From: Candidatus Sumerlaeaceae bacterium
GTDB taxonomy: Bacteria; Sumerlaeota; Sumerlaeia; Sumerlaeales; Sumerlaeaceae
NCBI GenBank assembly: GCA_049968255.1
Contig: JBMFRB010000002.1
Span: 160,001-224,000, forward strand
DNA: 64,000 nt
Reading direction: 5' to 3'
Shown here piece after piece: positions 1 to 64,000 of this stretch. The notes beneath the pieces are model-generated. The model was not told the origin of the DNA, ran no database searches, and worked only from the letters and a program-made list of their open reading frames with translations. Numbering within the stretch: position 1 is the stretch's first letter; every line of letters starts with the position of its first letter. The position numbers were made by a program, and so were the translations under genes.

Positions 1-552
1 CTGGTTCCGATGCATCGGGGGCTTATCGGTGCGCAGAATCTCAATCGTGAACTTCAGATGCTACTCAATCCTCACGGAGCGACTCTCGAGCGGGGCGGAA
101 CGCTCTTTCGCATAGGGGATAAAGTGATGCAGGTGGCCAATGATTATGAAAAGAACGTCTTCAATGGCGACATTGGCATGATCGTGGGAATAGATCGGGA
201 CGAGCGCCTAATCAAAGTTCAGTTCGATCAGCGGATCGTTGTGTATGAATTTAGCGAGCTCGAGGAACTTGAACTTGCCTATGCAGTGACGGTCCACAAA
301 GCGCAGGGTAGTGAATATCCTGCAATCGTGATTCCACTGCACTTTACTCACTCGGTGATGCTGCACCGCAATTTGCTTTACACAGCAGTAACTCGCGGAC
401 GCCGGCTGGTGTGTCTCGTGGGACAATGGGGGGCTTTGCGCATGGCGGTCCAGAATATCCGAGAGACGCCCCGATTCTCGGCGTTGCACCTTCGGCTAAA
501 ACAACGTCTGGGTTCGCGGGAACTGCAGTCTCCCCAAGCGTCTAGCGCCTGA
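1..552 (+). CDS. recD2: ATP-dependent RecD-like DNA helicase (RecD2), C-terminal part; truncated by window start
   Basis: Frame open from base 1. Motifs FRIGDKVMQxxNDY, VFNGDIG, LAYAVTVHKAQGSEY and RNLLYTAVTR are typical of the SF1B RecD2 C-terminus. Confidence 0.93.
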   Translation: MVPMHRGLIGAQNLNRELQMLLNPHGATLERGGTLFRIGDKVMQVANDYEKNVFNGDIGMIVGIDRDERLIKVQFDQRIVVYEFSELEELELAYAVTVHKAQGSEYPAIVIPLHFTHSVMLHRNLLYTAVTRGRRLVCLVGQWGALRMAVQNIRETPRFSALHLRLKQRLGSRELQSPQASSA

Positions 553-856
553 GAAGCGAGCGCGAGAACGTGAGAAGTGTCCGTACGCCGTTGTGCCGGC
601 GAGCTCTAAACGGTGTGCGCAGAATTCGTCCAGCCGTGACAACGAGAGCTACCCCTGTCATGAGAGTTACGGCCAAAACAATGCTAAGACCAGCGAGAAA
701 CGCCGCTCCAACAATGCCAAGACCGGTTTGCATTTCTCTCGTGCGTGAGCGCTTATTTTCTGGCGCCTCGAAAGGGGTGGCCTCGACCTCGATTCGCTCA
801 GTGCGCGTACGCTTGCTTCGAGGGGCTGTGACCACGGCGTGTTTGGTCTCGCTCAT
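542..856 (-). CDS. Small hypothetical membrane protein
   Basis: 104-aa ORF with one long hydrophobic segment flanked by basic residues; fills the gap between recD2 and the HNH gene. Confidence 0.55.
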   Translation of the reverse strand: MSETKHAVVTAPRSKRTRTERIEVEATPFEAPENKRSRTREMQTGLGIVGAAFLAGLSIVLAVTLMTGVALVVTAGRILRTPFRARRHNGVRTLLTFSRSLLRR

Positions 857-1061
857 CGATCGTAGTTATCCGACACCGTGAACTTGAATTCGGCGAAATC
901 GACAAAAACTTTGCAGGTCCTAGGGTTGCGGCAAAAACCGAATGTGTCATAGTTGTGACTCTGTTCCGCCACGTTGTGCAAAGATGAATAAAGCACGGAT
1001 TCTTTTTTTACGAAAAATCAAAGAAAGGCAATAGTCCCCCCAGTGGGACACAGGCAAAAAA

Positions 1062-1664
1062 ATGCCGTGTAGTGTTCTCAATGAAAGTGTCCTAGTGTTA
1101 AATAGACACTGGGTTGCAGTCCACGTGACGAACGCACGTCGTGCCCTCGTCCTTCTCTACGCCGCACATGCCCGAGTGGTGACGGAGGACTACTCTACTC
1201 ACACCTTCGAAAGCTGGCGTGAGCTTTCGGCCGCCATGAACACGGTGAAAAAGATCATCACTCCAAGCTTTGAGATTGCCGTGCCAGAAGTTATTATGCT
1301 TACGGAGTTTAGCAAGTTTCCGCCACGCCACGTCAAGTTCTCGCGGCGTAACATTTATCTGCGGGACAATTTTACGTGCCAGTACTGTGGAGCTGTTCCC
1401 CCACGGGAAGAGCTGACAATCGACCACGTTATCCCGCGATCGCGTGGGGGGCGAACCGTGTGGGAGAACGTCGTTCTGGCGTGTGTCAAGTGCAATACGA
1501 TGAAGGGCAACCGTTTGCCAGAAGAAGCTGGACTTGTGTTGCGCACGAAGCCACGAAAACCTCACTGGTTGGCTTGCACAAGCTTCAATCTGCCATCGCA
1601 GCCCAGTTCTCTGTGGCAGCGTTTTCTCGATAATGCTTACTGGAATACACCGCTCCGGCCCTAA
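1062..1664 (+). CDS. HNH endonuclease (McrA-like / HNH_5 family)
   Basis: N-terminal VLVLN; FSRRNIYLRDNFTCQYCG...LTIDHVIPRSRGG...WENVVLACVKCNTMKGN gives CxxC-HNH-CxxC. Confidence 0.92.
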   Translation: MPCSVLNESVLVLNRHWVAVHVTNARRALVLLYAAHARVVTEDYSTHTFESWRELSAAMNTVKKIITPSFEIAVPEVIMLTEFSKFPPRHVKFSRRNIYLRDNFTCQYCGAVPPREELTIDHVIPRSRGGRTVWENVVLACVKCNTMKGNRLPEEAGLVLRTKPRKPHWLACTSFNLPSQPSSLWQRFLDNAYWNTPLRP

Positions 1665-1715
1665 GCAAGAACCTTGTTGATAGTGCTTGCGAAGGCCAGC
1701 CTGTGCAAGGTGCCC

Positions 1716-2993
1716 TCACTCACTGAGTTCTACAATCATAAACTGGGTTTTGCCCACTTTGAGTTTGTAGGTGCCAGCAACCAGAGGCATCCGTGCCGAC
1801 GACAACACAGCAGCGTTATCCAGAAGATCGATTGGTTGACATGGCGGCTGATCAAATACCTTGACGCCGCCTTGCTGCACAAGGCGTTGGGCCTCACGTG
1901 CCGACGATGCTGCACCAGTAGCGGTCAGGAGCTTGATGAGATTGGGTGCCTCCGATAGGCGCAAACGGTAGCGGTCGGCACTCTCCTCTGGAAAAAGCCG
2001 GAGGCTAAAACGAGCCCGGAATGCTTCCGCTTCGCGCTCGGCTGCCTCAGGACTATGATAGAGCGAGACGATTGTCTTTGCCAGCAGTTCTTTTGCGTCG
2101 CGGGGGTGCAATTCCCCAGATTTTACCCGTTCGCGAATGGCTTGTGTTTGCGCCGAAGAGAATCCCGCAGCTAATTGAAAATAATCCCACATGAGCTCAT
2201 CCGGAATGCTCATGGTTTTCCCAAACATGTCGCGCGGAGGCTCTGTGATTCCGATGTAGTTGCCTAGGCTTTTGCTCATTTTATTGACGCCGTCGAGCCC
2301 CACGAGCAGCGGCATGGTCATAACGCACTGAGCATCCATGCCAGCTTCACGCTGGAGAGTGCGTCCTACTAATAAATTAAATTTCTGATCTGTGCCACCC
2401 AGCTCAATGTCCGCGCGCACCGCAATTGAGTCGTACCCCTGCAGCAACGGATAGATGAATTCGTGGAGGTAAATGGGGACCTCGCGTTCGAAGCGGCGAT
2501 GGAAATCTTCGCGTTCGAGCATTTGCGAGACCGTAAATTTGCTCATGAGCTCGATCGTTGCGGAGACGTCCATTTTCTCAAGCCACGTGGAGTTGAAGAC
2601 GACTTCGGTTCGATCGCGGTCGAGAATTTTGAAAATCTGTTCTAAGTAGGTGCGTGCATTTTGGAGGACTTGCTCTTTGCTCAGGCGCGGACGTGTTGTG
2701 TTTTTGCCGCTTGGATCACCAATACGAGCCGTGTAATCGCCAATCAGAAAAACCACTTGATGACCAAGGTCCTGAAATTGCTTCAATTTTCGAATGGGCA
2801 CGCTGTGGCCGAGGTGGATGTCGGGGGCTGATGGGTCTGCACCGTATTTCACACGGAGAGGTCTGCTCTCGCGCTTCGAACGCAACAGCTTCTCAATAAA
2901 TTCCTCAGAGGGGAGAATCTCGACAGTGTTGGAAGCCAAAATCTCGTATTCTTCGCGAATTTCGTCGGGAATGACCAGCGTTGTCTCACTCAT
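1716..2993 (-). CDS. tyrS: Tyrosine--tRNA ligase
   Basis: GADPSAPDIHLGH (HIGH), YPLLQGYD, GGTDQKFN, KMSKS; S4-like C-terminus. Confidence 0.97.
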   Translation of the reverse strand: MSETTLVIPDEIREEYEILASNTVEILPSEEFIEKLLRSKRESRPLRVKYGADPSAPDIHLGHSVPIRKLKQFQDLGHQVVFLIGDYTARIGDPSGKNTTRPRLSKEQVLQNARTYLEQIFKILDRDRTEVVFNSTWLEKMDVSATIELMSKFTVSQMLEREDFHRRFEREVPIYLHEFIYPLLQGYDSIAVRADIELGGTDQKFNLLVGRTLQREAGMDAQCVMTMPLLVGLDGVNKMSKSLGNYIGITEPPRDMFGKTMSIPDELMWDYFQLAAGFSSAQTQAIRERVKSGELHPRDAKELLAKTIVSLYHSPEAAEREAEAFRARFSLRLFPEESADRYRLRLSEAPNLIKLLTATGAASSAREAQRLVQQGGVKVFDQPPCQPIDLLDNAAVLSSARMPLVAGTYKLKVGKTQFMIVELSE

Positions 2994-3161
2994 AGCGATT
3001 TGCCCTTATGGACGTTAGACTCTGAAATCAATAGCAGAGTTCGCTTTTTGTTTGGATGTAACCCCCCCGACGGCAAAAGGCATGCCCCAGGGCATTCGCT
3101 TGCGGCAAACGGGGTGCCTGTGGGTGGCCCATAAGTGCATTCTGAATGCTAGCGAGCCAAC

Positions 3162-4748
3162 CTAAGCTTTCCCTAAGATGGCGATTAGTTGTTCGGGCGT
3201 GTGAGCGTCTACAAAGTCGCGGAACGATTCACCATTTTGGGCCCATGCTTCGAACGCTTTACACAGACGAACCAGGGTTGGAGCCAAGGCCGACGCTGGC
3301 ACCTTGCGCATAATAGTCTCAGCAAATCGGGGCTGCGCGCCGGTTCCACCGCCGAGTTGGATGTCGTAAACCTCCACGGGTTGACCTTCAACTTTGGTCA
3401 GGCCGCCGCGCAACCCAATGTCGGCGATGGCAGTCTGGCCGCAGTTATTGGGGCAGCCACTTATGTGGATCCTCAACTTCCGGTGAAAGTTTGGCAAGGC
3501 TTCCTCAAGCTTACGCGAGAGTTCGATGGATAAAGCTTTAGTCTCAGTGATGGCGAGGTTGCAGAACTCGGTTCCGGTGCAGGCTACCATATAGCGCCGG
3601 AAGCTACTTGGTCGAGGAGAAAATCCCAGCGCCTCGAGGTCATGAACAACATGGGGGATGTTGTCTTTGGGAATATGCGTAATAATGAAATTTTGCTTAT
3701 TTGTGTTGCGAAGAGTGGCGTGAGTCGAGTACTGGTCCACAATGTCCGCCAGGCGCAGGAGTCTATCAGCTGAAGTCCGGCCCGACGTGACACCCACTCC
3801 AACGTAGTAGAGGCCGTCCTGTTTTTGCGGATGAATGCCGAGATGATCGTCTTCTGTGTCGGCAGGTGGGGGCGGCGCGGTGTAACGTTCGAGCTGGTAG
3901 CCAAGCTTATTTTCCAAAAGGCGCAAAAAACCTTCCGCACCGATGCCTATTTTCGGATCGTGGATTAGGAACTTGAGTCGAGCTTTTCCACGATCTTCGC
4001 GCAGCACGTCGCTATCACGGAAAATCGTAGTGATTTCGCGCACGACGTCAAAAACTTGATCGTAAGAGAGAAACACATTGAGATCAGCGGCAAAATAGGG
4101 GCGTGTTGACAGCCCGCCACCCACCATGAGGCCAAAACCGAACTCGTAGCGATTGCCAACTTTCCGCTCGATGCCATATAATCCTACGTCGTTAATCTGC
4201 GGTTGGGCGCATCTCTGTCGGCACCCTGCGATCGAAATTTTGTACTTACGGGGGAGATTGGAAAACTCTTTGTTGCCCGTGAGGTAGGTGCTGATGCGCT
4301 TCACCAAGGGGCTTGCGTCGCAGATCTCCGTGCCGTCGATCCCTGCAATAGGGCAGCCGACAACGTTACGGGTCACGTCGCCGCATGCACCAACGGTGTG
4401 CAGTCCCACTCGTTGCAGCCGGTGGAAGATCTCGGGCACATTCTCGATCCGGATCCAGTGAAGTTGGTAGTTTTGGCGTGTCGTGATATCAACTAACCCT
4501 CTTCCGAACTCCTGGGCGATGGCGGCTACCTCGCGGACCTGATTTGCCAACAGATCGCCGTTGGGAATCTTGACCCGAAGCATGAAATAACCATTTTTGG
4601 GTTTTTGCTGATACAATCCATACCACCGGAAGAGATCGACGTACTCGCGATCCATTTTCTCGAACCCAGCCGCGGCGGCTCGAATGATATCTTCCAAAAC
4701 GTCCAAGCCGTCCTTCTGTCTTTTTAGGTGTTCAACAGTCGTAGCCAT
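3162..4748 (-). CDS. Siroheme nitrite/sulfite reductase (ferredoxin-dependent NirA/Sir/CysI type)
   Basis: FMLRVKIPNG, DITTRQNYQLH, LPRKYKISI; siroheme-[4Fe-4S] ligand motifs ACTGTEFCNLA and SGCPNNCGQ. Confidence 0.93.
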   Translation of the reverse strand: MATTVEHLKRQKDGLDVLEDIIRAAAAGFEKMDREYVDLFRWYGLYQQKPKNGYFMLRVKIPNGDLLANQVREVAAIAQEFGRGLVDITTRQNYQLHWIRIENVPEIFHRLQRVGLHTVGACGDVTRNVVGCPIAGIDGTEICDASPLVKRISTYLTGNKEFSNLPRKYKISIAGCRQRCAQPQINDVGLYGIERKVGNRYEFGFGLMVGGGLSTRPYFAADLNVFLSYDQVFDVVREITTIFRDSDVLREDRGKARLKFLIHDPKIGIGAEGFLRLLENKLGYQLERYTAPPPPADTEDDHLGIHPQKQDGLYYVGVGVTSGRTSADRLLRLADIVDQYSTHATLRNTNKQNFIITHIPKDNIPHVVHDLEALGFSPRPSSFRRYMVACTGTEFCNLAITETKALSIELSRKLEEALPNFHRKLRIHISGCPNNCGQTAIADIGLRGGLTKVEGQPVEVYDIQLGGGTGAQPRFAETIMRKVPASALAPTLVRLCKAFEAWAQNGESFRDFVDAHTPEQLIAILGKA

Positions 4749-4942
4749 TGTGAATTTCCCTATATATCCAGTAGATTATTAGTTTATTATTCCAGACAAA
4801 TCGTCTTATTCGTTCACACTGGAGGTGCTTAAGCAAAACCGCCAACGTACGCGGCTTCATGTCGCGCCACGATTTAGTTGTCTGCTCGGGCTCGGAAAAA
4901 GTGCAGCGGCCCCGTCGCGAGGTTTTTCGTAGGGGGACCTTT

Positions 4943-6661
4943 TCACTTCACATATTCGCTAATCACGCTGCGGACAATTGGGTTGCGTGCCAGGGCCTCG
5001 GAAGCCTCCGAATACGAGAAACGTCCCGTAGCCAACAGAAGGGCTTTGGGTACAACCTTTTCCACATTTTTGGCGATCTCAATACACAAGCTAATGGAAG
5101 CTTCCCGCTGCGCCTCTGTTAGCTCATCTGTTTGGAAAATGGACTTCAGCAGAGCTTCCAAAGCTTCCTCCGCGGACACCCCCATAAGGTCCGTGATGAT
5201 CGAAATTGTCCGATGAAAAAGTTTATTATTGGAAATACGCAGGTCAACCATGCGGTTTCCAAAAACTTTCCCCGCCAAAATATGCCCACCAGTCGTCGTT
5301 GCGTTCAGCACAAGCTTAATGGCCATTTCGAGAGGAGCGACGCCGAGGTGTGGATGAACGGAAATTGGTAAGTTTACCACGATGTCCGCTTCGGGTGGCT
5401 CCCCGCTCCAGTGAAGGCCAGCCATATGTGCACCACTGCGGCGAATGTCTTCAAGTAGATTGTGACTATCGGCGGGCTTACCTATGAAAATGCAAAGATC
5501 ATCCTCTTTGAGCTTCGGGAGTTTGTTCCGTCGAAAATCATCAAGCGAAACCTGGTAATGAGCGGCTCGCGAAGACAAATCGACCGACCCATCGGGGAAG
5601 AGGCATCTCCAACCACTTTCAACGAAGCCGCGCACGTCTTCGAAATCTGCTCCGAAGGTCGGGGGGCACTCGGATGCATCAATTAGGCCTAAAATTCCTC
5701 CATCTACCGCTGCGTACTCACCCGCATTGAGCCGCATCCGTCCTGCATTCCCGAGGTAGTAGATGTGGCATTTCTTGCGGAGTGCGTTTCCGCCCCACGC
5801 GATGAGCTGTGCGATTTTGTCAGCTTCTAAATAGGTTGTACGATATGCAGTTTCGTATTCCCGCAGGCACTGCAACACATACGCATCGAGGTCCTCTTCG
5901 TGCAGACCGCCTTTTAGCAGCTGGAATGCGCTAGAGAAAACAATTTCCAACACAATCTTTGTCGCAGTGCCGCTTTTCATGCGGGTGGAGCCCGTGATGG
6001 GCTCGGGGCCAACGATGGGATTCAGAATGGTGCCGTTTGGTGCCCCTGCCACCTTTTCTGCCGTAGCCTTGAACGAAAATGGCCAACCTTCCACCGGTGT
6101 TGAGCGGGCTAAGTCGACTGGATTGAAACCAACGAGTACGGCATGCCAGTTTCGGGTTTCGAGCGCGAGTTCAAGTTGACCCGCAATGTAGGGTGCGCTG
6201 AAACCGCACGTGATCCCAAAATAAAGCACGCGTGGCGCACCCTGCGCTAATTGTCTCAGTTCTTGTTGCGCTTTGTAAGGATCGTCTTCAGCTCCCTCTT
6301 GCGCTTGAATAAGTGCGGGTGGGCCGCCAGCAATCAGGAAGCGGAAAGGTTCGTAGCCAAGCGCACGCCATGCCGTGTTGAACTCGCGTGCAAGAAACAT
6401 CGCAAGGCGCCCACTCGTCCCGGCCCCACTCAAGACAATCACATTTTTCTGATCAGAGCAAAAGTCACGCACGAGCTTTGCGCTGCGCGCCATAGCGTCG
6501 ATGCAAGGCCGATCGTAGAAGCCGGCATAAGTACTGTAGCCTGCAAAAATCTGGGCGTCGGTTTGCCTAAGCAGCCGCACAATCCCGACGGGCGGAGCTA
6601 AATCAATATCAGTCGTCAATGGATTTGGTGTCTCTGTGAGCGACCGCAGTTTGCGCTCCAT
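4943..6661 (-). CDS. Glucokinase regulatory protein (GKRP)-like double-SIS protein, MurQ etherase superfamily
   Basis: About 572 aa from the ATG at 6661. Motifs LTETPNPLT, SGAGTSGRL, LIAGG, EGAED, VGPEPITGSTRMKSGTATK, DASECPPTFG, GKVFGNRMVDLRISNNKL. Confidence 0.85.
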   Translation of the reverse strand: MERKLRSLTETPNPLTTDIDLAPPVGIVRLLRQTDAQIFAGYSTYAGFYDRPCIDAMARSAKLVRDFCSDQKNVIVLSGAGTSGRLAMFLAREFNTAWRALGYEPFRFLIAGGPPALIQAQEGAEDDPYKAQQELRQLAQGAPRVLYFGITCGFSAPYIAGQLELALETRNWHAVLVGFNPVDLARSTPVEGWPFSFKATAEKVAGAPNGTILNPIVGPEPITGSTRMKSGTATKIVLEIVFSSAFQLLKGGLHEEDLDAYVLQCLREYETAYRTTYLEADKIAQLIAWGGNALRKKCHIYYLGNAGRMRLNAGEYAAVDGGILGLIDASECPPTFGADFEDVRGFVESGWRCLFPDGSVDLSSRAAHYQVSLDDFRRNKLPKLKEDDLCIFIGKPADSHNLLEDIRRSGAHMAGLHWSGEPPEADIVVNLPISVHPHLGVAPLEMAIKLVLNATTTGGHILAGKVFGNRMVDLRISNNKLFHRTISIITDLMGVSAEEALEALLKSIFQTDELTEAQREASISLCIEIAKNVEKVVPKALLLATGRFSYSEASEALARNPIVRSVISEYVK

Positions 6662-6771
6662 TTTACCCTTTCCCCTTCCCATTTTTTGGCAAGTCGTCGC
6701 TTGGAAGTGCGCCAGCAAACGTCTCTTTTCCCAAGCTGCGGGCTCCAACCGTGCGCGCTCAGAAACGTCTT

Positions 6772-7824
6772 TCAACGAAGAAAAACAGGGACAGATACAT
6801 CGCTCCAATACGTGCCATCTTCTCTTACGGGGGCGATAGCTAGTGCAAAGACGTTGGATTCATCTGGTGTCGTGCTCCAAAAGCGAGCGCCAGCCCGTGC
6901 TCCAGCGAAGCTAATGGTGCTGACAAAATTCCCATTCTTGTCGACGGCAATTTTTTGAGCCCAGACCGGCACTCCACCATCTGGCGGCATTAGGTACACG
7001 ACAATTTGCCGGCAACTGCGCGAGACCTTTCCCGCGAGAACATAGATGGCGTCGCACCTGAGTTTCACGGAAATGAGAGAGCTTTGCGTGACATGAATAG
7101 CATTCGTAGTAAACACCTGATGAGGGAAGGGTGAATCACCCGGAAAGCTGTAGGCACTCTCGAGAGCATTCTGAGAGAAGTACTCCTTTCCTTCCTCCGG
7201 CACACCGTCTGGGCAATCTACGAACCTCGCAGGAAGTGATTGTCCTACGGCATTCTGCACCTGGAAATGTAAATGCGGTTTAGTGGAGTAGCCAGTGTTG
7301 CCGCTTTTGGCGATCGGCTGCCCGCGACACACGATGTCGCCTTCCCGCACGAGTGCCGAGTGGGCCTTTAGATGCAAATACTGGCTAAAAATGCCATGGC
7401 CGTGATCAATGATGATTCGATTAGCTCGGGTGCGCCCTTTTGGATCAAACGTCGGAGCAGTGTAACTTTGCTGAACGCACACCACTCGACCGCCCGCTGC
7501 GGCACAAACGGTTTCTCCCTCCGGTAAGTCAAAATCCCAAGCGTAGTGATTGAAGCCATAATGGCTGAAGCGCCCACCAAAACCCTGAATCACACGAAAT
7601 GCTTTTCCTTTCTCGTACGGTAGGCAAAACATGATCCCACTAGTAGCGACGTCGCACAGGTCAGTTGAAGCCACGTCGGCATCTTGCGCTCCTGCCCAAG
7701 GCGCGTAGCTCCACACGACCACAAGAAGCCAGGTCTGGATCACGCGCACGCAAGGACGTTTGTTACGCCAAAATTTGCAGAGAAAAGCCTTTGTCATTAT
7801 CTGTCCTAGGATACCAAAGCCCAC
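6772..7824 (-). CDS. M23 family metallopeptidase, probably exported (start uncertain)
   Basis: HYAWDFD (HxxxD), YLHL, GNTGYSTKPHLHFQV (HxH); hydrophobic signal-like segment. Confidence 0.88.
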   Translation of the reverse strand: MGFGILGQIMTKAFLCKFWRNKRPCVRVIQTWLLVVVWSYAPWAGAQDADVASTDLCDVATSGIMFCLPYEKGKAFRVIQGFGGRFSHYGFNHYAWDFDLPEGETVCAAAGGRVVCVQQSYTAPTFDPKGRTRANRIIIDHGHGIFSQYLHLKAHSALVREGDIVCRGQPIAKSGNTGYSTKPHLHFQVQNAVGQSLPARFVDCPDGVPEEGKEYFSQNALESAYSFPGDSPFPHQVFTTNAIHVTQSSLISVKLRCDAIYVLAGKVSRSCRQIVVYLMPPDGGVPVWAQKIAVDKNGNFVSTISFAGARAGARFWSTTPDESNVFALAIAPVREDGTYWSDVSVPVFLR

Positions 7825-7996
7825 CCCTGATTCAACTCGATCCTTGCCGCAGAACCTGCCAGAGGATTGGCGATCCTCTTTGTCGTTTGGTGCTGGGCTC
7901 CATCAGGCGCGAGCATCGCGTAGCCAAGCTTGCTTGAGCGCTGTCCTTGAAACTTGTTTGATTTCCCTGTTTTAGCAGGGGATTTTACGTGAGCAG

Positions 7997-9055
7997 ATGT
8001 TTACGCAAATTCTATCGCAACCCGAAGTTGTGGCCGTTGCTGTCAGTGCAAGTGTTTGCTACGTTGCTACCTGGATTGTCCGGGGAGCCATGTGGCGTTT
8101 GGGCGTTCTGGACATCCCCACTGGCGAGCGAAAGCGCCATCGCTACCCTGTGCCTTATGAAGGGGGCGTTGCCATGTATCTGGGGTTCATCTCCGGCCTT
8201 GTTTCGTACGCACTCATGGATTGCTCGGCGCTATTGTGGTACGACGTCGCTAAAGCCCTTGTCATTGGCGCCACAGCCAGCACTGCGATTGGGGTGATTG
8301 ACGATGTCCTGGATCTTCGCCCGTGGGCTAAGTTTATTGCCCAGCTCTTCATTGGAGTGCTTATGTATCATTTCGGCTTCCGGATCGAACGGATCAGCAA
8401 TCCCTTCGGCAACGAAGTCAGTGTCATGGGTGGAGTGAGTTTGCTTGGGACGGTGCTGTGGTACGCGCTTCTTATGAATGGGATAAATATGATAGATGGA
8501 GTTGATGGCTTAGCGGCTGGCATCGTGGCAATCTCAGGCGCGACGCTTGGTCTTATTGCGCTGGATCTTCAACAACCCGTGGCAGCAGTGGTTGCGTTCA
8601 TTTTGAGCGCCGTCTGCCTTGGGTTTCTTCCTCACAATTTTTATCCCGCGCGAATTTTCATGGGTGATGCTGGCAGCTTGTTGCTTGGCTTTCTTCTGGC
8701 TTCCCTCACTCTCATGTCGAGCAGTAAAACGCCAGCGGTCCTCACACTGGCGGTCCCAATTGTAGCCGTCTGCCTTCCGCTTTTTGAGACGCTCTTTGCT
8801 TTTGCTCGACGGGTGGCAAAGGGCCAGCATCCTTTCAAAGGAGATCGCAGCCACCTGCATCACCGGTTTTTGGATTTGGGATTTACCGAGCGCCGCACTG
8901 TCCTTATTCTCTACTATCTCACGGCCTACGTCGGCGTCATTGCCTACGTGTTGCAAAAACTCGATTCGCGTCTGACTCTGCTCATGGCCTTTTTCCTTGG
9001 GCTGGGTCTCTATCTGCTCGCGGAGAGCTTGGCGTTTCTGCGGCGCCGCAGTTAG
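7997..9055 (+). CDS. Undecaprenyl-phosphate GlcNAc-1-phosphate transferase (WecA/TagO, Glycos_transf_4 family)
   Basis: Polytopic membrane protein with GVIDD, NMIDGVDGLA, IFMGDAGS, DRSHLHHR. Confidence 0.92.
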   Translation: MFTQILSQPEVVAVAVSASVCYVATWIVRGAMWRLGVLDIPTGERKRHRYPVPYEGGVAMYLGFISGLVSYALMDCSALLWYDVAKALVIGATASTAIGVIDDVLDLRPWAKFIAQLFIGVLMYHFGFRIERISNPFGNEVSVMGGVSLLGTVLWYALLMNGINMIDGVDGLAAGIVAISGATLGLIALDLQQPVAAVVAFILSAVCLGFLPHNFYPARIFMGDAGSLLLGFLLASLTLMSSSKTPAVLTLAVPIVAVCLPLFETLFAFARRVAKGQHPFKGDRSHLHHRFLDLGFTERRTVLILYYLTAYVGVIAYVLQKLDSRLTLLMAFFLGLGLYLLAESLAFLRRRS

Positions 9056-9067
9056 CCGGTTGTTCGC

Positions 9068-9775
9068 TCAGCGTTTCTTGCGGCGCATGGTTTTCAGGCG
9101 CTCCCAAGCGTCCAGACGCCGTTGAATTGGCGCTGCGATTTTAGAATTTAACTCGTCAATATGCTCTTTGATCCTCGTACGGTCATCGAGCCGCTGAACC
9201 TGTATCGGCTGATGATAGGTGACGATGATCGGTCGGAACCAACGTGGCAAAAAATTGTGTCGTGGCCAAGCCTCGAATGCGCCGACTATCGAAACCGGCA
9301 CAATCGTCGCACCTGTTGCGAGTGCAAGCCGTGCTACACCGGGCTCAAACGGGCAAAGACGCCCCGCCGCACTCCGGCCACCTTCGGGAAAAATGAGCAC
9401 AACCTCATTGTTCTTTAGCACTTTCAGTGTTTCAACAATTGCGCTCTTATCTGGAGCCTCCTGCTTCACCGGAAACGCACCGTAGAGACTTATAAACCAA
9501 CCCAAGATCGGCACTCGGAACAATGGCTCCATGGCCATGAATCGCATGCGGTAAGGGATCCCGGCAGGAATCACGCATGCATCATAATAGGAAACGTGAT
9601 TTGGTGCAATGATCGCAGGACCATGCTGTGGCAAACTGTCCTGCCTACGGTAGCGGAGAAAGTGAAAGATGCGAAAATAAACAATAAAACAAATTCGCGT
9701 TATCTCCCAAAGAAGATTTGTCCGGAGAATATCGCCTTTCGGTCGGGCCAGCCCTGGCATGAGTTTCTTCATCAT
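9068..9775 (-). CDS. plsC: 1-acyl-sn-glycerol-3-phosphate acyltransferase
   Basis: NHVSYYD (HX4D), GAFPV, IFPEGGRS, IVPV; start placed at the ATG at 9775. Confidence 0.88.
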   Translation of the reverse strand: MMKKLMPGLARPKGDILRTNLLWEITRICFIVYFRIFHFLRYRRQDSLPQHGPAIIAPNHVSYYDACVIPAGIPYRMRFMAMEPLFRVPILGWFISLYGAFPVKQEAPDKSAIVETLKVLKNNEVVLIFPEGGRSAAGRLCPFEPGVARLALATGATIVPVSIVGAFEAWPRHNFLPRWFRPIIVTYHQPIQVQRLDDRTRIKEHIDELNSKIAAPIQRRLDAWERLKTMRRKKR

Positions 9776-9937
9776 TGTTCGTTCAGATGTCCGCCTGGTT
9801 TTTGCGCTTTGTGCACCTTTTGAAATTGCGTACTTATTTCGTCGTATACTAGAGGTTGTTCTTAGTTTTGCAAGGCCGCAGGGCAGTATCGACATGCGGA
9901 CCATTGTCACATGTGGTTAGGAGCAAAGACCTAGGAT

Positions 9938-11443
9938 ATGCAAATCAGTGTTGTTTCGCTTCGTAAGGTTCGCCGCTACCACCGCAATTCTCTCCTTGCG
10001 CTTGTTCTGAAAGATTTTGCTCTGGTGCAGTCGCATATTCCCTCTACGTTGTCCGACGCTGGCTTGGCCTCCGTCCTGGGCCGTGTTCTTCCTCTTTGCG
10101 ACAAAGAAGAGGCGCCCGACCTGTTTGCGTTCATAGGACCCGAGATGTTACCAGAACACTTGGCGATCTTTGTCCCTTCGCGGATGAGGAATATCCCCGA
10201 GGACGAAGCGCAGCGCTTGATCGGCGCGCGCGTGGTAAAATATGCGCGAGATCTTGGTGTGCAACGTGCCTATGTGACGGCAATGCCGGGGCTATCTCAC
10301 GACGTTTATCTACGTGTGGCAGAGGGCGCTGTCCTTGGTGGCTATTCGTTTACGCGTTACAAACGTACGGTTGAGCAATCTGGGGTCAATGTTTCACTTC
10401 TTTGCGACGATGCCGACTACAGCCTACTCCGCAAAAAGCTGGTGGATGTGCTGGTTGTGGCCGAACATCAGAATCGCATCCGCGATCTTGTGAACGAAAC
10501 GCCGACGGAGTGTGGTCCGAGGCGGCTTGTTGAAGCAGCTCGTCGCCTAGGCCAAGCTGTCGGACTTGAGGTTGAGATTCTTGGGCCTCGTCAGCTGGAG
10601 CGCAATGGCTACACAGGTGTGTTGGCCGTAGGTAAAGGCGCCGATGAGCCTCCTGCTATGATGATCTTGCGCCATCCAGGCGCGCGGAAAAAGTCTGGTT
10701 CGCGCTTCGCCCTGGTTGGTAAGGCGGTGACGTTCGATACCGGGGGCTACTGCCTAAAACCAGGAAAAGATATGTGGGAGATGAAGGGAGACATGGCGGG
10801 TGGTGCAGCTGTGCTGGGCGCTATGGCTGCCCTTGCTCAGTTAGGCGTTGGCAAAGAAATTGTTGGCATTATTCCCTGTGCGAAGAATCTCGTGAGCAGG
10901 ACGGCTTACCTTCCAGGCGACGTCATCCGAACCAAAATTGGAAAGACAGTTCATGTGACCAACACCGACGCCGAGGGCCGTCTCTTGCTTGCTGACGCCC
11001 TGATACGGGCGGGCGAAGAAAACGCTTCCGTCATTGTGGACGTGGCAACCTTGACGGGCTCCGTTGTGCGAGCCCTAGGTGCTGCGGTGGCGGGAGTCAT
11101 GGGCAACGACTCGCAGTTGGTTCGCGCCATCATGTCTGCTGGTGCAGCAGTTGGAGAGGCGTATTGGGAGCTTCCCCTCGTTGCGGAATACAAGGAGCAG
11201 CTCAAAAGCGACGTTGCGGACCTAGACAATGTCGGGAAATCTCCCAATGCGGGCGCCATTGTTGGCGGACTTTTCCTACAGGAGTTTGTTCCCGAAGGCA
11301 CAAAATGGGCTCATCTCGACATCGCTGGCCCATTCTTGGTTGAAAAGCCGTGGCGTTACTACGGCCCAGGCGCAACGGGCTTTGGAGTTCGCACTCTCAT
11401 CGAATTTGCGACTCGGTATGTAGGGGAGTTTTTGGAAGGTTAG
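9938..11443 (+). CDS. pepA: Leucyl aminopeptidase (M17)
   Basis: VGKAVTFDTGG, MKGDMAG, NTDAEGRL, DVATLTG, WAHLDIAG. Confidence 0.95.
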   Translation: MQISVVSLRKVRRYHRNSLLALVLKDFALVQSHIPSTLSDAGLASVLGRVLPLCDKEEAPDLFAFIGPEMLPEHLAIFVPSRMRNIPEDEAQRLIGARVVKYARDLGVQRAYVTAMPGLSHDVYLRVAEGAVLGGYSFTRYKRTVEQSGVNVSLLCDDADYSLLRKKLVDVLVVAEHQNRIRDLVNETPTECGPRRLVEAARRLGQAVGLEVEILGPRQLERNGYTGVLAVGKGADEPPAMMILRHPGARKKSGSRFALVGKAVTFDTGGYCLKPGKDMWEMKGDMAGGAAVLGAMAALAQLGVGKEIVGIIPCAKNLVSRTAYLPGDVIRTKIGKTVHVTNTDAEGRLLLADALIRAGEENASVIVDVATLTGSVVRALGAAVAGVMGNDSQLVRAIMSAGAAVGEAYWELPLVAEYKEQLKSDVADLDNVGKSPNAGAIVGGLFLQEFVPEGTKWAHLDIAGPFLVEKPWRYYGPGATGFGVRTLIEFATRYVGEFLEG

Positions 11444-11470
11444 GACTGAGCGAGCTGGAGGTGCGGGAAG

Positions 11471-12211
11471 ATGTGGTCGTCGTTCACAAAAGACGAGAAA
11501 AAACTTTTCATCTTTCTCCTCCTTCTTTTGGGTGTAGGCGCCCTCGTGCTTCCTTACTTCGATGAGCGTCGCAGGACCGACATTTTCACGGCCCAATCGG
11601 TTGCGGATGCTAAACGTACTGCCGAGCGACAAGAATCGGGGCGTGCACTGCGTACGCAAACGGGCGCGCGAGGTTCACAGCGCAATGGGCCCCTCGATCT
11701 CAACACAGCAACCGAGGCTCAGCTCGTCGCGCTGCCTGGCCTAGGTCCCGTGCGAGCAGCTGCCATTGTTGCGTATCGAGAGCAATACGGGCCATTTGCT
11801 TCCTTACAGGATTTGGGCAAAGTACACGGCATCGGCAAAGCAACTCTCCGCGGGCTCGAAGGATTTGTCACTGTAGGGCGGCCCAACGTTGGAATAACTA
11901 CTGGTGTTGCTGAGCAAAATTTGAGGACATTTGGTTTCACTCCGACACCGATTGCCATCCTGCCAACGAAGCCACAGTCGGTTTCGTTTCTGCCATCACC
12001 ATCCCCGGCGCTTGCTAGTGTGCTCGATTTGAATTCTGCTACCGTGCAGGAACTGGCCGAGCTCGAACAAATTGGCCCGATCTTGGCGCAGCGTATAGTT
12101 GATTACCGCAATCAGCATGGGCGCTTTTCGAGCGTGGAGGAGCTCGACAAGGTGCAGGGCATTGGGAAAAAGCGGATTGAACGAAACCGACATCGCCTGA
12201 CAGTGCGCTAG
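11471..12211 (+). CDS. comEA: ComEA-family DNA-binding protein with N-terminal TM and two HhH-pair domains
   Basis: LDLNTATEAQLVALPGLGPVRAAAIVAYREQYGPF and LDLNSATVQELAELEQIGPILAQRIVDYRNQHGRF. Confidence 0.88.
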   Translation: MWSSFTKDEKKLFIFLLLLLGVGALVLPYFDERRRTDIFTAQSVADAKRTAERQESGRALRTQTGARGSQRNGPLDLNTATEAQLVALPGLGPVRAAAIVAYREQYGPFASLQDLGKVHGIGKATLRGLEGFVTVGRPNVGITTGVAEQNLRTFGFTPTPIAILPTKPQSVSFLPSPSPALASVLDLNSATVQELAELEQIGPILAQRIVDYRNQHGRFSSVEELDKVQGIGKKRIERNRHRLTVR

Positions 12212-12217
12212 TGTAGT

Positions 12218-13348
12218 TTAGAGGTAAATCCGCGGCAGGCGCAGTCCCACTCTCGTGGTTAGCTCGTAGCCGATAGTTCCGATCTTGTCCGCTACTTCCT
12301 CTGCCCGGAGCATGAGATTACCACTGCGCCCAAAGGCGAGAACCTCATCCCCAATTACGACTTCGGGGATATCAGTCACATCGAGTAGAGAAAGATCCAT
12401 GCACACGCGTCCGACCTGTGGGGCGAGCACCCCGCGCAATCCCATCTGAGTTTTATTGCTGGCGTGTCGCGGGTAGCCATCGGCGTAACCAAGTGGCACT
12501 GTGGCAATGCGTGAGTGGCGGGTCGTGATGAATGTGTGGCCGTAGCTCAGGCCAGTGCCGGGCGGCACCTCCTTTACGAAGATCACTCGCGACTTCATGC
12601 TCATTGCCGGGATAAGATTCGGACGCGCGACAACATCGAAACTGGGCAACTGCCCGTAGAGACTGATTCCTGGCCGCACCGCATCAAAATGAGATTCAGG
12701 AAAATCCAGCAATGCTGCAGAGTTTGCCAGATGAAAACAAGGAATGCGAAAGCCGCCGGCCTCGATCGTTTCTCTCACATCCGCAAAGGTTGCAATCTGC
12801 CGGCGAGTAAGTTCGCGCTCAGGGGTATCGGCGCACGGAAGATGACTCATCACTCCAGCGATTGCGAGACAATCGTAACTGGCAACTTTTCGCACGAAAT
12901 CTATGACGTCACTTGGCGCGACACCAAGCCGCCCCATTCCCACATCAACTTTCACATGGACACGAGCGGGTTTGCCAAGAACTCTCGCCGCCGCGGCAAG
13001 CGCCTCGAAATGTTCCTGAGCACACACGACTGCTTCACACCCCAAACCAACGAGTAATTGTGCCTGGCCTTGCAGAGGTGGTCCGAAAACGAGCACGCGC
13101 GAAGCAATACCCGCGGCACGTAACTCGGCGGCTTCTTCGCATCGCGCGACGCACAAAACTGGCGCGCCCTCATCCAGCAAGGCACGAGCAGTAGGCACCG
13201 CGCCATGTCCATAGGCATCCGCTTTGATTACGCCAAAAACTAGGACTTGTGAGCTAACGCGTTTTCGCAGCTCGCGATAATTGTGGCGAATGGCGCTCAG
13301 ATCTATCTCCAGCCACGACAGCGGTTCAGCCTCAGCCAGTTTAGCCAT
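12218..13348 (-). CDS. alr: Alanine racemase
   Basis: VIKADAYGHG (PLP lysine), HVKVDVGMGRLG, RPGISLYG, GYADGY, GRVCMD. Confidence 0.97.
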   Translation of the reverse strand: MAKLAEAEPLSWLEIDLSAIRHNYRELRKRVSSQVLVFGVIKADAYGHGAVPTARALLDEGAPVLCVARCEEAAELRAAGIASRVLVFGPPLQGQAQLLVGLGCEAVVCAQEHFEALAAAARVLGKPARVHVKVDVGMGRLGVAPSDVIDFVRKVASYDCLAIAGVMSHLPCADTPERELTRRQIATFADVRETIEAGGFRIPCFHLANSAALLDFPESHFDAVRPGISLYGQLPSFDVVARPNLIPAMSMKSRVIFVKEVPPGTGLSYGHTFITTRHSRIATVPLGYADGYPRHASNKTQMGLRGVLAPQVGRVCMDLSLLDVTDIPEVVIGDEVLAFGRSGNLMLRAEEVADKIGTIGYELTTRVGLRLPRIYL

Positions 13349-13354
13349 TGTTTC

Positions 13355-13981
13355 TCACTCAGAGAGAAGGTCTCGATTTTTCCAGAGATACTGGAGTCCT
13401 GACGCAATCGTGAGTGTGATAATGACCACAAGCACAATCCAGAAAACAACGCGCAAGCCATACTCTGCAGTGGGCTGCCACGCTACAGAGTGCCATCGGA
13501 GGTAGTCGCGCAGACAAAGCCCAGCCAAGACAACTCCGATTCCCACGAGCTGACTGATTGTTTTGTGCTTCCCCAGATAATCGGCTTGAATGACTCGTCC
13601 TCGTTCGAGAGCGAGTGCGCGCAAACCCGTGACAAGAAACTCCCGTGCAAGAATCACGATAATTGCCCACGCGGGGAATATTGGTCGTTTCAGGTCGAGA
13701 TTAAGCTCCACGAATGCGACAAACGCCGACATGGTGAGAAGTTTATCCGCCAGAGGATCCATGAGCTTACCAAAATTTGTGACAAGCTGAAGACGACGGG
13801 CTAAATAGCCGTCAAGGAGATCGGTGAGGGCAGCGACGACGAAGACGAAAAACGCTGCGATGCGGCAAAAAAAGATAAGGTCGAGTCTAGTGGTGACATT
13901 TTCAAATAGCAGCAAGCTTACGAAAAGGGGGATCAAAATGATTCTCAATAAAGTTAGCTTATTAGGAAGATTTAGGTTCAT
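13355..13981 (-). CDS. pgsA: CDP-diacylglycerol--glycerol-3-phosphate 3-phosphatidyltransferase
   Basis: NLPNKLTLLRI; TDLLDGYLARRLQLVTNFGKLMDPLADK CDP-alcohol phosphatidyltransferase motif. Confidence 0.95.
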   Translation of the reverse strand: MNLNLPNKLTLLRIILIPLFVSLLLFENVTTRLDLIFFCRIAAFFVFVVAALTDLLDGYLARRLQLVTNFGKLMDPLADKLLTMSAFVAFVELNLDLKRPIFPAWAIIVILAREFLVTGLRALALERGRVIQADYLGKHKTISQLVGIGVVLAGLCLRDYLRWHSVAWQPTAEYGLRVVFWIVLVVIITLTIASGLQYLWKNRDLLSE

Positions 13982-13993
13982 AGGGCGACTTAC

Positions 13994-14560
13994 TTAGTCT
14001 TCTCCCGTGGCGACATAGAAATGAAGACTTGTATCACCATAGTTCTCTTTTCGGAAACGCCGGAGTCGTGCATAGCTCTCAGCCAGTTCCTCCCGCGGCG
14101 ATGCCTGGATGACCACGACCGCACTTGGCTCAAAAGGCAGGTGAACTGCAACATATTCAAGTGAGCGCGCAGCATCACCACTATCGTATGGAGGATCCGA
14201 GAAAACAAGATGGTATCGTGGCCATCCCGTGCTCTTCTGCATTTCAAGCCATCGCAGAACATTGGCTCGAAACACTCGACATCGTTGCTCGTAGCTAAGC
14301 TTAGCGATATTGCTTTGCAGCGCCGCCAAGGCCCTGTCCGCCTGCTCAACAAACGTGCAATGCGAGGCGCCGCGACTGAGTGCTTCAAGGCCGAGAGAGC
14401 CCGCGCCTGCGTAAAGATCGAGAACTGTTGCGCCAACGACTTCGTGGCGCAGGATATTAAAGAGAGATTCGCGGACACGTCCGAGGGTCGGGCGCGTGTC
14501 GGTCCCTCGTGGTGTTTTCAAAACAAAACCTTTTTTCTCGCCGGCAATGATGCGGATCAT
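13994..14560 (-). CDS. rsmD: 16S rRNA m2G966 methyltransferase
   Basis: MIRIIAG, TRPT, VRESLFNIL, LDLYAGAGSLGLEALSRGA, DPPY. Confidence 0.95.
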   Translation of the reverse strand: MIRIIAGEKKGFVLKTPRGTDTRPTLGRVRESLFNILRHEVVGATVLDLYAGAGSLGLEALSRGASHCTFVEQADRALAALQSNIAKLSYEQRCRVFRANVLRWLEMQKSTGWPRYHLVFSDPPYDSGDAARSLEYVAVHLPFEPSAVVVIQASPREELAESYARLRRFRKENYGDTSLHFYVATGED

Positions 14561-14663
14561 TAAAGCTCTCTTGGTCTGAATGTCTCTTCTCCTGCAACAG
14601 AGATTGCGAAGTTATTGTAAGGTTGTTCAATGCTGAACCGATGCCATCCACGGAGGATGATTC

Positions 14664-15038
14664 ATGCCACATGTGATTTTTCGGGGCGCAGTGGCGCTGC
14701 AAGATGCTTGGGAAGGCTTTACCCCTTTGCTTGTGAATGAGCATGGTTGGCTAACAAAGGTCACGGATTGTTTTCTCAACGGACGGCGGACATGCATGTT
14801 GCTTGAGAGCACTGCAGTGTTCCAGGGAGTGACACATAACTTTTATGTGCGCGTGGACCAGAAGCAGGATCAAGTGACAGTGCGAGTTGAGCCGCGAACA
14901 AATGTGGAAAAGAACGAAGGTGTTAAACGAGCCGTTGCCATCGTGTCGCGGTTTTTAGCCCAGCGGTTTCCTTATCTTATTTTTGATAAGTCGAATTTGC
15001 CTCCCGAAATGTTGAGTGAGCTGGAGGATAAACAGTGA
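14664..15038 (+). CDS. Hypothetical protein, translationally coupled to trmB
   Basis: 124-aa ORF with a GGAGG RBS upstream; its stop overlaps the trmB GTG start. Confidence 0.7.
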   Translation: MPHVIFRGAVALQDAWEGFTPLLVNEHGWLTKVTDCFLNGRRTCMLLESTAVFQGVTHNFYVRVDQKQDQVTVRVEPRTNVEKNEGVKRAVAIVSRFLAQRFPYLIFDKSNLPPEMLSELEDKQ

Positions 15039-15688
15039 GCTTTGGCGAGATCTGCGGCGCAGTGGGAGCACCTCTGAGCTACGCGGATTTGCAGGAGCTC
15101 GGCGGACTAACCGGAATTTTTTCGCGGCACGCGCCGTTGGAGCTGGAGGTTGGTTGCGGGCGCGGAGATTTTCTCCTTGCCTACGCCTCTCGGCGGCCGG
15201 GAGTGAATTTCATCGGTGTGGAGCGAAAGCTCGTTATTGCGCGACGCGCCGCGAGTAAACTGGGCCGGGCAGGCCTAACAAATGTGCGCATTATCCACGG
15301 CGAGATCGGCTATCTTGTTGATCGGTATCTCCCGATGAACTCGCTGCATGCGATCCATTGCTATTTCCCAGACCCGTGGCCAAAAAAACGCCATGCAAAG
15401 AGGCGGCTCTTTCGGGAGGGGACACAAGAGCTTTTCGCGAAGCTCCTCCAACCGGGCGGGTGGGTTCACATTCGCACCGACGTTCCGGCCTATTTTGAGG
15501 CGATCTGCGCTCTTTTTGACTCCTCGCCTCTTTTTCAGCAAGTGGAACCACCTCGCGATCTGGTTGATTGCCTCACCGGCTTCGAACGGCGCTTTGTGGC
15601 CGAAGGGAAGCCAATTTACCGCGTGAGCTATCGTAGAGAACCGATTTCCCAGTCTCGGTCTGCTTTGGTGAAAAATAAGGTTGAATAG
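15035..15688 (+). CDS. trmB: tRNA (guanine46-N7)-methyltransferase
   Basis: LEVGCGRG, NFIGVE, FPDPWPKKRHAKRRL, RTD, TGFERRF. Confidence 0.95.
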   Translation: MSFGEICGAVGAPLSYADLQELGGLTGIFSRHAPLELEVGCGRGDFLLAYASRRPGVNFIGVERKLVIARRAASKLGRAGLTNVRIIHGEIGYLVDRYLPMNSLHAIHCYFPDPWPKKRHAKRRLFREGTQELFAKLLQPGGWVHIRTDVPAYFEAICALFDSSPLFQQVEPPRDLVDCLTGFERRFVAEGKPIYRVSYRREPISQSRSALVKNKVE

Positions 15689-15757
15689 GCTGAGAGGGCT
15701 GTGAAGCCGTAGGGGAAGGGTCGTAAATTTGATGAAAAACTTTTGGAGGCAAGAAAC

Positions 15758-16723
15758 GTGCAACCGATTGTCGAGCGTGCCCTCGACGAGCATGGACGGC
15801 CGCCTGTCGTTTTTTCGGGAACTGGGAGCATCGAGCTAACACAAGCAATTTGCACCACCCTTGGAATCTCGCCTGGTGCTATAGAAATTCGGCGATTCAG
15901 CGATGGAGAGATCCGCGTCAAGATCAACGAGAGCGTCCGCGGTGCAAACTGCTTTGTCGTGCAATCCTGCTATACACCGGTGAACGAACATCTCATGGAG
16001 CTGTTCTTGATTCTCGACGCGCTCAAACGCGCGAGCGCGAAACAGGTCAATGCAATTATTCCCTACTATGGCTATGCGAGACAGGATCGCAAAGATGAGG
16101 GACGCGTAGCGCTATCCGCGCGCTTGGTGGCGAACCTTTTGACAGCTGCAGGGGCAACACGTGTTGTCGCAGTGGATCTGCATTCGGCACAGATTCAAGG
16201 ATTCTTCGACATCCCTGTGGATCATCTGTACGCCGCACCCGTATTGGTCGATTACATCCAAAAGCGCGGCTTTTCTAATTTCGTTGTCGTGTCGCCAGAT
16301 GTGGGAAATGTGAAACGTGCTCGTTCTTATGCTAATCGCCTCAATGCGCCGCTAGCTATTATTGACAAGCGTCGGCCCGAACCCAACGTGGCCGAGGTCA
16401 TGAATATCATCGGCGAGGTCGAAGGCAAAGACGTGTTCCTTTTCGACGATATCATTGACACGGCGGGCACGCTCGTCGGGGCTGCCGAAGCACTAAAGAA
16501 GCGTGGTGTCGGGCGAATCTACGCTTGCTGTACACATCCAGTGCTCAGTGGTCCCGCAAAGGAACGACTGGCCGCCTCCAGCATCGAGGAAATCATTGTG
16601 ACGGACACAATACCCCAGCGGAATAGTTTCCAGAAGTTGACAGTTGTTAGCCTTGCGCCGATGCTGGCCGAAGCTATCAAGCGGATTCATACGAACGATA
16701 GTGTGAGCACTCTGTTTCGATGA
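15758..16723 (+). CDS. prs: Ribose-phosphate pyrophosphokinase
   Basis: FSDGE, PYYGYARQDRK, DLHSAQIQGFFD, VSPDVG, DDIIDTAGT; GTG start behind GGAGG. Confidence 0.97.
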   Translation: MQPIVERALDEHGRPPVVFSGTGSIELTQAICTTLGISPGAIEIRRFSDGEIRVKINESVRGANCFVVQSCYTPVNEHLMELFLILDALKRASAKQVNAIIPYYGYARQDRKDEGRVALSARLVANLLTAAGATRVVAVDLHSAQIQGFFDIPVDHLYAAPVLVDYIQKRGFSNFVVVSPDVGNVKRARSYANRLNAPLAIIDKRRPEPNVAEVMNIIGEVEGKDVFLFDDIIDTAGTLVGAAEALKKRGVGRIYACCTHPVLSGPAKERLAASSIEEIIVTDTIPQRNSFQKLTVVSLAPMLAEAIKRIHTNDSVSTLFR

Positions 16724-17679
16724 ACCACGCACAGCGAAAAATCCGTCTCCGCGTTCCCGCCACCACCGCGAACTTGGGTCCGGGCTTCGATTGTCTGGGA
16801 CTAGCATTGCAGTGGTACAACTTTGTCGAAGTGACTGAGCAGACTTCCGATGAGCCGACTTTGGTCATCGACGGACAGGAGGCGCCTGAGGACTTACCGA
16901 GAAGTGCTGAGAATCTGGTGTGGCGGGCTTTTGCTCACGTGTTCCATCTTGTTGCTACCGCGGTCCCTCCGCTGACTATGCGCGTGACAATCGGGACGCC
17001 TATTGCGCGTGGCTTAGGTAGCAGCGCTGCGGCGATTGTTGGCGGAATGGCTGCCGCAAACTTTTTTCTGGGCAAGCCGCTTTCACCGGATCAACTTGTC
17101 GCAGAAATGATCGCGATGGAGGGGCATCCCGATAACGTCGTGGCATGCTACTATGGAGGACTAACGGCCTCACTGGTCACCGATTCAGAAGTCTACGTGC
17201 GCAAGTACTATCCAGCGGAGTCCTTGCGATGCGTGCTCATCGTGCCGGATTATCACCTCTCGACGGCCAATGCGCGGCAGGTTCTGCCACGCCGCGTTTC
17301 GATGAAAGACGCCGTTTTCAACATGGCCCGTATTCCGTTTGTCATTGACAAACTATGTACGGGAGACGTATCAGGACTAGATGTAATTATGGATGATCGC
17401 TTGCACCAGCCTCACCGGCGCAAGCTCATTGCGGAATACGATCTGATCGAATCAGAGGCGATGCGGGCTGGAGCTGCTGCAGTTTGCCTTAGTGGCTCTG
17501 GCCCCACTTTGCTTGCAGTAACGGAACGCGAGCGAGCCGCTAAAGTGGCGGATGCTGTAAAAAAAATGCTCATCGAGATCGGAAAGGCTTTCCGTGTCCA
17601 GATCGTCGCACCTGATTCACACGGGGTGCATTGCGAAGAGGGTGATGCCGCTTTTGCCACGAAATGTCCTGCTCCCTAA
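16720..17679 (+). CDS. thrB: Homoserine kinase
   Basis: VPATTANLGPGFDCLG, PIARGLGSS, EGHPDN, DRLHQP, SGSGPT. Confidence 0.95.
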   Translation: MNHAQRKIRLRVPATTANLGPGFDCLGLALQWYNFVEVTEQTSDEPTLVIDGQEAPEDLPRSAENLVWRAFAHVFHLVATAVPPLTMRVTIGTPIARGLGSSAAAIVGGMAAANFFLGKPLSPDQLVAEMIAMEGHPDNVVACYYGGLTASLVTDSEVYVRKYYPAESLRCVLIVPDYHLSTANARQVLPRRVSMKDAVFNMARIPFVIDKLCTGDVSGLDVIMDDRLHQPHRRKLIAEYDLIESEAMRAGAAAVCLSGSGPTLLAVTERERAAKVADAVKKMLIEIGKAFRVQIVAPDSHGVHCEEGDAAFATKCPAP

Positions 17680-17789
17680 TTTCCCAGCTGCCCGCGGAGG
17701 ATTATGATCATGAGCTCCGTTACTGTGGGGGGACGGCGGGCTTCCCCCCCTGCGACCATTTCCTTTCCGGCTCGCTGATGTGCGCTTGA

Positions 17790-18002
17790 TCACCACTCTG
17801 CGGGAGGAGGCGTCTTGGCGCGCGACTCGTTCGTCAGTGGTGTAGGCGAGAGGTCAGGAATCGGATAGGCTGGTGGAGGCACAGGGCGTTCAGTTCGGGC
17901 CCATCCAAACGTGTTTGTGCGTGAATTGTATGCACATCCACCAATGAAGAGGCTGGCAAAGAGCAGCGCTATGAAGAGAAGAATTTTCATCATAGGCCAC
18001 AT
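17790..18002 (-). CDS. Small putative lipoprotein
   Basis: Signal peptide MMKILLFIALLFASLFIGG-C with lipobox; short Pro-rich mature part. Confidence 0.6.
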   Translation of the reverse strand: MWPMMKILLFIALLFASLFIGGCAYNSRTNTFGWARTERPVPPPAYPIPDLSPTPLTNESRAKTPPPAEW

Positions 18003-18032
18003 TTACGATAGCTGGATTCCGGATGGTCAAGC

Positions 18033-19151
18033 ATGACTGAACGAAGACTCAGCAAGGTTTTGCTCGCGGCAGGTGGCACGGGTGGCCACATTCTGCCAGC
18101 GATTGCTCTCGGGCGTGCGCTAGAAGAAAGGGGCCTGGCAAAAGTCTCCTATCTATGCGGCCAACGGCCGGTGGAACTCGACCTCTACAGCCGCGAGAAC
18201 ATCGAGCCAATTGTGGTTCCCGTTCGGCAGTTGGGAGCTTCTGTGCTCGAACGACTACGTGGCGGCTGGGCCGCGATTGCGGTGACCTGGCGATGCAGGC
18301 GGTTGATCCACGAGGAGCGATTTGACGCGGTCGTGGGGATGGGGGGATACGTTTCAGGGCCGGCCGTATTGGCGGGGATCGTGACCAGACGCGCAACGGT
18401 TATTCACGAGGCGAATTCTGTGCCGGGCAAAACAAACCGCTGGCTGGCCCCATGGGTCAAGATGGTTGCGGTGAACTTTTCACGCACGGCCTCGCAGCTG
18501 CGCAGCAGACAATGTGAAATTGTGGGCATGCCAATTCGCAGCCGAATCTTGCATGGGTTTCGGGAAAAAGGAATAGAGCTTTTTGGACTCGATGCGCGCA
18601 AGCGAACCTTACTCGTTGTAGGGGGCAGCCAAGGCGCACGCAATCTCAACTACGCACTCGCTGGGGCGCTGCCCCTGCTCGACAGGCCGGAATTCTCGGA
18701 TGTGCAGCTCCTCTGGAGCACGGGAGCGAGTCATTACGACAACCTTGTAGGCTTGGTGAGTCGGCTAGGGCTTCAGCATTTACGTGTGAAATTGGTTCCG
18801 TTTATCGCGGAAATGGAGCATGCGCTCGCGTGTGCAGACGCGGCGATTTCTCGAGCTGGGGCGAGCGCGATTGCGGAGCTTCTTGCCACCGGTGTGTTTG
18901 CTCTGTATGTGCCTCTGCCAAATGCAATTTACGATCACCAGCGAAAAAACGCACTGGAACTGGTTTCTGCTGGACTCGGCATGATGTTGCTCGAGCACGA
19001 GATGACTCCCCAGACAACGATGTCTGCGATTGCCGAACTTCTTGCTTTAGCGCCAGCAAAGCGAGAGGCTGTGGCAGCAGCAGGGGAGATTCATCGCCAT
19101 GCGGCGGAGAAACTTGCCATGCTTGTGAGTGAGGCAGCGAATTCGCGGTGA
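18033..19151 (+). CDS. murG: MurG glycosyltransferase
   Basis: GGTGGH, GGYVSGP, HEANSVPG, GGSQGA, SRAGAS, HQRKNA. Confidence 0.95.
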   Translation: MTERRLSKVLLAAGGTGGHILPAIALGRALEERGLAKVSYLCGQRPVELDLYSRENIEPIVVPVRQLGASVLERLRGGWAAIAVTWRCRRLIHEERFDAVVGMGGYVSGPAVLAGIVTRRATVIHEANSVPGKTNRWLAPWVKMVAVNFSRTASQLRSRQCEIVGMPIRSRILHGFREKGIELFGLDARKRTLLVVGGSQGARNLNYALAGALPLLDRPEFSDVQLLWSTGASHYDNLVGLVSRLGLQHLRVKLVPFIAEMEHALACADAAISRAGASAIAELLATGVFALYVPLPNAIYDHQRKNALELVSAGLGMMLLEHEMTPQTTMSAIAELLALAPAKREAVAAAGEIHRHAAEKLAMLVSEAANSR

Positions 19152-19166
19152 GCAAATGAGCCTTTG

Positions 19167-19988
19167 TTATTGAGTTAACTTCGATCTCCAGCGGACGTAT
19201 CCAAGGAGACCAATCCCAAGCAGAATCATGATGGCGCAGAGGATTTGTCCCATTGTCATCCAGCCGAAATAGTAGGGAAGTTGCGGATCTTTCTCTCGAA
19301 AGAATTCCAACAGGAAGCGGATACAGCCGTACCAAAGAAGGGCCACACTTGTGATTGTCCCATGATTTTTGACGCGCCGCCGTATGGACCAGAGCAAAAG
19401 AAACAGAAGGATGCCCTCGCCCAAAGCTTCGTAAAGCTGCGAAGGGTGACGAGCTGACGTGTAGTTGAGGATGTTGCCCATGTCGTCGTAGATCGGAAAT
19501 CGCATGGCCCACGGCATGGCTGTGGGGCGTCCGTAGAGCTCGGCATTGATAAAATTGCCGAGCCGACCGAGCGCAATGCCTGGGGCCGCAGCAATGGCTA
19601 GGCTGTCCGTCAGATTTAGCAGAGGAAGGCTGTGGCGGCGGGCATAGAAATAACAGATGAAGATCATGCCGATGGCGCCTCCGTGAAACGACAGGCCGCC
19701 GTGCCAAATCGCGAAAGGGGTGTACCACCAGACAAACGGCGAGTCGGGTGTTGGCACATAATATACGAGCATGTAAATGCCCCGTGCGCCAATCAGCATT
19801 CCCAGAAAAAGAGAGAGCAGAAAACTTTCGATACGCGTTTCTGACAGGCGTAAAAAGTTTTCGCGCGCGAGTTTCCGCAAAATTTGCCATCCGATGAGAT
19901 AGGCGAGAACGTACATCACGCCGTACCACCGAATGCGTAACGGGCCGATACGCAGCAGCTCTGGGCCAATTTCGGGATACCGAATCAT
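19167..19988 (-). CDS. lgt: Prolipoprotein diacylglyceryl transferase
   Basis: IRWYG, GGLSFHGG, GRLGNFINAELYGR, RHPSQLYE, RFLLEFFRE, TMGQ. Confidence 0.96.
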   Translation of the reverse strand: MIRYPEIGPELLRIGPLRIRWYGVMYVLAYLIGWQILRKLARENFLRLSETRIESFLLSLFLGMLIGARGIYMLVYYVPTPDSPFVWWYTPFAIWHGGLSFHGGAIGMIFICYFYARRHSLPLLNLTDSLAIAAAPGIALGRLGNFINAELYGRPTAMPWAMRFPIYDDMGNILNYTSARHPSQLYEALGEGILLFLLLWSIRRRVKNHGTITSVALLWYGCIRFLLEFFREKDPQLPYYFGWMTMGQILCAIMILLGIGLLGYVRWRSKLTQ

Positions 19989-20064
19989 CTTGCGTGGATG
20001 CTCCGATTGATGCCAATCGCCTCGAACACGACACAGCGCCTTGTGTAGCAAAGTCTAGAGGATC

Positions 20065-21462
20065 ATGCGACAAATGGCAGCCAGCATGAACATCACGAAG
20101 CACTATTACACCCCGGATCTGAGCAGATTGAAGGCTATTGCATCTGAGGCTCCACTTTTGAGTCCAGAACAAGCGCAAGAGATCCTCGACCGTTCGGAGA
20201 TCCCCGCGCTTTCATTGCCTGAGGTAGCGGGCTTCGTAAAGGCAGTGCTGAGCAATCCTGTGGGCAAAGTGACGCAACTTGTGCTCGAAAAAGCTGTCGG
20301 ACTTCGTCGCGCACTGTTTAGTGATGCTGTTGTGCCGATGGCGCCGATGGAAATCGCTAACACCTGTGCTTCCGACTGCATCTTTTGTGGCTGGCGTATT
20401 TCCAACAGCGAAATGAAGCGTCTGCGCATGCCCGATGATCTTATTCTTCTTCAGGTCGAGTATCTCCTCGACTTGGGCATAAACTACATCGAATTTGTTT
20501 CCGGTGATGATCTGGTCGCTGTGCGACAGCAGTTGCCGCGATTACTTGCGCGCACGAAAGAACTTTTTCAGGCGCGCGGCGTGGAAGGCAAAACATGCTT
20601 TTGCACCTTGGCGCTAACCGAAAAGCAATATAGTGAGCTACGCGACGGTGGCGCCGATGCGATGATTGTGTGGCAGGAAACCTATGATCCGGACGTTTTC
20701 GCGCGTTACGTCACCGATGGTCCAAAAGCTTTTGGTATCCGTGACGACTGGACGTGGGATAAAAGTGGCAATGGCTGGTTGTTTCGTTACCAGTCGCAGG
20801 AGCGAGCCTTGCGCGCAGGCCTTGAAGTTGCCCTCGGAACGATGCTGGGTCTCAATCCTGATGTAACGTTTGAATTTCTAGCGACAGTGGATCATGCCCG
20901 GTACCTTCTCGACAATTATTCGCTTACGCCCGAACATCCGCTGATCATTGGGATGCCAATCTGGAATCCGATTCCAACTCGCACATCAGACATGCGGAGA
21001 AGCGATTTGCCGGATATCGAGAAGCTCTTTCCGGTTTTTGCTGCCTTGTATTTGCTTAGCCTTCCCACCCCTGCAACGTGGGTTTTCCCGAACTGCCGTG
21101 TGCCTCTGACCGTGCAAGTTGAAGCGGCTCGTGTGGCAGGCGCTTTCACGTCCACCGAGGTCAAGCTCGGTCCGGGAGGTTATCTACCCTCTGTCATTCA
21201 AAAAATGGAAATGCAGGGCAAAAACACGGTCGCGTTGCGCAAGCGACTGGCGAGATTGCTTCGCGAGGCAGGTGAAAATGTGGACGAACTAGCGCGCGCA
21301 CTCGATGAGCGGGAGCAGTTTGTGCACCACTACCATGCCCACGTGGCGTATCTGCGCGCGTTAGCAGACGCAGGCCTGTCCGTTGTGTCCGGGGTGCGCA
21401 TCCCTGAAGTCGCTAAGAATGTATGCCAGAGCCCAGATGTGGTCGTGTGCGGCGAAGGCTAG
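20065..21462 (+). CDS. Radical SAM protein, divergent ThiH/HydG/NosL-like
   Basis: CASDCIFC (CX3CX2C), WQETYD, GPK, QERALRAG...GTMLGL, GPGGY, EQF; no HydG-type auxiliary cysteine motif. Confidence 0.85.
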   Translation: MRQMAASMNITKHYYTPDLSRLKAIASEAPLLSPEQAQEILDRSEIPALSLPEVAGFVKAVLSNPVGKVTQLVLEKAVGLRRALFSDAVVPMAPMEIANTCASDCIFCGWRISNSEMKRLRMPDDLILLQVEYLLDLGINYIEFVSGDDLVAVRQQLPRLLARTKELFQARGVEGKTCFCTLALTEKQYSELRDGGADAMIVWQETYDPDVFARYVTDGPKAFGIRDDWTWDKSGNGWLFRYQSQERALRAGLEVALGTMLGLNPDVTFEFLATVDHARYLLDNYSLTPEHPLIIGMPIWNPIPTRTSDMRRSDLPDIEKLFPVFAALYLLSLPTPATWVFPNCRVPLTVQVEAARVAGAFTSTEVKLGPGGYLPSVIQKMEMQGKNTVALRKRLARLLREAGENVDELARALDEREQFVHHYHAHVAYLRALADAGLSVVSGVRIPEVAKNVCQSPDVVVCGEG

Positions 21463-21965
21463 CGCACGCGACCAAAATCATCCTCGACGCGAACAATGTC
21501 ATCTTCGTCCGACGGATTCTCTGGATCTGTACTTTGCCAAATCTCGGCAATGCGCCCCCAACCGTGCAGGCCAGTGAGCCGATGCCATGCTCCGCAAGGA
21601 ATTTGCACAACTTCACCCGTATCAAACACAAAAGTTTCAAGGCTGGAACCATCTGGGCCGATTTCAATTTTTACCGGCCCGTCGATGACACGCCAGTGTT
21701 CGCATCGGCGATGATGATACTGCAGCGAGAGGCGCTTGCCTGGTGCGACAAGGAGAATTTTAGGGTCAAGACGAAGTCCCTTATCGAGACCACTAACTTC
21801 TGTTCCTTGCCAGTAGGCGTGAAAAAAACGCAGAAAACTCGCTTCGCTGAAGCGCAGAAATCCGCCCCACGGCCGATCGCAGGAAGAGAGTTCTTCAAGT
21901 ATCTCAATGCCAAACCCTCTGGCTTCAGCCTTGAGGCGTTCAAACAACCATTTTTTGAGTTCCAC
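21459..21965 (-). CDS. Cupin, phosphomannose isomerase type II C-terminal-like
   Basis: DRPWGG, KILLVAPGKRLSLQYHHRRCEHWRV, HRL, EDDIVRVEDDFGR. Confidence 0.88.
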   Translation of the reverse strand: MELKKWLFERLKAEARGFGIEILEELSSCDRPWGGFLRFSEASFLRFFHAYWQGTEVSGLDKGLRLDPKILLVAPGKRLSLQYHHRRCEHWRVIDGPVKIEIGPDGSSLETFVFDTGEVVQIPCGAWHRLTGLHGWGRIAEIWQSTDPENPSDEDDIVRVEDDFGRVR

Positions 21966-22046
21966 CTTTCCAGGATCTCCTTCTTACGCGCAACTTGCCT
22001 GCCGACAGCCAGTAGAGTCTATGTTTGCAGGGCTTATTATACGTAA

Positions 22047-24299
22047 CTAGAGAAGGTCGTAGGGATCAACGTCCACAATAATTTGAATTCGGCTATGGCC
22101 ACGCTGCTTTGAGAACTCTTTTAGTGCCTGTCTTGTGATTTGCCGCATCTTGGAGCCAGCCTCGCCTCTTAGCAAAGCTCGCCAGCGGTATTGTCCTTCG
22201 AGCCTTTGCAGAGGGGCAGGGGTTGGGCCAAGCACTGTGACGCGATCACGGAGCGGATATGCAATGTCTTTTAAAATAATAATAAATTGTTTAAATAGCT
22301 CTTCTGTTATCTCTGGATTATTGCCCATGCCTAGAAATCCAACCAACCGATGATAAGGAGGAAAACGTAAGATTTTACGGATGCGAATCTCTTTTTCGTA
22401 AAAACCAACGAAGTCGTGATTTCGTGCGAATTGGATAGCGTAATGGTCGGGCACATATGTTTGAATAATCACCTTCCCCGGTGAGTCGCCGCGACCAGCC
22501 CGGCCAGCAACTTGGGTGAGTAGAGAGAACGCGCGTTCGGCAGCACGGAAGTCGGGCTGAAAAAGTGAGACATCTGCCAAAGGCACAACGACAAGGGCAA
22601 TGCCTTCCAGGTGGATGCCACGAGCGATCATTTGTGTGCCAACAATGATGTCCACCTCGCGGCGACTGATCTGTTCCCACGCTTCGATGTGTGCGGTGCG
22701 CCGGCGCATAGTATCGAGATCAATTCGGAGTACTTTCTTGTGAGGAAAAAGCCTAGCCAATTCCTCTTCTATGCGTTGAGTGCCGACGCCGACCATCGAA
22801 AGCTCGGTGGTGTCGCAGTAGGGGCAACTTGTGGGGCGTCGCAGCATATGCCCACAATAGTGACAGATCAACCGGTCGCCGACTTTGTGGTAAGTCAGGG
22901 CGACGTCGCAGTGTGGGCACTTGAGCGTTTGTTTGCACCCTAAGCAGATAACGAAATTGAAAAATCCGCGCCGGTTGAGAAAAACTAGCACCTGGTTTCC
23001 TGCATCGAGCGTAGCCGTCATGGCCGAGCCAATTTCGGGACTCAAAAGCGAAACGTCTTGGTCGAGTTGCACTTTCTCCGCGAGGTCAATCACCGTGATT
23101 GGGGGCAGAGGACGTCCGTCAATTCTCTGGCTCAGCGTGAGAAGCTCAAACTTCCCCGTAACAGCCTTGTGATAGGTCTCAACGCTAGGCGTAGCGCTAC
23201 CGAGCACGACAACTGCGCCGCACTGATGCGCATGAACGATCGCCACATCGCGCGCGTGGTATCTCGGTGTGGTATCTTGCTTGTAGGTGGCCTCGTGCTC
23301 TTCATCCACGATAATAATACGCAGGTTCTGCATAGGAGCGAAAATAGCCGAGCGAGCGCCGATAAGGATCCGGCAGCGCCCATCCTGGATTCGCCCCCAC
23401 AGATCAAATTTTTGCCCTACCGTCAGACGCGAATGGTAGACCCCGACGAAGTCGCCAAACCGGCGACGGAACCTGTCCACAGTCTGGGGGGTGAGCGAAA
23501 TTTCGGGGACCAAAACGATTGCAGAGCCCCCGAGATCAAGCGCGTGCCAAATGGCCTGCAAATAAACTTCTGTTTTTCCACTTCCCGTGATGCCGTGAAG
23601 CAGAAATGTACGATGCTCGCCTCGATCAAGTTGTGTGCTGATAGCTTCAAGGGCGGCGCGTTGCGCAGAGTTAAGGTCCAAAGGCTGCTCCGGCTCGCCG
23701 CCGGTCGGATAGTCATCGCTGCGCTCGATAATCTTTTCCTGCCATATGAGGATTCCAGTGTTCAGAAGTTTGCGAATGACTGCCTGTGAAACGCCCGTAG
23801 CGGTGCGTAGCTTGTCAGCGCAAGCTTTTCCTCCGTGGTTTCTGAGCCAAGACACAACCAGAGCCTGTTTTGGTGTCAGGTCTGTCAAATTGTTAGCTTG
23901 TGTTGTTAGGGCAAGAAGTCGTTGCGTCTTCGGAGTGACCTCATTGAATCCGATGAATGAGACACACGCCAAGGTCTGGCCAAATGGCGCGAGGTAGTAT
24001 TCGCTTATCCATCGGGCGAGCTCGATTGTTCGTGGTTCGATCATGAACTGGGGACTGATGATCCGCGCGATTGGTCTGATTTTTGTTGCGGGCAGCTCGC
24101 CTGGCGTATGTTTCAGGCCGATGATGCAACCCCGGACCAGCCGTTTGCCAAACGGCACAAGAACGAGACGTCCTGCACAAGCCGTGTTTTGCAGCGATTG
24201 GGGAACGGTGTATGTAAAAAGCCCCTCTACAGGCTCTTCCACCGCAACATCAGCGTAAAGGGTGCATGCCCGCTCCGAAGCTCGTGGGTCCGATTTCAT
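22047..24299 (-). CDS. priA: Primosomal protein N' (replication restart helicase)
   Basis: GITGSGKTEVY, VPEISLTPQ, DEEH, GSATP, four CxxC pairs, GTQMIARG, QVAGRAGR, DVDP. Confidence 0.97.
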   Translation of the reverse strand: MKSDPRASERACTLYADVAVEEPVEGLFTYTVPQSLQNTACAGRLVLVPFGKRLVRGCIIGLKHTPGELPATKIRPIARIISPQFMIEPRTIELARWISEYYLAPFGQTLACVSFIGFNEVTPKTQRLLALTTQANNLTDLTPKQALVVSWLRNHGGKACADKLRTATGVSQAVIRKLLNTGILIWQEKIIERSDDYPTGGEPEQPLDLNSAQRAALEAISTQLDRGEHRTFLLHGITGSGKTEVYLQAIWHALDLGGSAIVLVPEISLTPQTVDRFRRRFGDFVGVYHSRLTVGQKFDLWGRIQDGRCRILIGARSAIFAPMQNLRIIIVDEEHEATYKQDTTPRYHARDVAIVHAHQCGAVVVLGSATPSVETYHKAVTGKFELLTLSQRIDGRPLPPITVIDLAEKVQLDQDVSLLSPEIGSAMTATLDAGNQVLVFLNRRGFFNFVICLGCKQTLKCPHCDVALTYHKVGDRLICHYCGHMLRRPTSCPYCDTTELSMVGVGTQRIEEELARLFPHKKVLRIDLDTMRRRTAHIEAWEQISRREVDIIVGTQMIARGIHLEGIALVVVPLADVSLFQPDFRAAERAFSLLTQVAGRAGRGDSPGKVIIQTYVPDHYAIQFARNHDFVGFYEKEIRIRKILRFPPYHRLVGFLGMGNNPEITEELFKQFIIILKDIAYPLRDRVTVLGPTPAPLQRLEGQYRWRALLRGEAGSKMRQITRQALKEFSKQRGHSRIQIIVDVDPYDLL

Positions 24300-24464
24300 A
24301 GATCTATGTTCCTGGGGTGCTCCCGTACCGTCATTAGCACAGATGTTTCGACGTTCGATAAGCTAAAAGGTTTTCACAGAGGGTGCACCTCACAAGCGGA
24401 ATGTTAGCGGCCAAAGCTCTACTTTAACTTGAACGGCGTGTGCCGCATGGATCATTTTCCGGGT

Positions 24465-25127
24465 ATGCGTTTGATAGTGAGTTGGATACTAAGTTATCTT
24501 ATCGGCTCTATCCCAACGGGCCTATTGATAGCCAAGCTCACGGGCAACCTCGATATACGTGAGCATGGCAGCGGAAACATTGGCGCCACAAATGTGGCTC
24601 GTGTGCTGGGCAAGAAGTGGGGAGCGATTGTCCTAGCTTTGGATATCTTGAAGGGCTTTCTGCCCGTTGTTATTCTGCCGGCGCTTTTTGGCCTTCCCAC
24701 GCGCGAGAGTGGTCTCGTCGAGATCACCATTGGCGCAGCGGCTGTTCTTGGCCATTGCTTCAGCATCTTCTTGGGATTCAAAGGGGGAAAGGGCGTGGCC
24801 ACGGCAATCGGTGTGTTTTTAGCCATCGCCCCGTTGCAGATTATTTTGCTAACGGTTATCGGGCTCATTCTTATTGCGTGGAAAGGGTATGTGTCGCTCG
24901 CGTCGGTCATGTGTGCCGCCCTGCTGCCTTTCTTTTTTTACTTTTCCCATCAACCTATTGCAGTGCTTCTCGTGGCAGAAATCCTTGCTGCGGTGGTGAT
25001 CCTCAAACATTGGCCTAACATGCTTCGCTTGATTCGGGGGGAAGAAATTCCGGTGTGGCAAGAAAAGCCCAACGGTGACGATGGCGAACGTATTCCAATC
25101 ACACGTGACGGGGACTCGAACGTCTAG
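24465..25127 (+). CDS. plsY: Glycerol-3-phosphate acyltransferase PlsY
   Basis: YLIGSIP, GSGNIGATNVAR, DILKG, FKGGKGVAT, KHxxN. Confidence 0.95.
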   Translation: MRLIVSWILSYLIGSIPTGLLIAKLTGNLDIREHGSGNIGATNVARVLGKKWGAIVLALDILKGFLPVVILPALFGLPTRESGLVEITIGAAAVLGHCFSIFLGFKGGKGVATAIGVFLAIAPLQIILLTVIGLILIAWKGYVSLASVMCAALLPFFFYFSHQPIAVLLVAEILAAVVILKHWPNMLRLIRGEEIPVWQEKPNGDDGERIPITRDGDSNV

Positions 25128-25129
25128 GG

Positions 25130-26137
25130 ATGGAGACTGTTACTGTTTTTGGTGCGGGTGCGTGGGGAGCGACGCTTGCCGATCTTCTGGCACGCAAAGG
25201 CGCTCAAGTTACGGTCTGGGATGTTGATTCTCGAATTCTTGAGCAGCTGCGCACCACGCGTCGGCGCGGCAAACCGCCAGCCCTCGTGGTTCACGACTCG
25301 GTTGTCTTTGAGGCAGAGCTTTCGACTGCTGCTCACAGAAGTGATGTGTGGGTTTGTGTTGTTCCCTCGTTTGCCGTTCGCGATCTTTGCAGGAGCCTCG
25401 GTGCGACGTTTGGTGACCTAGGGGAGCGCGTATTTGTGAACTGTGCCAAGGGAATTGAGGAGCAAACTTTGGCGATTCCCAGTGACATTTTTGCAGAGGA
25501 ATTGGGGCGAAATCGTCTGGTGCAGTACGCCGTGCTTTCCGGCCCAAGCCATGCAGAAGAAGTGTGCTTGGGAATTCCCACGAGCGTCGTGTGTGCCTCG
25601 GACGATGATATGACGGCGCGGCGGGTGCAGGCATTGTTCGGAACCCGAGTGTTTCGTATCTATACGCAAAAGGACCGAATTGGTGTGGAGATGGGCGCGG
25701 CGCTGAAGAATGTGATCGCAATTGCCGCAGGCGCCTGCGATGGTCTCGGATTTGGTGACAACACAAAAGCGGCTCTCGTGACGCGTGGACTTGCTGAAAT
25801 AACGCGGGCGGCGGTTGCTGTCGGTGCTTCCCCTCAGACGTTGGCAGGACTTGCCGGCCTCGGGGATCTCATTGTTACGGCAATGAGCCGGCACAGCCGC
25901 AACAGGCTGTTTGGCGAACTTTTGGCCAAAGGCCGTTCTGTTACTGACGCGCTTCAGGAAGTCGGGGCCGTCGTCGAAGGCTACCGGACTTGCAGTTCAG
26001 CTTACGCTCTCAGTCAAAAGCTCGGCATTGAGATGCCGATCACAGCAGCAATTTATGGCGTTCTTTACGAAGGGATAAGTATCCAGGATGCGACAGCGCA
26101 GTTACTTGATCGTGACCCCAAGCCAGAGATTTACTAA
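25130..26137 (+). CDS. gpsA: NAD(P)H-dependent glycerol-3-phosphate dehydrogenase
   Basis: GAGAWG, KGIE, LSGPSHA, LKNVIAIAAG, GLGDLIVT, SRNR, EMPI. Confidence 0.96.
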   Translation: METVTVFGAGAWGATLADLLARKGAQVTVWDVDSRILEQLRTTRRRGKPPALVVHDSVVFEAELSTAAHRSDVWVCVVPSFAVRDLCRSLGATFGDLGERVFVNCAKGIEEQTLAIPSDIFAEELGRNRLVQYAVLSGPSHAEEVCLGIPTSVVCASDDDMTARRVQALFGTRVFRIYTQKDRIGVEMGAALKNVIAIAAGACDGLGFGDNTKAALVTRGLAEITRAAVAVGASPQTLAGLAGLGDLIVTAMSRHSRNRLFGELLAKGRSVTDALQEVGAVVEGYRTCSSAYALSQKLGIEMPITAAIYGVLYEGISIQDATAQLLDRDPKPEIY

Positions 26138-27117
26138 GCCCAGAGACGGCCGATGATCTCTTGCCAAACTTTGCGGTAGGCACGCATGCGCTCGCGATTG
26201 TGACGGTTGCGAAGTCCGACAATGTGGGCTCCCGCGAGAAAGAGCATCCTTAGAGAAAGATCTCCAAGCATGGAGCATCGCACGGTCACGCGTCGCCATC
26301 GAGGGTAGTTTCGCGAAAGAAATGTCTCAAGCGCTGAGAAAAATTGCTGGATTGCTAGTGCACGGACTTCGGCTGTTGGCTCGCCCTGAGTGTGGATGAT
26401 CGAAATCTGCGGATCTTGGATAATCTCGTAGCCCGCCTTTCTCAGGCGGAAGCATAAGTCAGTGTCTTCCGCATAAAGAAAATACGCTGACGAAAAACCG
26501 CCGACGTCATCCCATGCTGCTCGTGGTATGAGCATCGCACTTCCCATGACCCATTCGGCAGCCCTTGGTTTTGACACTCCTGTGCTGAGTGAAGGCAGCC
26601 CGTAGGACTTTCGTAATCGTTTCAGAAAGCCAGCCAGGAGACTGTGATTTAGCCAATACGTAAGGGCCCCAGGGAACCGGTACGTAGAACGTTGAATGGT
26701 CCCATTGTCATTGCAGAGGACGGGGGCGAGAACTCCTACGCGCACTCCTTCCGATTGCAAACGAGCCAAGCTTTGTAGCCAGGCCCGCATCGCCTCAGGA
26801 GGCACAACCGTATCGGGGTTGAGCACGCACAAAAGTGGCGCCTGTGCTTGCTGGGCTCCTAAGTTGCAGCCTTTTCCGTAGCCTAAATTTTCCGCGTTGC
26901 GAACCAGCAAAATTGGGAGATCTAGAAGGCTTTGCCAGTCATCATTCGGTGAGGCATTGTCTACCACAATGATTTCAAGGGGGACGTCCTGGCAGCAAAG
27001 AGAGCGGACACATCGGCGAACAAACCCACTTGTTTGATAATTCACAATAATCACTGAAACTGCAGGAGGCGTCCCGAGCCCTCCCTCAACGAGCGGCGAT
27101 TTGGTGTCGAGATGCAT
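26134..27117 (-). CDS. Glycosyltransferase family 2 (WbbL-like)
   Basis: VSVIIVNY, IIVVDNAS, NLGYGKGCN, LNPD, VGGF...YFLYAEDTDLC. Confidence 0.9.
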   Translation of the reverse strand: MHLDTKSPLVEGGLGTPPAVSVIIVNYQTSGFVRRCVRSLCCQDVPLEIIVVDNASPNDDWQSLLDLPILLVRNAENLGYGKGCNLGAQQAQAPLLCVLNPDTVVPPEAMRAWLQSLARLQSEGVRVGVLAPVLCNDNGTIQRSTYRFPGALTYWLNHSLLAGFLKRLRKSYGLPSLSTGVSKPRAAEWVMGSAMLIPRAAWDDVGGFSSAYFLYAEDTDLCFRLRKAGYEIIQDPQISIIHTQGEPTAEVRALAIQQFFSALETFLSRNYPRWRRVTVRCSMLGDLSLRMLFLAGAHIVGLRNRHNRERMRAYRKVWQEIIGRLWA

Positions 27118-27132
27118 ACATGTTCCCAGACT

Positions 27133-28713
27133 TCATGGCGCAGCATTCCAAAGCTTGTTGGCGAGTCTACTCTGCAAATTGCCGTGCTTTCGACAGTAAA
27201 GACGAAAACGATCGCCTAGCGGCGGTAGGTCCGGATGTGCAACATAGTTTGCATAAAACCATTGGACGATGGGATGCGCTGGAGGGGACGGAACGTCTTT
27301 TCTATCTATGGCGATTAGCTCGGGCTGTGTCCGCCGCAAATCTTGAAGCGCTCGGCGAGTGAGCGTTTCTGTGGTTGGACCCCATAACAATGGGATAACG
27401 AAAAAGATGCCGCTTGCTGGACGACGGTTTGCTGCCTCATAGAGGGTTGGTGCGGTGCCCCAGACGTAAAGCGTCTCATCTGGCGCCAAATAGCGTTGGA
27501 GTTCCCTCCCTTGCCGATACTGCTCTATAAACGCCGGGCCATATTTTGCTAAGGACCACGTTTCAGCGGATCGTAAATAGAAGGGGAGTTGTACAAGTGC
27601 CTGAGTGAGGACCAACCCGCCCACCAGCAGTCGCAAACGAAGTCGATCGCGTGTTGCGCTGAGTCGTCTGATCCCCAAGACCGTAGCGCTAGCTAGCACA
27701 CACAAAAGTGGAAGCCACAGCTGGTAGTAGTGGGGATAGAATCGTCCGGGAAGTGAGTACGCGAGAAACGTGGCCGCAGTCCACCCTGCAAGCCACTCCG
27801 TACCTTGGCGGCGAGGAGTTTGGAGGAGGTGAAAAATACCGACGAGGGCGAGAACGATTGCGGGCAAAACATTATTAGCAGCGTGCGGGACAACACGAGA
27901 AGGGACAAGCGCCGCAAAGATGTTGCTCAAAGGATTGTGGGTGTAAGCTCGTCCCCAGTAAAATAGCGTCGCATAGGCCTCTGCGAGGGTTCCTTGCCAT
28001 ACAGCGTTGACAAGAAACAGCACCCAGGGCAAGGCAGCTCCAGCAGTGAAAGAGCCAATTAAGTTCAAGGCGCTAACTTTCTGAGAACTAGCGCGCCGAA
28101 GACGACTCAGCACCAGCACGATCCAAAACACCACGATGTGGGCCATCATGACCGTCTTGTAGAGTGAGCCTAATGCCAAAAGGATGCCCCCCAGGAAAGC
28201 CCAACGGTTGCTGCCTGCGTTGCTCTGACAGTTGACCAGGGCAGCGAGTCCCCAGACGGCACAGACATTCATAAAGACCTCGGCGTTTGGTTGGTTGGCT
28301 TGCAACCAGCAATCAGCAGCCACAAGAGTCCACAGAGCCGCCGCAAGGATTCCTCCGCTTTCCGAACGATACAACTTTCTGGTGAGCTGGAAGATGCCGA
28401 GTAAGGCGAGGGTGCTGGCCACGCACCAGAGCAGGTAACGCGCGAGGAAGGGGTTGTCGGACAACCATGCTCCTGCCGCATAGGTCCAGTACACGGCCGG
28501 CGGCTTGATGTCCCACACCTCAGAATAGAGCCGCTTGCCGTGCAGCAGTTCGCGCGCAACCAACCAATAAGTTGCCAGATCTGTTTCTGGCGGTTCTGCC
28601 CAAGTGCGCAATCTCATGAGCAAGAGCAAGCCAGCGCAGGCGACGAGAAAATAGCGACGAAATCGCCGATACTGACGGAGGCTTATTCTTTGCGCGCGAG
28701 GAGAGCTGCCCAT
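27133..28713 (-). CDS. GT-C fold membrane glycosyltransferase (ArnT/PMT-like)
   Basis: Multi-TM protein with LYSEVWDIKPP, NAEVF, YPHYY and a C-terminal soluble domain. Confidence 0.78.
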   Translation of the reverse strand: MGSSPRAQRISLRQYRRFRRYFLVACAGLLLLMRLRTWAEPPETDLATYWLVARELLHGKRLYSEVWDIKPPAVYWTYAAGAWLSDNPFLARYLLWCVASTLALLGIFQLTRKLYRSESGGILAAALWTLVAADCWLQANQPNAEVFMNVCAVWGLAALVNCQSNAGSNRWAFLGGILLALGSLYKTVMMAHIVVFWIVLVLSRLRRASSQKVSALNLIGSFTAGAALPWVLFLVNAVWQGTLAEAYATLFYWGRAYTHNPLSNIFAALVPSRVVPHAANNVLPAIVLALVGIFHLLQTPRRQGTEWLAGWTAATFLAYSLPGRFYPHYYQLWLPLLCVLASATVLGIRRLSATRDRLRLRLLVGGLVLTQALVQLPFYLRSAETWSLAKYGPAFIEQYRQGRELQRYLAPDETLYVWGTAPTLYEAANRRPASGIFFVIPLLWGPTTETLTRRALQDLRRTQPELIAIDRKDVPSPPAHPIVQWFYANYVAHPDLPPLGDRFRLYCRKHGNLQSRLANKLWNAAP

Positions 28714-29558
28714 TCGTCGTTCTTCTCGGAGTGTGTTATTTCGAATCCAAGCTGTTTCACTCGCGTTTTCGCAACCTCGCTTTCTGAAGCAAGGAATCCA
28801 GACAAGCATAACAGGCCGCCCGGACAGCAGAAGCGAGGGACAAGCTCGGCCAACGGCTCGAAATTCGAGAGTAGCATGTTACACACAACGACGTCGAACT
28901 CTGTTGGCCGTAGCGACTCAAGCCTTGCGATCACGACGCTTACTTTTTTGAAAGCGAGATGGTTAAGATGAAGATTTTCTGCCACGTTTTCAATAACGTC
29001 GCTATCAATGTCAGTTGCAAGGCACCACGCTGCGCCACTCAGCGCTGCTGCAATTGCCAAGATCCCACTGCCGGTTCCGATGTCCAGGACGCGTTTATCC
29101 TCGAGGGGAATTTTCTCCATGAGCGAAAGACAAAGCTGCGTGGTGGCGTGAGTACCAGTGCCAAAAGCCATCCCAGGCTCGATAACAATTGGAATGCGCC
29201 CCGATCGGGGCAAGCCTGCCTCAACTTCCCACGGTGGCAGAACCAGAAAACGCGAACCGACTTCTACCGGCACGAAGTATTTCTTCCATTCGTCGTTCCA
29301 ATTGCGTTTAGCTATCTTTTGCGCGTGAATCGCAACAAGCTCTTTGTAGCCGCGCTTGTTGAGCCACTGTATGATTTCACTGCAAATGTGCTCGGCGTTG
29401 ATCTCCGCAGGAAAAAAAAGGCGAAACTTTGTCCCCGGGATGTCCGATTCAATGCCTTGACACTCAAGTTCTGTTAGAATCTCCCAGAAGACCTCGTCGA
29501 GTCCGGCTTGTGAAGAGTTAAACACTAGTTCGATATATTGCCACGTCATCGAGTTCAT
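28683..29558 (-). CDS. prmA: Ribosomal protein L11 methyltransferase
   Basis: WNDEWKKYF, PPW, IEPGMAFGTGTHATT, VLDIGTGSGILAI, LSG. Confidence 0.95.
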   Translation of the reverse strand: MNSMTWQYIELVFNSSQAGLDEVFWEILTELECQGIESDIPGTKFRLFFPAEINAEHICSEIIQWLNKRGYKELVAIHAQKIAKRNWNDEWKKYFVPVEVGSRFLVLPPWEVEAGLPRSGRIPIVIEPGMAFGTGTHATTQLCLSLMEKIPLEDKRVLDIGTGSGILAIAAALSGAAWCLATDIDSDVIENVAENLHLNHLAFKKVSVVIARLESLRPTEFDVVVCNMLLSNFEPLAELVPRFCCPGGLLCLSGFLASESEVAKTRVKQLGFEITHSEKNDEWAALLARKE

Positions 29559-29683
29559 GCGAACTATGCACGGCGATGAACTGAGGAAGGCAAGCTGACT
29601 TTGTGCGTTTTAGGTTGAACGCAAAGCTTGGAGCCAACACTCTGGCGTTCCGAATAGCAACGATACCGGGAAAATCGAAGGAA

Positions 29684-30289
29684 ATGGCCGAACAAAAAGC
29701 GAAAAAAAGCACAGCAGGGAAGAAAGAATCGAGCCCGATTACTTTTAGTGTTTCCGACATCAAGGAGCTTTTCATCCTGATGAAGGAGAACGACATAGCC
29801 GAGCTCAACATCGAACAGGGTGAGACCAAGATTCACATTGTAGGGTCGCGCGCGTCCGCAGTGCAGGCCGCCGCAGTATCCCCTGTCGTGCCGGTCGTGT
29901 CGAGCCTTCCGCCTGTGGGCATGGTTGCGCCAGCGACGCAACCCGCAGTAGCTGCGGCGCCAGTTGCAGCCGCATCCAGTCCGTCGGATGCTGCAGGCAC
30001 TATCGAAACAGCCTTGCCTACGGCCGAGTCGGAGACTCTTCCTTCAAATGTTAAAACGATCAATTCTCCGATGGTTGGGACCTTCTATCGTGCTCCAGCC
30101 CCTGACGCACCTCCGTTTGTGGACGTTGGTGATCGCGTTAAAGAAGACACCACCTTGTGCATTATCGAAGCGATGAAACTCATGAACGAAATCAAAGCCG
30201 AAATGCGAGGGAAAGTGGTCAAAATCCTCGTCGAAAATGGCATGCCCGTCGAGTATGGTCAGCCGCTGTTCTTGATTGAACCCGAATGA
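29684..30289 (+). CDS. accB: Acetyl-CoA carboxylase biotin carboxyl carrier protein
   Basis: Ala/Pro linker, [19 protein letters not shown] biotinylation motif. Confidence 0.96.
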
Positions 30290-30352
30290 CAATCGAACGC
30301 GTGCAGGACGAGCTCAGTACTCACAACAACTCAGGCGGTCAGAAGAAAACTT

Positions 30353-31696
30353 ATGTTTAGAAAGATCCTTATAGCCAACCGTGGTGAAGTTGCTCTGCGT
30401 ATCATTCGGGCATGCAAGGAGCTGGGAATACGCACCGTTGCCGTGTATTCGGAAGCCGATGCAAACTCGCTGCATGTGAAATTTGCTGACGAGGACGTAT
30501 GCATTGGACCAGCCCCAAGCGCGGAAAGCTACCTAAATGTCGCGCGTATCATCAGCGCTGCTGAAATCACCGATGCCGAGGCAATTCATCCAGGTTATGG
30601 ATTCTTGGCTGAGAATGCGGAGTTCGCCGAACTCTGTGAGACTTGTAAGATCAAGTTCATCGGGCCGTCACCGGAGGCGATCCGTCGTATGGGCGACAAG
30701 GCGGAAGCCAAGAGAACAATGCGCGAAGCAGGGGTGCCATGCATTCCCGGAAGCCCTGGCTTGGTGACCGACATTGGGGAAGCACGAGCAATTGCCGATG
30801 AAATTGGTTATCCTATTATCATAAAGGCTGCTGCTGGCGGCGGTGGTCGTGGCATGCGCGTAGCGCACACACCCATCGCATTGTCTACTTCTTTTGCGAC
30901 AGCGCAGGCCGAGGCGGAGAAAGCTTTCGGCAATCCCGGAGTTTATATCGAAAAGTTCATCGAGAACCCCAAGCACGTGGAGGTTCAGATTCTTGCTGAT
31001 GAGCACGGGCATGCAGTCTATCTGGGCGAGCGTGACTGTTCGGTCCAGCGTCGCCACCAAAAGCTGATCGAAGAGAGTCCTTGCCCAGTTCTTGATGAAG
31101 AGACACGGCGCAAGATTGGAGAGGCTGCAGTCCGTGCAGCCCAGGCCGTTGGTTATGCAAATGCCGGCACGATTGAGTTCCTCCTTGATAAGGATAAGAA
31201 TTTTTATTTCATGGAAATGAACACCCGGATTCAGGTTGAGCACCCTGTCACCGAGCAGGTCACACTGTTCGACCTTGTCCAAGCGCAGGTGCGCATCGCG
31301 GCCGGCGAAGAGCTACCAATACGTCAGGAAGACATCAAGCTTATTGGGCACTCGATCGAATGCCGCATCAATGCAGAGAATCCGGACAAAGGGTTTATTC
31401 CCTCGCCAGGGCGAATTACGACGTATCACGTCCCAGGCGGACCAGGCGTTCGAGTGGACTCGCACTGTTACCAGGAGTATGTAATTCCGCCCTATTATGA
31501 TTCTATGATCGGAAAACTCATTACGTGGGCCCCAAGCCGCGAGGAATGTATTGCCCGTATGCGCCGCGCCTTGGACGAATTTGTCATTGAAGGTGTGGCC
31601 ACAACCATTCCATTTCACCGCGCCGTCATGGACAGTGAAGAATTTTTGCGTGGGACGTTCGGCACGAACTTTGTCGAGAATTTCTGGAAAAAGTAA
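30353..31696 (+). CDS. accC: Biotin carboxylase
   Basis: [53 protein letters not shown]. Confidence 0.97.
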
Positions 31697-31697
31697 G

Positions 31698-31726
31698 GCT
31701 CTGGGCTGCTGAGTGCGGCCCAGAGC
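31698..31726. terminator. GC-rich hairpin between convergent accC and fusA (possible terminator)
   Basis: gctctgggctgc-tgagt-gcggcccagagc forms a 12-bp stem just after the accC stop; no clear U-tract. Confidence 0.45.
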
Positions 31727-31762
31727 TGAAGTGTTTGGCAAGCGCCCAGCCCAGACCAAAAG

Positions 31763-33862
31763 CTAGCGCACCAAATCCTCGCCAGTAATTCTCTCTGCGA
31801 TGGCCTTTGGAACCTTGTCGTAGTGAGAGAACTGCATCGTATAGGTGGCACGCCCTTGAGTTCGGCTACGAAGGTCGGTGGCGTAGCCGAACATTTCGCT
31901 CAGCGGAACGTTGGCTCGGACTACTTGAGAGTTGCCGCGTCGCATGGTCTCTTCGATTTTACCGCGGCGCGAGGTCAAGTCGCCAAGTACATCCCCGAAG
32001 AATTCCTCCGGCGTCACAACCTCCACGAGCATGATTGGTTCAAGGAGTTCTGGAGCGCATTTGCGGGCTCCTTCTTTGAAGGCAATACTTCCTGCAAATT
32101 CGAATGCAAGTTCGCTTGAATCCACGGGATGGAATGACCCGTCGTGGAGGGTAACCCTAATGTCGACCATGGGGTAACCAGCCAGCACACCGGTTTTCAT
32201 CGCATTCACTACACCCTTTTCAACGGCGGGGATATATTCTTTGGGTATGATACCCCCTACGATTTCGTTGACAAATTCGAAACCTGAGCCCGGCGGCATT
32301 GGTTCAATCCGCAAGACCACATGGCCGTACTGTCCCTTTCCACCGCTCTGGCGGATGTATTTGCCTTCGGCGCGGTCTATGGATTTTGTAATGGTCTCTC
32401 GGTAAGCCACCTGCGGTTTGCCGACGTTAGCCTCCACGTTGAACTCGCGACGTAAGCGATCGACGATGATTTCAAGATGGAGCTCTCCCATCCCACTGAG
32501 GATTGTTTGATTTGTCTCCTCGTCCATGCGCACGCGGAATGTGGGGTCTTCTTCCTGGAGGCGGGCGAGGGCCGAGCTCAGCTTGTCCTGATCTGCTTTG
32601 GTTTTTGGCTCCACAGCGATGTGGATAACGGGTTCGGGGAACGTCATCGGCTCGAGAAGGATCGGATGGTCGGGATCGGCAAGCGTGTCACCCGTTTGTG
32701 TGAATTTCAATCCCACTGCGGCAGCGATATCGCCAGTGCGTACCTCGTCAAGGGGTTCGCGATCATTTGCGTGCATGAGCAAAATGCGTCCGATGCGTTC
32801 GGTTTTGTCCTTGGTGCAGTTGAGCACATACGATCCGCTTTTCATGACACCGCTATAGACGCGGAAGTAAGTGAGTTTGCCAACATGGGGGTCACTCATG
32901 ATTTTGAAGGCCAAGGCGGCGAAAGGCTGATTGTCGTCGGGCAAACGCTCTTCGATTTCGCCCGTCTCAGGATTCTCGCCTTTCACGGGCGGGAGATCGA
33001 GCGGGGAGGGCAAGTAATCAACAATAGCGTCGAGCAAGGGTTGAACGCCCTTGTTTTTGAAGGAGGAACCACAGAGCACCGGGGTGATTTTTGCAGCAAG
33101 CACACTTCTGCGGAGGAGAGGTTTCAATTCTTCGGCAGAGAAGTCGTGATTATTTGCCATCAGATATGTGTCCATGAAGTTTTCGTCATACTCTGCAATG
33201 GCCTCTAGCATTTTGCCGTGCCATTCGGTAGCCTGTTCGCGGTACTCTTCTGGAATCTCTGTGACCTCAAACTGGCGACCCATTGACGGGTCTTCGCCAA
33301 GTGGCCACAGGTAGGCACACATGGTGACAAGGTCAACGACACCGCGGAAGTTCTCTTCCTCTCCGATGGGAATCTGTATGGGGACGGGGTGACATGCCAG
33401 GCGCTCCTTCATCATGTTCACCGTGCCGAAAAAATTAGCGCCTACTCGGTCCATTTTATTGATGAAAGCCAGACGCGGCACGCCGTATTTGTCCGCCTGA
33501 CGCCAAACGGTCTCACTTTGGGGTTCTACGCCCCCTACTGCACAAAACAACGCGATTGCTCCGTCGAGAACGCGGATTGAGCGTTCGACCTCGACTGTGA
33601 AGTCCACGTGTCCGGGTGTATCTATGATGTTGATTCGATGATTTTTCCACGTGCACTGAGTGGCAGCTGAAGTGATTGTGATACCGCGTTCTTTCTCCTG
33701 TTCCATCCAATCCATTTCGGCAGCGCCTTCGTGCACCTCGCCGATTTTGTAGGTGCGCCCAGTGTAAAAGAGGATGCGTTCGGTGGTCGTGGTTTTGCCT
33801 GCATCGATATGGGCCATAATGCCGATATTTCGCATTCGGCTCAGTGGTGTAGTTCTTGGCAC
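31763..33862 (-). CDS. fusA: Elongation factor G (stand-alone copy)
   Basis: [46 protein letters not shown]; GTG start. Confidence 0.98.
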
Positions 33863-34044
33863 AGCAGTAGCTTCCCTTCGATACGTATTTGGGTAATCAG
33901 AGCGAGAGAAACAGAACTCTCGGTTGAATGCTCGGTTCTAAGATCCGCTTTTTGTACAAGAGCACGGTGAGCTTATTTTATGACCAGGATGTGACATACT
34001 TTGCGGCAAAGACCTCTGCGCAAAAAGTAGCTTGTCGCTTTACT

Positions 34045-36054
34045 CTAATCTGTTGTACGGCCGAGGCGTCGCGTAATTTTGCCCAGTATGCTTTGGAATT
34101 CGGGAATATGTAACGTCACCGATGCTGCGCTATAAGTCAAAAGGCCAACAATGGTTCCCAGCATGAGCCGGATGAGTTCCTCAAGTTGCAGGGTCGCCAG
34201 CCAGGTGCGTCGTAAGGCCTCTGCACTTATCTCGAATCGCGCTGTAAGCTGGTCAACAGGTGCGTGGATAACAGCGACAAGGTAAGCGGGTTCTTCCAAG
34301 GCAGTGGGGGCTGGGTGGCCGTGTTTGTGAATTCTCACCAGGAGTTCTCCGCGGCGTCTGTCAGAATCGAGCACAACTCGAGAGAGGGCTAGTGATGCTG
34401 TTGTGCTTCCACGTGGAGCAAAAACCACGGCGACACGAGCTTTGCGGAAATCGATCGGGGGGGGCGGTGTGTCGTCGCGAGCGATCAATTTCCAGAATGC
34501 GCTCAGCTCCTCGGACGTGTGAAGGGTGAGGACCGCGCCGCCGTCGTAGCGTGCGCTTACATGGCCCGGAAATCGCTCGCCACTCTCGATGACAATGGCA
34601 GGGGAGACGTGCAACTTGCTAGCACCAGAGACGGCCAAAGCCATGATGCCTGCGGCAGCAATCATTTTCCACACAGACCATAAGCCGCCAAGATCACCAG
34701 CGACCGCAAAACGGCGATCGAGGATGAGGTAGGAGAGAAGCGTTGTGATCACATAGGTCACTGCGGCAGCGATCGGGACGCAAAGTATGCTTAGAGACTT
34801 ATAAAGCCCTACCATGAGAACGACCGAAAGCGCCACACCAAGAATGTTGATCCACATGGGAGTCCAAGTGTCTTGCTGCGCATAAAAGCCGCGGCTGGCG
34901 AGGATGACCAGCGAATAGGGAACAATAGACAGCGCATATACGGCCAGAAAACGGGCTGTGAATTGCGTGTTGGCGTAAGTGAACTGACCTCTTTCAAAAA
35001 GTACCCGAACAATTGGTACTGCCAGCGTCGAAAGCAGAACGACAACGGGGAGCAAGATAAAAATCGTCCATCGCGTCCCCATAACGACGGTAGCCAAGAA
35101 TTCGCGCTTTGCAGCCTTTGCGGCGTGTTCGGCTAGGACGGGGTAGAGCACCGTGGCGATCGAAACAGCGATGATGCCGTAAGGCATCATGATGAGCTGG
35201 AAGCAGAATGTGTAAGTTGTGAAGCCGCTTCCCACCGTGTAAAGGATATTGGATCGAACAATCGTTCCGATGAGATTTGCGAGGCCGACGCCAAGCACCG
35301 GTAACCCTAACGTGAATATTGAACTAAGTAGGGGATCGCGAAGGCTTAGTTGGGGGCGCGCAGGCCATCCGAGCGAGAGTAGCCACGGAATTTGGCAAAA
35401 CGCCATCGCAGCGATGCCCAACGTAGTTCCCACAGCAAGGCCAGTAATTCCGACAAGCCCAAGCCAATACAACAAGAGCGTCACGATGACGACAACGTTG
35501 TTGAGAATCGGTGCCGCAGCGGTGATCGCAAAAACACCCCGCGAATTGAGAATGGCCATGAACACCGCATTGAGGCCGTAAAAGAACATTTGCGGTGCGA
35601 AGAACCGAAAGAAATACGTTGCAAGCTCTCTACTCTGCTCGGCGTGGACGCCTTTGCCGAAACGTGTCAGGAGACCAACGATCGTCGGAGAAAAAAGCAC
35701 CGCCAACGCTGAGACAGCAGCAAGAACTAATCCGACATAGCCGAGCAGCAGATTTGCAACTCTCCAGGCTTGCGCCGAATCCTTGCCGTAGCGCTGTTGC
35801 GTTTCCACAAGCAGTGGAATAAGAATCGCGCTCAGCATGCCGCCAATGACAAATTCGTAAACAATGTTGGGAATCGTGTTGGCCAATTGATAGGCGTCAT
35901 CAAAACGACCGCTTCCTAAAACAGCGGCGAACACGGAGACGCGCAGCAGACCAGTAATTCGGCTGAGCAGAGTCAGAAGCGAAAATGCTAGGGTGTTTTT
36001 GGCCAGTTGACTCACGGCGTTTGTCAAGTCGGTCCTGCGCGAGCGCAACGTCAA
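34045..36054 (-). CDS. murJ: Lipid II flippase MurJ with an inserted extracytoplasmic domain
   Basis: LSRITGLLR, ANTIPN, APILNN, PYGIIAVSIATVLYP, LFERGQF, FYAQQDT; 669 aa against roughly 520 aa typical. Start uncertain. Confidence 0.9.
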   Translation of the reverse strand: MTLRSRRTDLTNAVSQLAKNTLAFSLLTLLSRITGLLRVSVFAAVLGSGRFDDAYQLANTIPNIVYEFVIGGMLSAILIPLLVETQQRYGKDSAQAWRVANLLLGYVGLVLAAVSALAVLFSPTIVGLLTRFGKGVHAEQSRELATYFFRFFAPQMFFYGLNAVFMAILNSRGVFAITAAAPILNNVVVIVTLLLYWLGLVGITGLAVGTTLGIAAMAFCQIPWLLSLGWPARPQLSLRDPLLSSIFTLGLPVLGVGLANLIGTIVRSNILYTVGSGFTTYTFCFQLIMMPYGIIAVSIATVLYPVLAEHAAKAAKREFLATVVMGTRWTIFILLPVVVLLSTLAVPIVRVLFERGQFTYANTQFTARFLAVYALSIVPYSLVILASRGFYAQQDTWTPMWINILGVALSVVLMVGLYKSLSILCVPIAAAVTYVITTLLSYLILDRRFAVAGDLGGLWSVWKMIAAAGIMALAVSGASKLHVSPAIVIESGERFPGHVSARYDGGAVLTLHTSEELSAFWKLIARDDTPPPPIDFRKARVAVVFAPRGSTTASLALSRVVLDSDRRRGELLVRIHKHGHPAPTALEEPAYLVAVIHAPVDQLTARFEISAEALRRTWLATLQLEELIRLMLGTIVGLLTYSAASVTLHIPEFQSILGKITRRLGRTTD

Positions 36055-36177
36055 ACGTTTTCCATTCCTGTTCGACTAATTCCTAAGGGGGTGAGCGGAA
36101 AAACTGCGGAATTCGTTGCGTAAGAAGAGAGCCTTTTTGGTAAAGTTTTTTGCAGCGAGCTTTTTTCTGACAAAATC

Positions 36178-37422
36178 ATGAGAGGGAAGGCGATCGTGGG
36201 AAGCCGCGAGATTCGGATGCCCAAACTCAGTGAGTCTATGACTGAGGGCAAAGTCCTCCACTGGGGGGTCAAGAAAGGGGATTTTGTTTCGCCGGGCGAC
36301 GTTCTAGGCGAGGTTGAGACCGATAAAGCAAACATGGAAATCGAGGCGACGGAGCCTGGCTACATAGAAGAGATTCTTGTGCCGGTCGGAAGCGTTGTCC
36401 CTGTCGGCACGCCGCTTCTTCGCTATGCGGATAAGTTGGAGGATCTTCCGGCAGCAAGTTGCACTGAAGTTGTGCAGCTCACAGAGGATGGTGGGTCCCA
36501 ACAGATCGGCAGTTGTGGTATCTCTGGAGCAGAGAGGGGAGTGACTCCGTTCGGCACCAACAATGTCTCTCCCGTCGCGGAAGAACTGGCTCGCGAGCTT
36601 GGGGTAGACCTGGCCAGCGTCAGCGGTAGCGGCCCACAGGGGCGCATCATGAAGAATGACGTGCTTCGTGCAGCGCAGCTTCACCATAATGGCAGCCACG
36701 CTTTGCTTGGCTCTGCCCAACCTCAAGCATCAATCAGTTTGCAGGAGCTTGTTGGCGACGAGCCAGCGGAAGCACTCCAATCGCCGCGACAACAGAGCAA
36801 TGACCTGTCCGTGCCGCCTGCTCGTCTAGAATCTATAACTTTCTCCGGGCGGCTGCCGTTGACGCAACTGCGGGCACCCTTAGTGACAATCGTCGAGCAG
36901 ATGAAGTTAACACCTCGCCTGACGTGGAGAGACCTCATTCCAGTCCTTGTTGGGCGTGCTTATGCCCTAGCTCTCCATTGTCAGGCGATTAGCGCACCAG
37001 AGAGTTTTGCGGGGGATGCTATCGCCGGATCAGTTGCAGTGAGCGTAGGAACACCGAACCGCCGCCTCTATCCGTTGCTTCATTCAGTAGCTTCTGTTTC
37101 TCTTGCAACGCTTATTCGCGAATTTGCCGAATTGCGCGAACGTGCGTTGGCCGGACTCTTGCGGAGTGAGGAATGCCGCGGTGCACAACTTGTGGTCGAA
37201 TTCCTTGGCCAGGTTGGAGGGGAACTTGCAAGCACGCAACTAGCAGAAGGATCATCGCCTTTGGTTTGCATCGCGATGTCGTCATCCGGCCAACTTAGAT
37301 TATCACTCGCGGTGAGAACGCCGCTTTACCAACTCGCGGCATGGAGTAAAGTGCATACCATGGCTGCTGCAGCGCTTCGCCACCCACTTCTTTTGGCGGA
37401 TATCTTTGAACCCTGTGAATGA
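36178..37422 (+). CDS. Lipoyl-domain/E3-binding protein, E2-like with degenerate acyltransferase core
   Basis: MPKLSESMTEG...VETDKANME lipoyl domain; SPVAEELARELGVDLASVSGSGPQGRIMKNDV peripheral subunit-binding domain; no DHRxxDG. Confidence 0.85.
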   Translation: MRGKAIVGSREIRMPKLSESMTEGKVLHWGVKKGDFVSPGDVLGEVETDKANMEIEATEPGYIEEILVPVGSVVPVGTPLLRYADKLEDLPAASCTEVVQLTEDGGSQQIGSCGISGAERGVTPFGTNNVSPVAEELARELGVDLASVSGSGPQGRIMKNDVLRAAQLHHNGSHALLGSAQPQASISLQELVGDEPAEALQSPRQQSNDLSVPPARLESITFSGRLPLTQLRAPLVTIVEQMKLTPRLTWRDLIPVLVGRAYALALHCQAISAPESFAGDAIAGSVAVSVGTPNRRLYPLLHSVASVSLATLIREFAELRERALAGLLRSEECRGAQLVVEFLGQVGGELASTQLAEGSSPLVCIAMSSSGQLRLSLAVRTPLYQLAAWSKVHTMAAAALRHPLLLADIFEPCE

Positions 37423-37429
37423 AGGCCAA

Positions 37430-38200
37430 ATGAAAACATCGCCCCATTCGAATCTTACATATGTTTTCTCGGCTGCAAGCCGCGCAGTCGGAAAGACGAT
37501 TTTTTCAGATGCCAACGCAAGTGCGAGGTGGTTGGGACGCGTCGCTTACCTTCACGGGCTGGCGATCATGGAATCGCTGCTTTGTGAAAAGATGGCTAGC
37601 TTGCAAAAGGATTGGTTTCTCTATCTCGAACATGAACCAGTGATAACTTACGGCCGTACGACGCCGGCGCATCATTTGCCCCCAACCGAGGCAAATATTC
37701 CTCGCCTCGAAGTGTCACGTGGTGGCCTTGCGACCTACCACGGGCCAGGGCAACTTGTGGGGTATGTGATTTGCGATCTGCGGCGCCGAGCGCGTGGCGC
37801 TCCGCCGGACCTTCATGAATTTCTGCGCGCCTTGGAAGAAGGAATAGCGGCCTATCTCACCGAAGAGTGGCATTTATTCGCCGGTTCATTAGAGGGTAGG
37901 ACAGGAGTCTGGATAACGAATGCCACACCGCCAAGGAAGATCGTTTCTATTGGTATTGGCGTGAGACGGTGGATTACTTATCACGGGTTCGCTATCAATG
38001 TTTTCAACGACCTGCAGATTTTCTCCCAATTCGTTCCTTGTGGGCTGGAAGGAGTGACGATGACCTCTCTTGCTGCTGAATTGCAGGTTAAGCCAGATAC
38101 CAAAAAAACGCTGGATCTGAAAGCTGTCGCGACAGCTTTGCACCCATATGTCATCTCGTCTTTGCGCTTGCATGGTTGGTGCTGGGCAGAGGTCGTGTGA
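37430..38200 (+). CDS. lipB: Octanoyltransferase
   Basis: LEHEPVITYG, RGGLATYHGPGQLVGY, TGVW, KIVSIG, HGFAIN, PCG. Confidence 0.94.
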   Translation: MKTSPHSNLTYVFSAASRAVGKTIFSDANASARWLGRVAYLHGLAIMESLLCEKMASLQKDWFLYLEHEPVITYGRTTPAHHLPPTEANIPRLEVSRGGLATYHGPGQLVGYVICDLRRRARGAPPDLHEFLRALEEGIAAYLTEEWHLFAGSLEGRTGVWITNATPPRKIVSIGIGVRRWITYHGFAINVFNDLQIFSQFVPCGLEGVTMTSLAAELQVKPDTKKTLDLKAVATALHPYVISSLRLHGWCWAEVV

Positions 38201-39084
38201 TGAGCACCGAAACCTCAGTATCGCGTCGCCATCCGCAATGGATTCGCGCAAAAATGCCCGGAATGGGCGAGTTTGCTTACACACAGAAGGTGCTGCGCGA
38301 TTCAAATCTTCACACGGTCTGTGAAGAGGCGCAATGCCCCAACCGCAGCGAATGCTATGCACATCGCACGGCCACGTTTATGATTCTCGGAAACGTGTGC
38401 ACGCGGCGTTGTGCTTTCTGTGCAGTCCCGCAAGCCATCCCGCCTGCTCCTCCAGACCCGGAAGAGCCAGCTCGCCTGGCTGAAGCTGTGACTCGACTGA
38501 ATTTGCAGCATGTGGTGATTACGAGTGTGGACAGGGACGATCTTCCGGATCAGGGCGCAGAGCACTATGTGCGTTGTGTGGAAGCGGTTGCAGAACGACA
38601 ACCGTCCGCGCGGATCGAGCTTCTCATACCGGATTTTCGAGGCGACGGGAACGCCCTTCACATTGTGTTGAAAGCTCCCATCCATGTTCTGGGGCACAAT
38701 ATCGAAACAGTTCCTCGCCTCTATCCCGTTGCGCGGCGTGGGGCACGTTATGCGCGGTCGATCCTCCTGCTCAAGCGAGCGAAAGACATGCGTCCAGATG
38801 TGTTGACAAAAACCGGCCTCATGTTAGGGCTTGGCGAAGACGAAGATGAAGTCGAGCTTGTGCTGGCTGACCTGCGAGATGCTGACGTGGACATCGTCAC
38901 GCTGGGGCAATATCTGCAACCAACGCCCCTACAGCTGCCCGTAAGCCGCTATCTGTCGCCAAAAGAGTTTGAATATTGGCGTGAGAAGGCGCTGCACATG
39001 GGATTTCGATGGGTGGAAGCCGGTCCGCTCGTTCGTAGCTCCTACCATGCGTGGGCGCACGTTGAGCACGCTCAGGTAGGATGA
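38200..39084 (+). CDS. lipA: Lipoyl synthase
   Basis: CEEAQCPNRSEC, CTRRCAFC, VRSSYHA; TGATG coupling to lipB. Confidence 0.97.
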   Translation: MSTETSVSRRHPQWIRAKMPGMGEFAYTQKVLRDSNLHTVCEEAQCPNRSECYAHRTATFMILGNVCTRRCAFCAVPQAIPPAPPDPEEPARLAEAVTRLNLQHVVITSVDRDDLPDQGAEHYVRCVEAVAERQPSARIELLIPDFRGDGNALHIVLKAPIHVLGHNIETVPRLYPVARRGARYARSILLLKRAKDMRPDVLTKTGLMLGLGEDEDEVELVLADLRDADVDIVTLGQYLQPTPLQLPVSRYLSPKEFEYWREKALHMGFRWVEAGPLVRSSYHAWAHVEHAQVG

Positions 39085-39216
39085 GTGCACACGAATGAAG
39101 ATCCGAAAGCTTGTCGCGAACTGCTGTAGGCGTTGCTTTCGAGGTGTCAGCTGCACCGGCAAGGATATGCGCGAAACCTTGATCTAGGGCCAAAGAGAAC
39201 GCACTGAGGATTTGCC

Positions 39217-41106
39217 ATGGTGCTTATCAAAGACCTTCTCTGGTTCGCAGTGCTTGTCCCAAGCATTTTCCTGCTTGGGCATCTGTTGGTGCGCCGACGA
39301 CTTGCCCGCTTTGTCGGTTCCACAACCTATCTTTGGCTAGCCACGTCAGCAGGCCTTCTTGCCACAAGCCTTTTCGTGTTTGCCCTTGGAATTCCGCACG
39401 TGTTTACGTCCCGAATCCTGTTTGTGGCGTTAGTGTGCCTCTGGATCGGAGCCACTTTACACGTCGAATTGAGGACAGCCGTTTTTGGTGAAATGCGCGA
39501 AAGTGTAAGGGCACTCAGCCAATTCCTGCAGGTCACCTGGCGGGAGTCCTGGTTTCTTACGACGATTCTCTTGGGCATTGTCGGTGCAGCGTTCCTTGGT
39601 TGCGGAACACCCGAAGTCCGCGGTGATCCAATTATCTATCATCTTACGGAAGCATGGCTTTATGTGCTTCATCGCGGGCACGTCGAAATCCCTTCATCTG
39701 CTCTCACGTATATTCCACAGAATCAGCAGTTGCTCTATGCTCTTGCATTGTCTGTCGGTTCCGACAGTCTGGCCAAGCTGTTTCACTGGATGCAGGGTGT
39801 GTTGCTTTTGGGTGGGACCGTCGCACTGGCGCGACGTGTTGGTGTATCGCGCCCCGGTAGCATCGCAGCTGCTACGTTATTGGTGGCTTGCCCCACGTGG
39901 TTTTACCTTGCGACGACGACTTACGTTGATCTGGCAGTAGCCAACTATCTGCTCTGCTGTGTCTATCTCTTGCTAGCTACACGGAACGTCCAGGAGAGCA
40001 CAGGCTCAATGCTCAGCGTTGCGGGCGCTTTTGTAGGAGGCGCACTGGGTTGCAAGTATACAGCGGGTCTCGTCGGTTTTCTCCCGGCGTTAGTTGCATG
40101 GCTCTTTTTCTCGCATCGCACATTGCGCCTTGTATGGAACAAAGTTCTGCGCGGAGCCATCGTGTTCACGGCGGCTTGCTTAGTGATTTTTTCGCCATGG
40201 CTCGTGCGCAACTGGTGGTGGACCGGCAATCCTGTCGCCCCTAGTTTTATGCGATGGCTCGGTCCAAAGGGCGTACCTGAGCGCACGTTATCCTGGCCGG
40301 ATATTCTTGCGGTTCCCGCTGAGCCAACACACTCGCCACTGCTTTTGCTGCGTGCTTACGTTGTGATGTTCTTATCTCTGGGGAAGTTCGGAAATTTACT
40401 TCCGTCGCTTGCTCTTGTTCTCGGAGTAGTGGGAACTCTCATTTCCGCAGCGCGGCTGCGCTTTTGGACTTTAGAAGTGCGTTTCCTACTCCTCTTCCTG
40501 ACACTCGCATTTCTCCTGGGAGTGCCCACAGCCACACTTCGCCAGGATTCCCGGTACATCATGGCTCATGTCGCAATCCTGGCGGTCCTCATTGTGTTCT
40601 GGTACGAACAGCTTGCCATCGCCGCGGCTCCGCACCCCCACCTTCTGAAACGTGTGGCTGCGTTAGTTGTCATTCTGTTGATTGTGAGTGGAATCGTTCA
40701 GACCTATTTTCGTTTCCAGGATCTTAACGAAACCATTGTGCCCATAGTTGACGAAAGCGCACGCGATGATTATTGTGCAAAAAGATTACCAAATTATTTA
40801 GCTAATAAACGGCTGACCCAATACTGTGGACGTCTAAATGGTCTCGTACTCGGCGCTGCTTATCCCGCCTCCGTCCCGTATGTGCTAGGTGTGGCGTCGC
40901 TCCGTCCGGAACTGGTTGAGCAGGACGTCAGTGCATTAGAAATCCGGCACCTTCCTGGTTTGTGGCGCGCAGGGGTGAGGTACCTCTTTGGGGTGGTTCG
41001 CCCAGAGTTAGTTCCATTTCTGGAACGTATCGGTGAAAGCGAGGGTGTTACGCTTTGGAAAATTACGCGGATACCAGAAAACTCTCAGGCAGGAGGGCGT
41101 ACATAA
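39217..41106 (+). CDS. Large polytopic membrane protein, GT-C/PMT-like glycosyltransferase
   Basis: DPIIYHL, YVDL, CKYT, SPWLVRNWWWTGNPVAP, RY motifs; many TM helices. Confidence 0.72.
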   Translation: MVLIKDLLWFAVLVPSIFLLGHLLVRRRLARFVGSTTYLWLATSAGLLATSLFVFALGIPHVFTSRILFVALVCLWIGATLHVELRTAVFGEMRESVRALSQFLQVTWRESWFLTTILLGIVGAAFLGCGTPEVRGDPIIYHLTEAWLYVLHRGHVEIPSSALTYIPQNQQLLYALALSVGSDSLAKLFHWMQGVLLLGGTVALARRVGVSRPGSIAAATLLVACPTWFYLATTTYVDLAVANYLLCCVYLLLATRNVQESTGSMLSVAGAFVGGALGCKYTAGLVGFLPALVAWLFFSHRTLRLVWNKVLRGAIVFTAACLVIFSPWLVRNWWWTGNPVAPSFMRWLGPKGVPERTLSWPDILAVPAEPTHSPLLLLRAYVVMFLSLGKFGNLLPSLALVLGVVGTLISAARLRFWTLEVRFLLLFLTLAFLLGVPTATLRQDSRYIMAHVAILAVLIVFWYEQLAIAAAPHPHLLKRVAALVVILLIVSGIVQTYFRFQDLNETIVPIVDESARDDYCAKRLPNYLANKRLTQYCGRLNGLVLGAAYPASVPYVLGVASLRPELVEQDVSALEIRHLPGLWRAGVRYLFGVVRPELVPFLERIGESEGVTLWKITRIPENSQAGGRT

Positions 41107-41576
41107 AAATCGCGTTTGCCGTGAAGCTTTGTAATCTTATCGAGGACGCCGTTGATAAAACCGGGAGTTTCTTCATCGCAGTATTTCTTAGAGATTTCGA
41201 TGTATTCGTTTATGGTCACGCGCGGCGGGATATTGGGAAAAGACGCTATCTCAGCTGCCCCCAGCAATAAGAGCGCATGTTCCACTTTCCCGATTCGCTC
41301 AAGTTTCCAGTGTTCCAAAACTTGTTGGAGCTCTGCCTCGAGTTGTGGCTTTTTCTGCTCAACGGTCCTGATCAACTCTTTAGCAAAAGGGGGAAAACTC
41401 CGCCAACCCTGTGCCATCTCTGAGACCAGTAGCTCGATTTCCGCAAAGGGATATTTCGTGTGGATATGGGCAAAAACGACAATCATGGCTAAGCGCCGTG
41501 CGCGCCGGCGCTCTATTGTCCAGCGCCGCAACGCCTCACGTTTTGCTTCGTCTGAACCCGTGATTTCAAACGACAT
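41085..41576 (-). CDS. nusB: Transcription antitermination factor NusB
   Basis: RRRARRLA, WKLERIGKVE, IPPRVTINEYIEISKKY, FINGVLD. Confidence 0.93.
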   Translation of the reverse strand: MSFEITGSDEAKREALRRWTIERRRARRLAMIVVFAHIHTKYPFAEIELLVSEMAQGWRSFPPFAKELIRTVEQKKPQLEAELQQVLEHWKLERIGKVEHALLLLGAAEIASFPNIPPRVTINEYIEISKKYCDEETPGFINGVLDKITKLHGKRDFYVRPPA

Positions 41577-41627
41577 ACGGTGACTGGTATTTGGAAGATA
41601 CAGTTTCTATTCGGTGCCTTCGGGGAG

Positions 41628-42983
41628 TTATTCGAGAGCCGCTGACAGCGGCTTATGTTCGGGGCGAAAGGTGGGATCTGTCTGGGCAAAATAGTCGTTG
41701 ATAGCGTTGTAGAGCAAGATGGCGGTCAGCTTTTGGAATTTGGGATTAATGAGATACCGCAACTCATCGGTGTTTGTAATAAAACCAACCTCAAGGAGCA
41801 CTGCTGGCATATAGAAGTTTTTGAGCACGACGAAATTTGCGCTCTTGATCCCGCGGGCATAGCTACGAAAATAAGGGTGTTGTTGGAAAGAGCTAAGGAT
41901 TCGGGTGCAGACCACATAGCTTTCGTACTGCCAGCTTTCCAGTTTTTGCCGTTCGAGGTCTGTGAGCACTTGCGCAAGTAATGGGGTTCCTGCGCGCGTT
42001 GCAGAGCCGCCGGTCAGCACGTCAAGGTTTTCGCGTTCAGCCACGGCTTTAGCTGCGGCGTCATCGGCTCCCTTCTCACTGAGATAGAAAATCTCCATTC
42101 CGCGTGCATTTGGATTTCCCCCGCCGTCGTTCATGTGGATGGAAATAAAGAGGTCCCCTTTCTGCTTTTCTGCAAATGCGACGCGGTCAGGCAGAGGGAC
42201 AAGCACATCGCCAGTGCGCGTAAGCACCGCTACCATGTTTGGCGATGAGTCAAAAAGCTTTTTCAAATGATAAGCAAATTGCAGCGTCAGTTCTTTTTCG
42301 TAAACAACGCGGCCGTTGACCAGCGCCGTGCTCGACGCACCTTGATTTGCACCGCCGTGTCCTGGATCAATGACCACAATCTTTTTCGCTCCCTGACCCC
42401 GCCGACTCATGAGTGGCGAAAGAGCAGGCTCTGGGATGGGCGGGATTCGTGCCGAGGAGGTACGGTCGCGAATGACAATTGGGGACACCGCGTTGCCCTG
42501 TTTGGAAGTTGGCGTCATTAGGCCAGTGGCGAAAGGCGACGCTAACGGTGTAGTCGTCGCGAGCGTGTCAATGTAAAGACGAACGGGAGAAGTTTCGCGT
42601 TGGATTCGGAAAGCCTGAGCACGCTCTTTCACGTAGAAAACGAAACGCAGCACCCCATGCTCGGGATACGAGATGGATTCGACCTGGCGAACAAGGGAAT
42701 CATCGATGTCGAGCAGCCGTCGCTTGTACGGGGTCGCAATCCCATAAATATCCACGTAATAGAATCCTTTGTTGTGGATATTGTCTGCGGCGTTGACAAC
42801 CACGTCCTGATCAAGTTCGACAGCGAAGCGGGTTTTGTCGGGGGTGGATTCCCAAGAAATCCTTGTGACTGAGGCAGCACTGAGGGGTGACGCGACATGA
42901 AAACAGAGCATCAGTCCCAGGCCGGCACACAATGCGCGCGCTCTTGAAATAAAAGAAAACCATATATTAACGCGGCGCATCAA
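41628..42983 (-). CDS. N-acetylmuramoyl-L-alanine amidase (AMIN-like + Amidase_3)
   Basis: Signal peptide, VVIDPGHGG, EKELTL, LFISIH, ANFVVLK, PAVLLEVGFITN. Confidence 0.93.
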   Translation of the reverse strand: MMRRVNIWFSFISRARALCAGLGLMLCFHVASPLSAASVTRISWESTPDKTRFAVELDQDVVVNAADNIHNKGFYYVDIYGIATPYKRRLLDIDDSLVRQVESISYPEHGVLRFVFYVKERAQAFRIQRETSPVRLYIDTLATTTPLASPFATGLMTPTSKQGNAVSPIVIRDRTSSARIPPIPEPALSPLMSRRGQGAKKIVVIDPGHGGANQGASSTALVNGRVVYEKELTLQFAYHLKKLFDSSPNMVAVLTRTGDVLVPLPDRVAFAEKQKGDLFISIHMNDGGGNPNARGMEIFYLSEKGADDAAAKAVAERENLDVLTGGSATRAGTPLLAQVLTDLERQKLESWQYESYVVCTRILSSFQQHPYFRSYARGIKSANFVVLKNFYMPAVLLEVGFITNTDELRYLINPKFQKLTAILLYNAINDYFAQTDPTFRPEHKPLSAALE

Positions 42984-43060
42984 CTTTCCTTGCGAGGGCG
43001 AGAATTCCTCTCGTCTGTGCTGTTCAGCGCATTGTGCTGTATGCGGCTCTTTCGGGAGCT

Positions 43061-43552
43061 CTAATAGGATGTTAGTTCCGCCACATGAGCCGTGATTCGC
43101 TCTTTTTCCGTTGGGTCAGTGCAGAGAGCAATGTACTGCTCCCATGCTTTGTGTGCGTCTGCCTTTTGCCCCAGACGCTCATAACAAAGCGCAAGATTGT
43201 AAGCTGCGTCCTGAAACTTGGGGTCGATCTCTAGTGCCTTTTGAAGGTGCTCGATGGCTTCCTGCCAACTGCCGTCTTCAATTGCTATTGCTGCGAAATT
43301 ATACAGATCAACCGCAGTTGCTTCCGAAAAACCCAATTGTTTTTTGACCCGCATCCGCTCGCTGTCGGGGAGAGAGAAGTAGAAGGCAAACCCATAGACT
43401 TCGAGTGCCTCATCTGTGTTTTCTCGCAGCAGCGAGCGAAATTGCCTCAGGTGCTCGTCGTAAAGGTCATCTTGCTTCTCAGTCGCGGCCGATGAGATCA
43501 CAGCTTCTGCGAGTTGTTCGGATTTTTGGTCGGCGGTTTTCGGCATTCCCAA
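43061..43552 (-). CDS. Tetratricopeptide repeat protein
   Basis: LYNFAAIAIEDGSWQEAIEHLQKALEIDPKFQDAAYNLALCYERLG shows a TPR pattern. Confidence 0.8.
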   Translation of the reverse strand: MGMPKTADQKSEQLAEAVISSAATEKQDDLYDEHLRQFRSLLRENTDEALEVYGFAFYFSLPDSERMRVKKQLGFSEATAVDLYNFAAIAIEDGSWQEAIEHLQKALEIDPKFQDAAYNLALCYERLGQKADAHKAWEQYIALCTDPTEKERITAHVAELTSY

Positions 43553-43787
43553 TACTCCTGCATAATTGGTTTGAACTGTACCTGAAACGATTCATGCAAC
43601 GGGACCAATTATTCGCCCTGCGTCTATAGTAAGCTCAGCTTTGTTTTATTTAGTCCGTGACCAGTTCTGCGAGATTCGGGATAAGGGAGAACTCGCCGAC
43701 TGCGTTGCTGGAGAAATATCGGGGGAAGGGAAAGCGACGGTTGCGCTAGCCGAATAAACCGAATAAAATAGCGTAAGACTATTGATT

Positions 43788-44897
43788 ATGGATAGCAAAG
43801 CAAAATTCACAAATCTAGAAGTCACGGAAGAGCTCCTTCAGCGGCTTCCTAAAACGGAACTGCACTGTCACCTCGATGGTTCCCTACGTGTTGAGACAAT
43901 TCTCGATCTGGCTGAACAACAGAAGGTGAAACTTCCTGCAAGCGATGTCGAGGGGCTACGTAAGTACGTTGTTGTGCCAGACGATTGTCCAAGCCTTGTG
44001 GATTATCTCAAAGCATTCGATTTGACCCTTTCCGTGATGCAAGAAGCTGATGCTCTCACGCGAGTCGCATACGAATTGGTCGAGGACTGTGCCCGAGAAA
44101 ACGTCCGCTATTTGGAGGTTCGCTACTCACCTATTCTGCATACACAAAAAGGGCTACGCCTCACACATATCGTTGATGCAGTGCTGGATGGGCTAGCGGC
44201 GGGTGAGAAAGATTTCGGCGTGAAAACTGGGGTCATTATTTGCGGAATGCGCAATATCAATCCCGAGACATCGTACCGTCTGGCGGAGCTGGCGATCGCT
44301 TACAAAAATCGCGGAGTGGTGGCTTTTGACCTCGCAGGTGCTGAAGAAGATTATCCAGCCAAAAAACACAAGGATGCATTTTTCCTGATCTTGAAAAATA
44401 ATATTAATTGCACTCTCCATGCGGGAGAAAGTTACGGTCCTGAGTCCATTCATCAGGCGATCCACTATTGTGGAGCTCACCGGATTGGTCACGGGACGCG
44501 CCTTAAAGAGGACGGAGATTTACTAAACTATGTAAACGACCATCGAATACCTCTCGAAATTTGCCTTACGTCGAACGTCCAAACCAAAGCGGTGAAAAGT
44601 TTCGAAGAACATCCCCTGCGCTTTTATTACGACTACGGGCTGCGAACAACGATTTGTACAGACAACCGCCTCATGAGTGACACCACGATTACGAAGGAGC
44701 TTTACCGCGCGCACAAATACCTAGGCTTTACGATGAGTGAGATCGTCGACCTCATTGTTTTCGGTTTCAAAAGTGCATTTTTGCCTTATCGTGCGAAGGT
44801 GAGGCTGCTTAAGAGCGTTTTCGACGAGTTGAATCAGCTCGCCCTGGAGCCAAAGACCCAGAAGCTCCACACGACAGCTCAGGCGGAGGCTCTCTAA
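43788..44897 (+). CDS. add: Adenosine/adenine deaminase
   Basis: LPKTELHCHLDGS, FDLAG, HAGE, RIGHG, LEICLTSN, TDN. Confidence 0.93.
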   Translation: MDSKAKFTNLEVTEELLQRLPKTELHCHLDGSLRVETILDLAEQQKVKLPASDVEGLRKYVVVPDDCPSLVDYLKAFDLTLSVMQEADALTRVAYELVEDCARENVRYLEVRYSPILHTQKGLRLTHIVDAVLDGLAAGEKDFGVKTGVIICGMRNINPETSYRLAELAIAYKNRGVVAFDLAGAEEDYPAKKHKDAFFLILKNNINCTLHAGESYGPESIHQAIHYCGAHRIGHGTRLKEDGDLLNYVNDHRIPLEICLTSNVQTKAVKSFEEHPLRFYYDYGLRTTICTDNRLMSDTTITKELYRAHKYLGFTMSEIVDLIVFGFKSAFLPYRAKVRLLKSVFDELNQLALEPKTQKLHTTAQAEAL

Positions 44898-44928
44898 CAA
44901 CCTCGCCATGCGTGCGAAAGAGTTTTTT

Positions 44929-44962
44929 GAGCGCTTCGCGCAAATGCGTGGAGCGCTTTTTT
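44929..44962 (+). terminator. Intrinsic terminator of add
   Basis: gagcgcttcgcgc-aaat-gcgtggagcgctt stem running into a T6 tract, about 30 nt after the stop. Confidence 0.7.
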
Positions 44963-45042
44963 CGTTGGAAGTATCGAAGGGCCAGAGCCTCATGTCAGAA
45001 TCGAAAACTCCTGAATGAGAAAGAGCGCTGCAGGACCAAGCA

Positions 45043-46332
45043 GTGACGCGATTTGTTAACTTTTTATTTCTTTTGTGGATGGGTGTCCGGGACCGCTGGT
45101 CGCGCGTCGTCCTCTCGTCGTTTGCCTTGGCATTTGCTGTTGCCGTCACACTTGCGTCGTACTCTGTGGGATTCGGCTTGCTCCGACCTGCCGTGCGTCG
45201 CGCGGAAGAGATGTTTCCAAAGAGTATTGTTTCTGTCCGCCCGAAAGCGCTCGATATAGCGGCTTTTCGCTTCAATGCCACAACGCTCGACGATTCTGCG
45301 GTTGAGAAACTCGCGCGGCTTGATGGCGTGGAATTTGTCGCTCCCCAGCTAAGCCTGAAGATGCCACTGCGTGCCGAAGGTGATATTATGGGCCAAAGCG
45401 CAACCTCGGACTTAGTGGTTGTCGGAATAGATCCTAAGATCGTGCAAGACGATGTCGACATAGGATTTCGCTTCGACTATGACAAAGAGACTTCCTTACC
45501 GATCCCGTGCATCGTGCCCCACTTTTTCCTCGACATGTATAATTTGGCTTACGCCGATTCTCTCGGCTTGCCGAAAATCAGCGAGCGGTACCCGATTGGC
45601 AAAGAGTTCAGCTTGGTGCTTGGTGAAACCTACCTCTTCGGTGCTGACCAGGGGAAAGTGGTGCGCCTGCCTTGTCGAATAGTCGGTATCACGCGACAAA
45701 CCCCTCTTACGGTGGGTGTGCTCATTCCTCTCGGGCACGCCAAAGCGCTCAACGACTGGTATCACGGCGCACGTTCGCCGCAATACAACGCAGTGCATGT
45801 CAAACTGGCTGATCTTGGCAAATACGATCAAGTTACCAGTGCCATCCATGCAATGGGCTACGTGACAGAGAGCCCGGGCGAAACTCTCGATAAGTTTCTC
45901 CTGGTTGTCCGCATTGCTGGAATAAGCGTTGCCGTCTTCACACTTCTCGTGGGCGTCGTGGCCGCCGTTGCGGTCTTTAATGTTTACTCGTTAGCAATCT
46001 TAATCCGTCAAGCGGAATTCCAGGTGCTTCGTGCGGTAGGAGCAACAAAGAGCTTCTTGGCGTGTCTCCTATTGGCCGATGCGGCGATTGTAGGAGCCTG
46101 GAGTGGGACTCTCGGTGGGGGAGCCGCGCTGCTTGTCACTCGTGTTGTCGAGCGCGCTCTTTCCGACGTAGCTTCTCAGTTTTCATTTTTGCCGGCGATT
46201 CATTTCGTGTCCCCCACGGGGCTTATCGTAGGGGGGGTGATGCTGGGTATGGCGGTGGCTATCGCAATTACTGCGCCGCTTGTGTGGCTGGCTGTGCGAA
46301 ACAGTTGCGTGCGGCCAACATCTGCACTCTAG
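45043..46332 (+). CDS. ABC transporter permease (MacB/FtsX family)
   Basis: One TM, large periplasmic domain, then three TMs; RQAEFQVLRAVGA FtsX-type motif. Confidence 0.82.
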   Translation: MTRFVNFLFLLWMGVRDRWSRVVLSSFALAFAVAVTLASYSVGFGLLRPAVRRAEEMFPKSIVSVRPKALDIAAFRFNATTLDDSAVEKLARLDGVEFVAPQLSLKMPLRAEGDIMGQSATSDLVVVGIDPKIVQDDVDIGFRFDYDKETSLPIPCIVPHFFLDMYNLAYADSLGLPKISERYPIGKEFSLVLGETYLFGADQGKVVRLPCRIVGITRQTPLTVGVLIPLGHAKALNDWYHGARSPQYNAVHVKLADLGKYDQVTSAIHAMGYVTESPGETLDKFLLVVRIAGISVAVFTLLVGVVAAVAVFNVYSLAILIRQAEFQVLRAVGATKSFLACLLLADAAIVGAWSGTLGGGAALLVTRVVERALSDVASQFSFLPAIHFVSPTGLIVGGVMLGMAVAIAITAPLVWLAVRNSCVRPTSAL

Positions 46333-46410
46333 CCGCGGTCGGCGTTGACAGTTGCATTCTCCATGGTCCACTGTAGCTTGAGCTTGCTTTTTTATAGCTG
46401 AAGGTTTCAG

Positions 46411-46442
46411 AAAAAAAACCCGGCTGGTTACGCCCAGCCGGG
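46411..46442 (-). terminator. Intrinsic terminator of the prepilin-type gene
   Basis: 9-bp perfect stem cccggctgg/ccagccggg with an A8 tract on the + strand (U8 on the minus strand), about 30 nt past the stop. Confidence 0.8.
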
Positions 46443-46471
46443 GCTCTGCTGCAATCGTCCGGCGTCTGGGA

Positions 46472-47104
46472 TTATTTGCCGGATTTGCCTTTCCAGCGAA
46501 TAATGTCGCCCGGCGAAATTGTGCCGTTGGTGGGGTCGTATTCAATGAAGGGCCCAGGATAAGCGGGGACCAGCACCGCGTATTTCTGGTCCGGGCCAAG
46601 ACTGAAAAGCAGCCACCCGCCGTCATCGGTATACGAGCTAGTTGATGGATTGTAGAAATCAGGATAATACTGGAAGAATTTGGCGGCGGTTGACGCAGAG
46701 ATGGCATCGAGCTGTCCTAGGACGCCTTCGCTATCACTGTTCGGGTTGCGGCCCCAGAGGACGTAAACACGGTTGAGAATGTCTGCGTCGACGTTGTTGA
46801 ACGGATCCGGAAACACGGAAGTGATGTAGGCCACCGGGGTAGTGAACGCCGAATTGATTCTCGTCCGTGTCCAGCTTGCGTTGGGGCGGTAAGTCCGGTA
46901 GAGCTTGTTGTTATCGACGATATAAGCCTCAATCGCCGTGGCGAAGCTTCGCATGTCCGCTTTCACCCGCGAGACTTTTGCTCGCGTTTGGGCCTCGAGG
47001 AAGTTCGGTACCGCGATTGCAGCAAGAATTGCAATGATGGCGACGACAATCAGCAGCTCAATGAGTGTAAAGCCGCTGCGCCGCGAAAGGAAACTGGGCT
47101 TCAT
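46472..47104 (-). CDS. Prepilin-type N-terminal cleavage/methylation protein (pseudopilin-like)
   Basis: RRSG/FTLIELLIVVAIIAILAAIAVPNF class III signal; C-terminal SLGPD...YDPTNGTISPGDI; AGGAG RBS before the ATG at 47104. Confidence 0.92.
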   Translation of the reverse strand: MKPSFLSRRSGFTLIELLIVVAIIAILAAIAVPNFLEAQTRAKVSRVKADMRSFATAIEAYIVDNNKLYRTYRPNASWTRTRINSAFTTPVAYITSVFPDPFNNVDADILNRVYVLWGRNPNSDSEGVLGQLDAISASTAAKFFQYYPDFYNPSTSSYTDDGGWLLFSLGPDQKYAVLVPAYPGPFIEYDPTNGTISPGDIIRWKGKSGK

Positions 47105-47634
47105 GGCAAACTCTCCTTTTTTTGAATTTAGGGAGAAGTAGGGCAATTCGAAATAGAATCCGAGACCACTTCTTCCCTTTTTACTACAGTTGTAAATCAT
47201 CTCGCTAGATGCAGTATTCAATAAAAATCTGCATGCGATTTGCGTTTTATTTCACATACAAATCTTTTGCCGCAAATGGAGCGTTCTTGCTTGGTTGTGG
47301 ATCGGTTTTACGGGGAGCCTTATTTCTCAGGTTGGGTGCGGCTTTGTCGTGGGCCGTATCTTTTGCGCCCCCGACACCCAGTGTTCGAAATCGCTGGGTC
47401 TTGGGTGCCGGGCTTCTGAGCAGTCAGCAAAGACGATTCGCGTGCAGTGGTGCGGTCACACCAGAAGGGAAAGAGGTTGGCGCCCAAAAAATGAAAAGCC
47501 ACCGCTTACTGCTGCCCCATGAGCACATGAGCCAGCTCGTTGCTTGCGATCTCCTGCAAGAATTTTTGTGTTGGGACAAAATGAAATAGCGCCCTGCGCT
47601 GTATTTGCGGTGCGAGCAGTGACGTTCTCTGGTT

Positions 47635-47711
47635 GGGCCTATAGCTCAGATGGTTAGAGCGCGCCCCTGATAAGGGCGAGGTCGGTAGTTCGACTCTACC
47701 TAGGCCCACCA
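47635..47711 (+). tRNA. tRNA-Ile(GAT)
   Basis: 77 nt: GGGCCTA/TAGGCCC acceptor stem, AGCTCAGATGGTTAGAGC D arm, CTGATAA anticodon loop, GTTCGA T loop, encoded CCA. Confidence 0.97.
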
Positions 47712-47862
47712 TATTTTCTTTTGTAGCGCCTCTTCGCTACTGGGGGCCAAGCGAGCGCCGAGTCTGAACAGCCTCTTCTATCGCTGAGCTTGACAACCTC
47801 TCCCGTTCTAATCCAGACCTTATCGCGAACGTTGGCATGAACGAAAAAGGCAAGGTGCGACG

Positions 47863-48552
47863 ATGAAAATCATGCGCGGAGTTGTGGCGGCAACTGCTGT
47901 TTTTGCTATGTTCACGGTCTCTTGCAGGGCGGCCGATGAAGTTCAGCAGGCGCTAGAAAAGGTGAAACACGCCTTTTCAAAGGTCACGGGAGTGGAGGCT
48001 GTGGTAGAAACGCGTCATGAAACGAACGACCAGGACGTGATACTTACGCGCTCCCTTGTACTCTCCAAGAACTATGGATGGAAAATTGAGGAGGGAGTGG
48101 GAAAGCTTCACCGTCTCATCATCAACGACTTCCAGACTAACATTGTTTATTATCCTGAGCAAAAGCGTGCTCTGAAATTGAACGCAAAGTCTGCCGATAT
48201 CGCGTCGGAGTTTAAGAAGCCGGTGACTGACTTGAATCCGATTTTCTCTCTCGAACGTTCATCGCTCAAGCTTCTTGGCACTGAGGACCTAGACGGCGAG
48301 AAAGTGTATCATTTCGAAGGCACAACGACAACGCAGTTTCTGCGGTCAGGCAAACCAGTGAAAATCCGGATTGAGGCCTGGGTGGCCGAGCACGATGGTT
48401 TGCCGCGCAAGACCATTGAACGCTGGGAGGACCGAACAGGAACAACAATTTACCGTGACATTGTTTTGCGCGATGATTTGACAACAGATGTCTTCAAATT
48501 CACGCCGCCCTCCGGAGTGGAGATCATCGAAATTGGTGATGAAGCGCCCTGA
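47863..48552 (+). CDS. LolA-like outer-membrane lipoprotein carrier/sorting-fold protein
   Basis: Signal peptide, beta-rich body, LLGTEDLDGEKVYHF, C-terminal FKFTPPSGVEII. Confidence 0.75.
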   Translation: MKIMRGVVAATAVFAMFTVSCRAADEVQQALEKVKHAFSKVTGVEAVVETRHETNDQDVILTRSLVLSKNYGWKIEEGVGKLHRLIINDFQTNIVYYPEQKRALKLNAKSADIASEFKKPVTDLNPIFSLERSSLKLLGTEDLDGEKVYHFEGTTTTQFLRSGKPVKIRIEAWVAEHDGLPRKTIERWEDRTGTTIYRDIVLRDDLTTDVFKFTPPSGVEIIEIGDEAP

Positions 48553-48586
48553 CGATTCACGAGGGCCGGTCGCTCGTGATATTTGT

Positions 48587-48762
48587 GTAAGACCCCCGAA
48601 TTCGCCACTGATCCGAGGGAAAGCAAGGCGCAACTTTGCCCCTTCTCGTAGGCTTCGTGAGCGCGGTGCTTGCGATTCAGTGCGCAAAGCCAAATGTCAT
48701 GGTGGGGCTTCGAGCGAAGTTGCCCATGGAATGACGGACTATCGGGGGGAGGCCGGACTTAC
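48587..48762. ncRNA. Candidate rod-shaped structured ncRNA (6S-like)
   Basis: Nested complementary segments across about 175 nt in a convergent intergenic gap (see findings); not confirmed with a covariance model. Confidence 0.35.
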
Positions 48763-48949
48763 TAACGAGCGGAGCGCAGCTAAACGACTCAGCTGTCTTG
48801 GGCCGCAGAGGTAGCAAATATCTTGCATTACGCGAGATGGGAATTCTCCTCACACTTTACCCACGCACGCTTGCGTACAGGGGCGTATGCGTACAACCGC
48901 GAGGCATCGCTCTCAGTAGGCATTTTTTTGACGTTGCACTCGAGCGAAC

Positions 48950-50368
48950 TCACGGACGTCGCGCCAATTCGCTGTCTTTTTTTGAGCCCACCACTGCCAG
49001 GCTCACCGACGCCAGAACCGCTTGCTGGGGTGGATAGTCAGCGAGTGTGGTTCGAGACAGGTAGGTGATATTTGTTGTGGGAATTGCCCCAGACTCATTG
49101 CGAATGAGCTTGAGTTCCGCTTTACCTGGCCTTAGCGCTCGCAAGTGAATGCGGGCCAGTGTCCCCGTTGCTCGCAGCGGCTGCAACTCGCAGCCTTCTT
49201 CGTAGATAATTACGCCTCGTTCGTTGTCGGCTCTGTTCCACTTGTGAAAATCGAAAGCGAACTCTTGGTGCGCAAACCCATCCTCGATGTTGATGCCACT
49301 GCGTATCCAATTTCCTTTGTCGAAATCCGTTACTTCAACCACGTCTGGATCGAACTGAAGATAGAGTTGCACATGATCAAAGGGATCTGCATAGGGGTTG
49401 TTCAGGATCACATCTACTGTCACTTCCTCACCTGGTTCGACAGTGTTGGCATGAGGGAGAAGGCGAAGGTGCATCGAGGGCATTGGGTTTTCGACTTGCG
49501 CGCTCGCGACGAGTAGCCCACCTCCGCTGACCTGCTCCACGATGTTTTTGTTAGCTCGTGGGCGAATGAGCACATTTGCGTGAATCACGCCGTCACCGCG
49601 AGACGTGGCCGTGCCTAAAACGCTTGTGTTCTTCAAGCGGACGTCACAGTAATCGTTGTCGAAATCGAACCGTATCTGTGCGGGATCTGCTGGAGCCAAA
49701 GCTTCCCAATAAAGCAGGGCAATGGCACGCTGGGGAAACTTTTGCGGCTCCTGCAGTCTGATGTGAAAAGCCATCACGCCGTCCCCTGATTCAAAAGCAT
49801 ACTCCACATCGTCTTGCAAGTAGGTAGCAATCGGCGCGAAATCCACAGCGAGAAGATTGAGAGACTGAGGCGGAAAGGTAATCCGTACGAAAAATTCGTC
49901 CGCTATTCCGTCTTTTGTATCGGCTGCCAACTCGGTGACAAAGGTATCGCCAGGTTTGACCACGCTGTCAAAAGGCCGAAAGAATAAAATGCTTCGCGCT
50001 TCGCTTCGTGCGGCAGTTGGGCCAGCTGGCGAGGGAGCAGGCGTTGGTCGGGCGCCTTGCTGGGGGGGCACGTACACCCGCACCGGTCCCTGAGGCGGTG
50101 GCGCACTGCCAGGCACGCCGCCGCCCGACTGGGGCGTGGGCTGCGGAGTCTGTTGCTGCTGGCGAGCTTCAGCAGCCTTTCGTGCCTCTTCTTCCTGTCG
50201 CCTTTTGTTCTCCTGAATGATTTGCTCAATGCGTCGTTGGTGGGCTTTGATGCGCTCCTCGCGGCTCATGGCGCGGATTTGATCCAACGAGGGCGTTGGT
50301 TCTTGAGCAAGAATGGGGCTGTAGCACACGACCACTAACGCAAATATTGACAAGAGTCTCGTTCTCAT
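48950..50368 (-). CDS. Exported protein with charged coiled segment, Pro/Gln linker and two cohesin-like domains
   Basis: Signal MRTRLLSIFALVVVCYSPILA; VKPGDTFVTEL...ITFPP and VEPGEEVTVDVIL...LQFDPDVVEV...GTLARIHLRALRPG. Confidence 0.72.
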   Translation of the reverse strand: MRTRLLSIFALVVVCYSPILAQEPTPSLDQIRAMSREERIKAHQRRIEQIIQENKRRQEEEARKAAEARQQQQTPQPTPQSGGGVPGSAPPPQGPVRVYVPPQQGARPTPAPSPAGPTAARSEARSILFFRPFDSVVKPGDTFVTELAADTKDGIADEFFVRITFPPQSLNLLAVDFAPIATYLQDDVEYAFESGDGVMAFHIRLQEPQKFPQRAIALLYWEALAPADPAQIRFDFDNDYCDVRLKNTSVLGTATSRGDGVIHANVLIRPRANKNIVEQVSGGGLLVASAQVENPMPSMHLRLLPHANTVEPGEEVTVDVILNNPYADPFDHVQLYLQFDPDVVEVTDFDKGNWIRSGINIEDGFAHQEFAFDFHKWNRADNERGVIIYEEGCELQPLRATGTLARIHLRALRPGKAELKLIRNESGAIPTTNITYLSRTTLADYPPQQAVLASVSLAVVGSKKDSELARRP

Positions 50369-50549
50369 TGCCTTGACCAGCTTTCGCGATGTGTAGCAGC
50401 ATAGGCAAGAACAATGCCACAGCGTCGTGCAGGCCATCGGATGCGTAGGCCCAGGCCCAGAAGGGGGGCGAATTGCGCCTGGGCTGCAAGAGGCAATCCG
50501 AAAGCGTTGTGAGCGCGGTTTGATATTTCCGACGGAGAGAAGGGACATC

Positions 50550-51287
50550 GTGCAGCCAGAAGAATACTCTCGGATGTTCAGCGTGGAAGATACGTTTTGG
50601 TGGTATCGAGGACTCCGTGCTCTTTTGAAGGAAACTCTCATAGATCTCTCCAAAAAAAAGAGCGAGCACCGATTGCAAGTTATCGATGCGGGGTGTGGGA
50701 CCGGCGCCAATATCAGCGAGTGCAGAATGCTCATCGAGGGCTTGGGAATCGATCTCGCGTGGGAAGCTCTGGTTTTGGCCCGCAAGCGTGGCCTCCAACA
50801 TCTCGTCCGTGGGCGCATACAGGAACTTCCCGTACGCGATGCCAGTTGCGATGTTCTCATGAGCATTGATGTGCTTTATCACCGCTGGATTGAGAATGAT
50901 CTTCAGGTTTTGCGGGAGTATTTTCGTGTGCTGGTGCCGGGCGGGTGGTTAATTATTCATGTTGCTGCTCATGAGTGGTTGCGGGGAAGCCATGACGAGG
51001 TGGTCATGACGCGACATCGTTACTCGCGATCCGAGCTGGTAGAAAAAGTTTCTGCAGCTGGGTTTCGTGTGAGGCGGGCAACTTATCGCAACACCCTTCT
51101 TCTCCCCTTGATGCTGCTGCGGCGCCTTATAACTGCGAACACCCCTGTGCCCGTATCGGATTTGCGGGTTCCTCCACGATGGCTCAATGAGACTCTTTAC
51201 TGGGTTTTATGGGTCGAAAATGCATTGCTTCGTGTCGCAGATTTTCCTACAGGGGGATCGCTCTTTGTCCTCGCACAGCGGCCGTAG
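50550..51287 (+). CDS. Class I SAM-dependent methyltransferase
   Basis: VEDTFWWYRG, VIDAGCGTG, DVLYH, RVLVPGG, HD...HRY. Confidence 0.88.
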   Translation: MQPEEYSRMFSVEDTFWWYRGLRALLKETLIDLSKKKSEHRLQVIDAGCGTGANISECRMLIEGLGIDLAWEALVLARKRGLQHLVRGRIQELPVRDASCDVLMSIDVLYHRWIENDLQVLREYFRVLVPGGWLIIHVAAHEWLRGSHDEVVMTRHRYSRSELVEKVSAAGFRVRRATYRNTLLLPLMLLRRLITANTPVPVSDLRVPPRWLNETLYWVLWVENALLRVADFPTGGSLFVLAQRP

Positions 51288-51305
51288 GATGAGGAGCCAT
51301 CTTGC

Positions 51306-51884
51306 TTACGTTGAGGATCTATGTAGCCGGGCCAGCTGATGAAAGATGATGGCGGCGGCGGCTCGCACCGAGAGATGATTGTAGGATCCTACGCCGAGGA
51401 TTGGCTCGAGCACGTAGTCCACATCTAAGATGAGTTCGGGGTGCAGTCCCCAACCTGTTCCGAGGATCAGGCAGAGCGGGAGTTCCGGCTTTTGGTGCAT
51501 CTTCTGTGCCAAGGCTTCTAGGGGCAGGGTGTTTGGATAGCGCCGAGCGCTGGTAGCGATCCAAAGGGGCGGAGTGCCATGGGAGCGTTCTATGGCGTCG
51601 CTAACATGGCCGAGGTCTGGAACAATGCTCACGAGCGACAGTGCATCTTTGCGATTCGGATTGTAGGTTGCGCCCCAGCCCGTGTTCCAATGTTCGAGAA
51701 TACGGTGAGCAAGCCACCGTTGAGCCTTGACGGGGGTGACAACGAAGTAGTGGGCAAGTCCGAAAGTTTTGGCCGAGCGGGCTATATCGTGAATATCGAG
51801 ATTTGTAATGGCTGTCGCGACAGCGTGATCGTGTTTGTCGCGAATCGGGTAGTGCAGCAAGGCGGCGTAGAGCGGAGCAAACAT
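51306..51884 (-). CDS. SPOUT-class RNA methyltransferase (Methyltrn_RNA_4-like)
   Basis: LLHYPI, TNLDIHDIARS, GTGWGL, LEPI...YNHLSVRAAAAI. Confidence 0.85.
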   Translation of the reverse strand: MFAPLYAALLHYPIRDKHDHAVATAITNLDIHDIARSAKTFGLAHYFVVTPVKAQRWLAHRILEHWNTGWGATYNPNRKDALSLVSIVPDLGHVSDAIERSHGTPPLWIATSARRYPNTLPLEALAQKMHQKPELPLCLILGTGWGLHPELILDVDYVLEPILGVGSYNHLSVRAAAAIIFHQLARLHRSST

Positions 51885-52011
51885 AGTGATCTCCTCTTGA
51901 TGTCGTGCCATGTCGAGTGCAATAAGTTTTCGATATTACTCATTCGCTAAACATTACAACCCGAGCACAAAGAGGTAAGGAGTAAACACTTGCTCATGAG
52001 GCGGTTGAAGT

Positions 52012-52929
52012 ATGAAAAAAATTCTAAGCCCTCACAGTAGGCTTACAATTTTCTTGGGGGATATCGTTCGACATCTTCCCGCCAGATGGGTCGGGTCATT
52101 TAGCAAATGGGTTGGCCGTTTCATTTACTTTGTACGTCCCAAGCGCCGGCGAGAGGTTCAGAGGGCCTATGAAGTTCTTTGTCGAAAAGCCAACTTGGAG
52201 CGAGACCCGAAGCAGCTGACGCGCACCTTTTTTGAATGTCAGCTCATGCTGATGACCGGCGCATATTCGATGCGAGAGCAGCCCGAACAGCGGTTCTACG
52301 AGCTCTGTGAGACCCAAGGTCTTGACAATGTCCGGAAGTTAGCCTGTTTGGGCAAGGGGCTCCTCGTCGTGACTTTTCATTTTGGCACGCACCTGCTCAG
52401 CTTTGTCAAACTTGAGCAAGAAGGGTTTTCAGTAACCACCGTGCGTCCGCTCTGGATGAAGGATCTCGAAGGGAAAAAGCTCCGGCGGATGCTTTTCATC
52501 GACCGTGAAACAATTTACGCTGGAGAAGGGGATGGCCTGGCTAGCCCCGTGCGCTCCATCGTGCGGGCCTTGAAAGACGGAAAAATTGTGGGTTTTGCGC
52601 CGGATGGTGATCAAGGCGGTGCTATGACGGAAATGCCGCTGTTGGGTGGCCTTTATCCAATGCGCCGAGGACTTTTCGAAATTGTGCGCCTTGCCCGCTG
52701 CCCCGTGGTTTACGCACAAGGAATTGTCCGCAACCGAAAGTACTATATTTGGTATTCAACGCCAATGGAGCCCCCAACAGATGGCAATATCGAGAACTTT
52801 TTGGAAGAGCTTTGGCTTTTTTTGCAGAAGCGTTTTGAGCAGTTTATTCGTGACTATCCGGAGTCCGTTTGGTGGACCAAACCGATGGAGATTGCTCTGA
52901 ATTTAAGAAAAAGAGGGCAATCTTCGTAG
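52012..52929 (+). CDS. Lipid A biosynthesis acyltransferase-like (LpxL/HtrB family)
   Basis: GKGLLVVTFHFG, LKDGKIVGFAPD, IRDYPESVWW. Confidence 0.75.
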   Translation: MKKILSPHSRLTIFLGDIVRHLPARWVGSFSKWVGRFIYFVRPKRRREVQRAYEVLCRKANLERDPKQLTRTFFECQLMLMTGAYSMREQPEQRFYELCETQGLDNVRKLACLGKGLLVVTFHFGTHLLSFVKLEQEGFSVTTVRPLWMKDLEGKKLRRMLFIDRETIYAGEGDGLASPVRSIVRALKDGKIVGFAPDGDQGGAMTEMPLLGGLYPMRRGLFEIVRLARCPVVYAQGIVRNRKYYIWYSTPMEPPTDGNIENFLEELWLFLQKRFEQFIRDYPESVWWTKPMEIALNLRKRGQSS

Positions 52930-53113
52930 CAGGGCCGTGGGGGCGCCCTGCAGTAACTCTTGACGGACTTTATCTGGTTGGTCAAAACGGCGGTGATTAG
53001 AAGTGTGCTTGGGGCTGCGGAAAGCCCAAGCCGTCAGAAAAGCGAGGTAGAATGAACCAGAAAGGCGCCCCCAACTCTGGGAAATTGGCAACGAGGAGCT
53101 AAGCTGGACCAAC

Positions 53114-54904
53114 ATGTTCAAACCTGAGAATCCTATTATTGTGCAAAGCGACATGACGGTGCTTCTTGAAACAACGGGGCCGTTGTTCGAGGATGGACGT
53201 GATTTTCTCGGACAGTTTGCTGAGCTAGAAAAAAGCCCGGAATACCTTCACACCTACAGAATCACGCCGCTTTCGTTGTGGAATGCCGCGGCCGCTGGGC
53301 TGAAGGCGGAAGCGATCGTTAGCCGCTTGGTGGGGCTGGCCAAGTATGCAGTGCCGCAGAATGTTCTCACAGAAATTCGCGAGCAGATGGCACGCTTCGG
53401 CAAGCTACGCCTGGTCAGAGATGACGCCACAGGAGAGCTACAACTGGTCTGCGATGACCGCGCTGCGCTTGAAGAAATCTGTGCTTCACCGCGGGTGAGC
53501 GAGTTTTTGATCGAGCGACGCGACGATCGAACACTGATCATCAATCCGGCTTACCGCGGCCGAGCAAAGCAGGTTCTCATCAAACTCGGCTATCCCGTCG
53601 CAGACCTGGCCGGATTCACAGAGGGGGATCCCCTCACTTTTGAGATTCGAGCAGTGACCCGCCTTGGGCTCCGGTTCAATCTTAGAGAATATCAGCGCGA
53701 TGCCGTTGAGACCTTCTGGGCAGGAGGTTCCCGGGCAGGTGGAGCTGGTGTGCTTGTTCTGCCCTGCGGGGCAGGCAAGACAATCATTGGAATTGGCTGC
53801 ATGGAGAAAGTTCAGCAACACACGTTGATTCTCACCACGAATATCACAGCGCTTCGACAGTGGATGCGAGAACTTCTCGACAAGACCACCTTGACGGAGG
53901 ATCAGGTTGCCGAGTATAGTGGGGACAAAAAGGATATTCGGCCTGTGACGGTGACTACTTACCAGATGATGACTTATAAGCCGAGCAAGTCCGACCACTT
54001 TCCCCACATGGACCTTATCAAGCAGCATAATTGGGGGCTGATCATTTACGATGAGGTTCACCTGCTTCCGGCTCCAGTTTTTCGTGCGACGGCAGAAATT
54101 CAAGCGCGCCGCCGGCTGGGATTGACCGCGACACTGGTGCGTGAGGACGGGCGCGAGGACGACGTCTTCTCGCTGATCGGCCCGAAGCGTTTCGACAAGC
54201 CGTGGAAGGAGCTCGAACAACAAGGATGGATCGCCAAGGCGCGTTGCATGGAAATTCGCGTTCCTATGCAGCCAGAAAAGCGTATCGAGTATGCGCGGGC
54301 CGAGCTTCGCTCCAAGTATCGTCTCGCTATGGAGAATCCCGACAAAATTCCCGTGCTTCTCAGGCTGCTCGATCTGCATCGCGATGATAACATCCTTATC
54401 ATTGGCCAATACCTTGATCAGTTGCAGGAGATCAGTAAGCTGACCGGCGCACCCATTATCACGGGTGAAACGCCGAATACCCAACGCGAGGAGCTTTATG
54501 CAGCGTTCAAGTCTGGGCAAATCAAGGTGCTCGTTGTCTCAAAGGTCGCGAACTTTGCGGTGGATTTGCCTGATGCCAACGTGGCGATCCAAGTGAGTGG
54601 TACATTCCGTTCACGTCAGGAAGAGGCCCAACGCGTTGGTCGCGTGCTGCGCCCAAAACCGGGCCAGAATTACGCGTACTTTTACTCGATTGTGACCAAG
54701 GACACGAAAGACCAGGAGTGTGCCAAGCAGCGGTCTTTGTTCCTGACCGAGCAAGGGTATCGCTATCGGATTAAGATCGTGGATCTCTCCAAATTGGATG
54801 GCGAGACTTTTGACTTCGATATGGCCGACGAACTCGTCGGCGTGGAAGTTGCTGCTGACACGCAAGTTGAGGATGAAGCCCTTCTGGAAGCCCAGGATTT
54901 GTGA
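53114..54904 (+). CDS. xpb: XPB/Rad25-family SF2 DNA helicase
   Basis: XPB N-terminal domain PIIVQSD...FAELEKSPEYLHTYRITPLSLWNA; LPCGAGKT, DEVH, LGLTATLVREDG (RED motif), QEEAQRVGR. Confidence 0.95.
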   Translation: MFKPENPIIVQSDMTVLLETTGPLFEDGRDFLGQFAELEKSPEYLHTYRITPLSLWNAAAAGLKAEAIVSRLVGLAKYAVPQNVLTEIREQMARFGKLRLVRDDATGELQLVCDDRAALEEICASPRVSEFLIERRDDRTLIINPAYRGRAKQVLIKLGYPVADLAGFTEGDPLTFEIRAVTRLGLRFNLREYQRDAVETFWAGGSRAGGAGVLVLPCGAGKTIIGIGCMEKVQQHTLILTTNITALRQWMRELLDKTTLTEDQVAEYSGDKKDIRPVTVTTYQMMTYKPSKSDHFPHMDLIKQHNWGLIIYDEVHLLPAPVFRATAEIQARRRLGLTATLVREDGREDDVFSLIGPKRFDKPWKELEQQGWIAKARCMEIRVPMQPEKRIEYARAELRSKYRLAMENPDKIPVLLRLLDLHRDDNILIIGQYLDQLQEISKLTGAPIITGETPNTQREELYAAFKSGQIKVLVVSKVANFAVDLPDANVAIQVSGTFRSRQEEAQRVGRVLRPKPGQNYAYFYSIVTKDTKDQECAKQRSLFLTEQGYRYRIKIVDLSKLDGETFDFDMADELVGVEVAADTQVEDEALLEAQDL

Positions 54905-54907
54905 GCC

Positions 54908-57649
54908 ATGAAACTCCGAACGATTCTTCAAAAGCTACCGCTCGAGCAGCTCCTTCAGATCGCTGAATTCTGGCAATTTCAAATTCCAGAAAGTGTGCAG
55001 CCGCTCGGCGAAGGCGGTCAGGCGCGGTTGGTTGAGTACCTTTATCCGCGCATGCAGACGGCAAAATATTTTTTTCGGACAATGGAGCGCTTGGCTCCAC
55101 GCCAGCGGAATGCTTTGAAATTTCTTGCCGTGCATGGAGGTGAGCTTCCTGCCCGCGAAGTCATCGAGCGCTGTTTTGGAGGCGACATCGCAGGAGGGGA
55201 GAACGATCTCCGCGAGTTGGCCGCCAAAGGTTTTATTTATTTGGATGTTTCTGAGCCGGCGCATCCGTACGTCGTACTTCCGGAGAGCGTACGTTACATT
55301 TTCGAGCTTGGGACACAGCTCACAGGGTATTTGGGTGCGCTTCTCCAGCGAATGGCCTTCAACGATTTAGCGGCGCTTGCGGAAAAGGTCACGGGCGACA
55401 AGAGCTTCTGGAACATCCAGCGCGAGAAGGTGATCCGCCGTCTGCGAGAGTACTTGTTAAATCCGGAAAACCTTCGGCGCCACATTGAGTCCCTTCCTGT
55501 GGACGAGCGGTTGCTTTTCCATGCACTTGTGGAGCGGGATGGCTATGGCTTTTACGGTGACTTATTGGAGGTAGGTGGCCGTCGGCGCTTCGATCTCAGT
55601 CGCACCCAGCAACTCAACTCGTTGCTCACGAGAAGGGGAATCGTTTTTCAGGTGTCAGACGGTGCGAATAAGTACGCCAACCTCCTCATGGTCCCGCGCG
55701 ATGTTCTCTATATTGTGACGCATGATTATGCGCCAGACGTTCGGCCTTTAGAAGAGCTTGAGCGAATTGGTGGGGGCAAAGATGAATTCCGCCCCGCAAT
55801 GGTTGTGGACAACTCGCTAGTCGTATTTAGAGACCTGGTCGTTTTGGGGAGTTCCATTCATGCGCAAAATTTCAAAGTTCTTGCAACGGGCGGACTTAGC
55901 CGCGCTGAGCTGCGGCGGCTTGTGCCTCTCCTCGGCCCAAGCCGGAGTCTAAAATACGCCACCTTCCTTGCCGCTTTTCTCATCTGGGCAAAGTATCTGC
56001 GACCAGTGGGGGAGTACTGGCGTCTTTCAGATTCGTTTTCCGATACGCTTGCGAATCCTGGCCGCTTGTTTGCGGAGCTTTTCCATTGGTGGCTCGACGT
56101 AAATCATTGGAACGAAGCGCATCCTGATGGGCTGCTCTGGGAGGAAGAGGAGCCAACACGAGGTTTCGTCGCGCTTATTGAGATGCGGCGGGAAGTGGTG
56201 CAAGCAATCTTTGCCGCTAACACTGCCGGAGCTTGGATTCCGTATGCTTCTTTCGAGGAGATTGTTTTACCCAAAATGGTGGCCGTAGCCTTCCCCGACG
56301 GTAAGGCTGACGCGTCGATGCGCGGTCAATTGCGCCGCATTCTTTACTCAATCGTCACGGAGCCGTTGACGTGGCTTGGATTGCTGTCACTCGGCGCAGC
56401 GGCAAAGACTGTGTTTTCCCCCGACAGTCCGATAGACATCGACGCTTTATCGCAGAAGAAAAATTTAAAAAAAACCGGGGTTCCTGCTCTTAAGTTCTCA
56501 TTCCGTCCCACGGATTTGGCACGCGGCATGTTTGAGACTGGTGCGATTCAACCGTGCGAAGTGTTCCGCGACGTTGCGCCAAACACCTTTCCGCTCTCCT
56601 TCTCTGCGGAGTGGCTGATTGTGCAGCCCAACTGCGAGATTGTGGCGCCACCGGACTTGCGGCTATCGAACCTTTTGAGCCTTTGCGGGTTTTGTGAGGT
56701 CCGCAGCATTGACGTGATGACCTCGCTCGCCGTGACCCGCGAAAGTCTGCAGCGAGCCCTTGACCTGGGGGTTCGGGGACAAGATGTCCGCGATTTGCTG
56801 ACGCGTTTGAGCCGCTCAGGGCTGCCGGAGACCGTTGATCAATTGATCACCGACTGCCTAGAAAGGCACGGGGAAGCATTTCTTGGCAGCGCAGGCGGTT
56901 ACGTTGTGACTGAGGACGAAGGTGTCATTGAGCAAATCCGCTCGAACAAAGAGTTCGAAGACATTATCAAAGACGTGGTGGGGAAGAGCACACTGATCTT
57001 GGCACCGGGGGCAAATCTGGAGCGATTTGCCCGCCAGTTGCGTGGCCTAGGGCTTATGCCCCGAGTCGAGACAGGTACTGTCGAGACTACGCGCGACCAG
57101 CGGTTCCACCTCAACCTTTCGGCCGAGGAATACTATGAGCTTCTCGCTTTGCTACGTCTTGTCGAAATTATCGAAGAAGAGCTCGACGCCGAAATCGTGG
57201 ATGATCGGGGACGTTCGCTTATTGACCATATCGAGCCCGATAGCGCCGGTTTTGCACTTATCCATGAAGAGGCGCAAAAGGTAGCCCTCCGGTATTCACG
57301 AAAAGTGCGTTCAGCACTGCTGCGGATGCGGTCGGAAATTGAGGAGAAGTATAAGACGCAGGTATCGAGAATTGTAGCTAAAGCTCGTGGTCAACGAGGG
57401 GCAACGCGTTTTCAATTCCGCGGTGCCAATCCCGCTGTGGAGAGAAACGATATTGTTCAACTGCTGAAATTTGCCCTCGAACATGAACTCGAAACAGAGA
57501 TCCATTACGTGAAGCGCAATGAAGCGGAAACTACACTCCGCATTTACCCAAAGAGCTTTGAGGGCAACCGGCTTTACGCTTACTGTGTGGAATCCGATCG
57601 AGAGGCCATTTACTCGGTGGACCGCATCCTGAAAGCCGCTCTCATCTAA
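54908..57649 (+). CDS. Helicase-associated protein: N-terminal helical repeats + XPB-N/Helicase_C_3-like domain + C-terminal WYL domain
   Basis: LIVQPNCEIV...VTRESLQRALDLG...LPETV; C-terminal IHYVKRNEAETTLRIYPKSFEGNRLYAYC...YSVDRI. Confidence 0.85.
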   Translation: MKLRTILQKLPLEQLLQIAEFWQFQIPESVQPLGEGGQARLVEYLYPRMQTAKYFFRTMERLAPRQRNALKFLAVHGGELPAREVIERCFGGDIAGGENDLRELAAKGFIYLDVSEPAHPYVVLPESVRYIFELGTQLTGYLGALLQRMAFNDLAALAEKVTGDKSFWNIQREKVIRRLREYLLNPENLRRHIESLPVDERLLFHALVERDGYGFYGDLLEVGGRRRFDLSRTQQLNSLLTRRGIVFQVSDGANKYANLLMVPRDVLYIVTHDYAPDVRPLEELERIGGGKDEFRPAMVVDNSLVVFRDLVVLGSSIHAQNFKVLATGGLSRAELRRLVPLLGPSRSLKYATFLAAFLIWAKYLRPVGEYWRLSDSFSDTLANPGRLFAELFHWWLDVNHWNEAHPDGLLWEEEEPTRGFVALIEMRREVVQAIFAANTAGAWIPYASFEEIVLPKMVAVAFPDGKADASMRGQLRRILYSIVTEPLTWLGLLSLGAAAKTVFSPDSPIDIDALSQKKNLKKTGVPALKFSFRPTDLARGMFETGAIQPCEVFRDVAPNTFPLSFSAEWLIVQPNCEIVAPPDLRLSNLLSLCGFCEVRSIDVMTSLAVTRESLQRALDLGVRGQDVRDLLTRLSRSGLPETVDQLITDCLERHGEAFLGSAGGYVVTEDEGVIEQIRSNKEFEDIIKDVVGKSTLILAPGANLERFARQLRGLGLMPRVETGTVETTRDQRFHLNLSAEEYYELLALLRLVEIIEEELDAEIVDDRGRSLIDHIEPDSAGFALIHEEAQKVALRYSRKVRSALLRMRSEIEEKYKTQVSRIVAKARGQRGATRFQFRGANPAVERNDIVQLLKFALEHELETEIHYVKRNEAETTLRIYPKSFEGNRLYAYCVESDREAIYSVDRILKAALI

Positions 57650-57695
57650 CCCGAGAGCGAAACATTGAGGAAATCCAGAAAGAGGTCGCCTCAAG

Positions 57696-59168
57696 GTGCG
57701 CCTGGCATGGCAAGACATCGTGGATGTGGAGCTTTTACGCTGCTACGTCAATCCGGACGATAAGGTGCTTGCGGCAGTCTCGGGTGGGCCTGACTCAACG
57801 GCTTTGTTATTGGCGTGTGCAGAAGCGAGAACCCAATTACGTTTCTCCCTTGAATGCTGTTACGTCGACCATGGCGTTCGCCCCGGGGCAGCAGACCGTG
57901 AAGCTGGATTCGTCAGAGGACTTTGCGAGCGTTTCGGAATTCCTTTCCACCTGGGAAAGCTTCCGCCTCTGGAGCGGGCTCCGAACCTCGGAAGTTTTGA
58001 AGGCAAACTCCGACAGCTACGTTACGAGATGTTCCGTCACCTTGCCGCGGGAATCGGGGCAACTTGGATCGCATTGGGGCACACCGCTGATGACCTAGTT
58101 GAGACCTTTCTTATGCATTTACTCAGAGGAATGGCACTCGGTGGAGCGCATTTTGAGGCCGTGCAAAAGGTCCAGCAGTTGTCGATTTTACGGCCGCTCT
58201 GGAGAACCTGGCGCGCCGACATTTATGAATTCCTGCAGCAAAGGACAATTGTTCCGCTGAGCGACGAAACGAACCGAGAACTTCGTATGACGCGCAATAA
58301 GGTTCGCCACCTGCTGCTTCCCCTGCTCGAACAAGAATTCAATCGAAACATTCGGCGTTCACTGTTTGCCACCGCGCTGGCCCTGACAGAAGCTAGAGAA
58401 GTTCTAAGTCATTATGCCAGCGAAGTAAAGAAGGCGGCACAGGACGCCGCCAGGTTGTTGCCTGGTGCATTTAGCATTCGTGTGCTTCTGGGTCATCCAC
58501 GGCTAATTCGCCAGGAGGCTTTAGCACTTTGGTTAGAGGACCTTTTTGGCCAAAGAGTCCTCCGAGCTGTCTCAGACTACAGGTCGGCCGAGGCCCTTCT
58601 CGATCAGCCATCCGGAAACCTAGTGATCTTGCGCGACGCAGTTGCCATCGTGCGCGTAGACGACGAGCTTGTGGCATGTCAGCTGCCAATGCAAGAAGTT
58701 GGTGGGAGGAAAGTTTTGCGTGAGGTTGTTGCTGCCACACTTGCTAAGTCTTATGCAGAAAAACATCCCGAGTTACCGTGTGCTCGCATTGATGAGCCTA
58801 TTCTTCTGAAACTTCTCGGCGAGGACAAGAAGTCTGTGTGGATCTCTTCACCATTTCCGACGCTCGCTGGCCGCATTGTGAGCGTGCTTGTCAAAGCGCC
58901 CAAGGAGATGGGAGATGAGCTTGGGCCACTCAAACTCCGCAATCGCCAACCTGGGGACCGGCCAAACGAAACATCCAGTTTGAAAGAGATCCTCATTCAG
59001 GAACACGTGCCCTTTTTTCTTCGGGATTATCTTGTCGTTGTTGCGGACAAACGCAATCGCCCCGTGGCCGTGGTGGGCCTTCCGCGAATTAGTCAAAAGT
59101 TAATACGCTTAGCAAAGTTGCCGGTCGAACTCTCTTTAAACGTGCTAACCGCTCCGGGTGGCGAATGA
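57696..59168 (+). CDS. tilS: tRNA(Ile)-lysidine synthetase
   Basis: AVSGGPDS, VDHGVR, LRY, GHTADDLVETFL, RPL, DETN...RNKVRH. Confidence 0.93.
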   Translation: MRLAWQDIVDVELLRCYVNPDDKVLAAVSGGPDSTALLLACAEARTQLRFSLECCYVDHGVRPGAADREAGFVRGLCERFGIPFHLGKLPPLERAPNLGSFEGKLRQLRYEMFRHLAAGIGATWIALGHTADDLVETFLMHLLRGMALGGAHFEAVQKVQQLSILRPLWRTWRADIYEFLQQRTIVPLSDETNRELRMTRNKVRHLLLPLLEQEFNRNIRRSLFATALALTEAREVLSHYASEVKKAAQDAARLLPGAFSIRVLLGHPRLIRQEALALWLEDLFGQRVLRAVSDYRSAEALLDQPSGNLVILRDAVAIVRVDDELVACQLPMQEVGGRKVLREVVAATLAKSYAEKHPELPCARIDEPILLKLLGEDKKSVWISSPFPTLAGRIVSVLVKAPKEMGDELGPLKLRNRQPGDRPNETSSLKEILIQEHVPFFLRDYLVVVADKRNRPVAVVGLPRISQKLIRLAKLPVELSLNVLTAPGGE

Positions 59169-59207
59169 AAGTCGTAGGTATCGGCTAGTGCAGGTCAAGT
59201 GGTGACA

Positions 59208-59681
59208 ATGGCAGAGAAAGACAACATCAAGGTTGTTGCGACGAATCGCCGAGCACATCACGATTACCATATCTTTGATACGGTTGAGGCAGGTCTTGTG
59301 CTCACCGGCACGGAAGTCAAAAGTCTGCGCGCCGGAAAAGCCAGTCTGGCCGATTCCTATGTGGGCTTCGAACGGGGTGAGGCTTACGTTTATAACATGT
59401 TTATTAATCCATACGAAAAAGGGAATCGGTACAATCATGCGGAAAAGCGCCCACGAAAGCTTCTTCTCCATCGTGCAGAAATAGACAGGCTGCAAGGCCA
59501 AGTGGCACAGAAAGGCTTCACGATCGTTCCGCTAAAGCTTTACTTTCGTGGCAGCCATGCAAAGTTAGAAATCGCGCTGGCTAAAGGGAAAAAATCCTAT
59601 GACAAGCGGCATGATCTAAAGGAACGCGAGACGCAGCGCGAGCTTGATCGGGTGGTCAAAGCGAAGCGTGCGAGTGTGTAG
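59208..59681 (+). CDS. smpB: SsrA-binding protein
   Basis: NRRAHHDY, EAGLVLTGTEVKSLR, RKLLLH, GKKSYDKR. Confidence 0.97.
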   Translation: MAEKDNIKVVATNRRAHHDYHIFDTVEAGLVLTGTEVKSLRAGKASLADSYVGFERGEAYVYNMFINPYEKGNRYNHAEKRPRKLLLHRAEIDRLQGQVAQKGFTIVPLKLYFRGSHAKLEIALAKGKKSYDKRHDLKERETQRELDRVVKAKRASV

Positions 59682-59759
59682 GGTGGACGCAATTTCTGTT
59701 GTTTCACGAGCGGTTTTGGCATAACCTGACTTACAGAATGGTCGAAACGGAGCGACACA

Positions 59760-59966
59760 ATGGCACACAAGAGCCCGCGTGACAGACTGAAAATGATGAC
59801 ACAGCAGGAGTTGGAAGAAGGGCTTTTTGAGATCGCGTTGGAGAGGCTCCTTGCTGAGGCTGCACAAGAGGCTGGAATCCCCGAGTTGGATGGCATTCAC
59901 GTGCCCGATCGTTCTCATGGCGAAGGCCGTCTCATTTACGATAAGTTCGATTCGCGCCCACGCTGA
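59760..59966 (+). CDS. Small hypothetical protein
   Basis: 68-aa ORF with a GGAG RBS, filling the smpB to O-antigen ligase gap; acidic helical middle. Confidence 0.5.
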   Translation: MAHKSPRDRLKMMTQQELEEGLFEIALERLLAEAAQEAGIPELDGIHVPDRSHGEGRLIYDKFDSRPR

Positions 59967-60037
59967 CTACCAGATGAAGGGGGAGTGGCGTTAGGCATAG
60001 TGCTTTTGCTTGTGTTTGGACCTGGAGAGGTGCTCGC

Positions 60038-61489
60038 ATGAGCAGCCGTATGGTCCGAGATGTCACTCCTTTGATTGGCAAGAAATTCTTTATTTTGCTC
60101 GTGGGGATGTTATTGGTTGTTTTGCCGAATTTTGTTGTTCCGCGAGTTGCGACGCTAAATCCGGCAATTCACAGCAAGATCCTCATGCTACGCTGGATTT
60201 TGGGCGCAATGCTCGTTGCCGCAGCTCTCGCATCCGCGTGTTTCTCACATCATCGCCTGCTTCTCGGTGAAGTGGTGTTGTTGGCATTTGTTTTTGCTAA
60301 TTTGATATCAGCTGTGACGAGTTCAACCCCTGGTTTTTCTTTGACGGATTCATGGCAAATCTGGTGCCTTCCTTTGGTGAGCTTGGGGATTGCACGCCTA
60401 AAGCCGACAGCTCATCAGCGAGACGGGTTAGTTTATTTGGCGGTAGGGGGAGGGGGCATTGCCGCCCTGTATGGCCTGTGCGTTTACCTCGGTTACGATG
60501 TTCTCCGCGACCTCTATCCTTTCGCGTATTCTAAGGGCGATGCCAGAAACTACATCCATTCGTTCTTGGGCAACCCTGAGTATTTTGGTGGCTACATGGC
60601 CCCGCTGAGCGTCCTTGCTTTTGGCTATGCACTGTCTGGTTGGCACAGCTTGTGGCGCCGACTAGCCTGGCTGGGGCTTTGCACCTTTTTTCTTCTCGCC
60701 TTGGTGCTGAGCGGAACACGTGGTGCTCTTCTTGGAGCACTCTTTGGTTTTGTCTTGATTTTGTTGCGTGTCTACCGTGTGCAAGAGCCGGCAACTCGTC
60801 GTCGAATCATGGCGGGGATCGGCCTTTTGGTCGTTGTTACTGTCGCCGCGGTGGCAGTGCTTTCTTTCCCTAATCCGCTCAATGTTCGCCGCATGAGGCT
60901 GGCTCAGCGATTCGTTGCTGCGTTTGATCTCGCCTCAGATTCTGTGAGAGAGAGAATTTTATTTTTCGTTACCGCTTCGCGCATTGTGAAGGACCATCCT
61001 TTGCTGGGTGTCGGCCCCGGCTGTTTCAAATTGCATTTTTATCCTACTGTCCGCCTTCTAGTGCAGGAGGACGAGCGAGCGGGCTTCAAGCATTTTGCCG
61101 AAACTCTTCAGGGGCGCGTGGCGGAACATGCCCACAACGATTATCTCGAGTTCCTCAGTGAGCTTGGGGCTGTGGGGTTCGCAGCTTTTGCAGGTGTGGT
61201 CGCTGTGTTGATTTCGCGGTTTCGAGCTCGCCGAAGCGGGATGATTGGCTCTGAGGAGGACCTATCCGCTCGCTATACCTGGTTTCAATTCACGATCTTT
61301 TTTGGCGCAATTGCCTGTTTGCTGCTCAATGCTCTTTTCAGTTTCCCCCTGCACCTACCCGTTCGAGCTTCTTTGTTCTGGATCCTTGTTGGCTTATTCG
61401 TATCTTGCGACGGCGAGCTCGATTCGACGCAAGGGGATGATTTTGGCAGGCAGTCGCGTACCTTGGATGCCGCTGCGGAAAACAGCTGA
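60038..61489 (+). CDS. O-antigen ligase / O-oligosaccharyltransferase family protein
   Basis: Multi-TM; [35 protein letters not shown]. Confidence 0.88.
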
Positions 61490-61578
61490 AATCGCCTCGT
61501 TCGTCTCTCTATTCTCGATGTGCTTTGGCCGCAAGGCCGACAGCGCCACACAACACGTTGCCACAGAAAGGAGATGAA

Positions 61579-62691
61579 ATGAGAAAGAACCTTCTCGTCG
61601 GCCGTCGAATTGACCCACCTCCTATTCATTCTGACATGGGGGTGGCAGAGCTGGTGGACGAAGTTTTTTTGGCTTTCAATGCAGCGCGCTTGCGGGAAGC
61701 CGCTCAGTTACTCGCACGTAAATGCCTTGACAATGATGTGACTGTGGGACTTACTCTAAGCGGAGCGCTCACTCCCGCAGGCTTGGGCGCGAGCGCCCTG
61801 GTCCCTTTGCTCGAAGCTGGATTTGTAGACTGGATAGTCTCGACAGGCGCAAATCTTTACCACGACTGCCACTTTGTGTTGGACTGCGAACTTCACGTCG
61901 GCAGTGCGAATGTTAATGATGTTCTGCTCCGCGAACAAGGATTGGTTCGCATCTACGACATTCTCTTCGAGGCGGAGGTGCTTTTGCGTACAGACGAGTT
62001 TTTCCGTCGTGTTCTCGACGCTCCTGAGTTTCAGAAGAAGATGGGGACGGCAGAATTTCACTACTTGCTGGGTAAGTATGTGGCCGAGCGGGAAAGCCAA
62101 CTCGGTCAGAAGCGGCGTAGCTTACTCGCAGCTGCATTCGAATTTGGCGTGCCCGTTTACACCTCATCTCCTGGAGATAGTTCCATTGGGCTCATTCTTG
62201 CAGAAAAGCAGCTCGATGGAAGCGAACTCACTCTGGATCCCTTTCTTGACGTGAACGAGACAACCGCGATTGTCCTCAATGCTAAACGAAACGGGGGAAG
62301 ATCGGCAGTGTGGATTTTGGGAGGAGGGGCACCGAAAAATTTTGCCCTTCAGACGGAACCTCAATTGCAGGATGTGCTGAAAATTGGCGAGAAAGGGCAC
62401 GATTATTTCATCCAGATCACCGATGCGCGTCCCGACACGGGCGGGCTCAGTGGGGCAACCCCAAGTGAGGCTGTAAGCTGGGGCAAAATTGATCCAGACT
62501 CGTTGCCCGATGCAGTTGTCTGCTATTGCGACACGACAATCGCGTTGCCGCTTCTGACGGCTTACCTTTTGAAACAACATCCTCCGCGACAGCACAAGCG
62601 GCTTTATGACCGACGCGGCGAAATGCTGGACCAACTTCGCGCGGAATTTCATGCTGCGAAAAGGCGCATTATGACATCCAGAGCCAGGTAG
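61579..62691 (+). CDS. Deoxyhypusine synthase-like protein (bacterial homospermidine synthase type)
   Basis: [55 protein letters not shown]. Confidence 0.92.
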
Positions 62692-62797
62692 GGGCAATGT
62701 ACAGAGATCAATGTGCTAGCTCTCACGCAGTCTGCTTGCCTTTCGTTAGTCAAGAGAAGTTGTGTAATGCTGCTGTTTAGCCACGGGAGACTGTGCT

Positions 62798-63547
62798 GTG
62801 AATGACAGTGCTAGAGAGTCGTCGGCTTTTGTCCTGGACTGTCGTGACTTTCGTGAATCATCTCAACTTCTCGTTTTGCTAACGGAGGCCTACGGTCGGG
62901 TGGAGGCAGTTGCACGGGGCAGTCGACGCGCTAAAGGTTCCGTGCCTGATCGCTTCTGTAGGATTTTTGCGGTCTGGCGACCATCACGAAAAAGCGCATT
63001 GGCGACAATCTCGCGCTGGGAACTTGAACAGTCTTATCCCGCTATCCGCTCTTGCTATCTTGCATATCTGTTGGCCAGCTTGTGGGCGGATAGCGTGTTG
63101 GCTCTCACTGCCCCTTCAGCGGAAGAACGCGACGTGTTTCGTCTTAGCGCGCACCTATTCAGCTCTTTTCAAAGCGGGGCGACTCGGTGTCTTCCTCGCT
63201 GGGAGCATCTGCGGCTGTTTTGGCAACTTTTGGACTCACTTGGCTACGTCAGTGGATTAGAAAACTGTGCAAGTTGCATAGAAAAGCGGCCCCTTCACTG
63301 GTTTTCTTTTTCTGTTATGGGGCCCTTGTGCGAGCGATGTGCTCTTGGTCAGCAAGACGTTTACCCTCTTTGCGAACTGTGGGTAAGGCACTTAGGACAA
63401 GCCGGGATGCGAGCTTTCGCGCTACCGGTCGATGGGCTTATTGCCGCAGATTTTTTTAGCTTCTACGGAGCTGTTGTGGAACGCATCGCAGAGAAAAAAC
63501 TTCCGTCGGAGGCGCTTTTAGAAAAGGCGCTTCGCAACGCCTCATAG
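62798..63547 (+). CDS. recO: DNA repair protein RecO
   Basis: DFRESSQLLVLLTEAYGRVEAVARGSRR OB-fold start; CASC...CERC zinc finger. Confidence 0.85.
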   Translation: MNDSARESSAFVLDCRDFRESSQLLVLLTEAYGRVEAVARGSRRAKGSVPDRFCRIFAVWRPSRKSALATISRWELEQSYPAIRSCYLAYLLASLWADSVLALTAPSAEERDVFRLSAHLFSSFQSGATRCLPRWEHLRLFWQLLDSLGYVSGLENCASCIEKRPLHWFSFSVMGPLCERCALGQQDVYPLCELWVRHLGQAGMRAFALPVDGLIAADFFSFYGAVVERIAEKKLPSEALLEKALRNAS

Positions 63548-63633
63548 GCTTGATCTTTTTGGGTTGAAAACTAGCAAGCTCGGCTATAGCAAAAGAGCGG
63601 GTGCTGGAATAGTGTGGAACGGAGGATTTCGCG

Positions 63634-64000
63634 ATGAGTATGACGGGCCGAGCGCAAGACCGCAACGTTGAGGGGATTCTTCATTATCTTCACGACTATT
63701 TGAATGTTCGTCAGCAGCAAGCCATTCGTGTGAATCCTCGAATCGCTAACGTCATTGACGACGTCGTTTGGGCACAAGTGGAGAACCTGCGTCAGATCCT
63801 TCAAGGATTAAAGAGTTTTGGTCCTGAACGCATTAGAGTTGCCGATATTCTTGTGGGCGACGATGACCTCAAGCGCAAAGCACTCTTTAGCCACAGCGAT
63901 CAGAATTCAATCGTTCATGAAATCATTAATCGTCCCGATGACCAGCACGGCCGCGTGGCCGAGCTAGCTATCCATGACATGCGTACGTTGTTCCGCGCAA
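63634..64000 (+). CDS. Hypothetical protein, N-terminal part (runs off window end; absent from the ORF track)
   Basis: GGAGGA RBS at 63621, ATG at 63634, frame open to the end (MSMTGRAQDRNVEGILHYLHDYLNVRQQ...). Confidence 0.7.
   Translation, partial: MSMTGRAQDRNVEGILHYLHDYLNVRQQQAIRVNPRIANVIDDVVWAQVENLRQILQGLKSFGPERIRVADILVGDDDLKRKALFSHSDQNSIVHEIINRPDDQHGRVAELAIHDMRTLFRA

Follow-up and report, generated by a model that had tools for sequence, protein, structure and literature searches.

A gene in a 64-kb stretch of the genome of an uncultured hot-spring bacterium of the Sumerlaeota (the window, meaning the whole of the DNA that was analyzed) encodes a 572-residue protein that we confirm as a member of the glucokinase regulatory protein (GKRP) family, with two SIS domains and a lid fused in one chain. 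The sequence-only reading had proposed that the protein is homologous to GKRP over its full length in this arrangement; sequence searches, domain profiles, the structure model, and phylogeny all support the proposal. The fused, supposedly eukaryotic architecture is common in one bacterial phylum as well, where it is the majority form and not a rare one. The protein is probably a MurNAc-6-phosphate etherase of the cytoplasm that builds one composite active site within a single chain and takes the place of homodimeric MurQ.

A full-length GKRP-family protein in a bacterial locus

The coding sequence occupies positions 4943 to 6661 of the minus strand (stop codon included), as do all features described below on their own coordinates. 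Its stop-free translation of 572 aa confirmed the length first estimated and contains every GKRP-like segment that the sequence-only reading had quoted. The ATG start is read at 6661-6659, 4 nt downstream of a purine-rich run (6666 to 6680) that resembles a Shine-Dalgarno sequence and may function as one. An alternative, longer frame opens with TTG, extends to 6808, and runs into the upstream M23 gene; we prefer the ATG start because homologues of 569 to 574 aa match 100% of the 572-aa form.

Each of the three GKRP Pfam domains was detected. GKRP_SIS_N (PF22645), the core of SIS domain 1, spans residues 69 to 166 (6164 to 6457; 3.3e-34, 117.4 bits against a cut-off of 27); GKRP_SIS_2 (PF22198), a second and degenerate SIS domain, spans residues 279 to 393 (5483 to 5827; 9.7e-17, 61.8 bits against 27); and GKRP-like_C (PF20741), the helical lid, spans residues 469 to 567 (4961 to 5257; 2.6e-31, 108.6 bits against 27.7). 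Searches with phmmer against the solved GKRPs of human, rat, and Xenopus gave E values of 8e-96 to 4e-90, compared with 6e-23 for MurQ. Identity to vertebrate GKRP is ∼33 to 34%, and a single collinear alignment joins residues 8 to 565 to residues 41 to 610 of human GKRP (E value, 8.7e-95). The similarity to GCKR is thus end to end and not the partial match that the sequence-only reading had named as one outcome that would count against it. The AlphaFold comparison that it had proposed agrees: the model (pLDDT 91.4, pTM 0.93) matches Xenopus and human GKRP with TMq values of 0.89 to 0.90 across 588 to 595 alignment columns, and MurQ structures cover only half of it (TMq, 0.35 to 0.39). Weaker fold matches include isomerases and GlmS.

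The family is known mainly from eukaryotes, and on a eukaryote-built GKRP profile the bacterial protein scores 575 bits, level with many eukaryotic members; both points would fit a gene that entered this metagenome-assembled genome as a eukaryotic contaminant or by very recent foreign insertion. We give that explanation almost no credence, given that G+C content is even across the 64-kb window (0.51 to 0.56), that the flanking genes are bacterial (those for TyrRS, a sulfite/nitrite reductase, the M23 protein, a family 4 glycosyltransferase, and alanine racemase), that two further genomes of the family keep the gene syntenic with its M23 neighbor and the reductase, and that the fused form occurs in 48 of the phylum's 75 surveyed genomes. 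One hot-springs metagenome DNA run contained 0.30 of the sampled words, and no RNA run was among the matches listed.

Directly upstream on the same strand, as first noted from the sequence, lies a gene for a Peptidase_M23 protein (6772 to 7824; Pfam, 5.6e-22). A promoter and terminator scan found no terminator-like site in the 110-nt intergenic gap between the two genes, and its counts were no higher than those in shuffled controls; the genes are possibly cotranscribed. The sequence-only reading had taken this adjacency as consistent with cell-wall recycling. The adjacency is real, but the link is weaker than implied, for among 13 other loci examined, only 2, both from the window's own family, show the order of M23 gene, fused gene, and sulfite reductase. 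The neighbors are an Amidase_3 and a beta-lactamase-like protein at a Phycisphaerae locus of the fused form and a PF00144 protein and a Wzy_C protein at a Sumerlaeota locus. Such neighbors are suggestive of a cell-wall link, with no conserved operon, and we dropped the neighborhood as functional evidence.

Predicted active site and etherase function

We aligned 20 bacterial and 25 eukaryotic members (45 rows) and assessed conservation along the chain. The GAGTSGR loop of SIS1 (residues 79 to 85; 6407 to 6427), which we take to bind phosphate as it does in GKRP and MurQ structures, keeps G79, G81, T82, S83, G84, and R85 in every row of both groups; eukaryotes have C, S, or A at position 80, where all 20 bacterial rows have A. 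The EGAED motif, also in SIS1 (residues 122 to 126; 6284 to 6298), is complete in 19 of 20 bacterial rows, with E122, E125, and D126 invariant in all 45. The DASECPPT motif of SIS2 (residues 328 to 335; 5657 to 5680) is complete in all 20 bacterial rows, and its E331 is kept in all 25 eukaryotic ones. Both motifs are intact, one per half, as had been read from the sequence, and their glutamates E125 and E331 align to E114 and E83 of E. coli MurQ, which we assume to be its catalytic residues. In the lid, K480 and R484 (5210 to 5224) are unvaried in 45/45 rows and complete a set of residues (E125, E331, T82, S83, R85, K480, and R484) invariant in 20/20 bacterial and 25/25 eukaryotic members.

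The aligned halves are not equivalent: SIS1 lacks DASECPPT, and SIS2 lacks both the TSGR loop and EGAED. SIS2 carries a variable, clade-specific insert of ∼13 residues at its degenerate P-loop (residues ∼305 to 320; 5702 to 5749); the spacing is 23 residues in this protein, and 62 of 120 relatives examined have 10. Model pLDDT is low at residues 309 to 315, within the insert. This distribution of motifs suggests a single active site at the SIS1/SIS2 interface, to which SIS1 would contribute the phosphate-binding loop and E125 (the MurQ E114 equivalent), SIS2 would contribute E331 (the E83 equivalent), and the lid would contribute K480 and R484. The mirror-image second site of the MurQ dimer would have lost all three motifs and would carry the variable insert, and the enzyme would presumably work as a monomer.

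The protein scores 157.2 bits with the MurQ equivalog TIGR00274 (cut-off, 302) and 160 bits with NF009222 (cut-off, 255), and it passes only the looser NF003915 model, by a small margin (172 bits over four stretches combined; cut-off, 168). Its 572 aa and two SIS domains in one chain depart from the single SIS domain, ∼300-aa length, and homodimeric state that define MurQ, and the catalytic glutamates are those of MurQ. The sequence-only reading had suggested looking for a canonical murQ elsewhere in the genome, and none was found: in this 95.75% complete assembly, TIGR00274 matched only the two-SIS gene and gave two weak SIS matches. The genome does encode AnmK (303.8 bits), a BadF/BadG-type kinase (144.8 bits), NagA (240.5 bits), and two GH3 genes and so holds both a MurNAc-6-P-producing kinase and NagA; with the PF01464 model, no SLT-type lytic transglycosylase was found. 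In the predicted pathway, AnmK, and possibly also the BadF-type kinase, would convert products of cell-wall turnover to MurNAc-6-P, the two-SIS enzyme would cleave this to GlcNAc-6-P and D-lactate, and NagA would act next on GlcNAc-6-P.

The sequence-only reading had left the function between etherase and sugar-phosphate sensor, and the evidence now favors the former. A noncatalytic sensor that regulates a sugar kinase or other partner, like vertebrate GKRP, would suit the nearest solved structures, which are glucokinase regulators, and the ligand site of GKRP, described in the 2026 preprint 10.64898/2026.05.08.723886 as the old etherase site, binds several sugar phosphates. The same text, however, limits glucokinase inhibition to jawed vertebrates and treats nonvertebrate GKRPs as enzymes (10.64898/2026.05.08.723886). 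The bacterial protein, moreover, keeps both catalytic glutamate motifs in canonical MurQ form and is strictly complementary to MurQ across genomes (see below). The hexokinase-family model PF00349 has no match in the 95.75% complete genome, which would leave a glucokinase regulator without its partner in the same organism; a role as glucokinase regulator is therefore unlikely, and we regard a sensor of any kind as very improbable. The etherase reading draws further on the presence of AnmK, NagA, and GH3 genes where murQ is absent.

Distribution and complementarity with MurQ

We surveyed 75 genomes of the phylum, with the TIGR00274 cut-off as the threshold for canonical MurQ. The fused form occurs in 48, at full length and as the only match; 13 have canonical MurQ only and 1 has a partial MurQ, with no fused form in any of these 14, and the remaining 13 have neither. 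The fused form and MurQ occur together in 0/75 genomes, and this strict complementarity points to the same job for the two proteins. AnmK is encoded in 33 of the genomes: 30 with the fused form, 2 with MurQ, and 1, which is 89% complete, with neither. In most Sumerlaeota and some Phycisphaerae, the bacterial fused genes appear to supply the MurQ step that peptidoglycan recycling otherwise lacks.

These counts also bear on whether the enzyme might act on another phosphosugar, such as a 3-O-substituted or amino-sugar phosphate released by chitin or glycan breakdown. AnmK is missing from 18 of the 48 fused-form genomes, SIS enzymes use many sugar phosphates, and the score lies under the MurQ equivalog cut-off, all of which would fit a different substrate. 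Against this, every residue common to MurQ and the etherase-active eukaryotic GKRPs is kept, none of the 75 genomes combines the fused form with MurQ, and 32 of 33 AnmK genomes have one or the other; we consider another substrate unlikely and prefer MurNAc-6-P.

Beyond the phylum, the fused form is not general in Planctomycetota: a sample of 201 genomes yielded the full-length form in 1, which was the seed genome. A search for related loci in species genomes kept 80, of which 2 were the fused form; the rest, mostly ordinary MurQ genes drawn in by the shared motifs, served as outgroups. No canonical MurQ was found in the genomes of loci L012 and L013. Databases hold thousands of bacterial members of the fused family, labeled "hypothetical protein" or generically "MurNAc-6-P etherase." Protein-atlas clusters labeled Aminicenantota, Bdellovibrionota, Pseudomonadota, and Verrucomicrobiota are candidate further holders, as leads only.

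Origin of the fusion and comparison with known systems

The phylogeny with GCKR and MurQ that the sequence-only reading had called for was built from separated halves (31 N halves, 31 C halves, and 16 MurQ rows). The N halves form one clade and the C halves another, each with SH-aLRT support of 100 and each mixing bacteria and eukaryotes. Fourteen of the 16 MurQ rows fall outside both half clades, and the other two (from Ozemobacteraceae and Elusimicrobia) lie just outside the N-half clade with support of 89; a grouping of both halves with ordinary MurQ, the other outcome that the sequence-only reading had named against itself, did not occur. The bacterial protein and eukaryotic GKRP share a common origin. 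Since each set of halves is a single cross-domain clade, the fusion is therefore common to both, with no recent local duplication, and we read one and the same duplication-fusion, not an independent duplication of MurQ, as ancestral to the two.

Where that fusion arose is less settled by these trees. The C-half tree has its root inside bacteria, and the N-half tree has its root among eukaryotes with weak support. In the joined-halves matrix, bacteria are one clade (support, 88) among eukaryotic lineages; constraining eukaryotes to one clade gave a likelihood better by 8.9 (p-AU, 0.777), and reciprocal monophyly of bacteria and eukaryotes was not rejected by the AU test. We tentatively raise, at rather less than an even chance, the possibility that the unequal MurQ duplication-fusion arose in bacteria, in or near Sumerlaeota-type lineages, and that eukaryotes may have acquired the two-SIS etherase already fused, through gene transfer. 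The basis for a bacterial origin is the bacterial root of the C halves, the unrejected reciprocal monophyly, and the MurQ consensus, which is best kept in the bacterial proteins. If it is true, the human glucokinase regulator would descend from a bacterial fused enzyme and not from an early-eukaryote fusion.

Among the papers listed by our searches, we found none whose title or opening abstract concerns bacterial fused GKRP forms; the supplements of 2026 preprints (trees and alignments) may include bacterial sequences. The abstract of Veiga-da-Cunha et al. 2009 (Biochem J 423:323) reportedly mentions two-repeat forms in "primitive eukaryotes" only. Evolutionary work on GKRP as a regulator treats the fusion as a eukaryotic event from bacterial murQ and rebuilds ancestors from eukaryotic sequences only. 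The bacterial fused forms reopen the question of where the fusion arose. As a large, slowly evolving sister group, they are a natural outgroup for GKRP ancestral reconstructions, and they provide a test of whether a fusion of two MurQ halves with a single site keeps etherase kinetics.

Compared with MurQ (E. coli b2428; PDB 4S12, 4LZJ, and 1NRI), the fused protein has the same catalytic motifs and, by prediction, the same reaction; the pathway partners AnmK and NagA are also present beside it, and the distributions of the two in the phylum are mutually exclusive. One relative (locus L012) adjoins a PF00144 beta-lactamase-family gene, and E. coli murQ likewise adjoins yfeW. MurQ is a protein of ∼300 aa with one SIS domain that forms a homodimer with two sites (10.64898/2026.05.08.723886), whereas the 572-aa protein is a fused unequal duplicate with one predicted site that falls below the TIGR00274 cut-off and whose halves lie at the end of long stems (2.3 and 2.9 changes per column) that separate them from MurQ.

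The closest functional precedents are nonvertebrate. The preprint 10.64898/2026.05.08.723886 describes lancelet GKRP as an etherase whose kcat/Km is about half that of E. coli MurQ, cites the Naegleria gruberi protein as another etherase, reports that neither inhibits glucokinase, and states that mammalian GKRP has lost etherase activity. The N. gruberi and lancelet proteins have the same three-domain architecture, length class, and catalytic and ligand residues as the bacterial protein, for which activity is predicted, and the N and C halves of nonvertebrate eukaryotic GKRPs fall in the same clades as the bacterial halves. The bacterial sequences differ in keeping the MurQ consensus (EGAED and DASECPPT) more strictly, and the clade of the protein described here has an extra variable SIS2 loop. 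Substrate for the eukaryotic GKRP-type etherases comes from digested prey, whereas in this organism, because the host is itself a bacterium, it would come from recycling of its own wall via AnmK.

Vertebrate GCKR (PDB 4BB9, 4LY9, 4LC9, and 3W0L) is structurally close, with TM values of 0.84 to 0.90, rmsd of 2.6 to 3.9 Å, and the same ligand-site residues. In the phmmer alignment, parts of both motifs are altered in human GKRP but intact in the bacterial protein, and vertebrate GKRP binds and inhibits a hexokinase-family glucokinase, whereas the bacterial protein is encoded in a genome without a hexokinase-family gene.

GKRP-type architecture and split MurQ motifs

The coding sequence at 4943-6661 on the minus strand is an open frame of 572 residues with no internal stop, and its translation holds all of the peptides cited by the sequence-only reading, which had claimed a full-length bacterial homologue of GKRP with two fused SIS domains. 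All three GKRP-specific Pfam models match the protein (GKRP_SIS_N, 3.3e-34; GKRP_SIS_2, 9.7e-17; the GKRP-like_C lid, 2.6e-31). By sequence, the solved structures that match best are those of GKRP from Xenopus, human, and rat (8e-96 to 4e-90), and a single alignment of residues 8-565 with residues 41-610 of the human protein bears out the end-to-end similarity; MurQ structures reach only 6e-23 to 4e-17, in two stretches. An AlphaFold2 model, for which 20 bacterial relatives were used, has high confidence (mean pLDDT 91.4, pTM 0.93), with residues 309-315 as its sole disordered stretch. By Foldseek, the model agrees with GKRP at a TMq of 0.89-0.90 and an rmsd of 2.6-2.8 Å over 588-595 alignment columns; MurQ covers half of it, at a TMq of 0.35-0.39. 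NCBIfam MurQ models match the protein in three to four pieces, below the cut-off of the equivalog model (157 versus 302 bits) and barely above that of the loose subfamily model (172 versus 168 bits).

The annotated K-12 record of Escherichia coli MurQ places E83 within DASECPPT and E114 within EGAED, and we take these glutamates to be the catalytic residues. The proposed division of the two motifs was recovered by alignment of the halves and by counting on the translation: EGAED is kept in the N-terminal domain, SIS1, alone (E125; residues 122-126, nucleotides 6284-6298, minus strand), and DASECPPT in SIS2 alone (E331; residues 328-335, nucleotides 5657-5680, minus strand). Because DASECPPT is lost from SIS1, and the TSGR loop and EGAED from SIS2, no more than a single site can remain of the two in a MurQ-like dimer. 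E125, E331, T82, S83, R85, K480, and R484 are invariant in 20/20 bacterial and 25/25 eukaryotic rows. At the site of the lost SIS2 phosphate loop, a variable insert of ~13 residues (5702-5749, residues about 305-320), disordered in the model, is present in the window's clade; spacing there is 10 residues in 62 of 120 relatives, 20-24 in 31, and 37-53 in 19.

Gene surroundings and genome content

A mechanical list of open reading frames starts a longer frame at a TTG at 6808. We set the start at the ATG at 6661, since the extension overlaps the upstream gene, a purine-rich run (6680-6666, minus strand) precedes the ATG, and relatives of 569-574 residues align over 100% of the 572-residue form. 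The upstream neighbor is a Peptidase_M23 protein by Pfam (6772-7824, minus strand), separated by a 110-nucleotide gap in which no terminator-like site was found. Its position directly upstream on the same strand had been taken as consistent with amino-sugar or cell-wall recycling; the position is as described, but of 13 other loci just 2 keep the adjacency, and these belong to the same family. At two more distant relatives' loci, the fused gene adjoins cell-wall-related genes that differ from M23 and from each other: a PF00144 beta-lactamase-family protein in Sumerlaeota (L012:8364-9635, minus strand), recalling E. coli murQ-murP-yfeW, and an Amidase_3 plus beta-lactamase-like protein in Phycisphaerae (L013:1805-3940, minus strand). 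The G+C content is even over the whole 64 kb (0.51-0.56). A public-run look-up for 4800-7900 found no RNA runs holding this stretch; the sole run with part of it was a hot-springs metagenome (0.30 of sampled words), which may be the source sample of the window's assembly. Elsewhere in the window, a 200-residue frame at 1062-1664 (plus strand), flanked by a helicase C-terminal fragment and by tyrS, shows an HNH-like Cys/His pattern in its translation.

The window's own genome (3.12 Mb, 95.75% complete) holds no canonical murQ; TIGR00274 matches the fused gene alone, besides two weak SIS matches. The same genome encodes AnmK (303.8 bits), a BadF/BadG-type kinase (144.8), NagA (240.5), two GH3 genes (278 and 261), and a PF01182 protein (89). 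No lytic transglycosylase of the SLT type, the one family sought, was found in it. AnmK produces MurNAc-6-P, for which an etherase is needed. Across 75 genomes of the phylum, 48 have only the fused form, 13 have MurQ above the cut-off, 1 has a partial MurQ, and 13 have neither, one of these with a broken fused gene; none has both the fused form and canonical MurQ. Among the 33 genomes with AnmK, 30 carry the fused form and 2 carry MurQ. Of the 48 genomes that carry the fused form, 18 lack AnmK, which counts against an etherase role.

Distribution and history of the fusion

Of 8000 candidates scored in a word-indexed protein search, 5831 proteins matched at E ≤ 0.001. The three GKRP domains are present in each of the 120 matches listed; those with a name belong to Sumerlaeota/Sumerlaeaceae, Phycisphaerae, or unclassified bacteria and are labeled "hypothetical protein" or "MurNAc-6-P etherase." When 50%-identity representatives were searched exhaustively, 417 clusters matched at E ≤ 1e-30. 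Several of these representatives far exceed 600 residues (P0240, 1330; P0204, 842; P0225, 830; P0220, 824), which suggests fusions to other domains. Full-length fused copies (E ≤ 1e-150) occur in 48/75 species genomes and 10/18 family groups of the window's phylum. In one further genome of the phylum (G008, family group f6, contig C921:7918-9698), the gene lies in three pieces over two open frames, which reflects a broken copy or else faulty assembly. Among 201 evenly sampled Planctomycetota genomes, the full-length form turned up in one, the seed genome, and the other 118 matching genomes gave far weaker, mostly MurQ-sized matches. The Phycisphaerae genome with L013 carries, besides its regular fused copy, a second, far more divergent MurQ/GKRP-like gene (G075 contig C522:643-2190, 576-residue frame).

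By profile search and by looking up clusters, we gathered named eukaryotic members from, among others, lamprey, teleosts, lancelet, echinoderms, molluscs, a brachiopod, a sponge, and choanoflagellates, as well as Thecamonas, dictyostelids, Balamuthia, Acrasis, Stygiella, and Anaeramoeba. Metagenome-assembled genomes of Sumerlaeota, Phycisphaerae, and Planctomycetota supplied the named bacterial members. A half-split tree was built from 31 of 45 full-length rows, each divided into an N and a C part, in an alignment that also included 16 ordinary MurQ proteins. Of the 14 omitted rows, P0200 and P0217 had the longest branches, and the rest were near-duplicates or additional representatives (Seriola, D. 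discoideum, two Phycisphaerae proteins, L013, two Sumerlaeota proteins, a protein from a 611-kb contig, Apostichopus, Lottia, Owenia, and one EukProt row). In the IQ-TREE result, 31/31 N halves form one clade and 31/31 C halves another (SH-aLRT 100 each), with stem lengths of 2.28 and 2.9 changes per column; 14/16 MurQ rows fall outside both clades, and the other two lie just outside the N-half clade (support 89). The halves do not group with ordinary MurQ, and the GKRP interpretation therefore stands. This tree shows the fused form to be the product of one duplication-fusion common to bacteria and eukaryotes.

Which domain of life made the fusion is answered differently by different trees. 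An unrooted tree of all 45 full-length rows unites 19/20 bacterial proteins in one clan (99), and in it P0067, from a "Candidatus Sumerlaeia" genome (73-kb contig), groups weakly with Amoebozoa (81). The C-half tree is rooted inside bacteria, the N-half tree among eukaryotes with weak support, and with a joined-halves matrix the bacteria (14 rows) make up a single clade (88) among eukaryotic lineages. Enforcing eukaryotic monophyly improved the likelihood by 8.9 (p-AU 0.777). Such trees allow three histories: reciprocal monophyly of the two domains, a fusion that arose in bacteria, or one that arose in eukaryotes. In three trees P0067 adjoins Amoebozoa or the base of eukaryotes, apart from the main bacterial clan; it could be a lineage near an inter-domain transfer or a binning problem.

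Predicted function and comparison with known GKRPs

We predict that the window protein is likely the organism's MurNAc-6-P etherase, because of its residues, the genome content, the phylum-wide pattern, and eukaryotic precedent. A glucokinase-regulator role is argued against by the genome, in which no hexokinase-family gene was found. According to a preprint (Santiago et al. [quoted passage not shown] The papers searched treat the fusion as the step by which "eukaryotic GKRP" arose from bacterial murQ. Among titles and the opening lines of abstracts in the literature searched, we found no paper with fused bacterial forms as its topic. The architecture, the family, and the etherase activity are already known from eukaryotes, and Pfam GKRP models already cover bacterial proteins; the bacterial fused form offers a useful evolutionary angle on them.
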